Assembly: GCF_000143415.4 (NCBI RefSeq) | Contig: NW_003314638.1 | Span: forward strand, 1-8,574 | DNA length: 8,574 bases | Direction: 5' to 3' | From: Selaginella moellendorffii | Lineage: Eukaryota; Plantae; Lycopodiophyta | Shown here: in pieces, positions 1 to 8,574 of the stretch | Layout: each line of letters starts with the position of its first letter | Numbering within the stretch: the stretch's first letter is position 1 | Program-made: the position numbers and the translations under genes | Notes under the pieces: model-generated | The model's database searches: none | The model's input: only the letters and a program-made list of their open reading frames with translations | What the model was told of the DNA's origin: nothing

Positions 1-302
1 TAGAGATAGTCTGCAAAAGCAAGTTTGACACCAGTTATTTTGGCAACACAGAAGAAAAAGAAGAAAAATAAATTCAAGTTTCAAAATTTATGGAGATCCA
101 TACAATCCAAATCAAGATCAATCCTCCAAGAACTTAATGCCGCTTTCGGCACCTCCAAGCTCTGCCGAAAAACGTAGCCACAGTATGCCACAATCGTTCG
201 CTTGAAAATCTGAAGATGTCAATTGAAGCATGCAAGCAAAAACATGAAAGAAGCGCAGGTGGACAACAAAGGAGATGAACTGAGCGAGGCCAAGAACACA
301 TG

Positions 303-545
303 TAAGCACGTGAGGCCTCACGCGGTTTTTTCCTCCGTGTGTGGCTTCATGTGCGAAGGGTTTGGTGTGGTAAGGTATGTTGCGGAACAGCCAGAAGCCC
401 AGGGTGAATATAAGTACGTGAGGCCTTGTGAGGTTTTACCACCGCCCGAGGACTCCTGTGCATGGGCCCCAGGCGAGAGTCATTTGCGAAAGTGTTCTGC
501 ATGAAACTGGTGCCCTGAGGCTTCTGGCCGAAGAGCATTTTTTAT
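303..545. repeat. GC-rich island with an imperfect direct repeat (303-337 / 411-444), a 14-bp palindrome (309-322) and an inverted repeat (390-406 / 511-528)
   Basis: TAAGCACGTGAGGCCT versus TAAGTACGTGAGGCCT, 108 nt apart. CGTGAGGCCTCACG is a perfect palindrome. GCCAGAAGCCCAGGG pairs with CCCTGAGGCTTCTGGC with one bulged A. Confidence 0.7.
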
Positions 546-689
546 TTAATTTGTGTAGAGTGTGGTTTATTTTTGCATATTGAGTGTATCAATATCTTTT
601 AGTTAGCAGATTTTATTGAAGAACTGAAGACTACCTACAGTTAAGTGCATGCAGCAACAGATCATATAAAAAATGAATGCAGAGAATAA

Positions 690-990
690 CAAATCGGGAT
701 TTCTAGGAAGTTCGTGCGTTTTGTTAATAATAATCACAAAAACCTGATGTTCAGCCAGTTAGAAGATTGTCTGAAAATTATGCATGTACTGATTCTTCAG
801 CTCTTGAGCAACTGATTGCTGCTGGCTCACTTTCTATATATATCAAAGAGATTTTTTTTTAACAATAAACATCTAAGCTGCTGCAGTTAATTGTAAAGTT
901 TAAAAAGGAAAAGAATTAGAAAAAGAAAAAACAGAAAACACGAGCTTTTTACTACTAATAGCAAATCGGGATTTCTAGGGTATGCGTGCG
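690..990 (+). repeat. 29-bp imperfect direct repeat (690-718 / 962-990) overlapping the PPR ORF start
   Basis: CAAATCGGGATTTCTAGG is exact (18 bp) at 690 and 962. The match extends to 25/29 identity, ending in CGTGCG. Confidence 0.8.
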
Positions 991-3717
991 GCGCTAGGGT
1001 TTGTGTGGTGTCTGTCATTTCTCAACAATCTCATGGAGTGGAAAACGTTTTCCAGGGATCCCACTTTCTGGTGGGACAACAGGTTCAAGAAGAAAAACAA
1101 GTTCTTCTCAGAGTCCTACCCGGATTTCAAACATGTTTCTACCGGAGAGAGCCTGTGGATCGCCAACAGGAAAACACCAACCTGGGTCTCTGCAAAACTC
1201 GAGTCGCTCGCTGACCCAGCTGTAGGTAAGGCCACCACCGCCCGCTACAAATCTCCACATACACCGGTGAGTTTAGGGAGGCTGATACACCGGGTGAGAG
1301 ACTCAGCCAAGAGCAGATCCCTTTCTTTGGGAAAACAAGCCCATGAAGCTGTGCTCAAGAGTGATGAGCACAAAAGCAACATCTACTTGTTGACGGGATT
1401 GATCAATATGTACTGCAAGTGTGGCGAGCTTGAGGAGGCTCGCAAGATTTTCGACTCCATGGGAACCCGGAGTGTTGTGTCCTACAACGCGATCATCCAG
1501 GGCTGCGGCTCGAATGGGCAAGCTGAACTTGCTCTGGAGTACTACTCTGCCCTGAGAGCTTGTACCACCATTCAACCCAACGATCGGACACATGTCGCGG
1601 TGATCAGCGCCTGCTCCAGACTTGCTACCGAATCCAGTGAGAAGAGGGAGAGAGCTCTACGCATCGGGATGGAGATCCATTCAATGCTGAGCAAGGAGAA
1701 GAAACAGGTAGATCTGTTCGTGGCGACTTGCCTGGTAGACATGTACTGCAAGTGTGGCGAGCTTGAGGAGGCTCGCAAGATTTTCCACTCCATGGGAACC
1801 CGGAGTGTTGTGTCCTACAACGCGATCATCCAGGGCTGCGGCTCGAACGGGCAAGCTGAACTTGCTCTGGAGTACTACTCTACCCTGAGAGCTTGTACCT
1901 CCATTCAACCCAACGATCGGACTCATGTTGCGGTGATCAGCGCCTGCTCCACACTTGCTACCGAATCCAGCGAGAAGAGGGAGAGAGCTCTACGCATTGG
2001 GATGGAGATCCATTCAATGCTGAGCAAGGAGAAGAAACAGCTAGATCTGTTCGTGGCGACTTGCCTGGTAGACATGTGCTGCAAGTGTGGCGAGCTTGAG
2101 GAGGCTCGCAAGATTTTCGACTCCATGGGAACCCGGAGTGTTGTGTCCTACAACGCGATCATCCAGGGCTGCGGCTCGAACGGGCAAGCTGAACTTGCTC
2201 TGGAGTACTACTCTACCCTGAGAGCTTGTACCACCATTCAACCCAACGATCGGACTCATGTCGCGGTGATCAGCGCCTGCTCCACACTTGCTACCGAATC
2301 CAGCGAGAAGAGGGAGAGAGCTCTACGCATCGGGATGGAGATCCATTCAATGCTGAGCAAGGAGAAGAAACAGGTAGATCTGTTCGTGGCGAATTGCCTG
2401 GTAGACATGTACTGCAAGTGTGGCGAGCTTGAGGAGGCTCGCAAGATTTTCCACTCCATGGAAACTCGGAGTGTTGTGTCCTACACCGCGATCATCCAGG
2501 GGTGCAACACGAACGGGCGAGCTGAACTTGCTCTGGAGTACTACTCTGCCCTGAGAGCTGATAAAACCATTCAAGCTGATGCTTGCACCTACACCTGCGT
2601 CCTTGTTGCTTGCGGGAGTGTGATGGCGATCAAGCTCGGGAGGGAGATTCACCAGCTGGCGAAGCATAAAGGGCTGCTGAAAAACGATCCAGTTCTGGGC
2701 TCCAGCCTGGTGAGCTTCTACGGCAAATGCGGAGATGTTGATTCTGCTCAGGAAGCGTTTGACGAGTGCCGAGCTCGGGACAACACGGGTCTCTGGAACT
2801 CTCTCATACAGGCTTACACTCTCCAGGGCCGATCCATCGAGGCCTTGGAGCGTTTCTATTCCATGACTCAGGAGGAGGGCTGTAAAGCTGACGATGTGAG
2901 TTTTGTCTCGGTGTTGAACGCTTGCAGCCATGGTGGTCTGGTCGGGAAAGGAAGGCTGCTTCTGGATGAAATGCCCAAGCAGTATGGAGTCAAGCCACGT
3001 CTGGAGCATTATGTGTGCCTGATCGATATGCTCGGGCGAGCTAACCTCCTCGNNNNNNNNNNNNNNNNNNNNNNNNNNNNNNNNNNNNNNNNNNNNNNNN
3101 NNNNNNNNNNNNNNNNNNNNNNNNNNNNNNNNNNNNNNNNNNNNNNNNNNNNNNNNNNNNNNNNNNNNNNNNNNNNNNNNNNNNNNNNNNNNNNNNNNNN
3201 NNNNNNNNNNNNNNNNNNNNNNNNNNNNNNNNNNNNNNNNNNNNNNNNNNNNNNNNNNNNNNNNNNNNNNNNNNNNNNNNNNNNNNNNNNNNNNNNNNNN
3301 NNNNNNNNNNNNNNNNNNNNNNNNNNNNNNNNNNNNNNNNNNNNNNNNNNNNNNNNNNNNNNNNNNNNNNNNNNNNNNNNNNNNNNNNNNNNNNNNNNNN
3401 NNNNNNNNNNNNNNNNNTTGAGCTTGGCCGCAATCTCGTACGCGAGCGATGTGATCAACGTTCTAAAAGACATACCCGAGGAAGAGAAAGAGGATCACCT
3501 GTGCGGCCACAGTGAGAAGCTTGCGCTGGGGTGTGCTCTGGTGAACTCGCACCAGAAGGAGACCATCAGAATTGTGAAAAATCTCCGAGTTTGTGACGAT
3601 TGCCATGCGGCCACTGCTCTCATCTCTAAGCTGGAAAAAAGGCTAATCATCTGCAAAGATGCCAGTCGGGTTCATGTGTTCCAGGATGGCAGATGTTCCT
3701 GTGACAACTACTTTTGA
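982..3717 (+). CDS. PLS-class pentatricopeptide repeat protein with C-terminal DYW cytidine deaminase domain (organellar RNA-editing factor) and an N-terminal PDF motif
   Basis: The translation shows repeated S (LVDMYCKCGELEEARKIFDSM), P (VVSYNAIIQG) and L motifs, then P2-L2-S2 (TGLWNSLIQAY / VSFVSVLNACSHGGLV / LEHYVCLIDMLGRA). After the N gap comes a DYW domain with HSEKLA, KNLRVCDDCH and CSC. The true start codon is uncertain, and frame continuity across the gap is assumed. Confidence 0.93.
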   Translation: MRAALGFVWCLSFLNNLMEWKTFSRDPTFWWDNRFKKKNKFFSESYPDFKHVSTGESLWIANRKTPTWVSAKLESLADPAVGKATTARYKSPHTPVSLGRLIHRVRDSAKSRSLSLGKQAHEAVLKSDEHKSNIYLLTGLINMYCKCGELEEARKIFDSMGTRSVVSYNAIIQGCGSNGQAELALEYYSALRACTTIQPNDRTHVAVISACSRLATESSEKRERALRIGMEIHSMLSKEKKQVDLFVATCLVDMYCKCGELEEARKIFHSMGTRSVVSYNAIIQGCGSNGQAELALEYYSTLRACTSIQPNDRTHVAVISACSTLATESSEKRERALRIGMEIHSMLSKEKKQLDLFVATCLVDMCCKCGELEEARKIFDSMGTRSVVSYNAIIQGCGSNGQAELALEYYSTLRACTTIQPNDRTHVAVISACSTLATESSEKRERALRIGMEIHSMLSKEKKQVDLFVANCLVDMYCKCGELEEARKIFHSMETRSVVSYTAIIQGCNTNGRAELALEYYSALRADKTIQADACTYTCVLVACGSVMAIKLGREIHQLAKHKGLLKNDPVLGSSLVSFYGKCGDVDSAQEAFDECRARDNTGLWNSLIQAYTLQGRSIEALERFYSMTQEEGCKADDVSFVSVLNACSHGGLVGKGRLLLDEMPKQYGVKPRLEHYVCLIDMLGRANLLXXXXXXXXXXXXXXXXXXXXXXXXXXXXXXXXXXXXXXXXXXXXXXXXXXXXXXXXXXXXXXXXXXXXXXXXXXXXXXXXXXXXXXXXXXXXXXXXXXXXXXXXXXXXXXXXXXXXXXXXXXLSLAAISYASDVINVLKDIPEEEKEDHLCGHSEKLALGCALVNSHQKETIRIVKNLRVCDDCHAATALISKLEKRLIICKDASRVHVFQDGRCSCDNYF
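1039..1209 (+). other. PDF motif (OSB/pTAC9-type organellar ssDNA-binding motif) at the N-terminus of the PPR protein
   Basis: The peptide WKTFSRDPTFWWDNRFKKKNKFFSESYPDFKHVSTGESLWIANRKTPTWVSAKL matches the OSB PDF pattern W..F...P..WWDNR..K.N....PDFKH..TGE.LW.....P.WV...L. Recognised by eye. Confidence 0.88.
1408..2559 (+). repeat. Intragenic tandem array of 333-bp (111 aa) units: three full copies plus about 150 bp of a fourth
   Basis: Unit starts ATGT(A/G)CTGCAAGTGTGGCGAGCTTGAGG occur at 1408, 1741, 2074 and 2407, an exact 333-nt period. Adjacent full copies differ at about 5 of 111 residues. One period equals S(31)+P(36)+long L(44). Confidence 0.97.
3053..3417. other. Assembly gap (365 N) expected to hide the end of S2, E1, E2 and the start of the DYW domain
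   Basis: Run of N. Its size (about 122 codons) is close to what the missing S2-end/E1/E2/PG-box region would need. Confidence 0.95.
3418..3717 (+). other. Visible part of the DYW deaminase domain (DYW:WW-like, terminal NYF)
   Basis: HxE at 3508-3516 (HSE), CxxC at 3592-3603 (CDDC) and the terminal H...CSC second zinc site. The segments LCGHSEKLALGCALVN and IICKDASR resemble the WW clade rather than the PG-type LAIAFGL or the KP-type HAE. Confidence 0.85.
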
Positions 3718-4315
3718 AAACACGTCAGTGCTCTTTCTTGCAGTTATCCCTGGTTTTAAACCCTCCGTGAGTCAAGCAGAAACATGGGCCGCTGAGTGAG
3801 CATGCCTCGTCAAAGTACCGCCGTCAACCTGAACTTCACAGAGAAAAAATTAACATTTAAAAGTTAAAACTATGCAAAAGGAGGATGACACGTTGTCTTA
3901 AATTTAAATTTCTTTTTGGTAGCAGAATCGGGGAATGCTGACTAAACCTGCCAACAGGTGCCCCAAAACGGAGTGCCCAGATTCAGATAATAAGCTTTAG
4001 TATGAAGACTTGCTGGTACCCAAACTCTTTGCTAATAGCAAGTACCGCCTCATGTTCCGGGAGCAAGGTGATGGCGGCTTGCGGCATGACCAACTTTGGG
4101 TTTGTTCTCCTAGAGCACGTTGAAGACGTGTGGAAGATGGTGACGACAGCATTTGTTTCTTGCGACGTACTCACCAGTTCCTCGGCAACTTCTTCCTTCC
4201 AGATGTTTTGAGCTTGTCGTGAGTGGTGACCTGCTTGCTCTCTCCTGTGATGACTTCTTCCAGCCTCTGGTGCCCAACCTCAAGGTTCTCTTGTGGATGG
4301 AGCTAGCCCTACACA

Positions 4316-4333
4316 GTGTGTGTGTGTGTGTGT
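4316..4333. repeat. (GT)9 microsatellite
   Basis: Read directly from the sequence. Confidence 0.95.
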
Positions 4334-5075
4334 ATCAACCAGCAGATGCACAAATCGTTGAGAATTAGCAACAAGTGTGTATCATAGGCTTAGTACGTAG
4401 TGTACATGTACATGTGTTTCAGCTAAATATAATGGGCCAAATACACCGAAGAAGTGTGTATAAGAAGAGTAGAAACAAATTAAGAAATGTAAATTAAGGA
4501 AATGAAAATAAAAATTGTCCGTCCTCTGAAATTAAGCTGGATTCAATTCTTCCAGCTCCAAATATTGTGTGATTGAGTTGTAAGTTAATTAATAGTAGAA
4601 AATAAGAAAAAAAAAACATTGAAAAAATAGTGTTTGATAATATCTTCTTTGCTTTTAGTTTTTTATTTTCGAAAGAAAATTAGTGGGGGAGTGCTGGTAA
4701 AGATATCTTTGCCGTTCATTGGTGGTTAATTAAATGAGCATGTTTAGAGATGTTTATAAGAGTTTAGCTCTGGACCAAGAGTTACCCAAAAGTTAAAGTT
4801 CAAAATTTACGTTTTCCCTATTTGCACAATAACTTAAGATAAAGAAATATACTTACCCTTATTTTTTATGGGAAAATTATTAGTATTTTAAGAAAAAAAA
4901 GGCGAATCTTAAGTAATTTTCAAAACCCCCGACCAAATCTAAAGTGTTGGGGTCATTTTATTTTAAGGGAAGTTGTTAAAACTTATTCCGGAAATATTCG
5001 AGAAGATTCTTAGGTAAGGCTTTGGCGTGCCTGTAAAGAAGATCTGATCTCGCGGCACGGCCCGAGAATTAAAAC

Positions 5076-5578
5076 ATGGCAGCAGCCGCGGAGATTTATG
5101 AGGAGAGGCCTGAGGAGGTGGAGGAAGCAGGTAATCCGATTTTAGGGTTGGAAGAGGAAACAGAGCTCTGGGAAATGGGGCCGATCGAGCTGGATCTGGG
5201 CCTGCTCGTGCTCTATCTTCACCAACAGGAGGAGGAAGAGGTGCCCATGGAGGGAGAGGTGGCCATGGAGTGGGAGGAGGGCGCGGGGTGGCCGGGGTTG
5301 GCCGCGGATCTCTGAATCTGGCCCCGGGAGGATTAGGCCATGGTTCTGAGGCGGCTCGAGGAGGGGGTGCCCCGGGAGGAGGAGGCCATGAGGAGGAGGA
5401 CGCCGCGGTTCTTCTCCGGGAGGAGGAGGCCATGGATCATTGCCAGGAGGAGGCCAAGCCTCGGTGGGAGGAGCCGAAGCCACAGCGGGAGGAGTCCAAG
5501 CCGCGCCCGGAGGAGCCCAAGCCACGTCCGGAGGAGTTCCCCTGGAGCACAGCGTGCCGGGAGCTCCAACTGCTTTGA
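5076..5578 (+). pseudogene. Disrupted Glu-rich, low-complexity ORF inside the element (possibly the N-terminal part of the Myb protein)
   Basis: MAAAAEIYEERPEEVEE... continues through TGA 5313-5315 and TAG 5334-5336 into AMVLRRLEEGVPREEEAM. A frameshift at about 5390 then leads into EEEDAAVLLREEEAMDHCQEEAKP... The EEEAM motif recurs across all pieces. Confidence 0.55.
5447..5536 (+). repeat. Four 21-bp coding tandem repeats (EExKPxx)
   Basis: Units start at 5447, 5468, 5489 and 5510 and encode EEAKPRW, EEPKPQR, EESKPRP and EEPKPRP. Confidence 0.9.
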
Positions 5579-5629
5579 GAACCAGAGATGGCTTTGAGTT
5601 TACATTTCTTAGGTTGCATGCATGCATGA

Positions 5630-5958
5630 GTGATTGAGAGCTCCCGGCGGGGTCATGAAGAAGAGGGAGATGACAGCGTCCCCGATCTGGAACAAGACCC
5701 GGATGCTCACATGGAGGAGCTCGACGACGAGTCTGTCCAGTTTGTGGATACCTCGGGTTTTGCTGCACCTGCTGCTGCGAAGAGAACCCGGGGAAAGAAC
5801 TGGAACCATGCTGAGACCATGGTCCTGATTGATCTCGTTCGGGAAAAACATCTCGCGAAGATTGCGGGGGAGGGAGGAGCAGCCAGCATGTTCTCATAAC
5901 GAAGGCACAGCGCTGGAATCTCATCTTTCACCGTTTTGCTTTAGGGTTTAAATGTACA
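5630..5958 (+). pseudogene. Myb/SANT-like (trihelix-type) DNA-binding protein of the Harbinger element, frameshifted and truncated
   Basis: An acidic leader is followed by RGKNWNHAETMVLIDLVREKH (from 5789). After a frameshift near the G-rich run 5866-5877, the second helix ITKAQRWNLIFHRFALGF (W at 5914) appears in another frame. No third-helix C..KW motif follows. Confidence 0.75.
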
Positions 5959-6406
5959 TTGCGGATGACAAGAGCCCTGCTGCCTGAGGAAGAAGACCGT
6001 GAACTTGAGGTTCGTCGGGCCGTGATTGGGAGGAGGTTTTGCATCGGCCTGTGGTGGGTGAAGCCTCGAAATGTCACCACCTGGAGTAAGTTTTCTTTGG
6101 AGTATTACGATGTGGGGAGGAAACTTCAGATGGAGAAGAGGACGTTCTTCACCATTTGTGGCATGCTGGAGAGCGAGATCCGGAAGCAAGATACCGGTTG
6201 GAGGAGTGTGGTGCTGGTGGACAAGCTTTCCAAGAACACAGATTACTTGGATCTGGCGGACAAGTTCAGCATCGGGGAGTCCACAGCTCATGAGATTGTC
6301 ATGGACACTACTGCGGCGATTGTCAAGTGTCTCAGGTACAAGATTCATTTTCCTTCAACTGCCAAGGAGGTTCGAGCTGTTGCTGCTGGCTTTCGACAAG
6401 TGACAG

Positions 6407-6456
6407 GTACATTTTCTTATGTTTTTTGGATTGTTATAAGTTTTGATGCCCAATAG
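6407..6456 (+). other. Transposase intron 1 (50 nt)
   Basis: ACAG|GTACAT...CAATAG|GT, T-rich, interrupting homology just before PNVAGAID. This splice leaves a phase mismatch. An alternative GT at 6400 restores the frame. Confidence 0.75.
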
Positions 6457-6618
6457 GTGCCTAATGTTGCTGGAGCGATCGACTGTACTCCGAGATCATC
6501 CGACCTACTAGACTGGACGGCGAGAGCTACTACGATCGGAAGCAGCAGTACTCGGTCATCTTGCAAGGGGTTTGTGATGCCCAGAAGAGGTTCCTCAGTG
6601 TCTATGCTGGGTGGCCAG

Positions 6619-6671
6619 GTATGTTTCTTTGTGTGTTGTGGATGGTTCTAAAATGTTCTTTTTGCTTTCAG
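6619..6671 (+). other. Transposase intron 2 (53 nt)
   Basis: CCAG|GTATGT...TTTCAG|GA. Splicing gives the conserved WPGRVHD. Confidence 0.92.
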
Positions 6672-6842
6672 GACGCGTCCACGACATAAGGGTTTTTCGT
6701 AATTCAACCCTCAGGAACAAGATTGTAGCAAGGGAGCTGCTGACATCGCCCGCGGTGTTAGCATATGACGATAGGATCAAGCCATACCTAATGGGGGACA
6801 AAGGGTACCAACTCCAGCAGCATCTGATGATTCCACACACAA

Positions 6843-6896
6843 GTAAGTCTTCTTCATTCTACTTTCTTTTGTTCACTTGTTTTGGTTGTTGCTCAG
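6843..6896 (+). other. Transposase intron 3 (54 nt, in frame and stop-free)
   Basis: A|GTAAGT...GCTCAG|CT, pyrimidine-rich. Splicing gives LMIPHTTPNPTPSKAAFN. Confidence 0.88.
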
Positions 6897-7342
6897 CTCC
6901 AAACCCGACACCATCCAAGGCAGCTTTCAACCTTCATCACCACCTTGTTCGGATTGTTATTGAGCAAGCATTTGGACTTCTTAAAATGAAGTTCAGATGC
7001 TTGGATCAAAAACAAAGGATCCAGCCAAAGTACCTTCCCAACATCATCAAGAGTTGTTGCATTTTGCACAATTTCTTGATTGATGCTGGGGAGACTGATC
7101 TTCAGGCGGAGATCCAAGCTTGGAGGAAAGAGGTGAAAAGGCTCAAGGACCAGGACTTCTTTGTCGATTACGGTGATCCCGAGCAAGCGGAAGGGGAGCC
7201 TCGTGAGGAGTTGCACAGTCCAGAGGATGTGAAAGAGGTTAGAGAGAACCTCACGTTTTCCCTCTGTCTTTGCCAGTGGCGTTCGTGTTTGCTTTGAAAT
7301 TTGCCGGGAAACATTTGAATTTGAATTACGTGAATTTTAAGT

Positions 7343-7527
7343 GTTCGAATGCATTGTTTTTAAGTGCGAATCCCAGGGTGTTTTTCCACTTAAATCTAAG
7401 ACATGTGCGAATGCAAAAGTCCTTATAAGTTTACTTTGCAACACAAATATTTTCAATGTGCGAACCCAACTTTCTTAATTTTTAAAGTGGGTCGCTTAAG
7501 TTTTTTTTCACTAAATTAATGTTCGAA
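7343..7527 (+). repeat. Five GTKCGAA subterminal motifs
   Basis: GTTCGAA at 7343 and 7521, and GTGCGAA at 7364, 7405 and 7458, all co-oriented in AT-rich DNA just 3' of the transposase. Confidence 0.75.
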
Positions 7528-7759
7528 TTGGTCCTTTCTCAACATAAAAGATAATGTTTTGCCAAGCTTACCACAGCCACTGGCAACCTTGATTGCCAAT
7601 GATGTTGTCCTTGGCTGTGGTATCTATAACCATACAGCTAGGGCCAAAGTTACACCACCAATGGCCCATAGCAAGCACAGCCATGGTGGCACAAGGTCTC
7701 GGCCATGGCTAGCACTACCTTGGCTGGCCTTAGCCGTGGCATACCCATCTACTAGAGGA

Positions 7760-8055
7760 GAGCTGTTGTAGGAGGAGTGTTAGAGGAGTTGGAGGAGAGC
7801 TGTTGCAGGAGAAATGCTGGAGGAGCTGAAGAGCTGTTATAGGAGGAGTGCTGGAGGAGCTGGAGGAGACTCAATGCACAAGGGGTTTTAGAGGAGCTAG
7901 AGGGTGAGAAAGAATGATTTGATGAAAATAAATAAAAAACTAAAAAATCCAAGAGTAGAATTGGCAAAAGTACAATGTGGAAGAGAGTTGTTGCAGGAGG
8001 AGCACTAGAGGACATGGAGGAGAGTTGCTACAGGAAGAGTGTTGGAGGGAGGAGA
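7760..8055 (+). repeat. Degenerate purine-rich minisatellite of about 37 bp in two clusters
   Basis: GAGYTGTTRYAGGAGGAGTGYTRGAGGAGYTGGAGGA-like units start at 7760, 7797 (34 nt) and 7831, then at 7985 and 8022, separated by an A-rich spacer. Confidence 0.8.
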
Positions 8056-8574
8056 TATGTTGCATTGGAGGAAAGTAAGAGCCACTAGAGGAGCCACTAG
8101 CCACTAAGGGCACTAGAGGAAAATAAGAGTTGCTAGGTGGAGAGTTGGGCATTATACACAATACCATCTACAATAACTAACCCTAACAGAACTCAAATGG
8201 ATATAATTTTCTGCATTGCACTATGCAACAACGTTTGGTTTGCTTTGATATTGTCAATTTTTTACATAAATAAAAAATTTATATGATGTACTCATTTTAA
8301 TACATTTTTTTATTCATATGTACTTCTTGTTTATCTCTCAAAGAGTTCAACTAATGTTTTTTTTTATCAATTTTATTCTTCCTATAGCAAGCTTAAAGCA
8401 AATAGTGAAGAATATAGGGAAGAAGTCCTACACTCTTGCAATACTAAAATCTTGCAAACTTTCCTTTAAGAACATTATTACTAGTCAAAAAGTTCACTTT
8501 TTTTGAGTAGTCTGATGTGTTTGTCTTTAAAGCATGTCCAATAACAGCAAACCAGGAACTTTTACTGCTCCTCA

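What the first reader, a model, noticed from the sequence alone, without database searches (positions are those of the whole stretch)
982..3717. OSB-type PDF ssDNA-binding motif fused to a PPR-DYW editing deaminase
Seen: residues about 20-76 (1039-1209) form a complete WWDNR...PDFKH..TGE.LW...P.WV motif in the same open frame as a PLS array and, past the gap, a DYW domain with intact HSE/CxxC. Established: PDF motifs are the ssDNA-binding C-terminal modules of plant organellar OSB/pTAC9 proteins, which act in nucleoids and recombination surveillance, whereas PPR-DYW proteins edit organellar RNA. Inference: the fusion could tether an editing enzyme to nucleoid ssDNA or R-loops for co-transcriptional editing, add general nucleic-acid affinity, or even direct deamination to ssDNA. 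I do not know of a functional characterisation of this architecture.
Basis: partly seen in the sequence, partly recalled or inferred. Interest (0 to 1): 0.9.

Follow-up and report, generated by a model that had tools for sequence, protein, structure and literature searches.

The report
PPR-DYW editing factor with OSB motif
This Selaginella gene encodes an organelle RNA-editing enzyme (PPR-DYW) that really does carry, at its very start, the small nucleic-acid-binding "PDF" motif otherwise known only from plant organellar ssDNA-binding OSB proteins. The same combination turns out to be an old, widespread family in liverworts, peat mosses, lycophytes and ferns, and I found no paper describing it.

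Summary
Window 1039-1209 encodes a complete PDF motif. All invariant residues are present, 409 library proteins match at E<=1e-3, and its AlphaFold model matches only the PDF regions of Arabidopsis OSB1-4. It lies in one frame with a PLS-type PPR array and, past the gap, a DYW deaminase with HSE and CDDCH.

The gap does not break the reading. Seven paralogous loci of Selaginella moellendorffii were fetched. Five hold uninterrupted ORFs of 800-1234 aa running PDF+PPR+E1/E2/E++DYW (in L003 the first half of the PDF is frameshifted); two (L003, L010) have a damaged PDF. The distance across the gap (410 nt) and the codon phase equal those of the paralogs. Contigs from RNA libraries tile 1008-1420 without joints.

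The fusion is not a Selaginella oddity. PDF+PPR proteins, 47 of 82 clusters with DYW, occur in Sphagnum, Calypogeia, Diphasiastrum, Adiantum and Ceratopteris. PPR-linked and OSB-type PDF motifs share a phase-0 intron right after the invariant Lys, which points to common descent. The window's family has lost that intron.

Most likely the PDF is a flexibly tethered single-strand nucleic-acid clamp at the 5' end of the PPR tract. This mechanism is inferred, not shown.

Two oddities remain. The real start is probably ATG 1033, so there is no presequence. Two paralogs have a broken PDF.

No paper describing this architecture was found.

The parts
982..1032 (+). Upstream in-frame ATG plus 17 codons (MRAALGFVWCLSFLNNL); doubtful as coding
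   Evidence: In frame in the window, L001 and L005. Out of frame in L004 and L006 because of indels in a (GT)n run, and shifted in L003. RNA-library contigs start at 1008, with zero depth at 500-995.
1033..1035 (+). Probable true start codon (MEWKTF...)
   Evidence: In frame with the main ORF in five of the six aligned copies (ATG also present in L003, where an 8-nt deletion shifts it out of frame; L010 lacks 1040-1124). The ORFs of L004 and L006 start here. Selaginella P0100 and Adiantum P0110 also begin within 5-9 residues of their PDF.
1039..1209 (+). PDF motif (OSB-type), one copy, no intron
   Evidence: phmmer gave 409 hits at E<=1e-3. All invariant columns are present. AlphaFold pLDDT 86. 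Foldseek hits only the PDF regions of OSB1-4 in Swiss-Prot and OSB-type proteins in AFDB clusters. No PDB relative was found.
1213..1260 (+). Predicted disordered linker between PDF and the PPR array
   Evidence: AlphaFold model of the first 300 residues: residues 61-76 have pLDDT below 50, PDF residues 1-59 about 80-88, PPR helices from residue 81 above 90. Four paralogs (L001, L003, L004, L006) have a 21-nt insertion here; L010 has an 18-nt one.
1273..3052 (+). PLS-class PPR array (up to the gap)
   Evidence: Pfam PPR_2 E 1.5e-62, PPR E 7.4e-60, PPR_1 E 2e-36.
1408..2574 (+). 333-bp tandem repeat, 3.5 copies at 96% identity: amplified PLS triplets inside the PPR array
   Evidence: Tandem Repeats Finder. 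Paralog ORFs of 800, 1009, 1027, 1029 and 1234 aa differ mainly in the number of these units.
3053..3417 (.). Assembly gap; by homology it holds the end of the PPR array, E1/E2/E+ and the first part of DYW (PG box)
   Evidence: Equivalent to L001 8426-8790, which is open and in frame. The anchor distance of 410 nt equals that in L004, L005 and L006.
3418..3439 (.). 22-nt inverted piece at the contig end (assembly artefact)
   Evidence: Reverse complement of L001 8759-8780, which lies about 31-52 nt upstream of the homologous place.
3440..3717 (+). C-terminal part of the DYW deaminase domain: HSE 3508-3516, CDDCH 3592-3606, CSC, end ...DNYF, stop 3715-3717
   Evidence: Pfam PF14432 E 3.5e-32. 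97-99.6% identical to the paralogs.

Best explanation
The window holds one copy of a young multi-copy nuclear gene family of Selaginella moellendorffii. The gene encodes an intronless PLS-class PPR protein with E1/E2/E+ motifs and a DYW cytidine deaminase, that is, a site-recognition factor plus enzyme for organellar C-to-U RNA editing. Its first ~57 residues are a genuine PDF motif homologous to those of OSB ssDNA-binding proteins.

It belongs to an old family with the layout [presequence]-PDF-PPR-(E or E+DYW), present in liverworts, Sphagnum, lycophytes and ferns. That family arose by exon-level fusion with an OSB-type PDF unit.

Inferred mechanism: the PPR tract reads the RNA upstream of the target C in parallel orientation, N-terminus at the 5' side, and DYW deaminates the C. 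The PDF is a small autonomous aromatic and basic domain on a short or flexible linker at the 5' end of the tract. It adds sequence-independent grip on single-stranded nucleic acid next to the PPR footprint, most simply the RNA just upstream, raising affinity or keeping the site unfolded.

Shown here: architecture, homology, family distribution, shared intron, presence in RNA libraries. Inferred: ligand, effect on editing, and localisation.
For: Architecture and homology.

One uninterrupted ORF from PDF to DYW in five paralogous loci, though in L003 the first half of the PDF is frameshifted. The gap keeps length and phase.

RNA-library contigs tile 1008-1420 with no joints while 500-995 is silent. 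Contigs over 1209-1287 and 1251-1323 match the window's own variants.

Family: 82 clusters with PDF+PPR, 47 of them also with DYW, in Sphagnum, Calypogeia, Diphasiastrum, Adiantum and Ceratopteris.

PPR-linked PDFs cluster on the motif tree (5 label changes against 31.9 in shuffles). A single clade is not rejected (p-AU 0.88).

The same phase-0 intron after invariant K20 occurs in Selaginella P0100, Diphasiastrum P0176 and in most PDF units (at least 9 of 13, read by exact-match mapping) of a Kingdonia OSB-like gene.

All aromatic and basic invariant residues are kept in PPR-linked PDFs across bryophytes to ferns, which implies that the ancestral binding surface is under constraint.

The PDF is always N-terminal and, in the family consensus, only about 15 residues from the first PPR motif. 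In the window the linker is predicted disordered.

The PDF is necessary and sufficient for OSB1 binding to ssDNA; OSB1 and OSB2 prefer ssDNA over dsDNA or RNA (reviews).
Against: No binding, editing or localisation data exist for any PDF-PPR protein.

OSB proteins prefer ssDNA to RNA, so RNA as ligand is an assumption.

Two of the eight Selaginella copies examined (L003 frameshifted, L010 with about 85 nt deleted) have lost an intact PDF yet keep the PPR-DYW ORF. The motif may therefore be dispensable in this young family.

dN/dS among the paralogs has no power: 0-1 synonymous and 1-4 non-synonymous changes in the PDF.

The Selaginella proteins start at the PDF with no presequence-like extension, unlike 60 of 80 relatives, so organellar import is not assured.

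The DYW domain ends in NYF, not DYW.

At position 1052 all RNA contigs carry the paralogs' T, so full-length expression of this exact copy is not shown.
Confidence: 0.55

Rival explanations
1. Nucleoid tether. The PDF binds ssDNA exposed in transcription bubbles, R-loops or replication forks of organellar nucleoids. This concentrates the editing factor on nascent transcripts, so editing is co-transcriptional.
For: The PDF is the ssDNA-binding module of OSB proteins, which prefer ssDNA to RNA. All binding-surface residues are conserved. In the window's protein the linker is long and predicted flexible, as a tether would be. Selaginella organelles have thousands of editing sites (titles and abstracts seen).
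Against: In most family members the PDF sits only about 15 residues from the first PPR motif. That looks more like an extension of the RNA-binding surface than a loose tether. There are no localisation data. The Selaginella copies lack a recognisable presequence.
Confidence: 0.2
2. The PDF acts here as a protein-protein or sorting module, for example contact with OSB or other nucleoid proteins, self-association, or a non-canonical import signal, and not as a nucleic-acid binder.
For: AtOSB2 is tetrameric. In Selaginella the PDF is the extreme N-terminus, where a targeting signal would be expected. PDF motifs also occur fused to a kinesin motor (P0028), so the motif is used in varied contexts.
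Against: The conserved residues are those typical of a single-strand-binding surface (Trp, Phe, Arg, Lys). Most relatives have a separate presequence-like extension before the PDF, in Diphasiastrum on its own exon. The first 20 residues hold three acidic residues, unlike presequences.
Confidence: 0.1
3. In this particular Selaginella family the PDF is a decaying leftover. The copies are very recent segmental duplicates in transposon-rich DNA, with runaway amplification of PLS triplets, and several or all may be on the way to pseudogenes.
For: Copies are 93-99% identical and their flanks are rearranged, with a Harbinger element alongside. The PDF is broken in L003 and L010. The repeat number varies, giving ORFs of 800 to 1234 aa. 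The C-terminus reads NYF or NCF instead of DYW. dN/dS is uninformative.
Against: Coding parts, PDF included, are 98-99% identical while the adjoining flanks are 86-92% identical. Five of seven fetched loci keep an intact PDF in a long open ORF. The family is present in RNA-library contigs. The older paralog P0100 and distant relatives keep the motif intact.
Confidence: 0.1
4. The PDF directs the DYW deaminase to single-stranded DNA, so that the protein deaminates organellar or nuclear DNA rather than RNA.
For: Only the ssDNA preference of OSB PDF motifs and the lack of a presequence in the Selaginella copies.
Against: The long PLS PPR array with E1/E2/E+ is the standard RNA-reading apparatus of editing factors. 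The DYW signature is the ordinary C-to-U RNA-editing type. No precedent was found in the literature searched.
Confidence: 0.02
5. Artefact: the PDF-PPR junction or the reading across the gap results from misassembly or wrong gene calling.
For: The window has a gap and a 22-nt inverted piece at its edge. RefSeq models of the family (471-617 aa) are inconsistent with the ORFs.
Against: The same junction is found in six further Selaginella loci. Gap-free ORFs exist, RNA contigs cross the junction, and the same architecture occurs in many other genera.
Confidence: 0.01

Closest known systems
OSB proteins (Arabidopsis OSB1-4, OSB2 = pTAC9): organellar ssDNA-binding proteins with an OB-fold-like domain and 1-5 C-terminal PDF motifs
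   Same: The ~55-residue PDF motif is the same: all invariant residues, the same predicted fold (OSB1 rmsd 1.6 A, 41% identity). In intron-bearing relatives of the window's gene the phase-0 intron after K20 is also the same.
   Different: There is no OB-fold or SSB-like domain. The PDF is N-terminal rather than C-terminal and is followed by a PPR-E-DYW editing module. There is a single copy. The window's copy has lost the intron.
PLS-class PPR-E-DYW RNA editing factors (e.g. Physcomitrium PPR56 and PPR65, Arabidopsis DYW-type factors)
   Same: PLS PPR array, E1/E2/E+ (seen in paralog L001), a DYW domain with HxE and CxxCH, and an intronless gene.
   Different: It has an extra N-terminal PDF domain. 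No presequence is recognisable. The C-terminal tripeptide is NYF. PLS triplets were recently amplified in tandem.
PPR proteins with accessory nucleic-acid domains (PPR-SMR, RRM-PPR such as PPR4, PRORP, ORRM and MORF fusions listed in PMC13386178)
   Same: A PPR tract combined in cis with a second nucleic-acid-related module.
   Different: The accessory module here is the PDF motif. It is not among the fusions listed in that kingdom-wide survey, nor among the DYW-associated domains in PMC3239186.

Membership tests
PDF motif (as defined for OSB proteins) | About 50-residue motif with the conserved pattern W..(F/L)...P..WWDNR..K...PDFKHK....LW....P.WV | tested here: met
   All 13 invariant or nearly invariant columns are present. 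409 phmmer hits. HMM built from A1.
PDF motif (as defined for OSB proteins) | Same fold as the PDF regions of reviewed OSB proteins | tested here: met
   Foldseek against Swiss-Prot models gives OSB2, OSB1, OSB3 and OSB4 as the only significant hits, aligned on their PDF regions. Both sides are predictions.
PDF motif (as defined for OSB proteins) | Binds single-stranded DNA | not testable with these tools
   Known for OSB1 and OSB2 from the literature only.
OSB protein family | Central OB-fold / SSB-like domain preceding the PDF motifs | tested here: not met
   No SSB Pfam match in the window's ORF. The PDF is followed by PPR repeats. It is therefore not an OSB protein, only a carrier of its motif.
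PLS-class PPR-DYW editing factor | Tandem PPR motifs of the PLS type | tested here: met
   Pfam PPR, PPR_1, PPR_2, PPR_3 at E 1e-22 to 1e-62.
PLS-class PPR-DYW editing factor | E1/E2 (and E+) motifs between PPR array and DYW | tested here: inconclusive
   These lie in the window's gap. They are present in paralog L001 (E_motif E 5.7e-9, Eplus E 2.9e-4), and the gap has the matching length and phase.
PLS-class PPR-DYW editing factor | DYW deaminase domain with HxE and CxxCH zinc and catalytic signature | tested here: met
   PF14432 E 3.5e-32. HSE at 3508-3516, CDDCH at 3592-3606, and CSC is present. The last three residues read NYF instead of DYW, a variation outside the catalytic signature.
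PLS-class PPR-DYW editing factor | N-terminal organellar targeting presequence | tested here: inconclusive
   Only 2-19 residues precede the PDF in the Selaginella copies, and the 17-codon leader is out of frame in two paralogs. No targeting predictor was available. 60 of 80 relatives have an S/T-rich, acid-poor extension of at least 40 residues.
PLS-class PPR-DYW editing factor | C-to-U editing of a defined organellar site | not testable with these tools
   No assay was possible, and no target prediction was attempted.

The most novel reading that the evidence does not exclude
PDF-PPR-DYW proteins are editing factors physically coupled to single-stranded DNA of organellar nucleoids (transcription bubbles, R-loops), so that editing in bryophytes, lycophytes and ferns is co-transcriptional. 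In the extreme form, the DYW domain is brought to act on ssDNA itself. A related untested idea is that the in-cis PDF does in these lineages what the trans-acting MORF proteins do in seed plants. No PDF-PPR turned up from seed plants in my limited searches.
Probability: 0.12. Interest if true: 0.85.

Novelty: new variant of a known kind. Interest (0 to 1): 0.6.

Why it matters
PPR-DYW proteins are the enzymes of plant organellar RNA editing and the basis of programmable RNA base editors. How they reach and hold their targets without helper proteins in early land plants is an open point.

Dozens of PPR-DYW and PPR-E proteins from liverworts to ferns carry a conserved ssDNA-binding motif from the organellar recombination-surveillance protein OSB. 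This has four consequences:
- It widens the known use of the PDF motif beyond OSB.
- It gives a testable built-in accessory domain for editing factors: delete or transplant it in E. coli or moss assays.
- It offers a possible physical link between nucleoid DNA and RNA editing.
- It shows by a shared intron that the fusion arose by exon shuffling early in land-plant history.

It also flags that the RefSeq models of this Selaginella family are probably mis-spliced.

Tried and rejected
- Pfam has no PDF model, so hmmscan of the N-terminus gave nothing.
- A sequence search of the PDB with the PDF profile found nothing below E 0.6.
- Foldseek against the PDB and VIA-align wide found no structural relative (best Z 2.7), so the fold gives no mechanistic lead.
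- AFDB clusters gave only OSB-type proteins and no PPR fusions.
- dN/dS among the Selaginella paralogs lacked power because there are too few substitutions.
- The homology search with the L001 N-terminus found only two more Selaginella paralogs, because the search relies on exact words.
- The Zaegel 2006 paper could not be read.
- The 30-nt loose end that RNA contigs carry before position 1008 was looked for in the window and in seven paralog loci and not found. Its origin (another copy or a distant 5' exon) stays open. It holds an in-frame TAG (my own reading of the 30 letters, not a tool result), so it would not add a presequence.
- Misassembly of the junction was considered and rejected.
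- Membership in the OSB family was rejected because there is no OB-fold.
- I did not predict the RNA target from the PPR code and had no targeting predictor.
- Absence of PDF-PPR from seed plants, hornworts and other mosses is not established. The searches were word-limited or capped at 150 rows.
Full report
**What is in the window**

The + strand ORF 982..3717 begins with a short leader. It then runs through a PDF motif (nt 1039-1209), a linker, a long PLS-type PPR array (Pfam PPR_2 E 1.5e-62, PPR E 7.4e-60) and an assembly gap (3053-3417). After the gap comes the C-terminal two thirds of a DYW deaminase domain (PF14432, E 3.5e-32), with HSE at 3508-3516, CDDCH at 3592-3606, CSC, and the end ...DNYF. 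Inside the PPR array a 333-bp unit is repeated 3.5 times at 96% identity (1408-2574).

**The gap, tested first**

The closest database protein (P0006, 97% identical over the N-terminus) is XP_024536012 of Selaginella moellendorffii. Its locus L001 (GL377592.1) is 93-95% identical to the window over more than 5 kb and has no gap in the gene.

L001 holds one uninterrupted ORF of 1029 aa: PDF, PPR, E motif, E+ motif, DYW. Window 3053-3437 (385 nt) corresponds to L001 8426-8810 (385 nt). The distance between anchors on either side of the gap is 410 nt in the window and in L004, L005 and L006. The codon phases agree. So the estimated gap length keeps the frame, and the missing part encodes the last PPR-like motif, E1/E2/E+ and the PG-box part of DYW.

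The 22 nt at the right edge (3418-3439) are the reverse complement of the stretch matching L001 8759-8780. This is a fold-back typical of a contig end, so the residues translated there are not real.

**Is the PDF motif real?**

phmmer with window:1033-1239 against 1.84 billion representative proteins gave 409 hits at E<=1e-3, 114 at E<=1e-10 and 10 at E<=1e-30. Most have 2-13 repeated matches, and some carry a weak SSB Pfam domain, i.e. they are OSB-type proteins.

In an alignment of 75 motifs the window has every invariant column (W3, R17, K20, P30, F32) and every nearly invariant column (P10, W13, D15, D31, L41, W42, P49, W51).

An AlphaFold model built on that alignment has pLDDT 86: helix, short strand, helix, two short strands, C-terminal helix. 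Foldseek against Swiss-Prot models returns only A. thaliana OSB2, OSB1, OSB3 and OSB4, aligned on their PDF regions (OSB1 188-241, rmsd 1.6 A, 41% identity). AFDB clusters return OSB-type proteins.

Pfam has no model for the motif. No solved structure resembles it by sequence or fold.

The literature held here describes PDF as a 50-residue motif that is sufficient for OSB1 binding to ssDNA, and says OSB1 and OSB2 prefer ssDNA to dsDNA or RNA.

**Is the junction real?**

Six further Selaginella loci of the same family were fetched (L001, L003, L004, L005, L006, L010). Five have uninterrupted ORFs of 800-1234 aa from PDF to DYW, though in L003 the first half of the PDF is frameshifted.

Contigs from four RNA-labelled public runs were laid on window 500-1420. 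Three runs cover 1008-1420 in overlapping pieces with no joints, while 500-995 has zero depth. This argues for RNA rather than contaminating DNA. Pieces over 1209-1287 and 1251-1323 match the window at positions where every fetched paralog differs or has an insertion, so this copy or an identical allele is represented.

At position 1052 all contigs carry the paralogs' T. No single contig spans PDF to PPR for this copy, and the runs are only presumed to be RNA. Full-length expression of this exact copy is therefore not shown.

**Start codon and targeting**

The ATG at 982 is out of frame with the main ORF in L004 and L006, because of indels in a (GT)n run, and is shifted in L003. The RNA contigs begin at 1008. 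The ATG at 1033 (MEWKTF...) is therefore the likelier start, and the PDF begins at residue 3.

The older Selaginella paralog P0100 and the fern protein P0110 also begin within 5-9 residues of their PDF.

By contrast, 60 of 80 PDF-PPR proteins from other genera have at least 40 residues before the PDF. These extensions are poor in acidic residues (6.7%) and rich in Ser/Thr (17.7%), like organellar presequences. In Diphasiastrum P0176 this extension is a separate exon.

Whether the Selaginella proteins reach organelles cannot be decided here.

**The wider family**

Searches seeded with other PDF-PPR proteins found the same layout in:
- ferns: Adiantum capillus-veneris, A. nelumboides, Ceratopteris richardii
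- a lycopod: Diphasiastrum complanatum
- many Sphagnum species
- the liverwort Calypogeia fissa

All 82 clusters retrieved have a PDF N-terminal to PPR repeats, and 47 also have a DYW domain, mostly ending in ...CSCxDYW. Some members have two or three PDFs (P0110, P0166, P0167, P0019, P0158).

In the family consensus the PDF is followed after about 15 residues by the first PPR motif. In the window the linker is longer and predicted disordered: pLDDT below 50 for residues 61-76, against 80-88 for the PDF and above 90 for the PPR helices.

On a tree of 117 PDF motifs the PPR-linked ones cluster (5 label changes against 31.9 in shuffles, 0 of 500 as low). The window pairs with P0100 (SH-aLRT 97). 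A tree holding all PPR-linked motifs as one clade is not rejected (p-AU 0.88). The motif is short and many forks are unresolved, so this is compatible with a single origin but does not prove it.

**Shared intron**

In the P0100 gene the PDF is split by a phase-0 intron directly after the invariant Lys (K20)...WWDNRRNK | RSPSYPDFKH. Diphasiastrum P0176 has an intron at exactly the same place...HRSEK | VNAKYPDFKH. In an OSB-like gene of the angiosperm Kingdonia most PDF units (at least 9 of 13 by exact-match mapping) are split there too, e.g. ...WWDNRFNK | RNPKSPDFKH.

This is independent evidence that the PPR-linked and OSB PDFs are the same genetic unit moved by exon shuffling, not a convergent motif. 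The window's family has no intron there and has four extra residues in that loop. This fits a later intron loss, for instance retroposition, which is commonly invoked for PPR expansions.

**How it most likely works**

Shown: the protein has all the parts of a C-to-U editing factor, plus a conserved single-strand-binding motif at the end of the PPR tract that faces the 5' side of the bound RNA.

Inferred from established knowledge of PPR-RNA polarity and of OSB biochemistry: the PDF gives extra sequence-independent contact with single-stranded nucleic acid beside the PPR footprint.

I rate the RNA-clamp reading at about 0.55 and the nucleoid ssDNA tether at about 0.2. A protein-contact or sorting role gets about 0.1, a decaying appendage in this young family about 0.1, and DNA deamination about 0.02. 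The close spacing of PDF and first PPR motif in most members favours the clamp. The ssDNA preference of OSBs favours the tether. Nothing here decides between them.

**Cautions about this particular family**

- The copies are very similar: coding parts 98-99%, flanks 86-92%.
- They lie in rearranged, transposon-bearing DNA.
- They differ in the number of 333-bp PLS units.
- They end in NYF or NCF.
- Two copies have lost an intact PDF while keeping the rest of the ORF. L003 has +2 and -8 nt indels. L010 has about 85 nt of the motif deleted.

The motif may therefore not be essential in these copies, or some copies are decaying.

**Novelty**

Seven full-text searches gave no paper that links the PDF motif with PPR or DYW proteins. 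These included the strings WWDNR and PDFKH and combinations of PDF motif or domain, OSB, DYW, RNA editing, Selaginella and Sphagnum.

Three relevant papers were also read:
- A 2026 kingdom-wide survey of editing-factor domain fusions lists RRM, MORF and RanBP2-Znf fusions but not PDF.
- A 2026 OSB family study required the OB-fold and so would not have seen these proteins.
- The deaminase survey PMC3239186 lists PPR, TPR and ankyrin as DYW partners.

The library lacks most subscription journals and the original OSB paper could not be read, so prior mention cannot be excluded. The proteins themselves are in public databases, annotated only as PPR proteins.

I class this as a new variant of a known kind, with moderate to high interest (0.6). 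It is well above ordinary, because it defines a large, old subfamily with no description in the papers searched and gives direct experiments.

Noticed in passing
window 1408-2574; L001 6445-7947; L005; L006: The 333-bp (111-aa) PLS-triplet unit is amplified in tandem. The copy number differs between paralogs, whose ORFs are 800, 1009, 1027, 1029 and 1234 aa (window 3.5 units, L001 about 4.5).
   Followed up: partly
L001 6001-9090, L003, L004, L005, L006 against RefSeq XP_024536012, XP_024536032, XP_024522904, XP_024521142, XP_024522898: RefSeq models of this family (471-617 aa) remove in-frame parts of the repeat array as 'introns', while the genomic ORFs are uninterrupted (800-1234 aa). The models are probably mis-spliced.
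   Followed up: partly
window 3418-3439: A 22-nt reverse-complement fold-back sits at the right edge of the assembly gap. It is a contig-end artefact that adds seven false residues to the ORF.
   Followed up: yes
L003 about 4000-4140; L010 1995: Two paralogs have a damaged PDF but an otherwise open PPR-E-DYW ORF. L003 has a +2 nt and a -8 nt indel that frameshift the first half. L010 lacks about 85 nt (window 1040-1124) plus 5 nt.
   Followed up: partly
window before 1008 (RNA contigs of runs X1 and X4): RNA-library contigs carry 30+ letters (GTCGAAGGCCAAGTAGCCAATTATATATAT) in front of position 1008 that are absent from the window and from seven paralog loci. They come either from another copy or from a distant 5' exon. 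They include an in-frame TAG (read by eye from the 30 letters, not by a tool).
   Followed up: partly
window 691-708 and 962-979: The stretch just before ATG 982 (aaatcgggatttctagg, followed by ..cgtgcg) occurs twice, 270 bp apart, as if the 5' edge of the gene had been duplicated or an element inserted.
   Followed up: no
window about 5630-7300 (+): An intron-containing PIF/Harbinger-type transposase gene lies here (DDE_Tnp_4 E 1.7e-20, Plant_tran E 1.1e-6 in ORF 6611-7294). In L003 the same element lies inverted upstream of the PPR gene.
   Followed up: partly
window 5076-5600 and 7755-8100: There is a Glu/Gly/Pro-rich ORF region with 18-42-nt tandem repeats (5231-5537), and 23-37-nt GGAGGAGCTG-type repeats (7755-7869, with similar text up to about 8100). 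Neither has a family match.
   Followed up: no
P0007 (Cladocopium sp. Y103, EukProt), P0028 (Coptis chinensis): PDF motifs are not confined to green-plant OSB proteins. A dinoflagellate protein has seven PDFs, and an angiosperm protein combines three PDFs with a kinesin motor domain (this could be a merged gene model).
   Followed up: no
L008 1501-4314 (Diphasiastrum complanatum P0176): The gene has a clean three-exon layout. Exon 1 is the presequence-like 104 aa, exon 2 is the first half of the PDF, and exon 3 is the second half of the PDF plus the whole PPR-E-DYW part. This illustrates modular assembly.
   Followed up: yes
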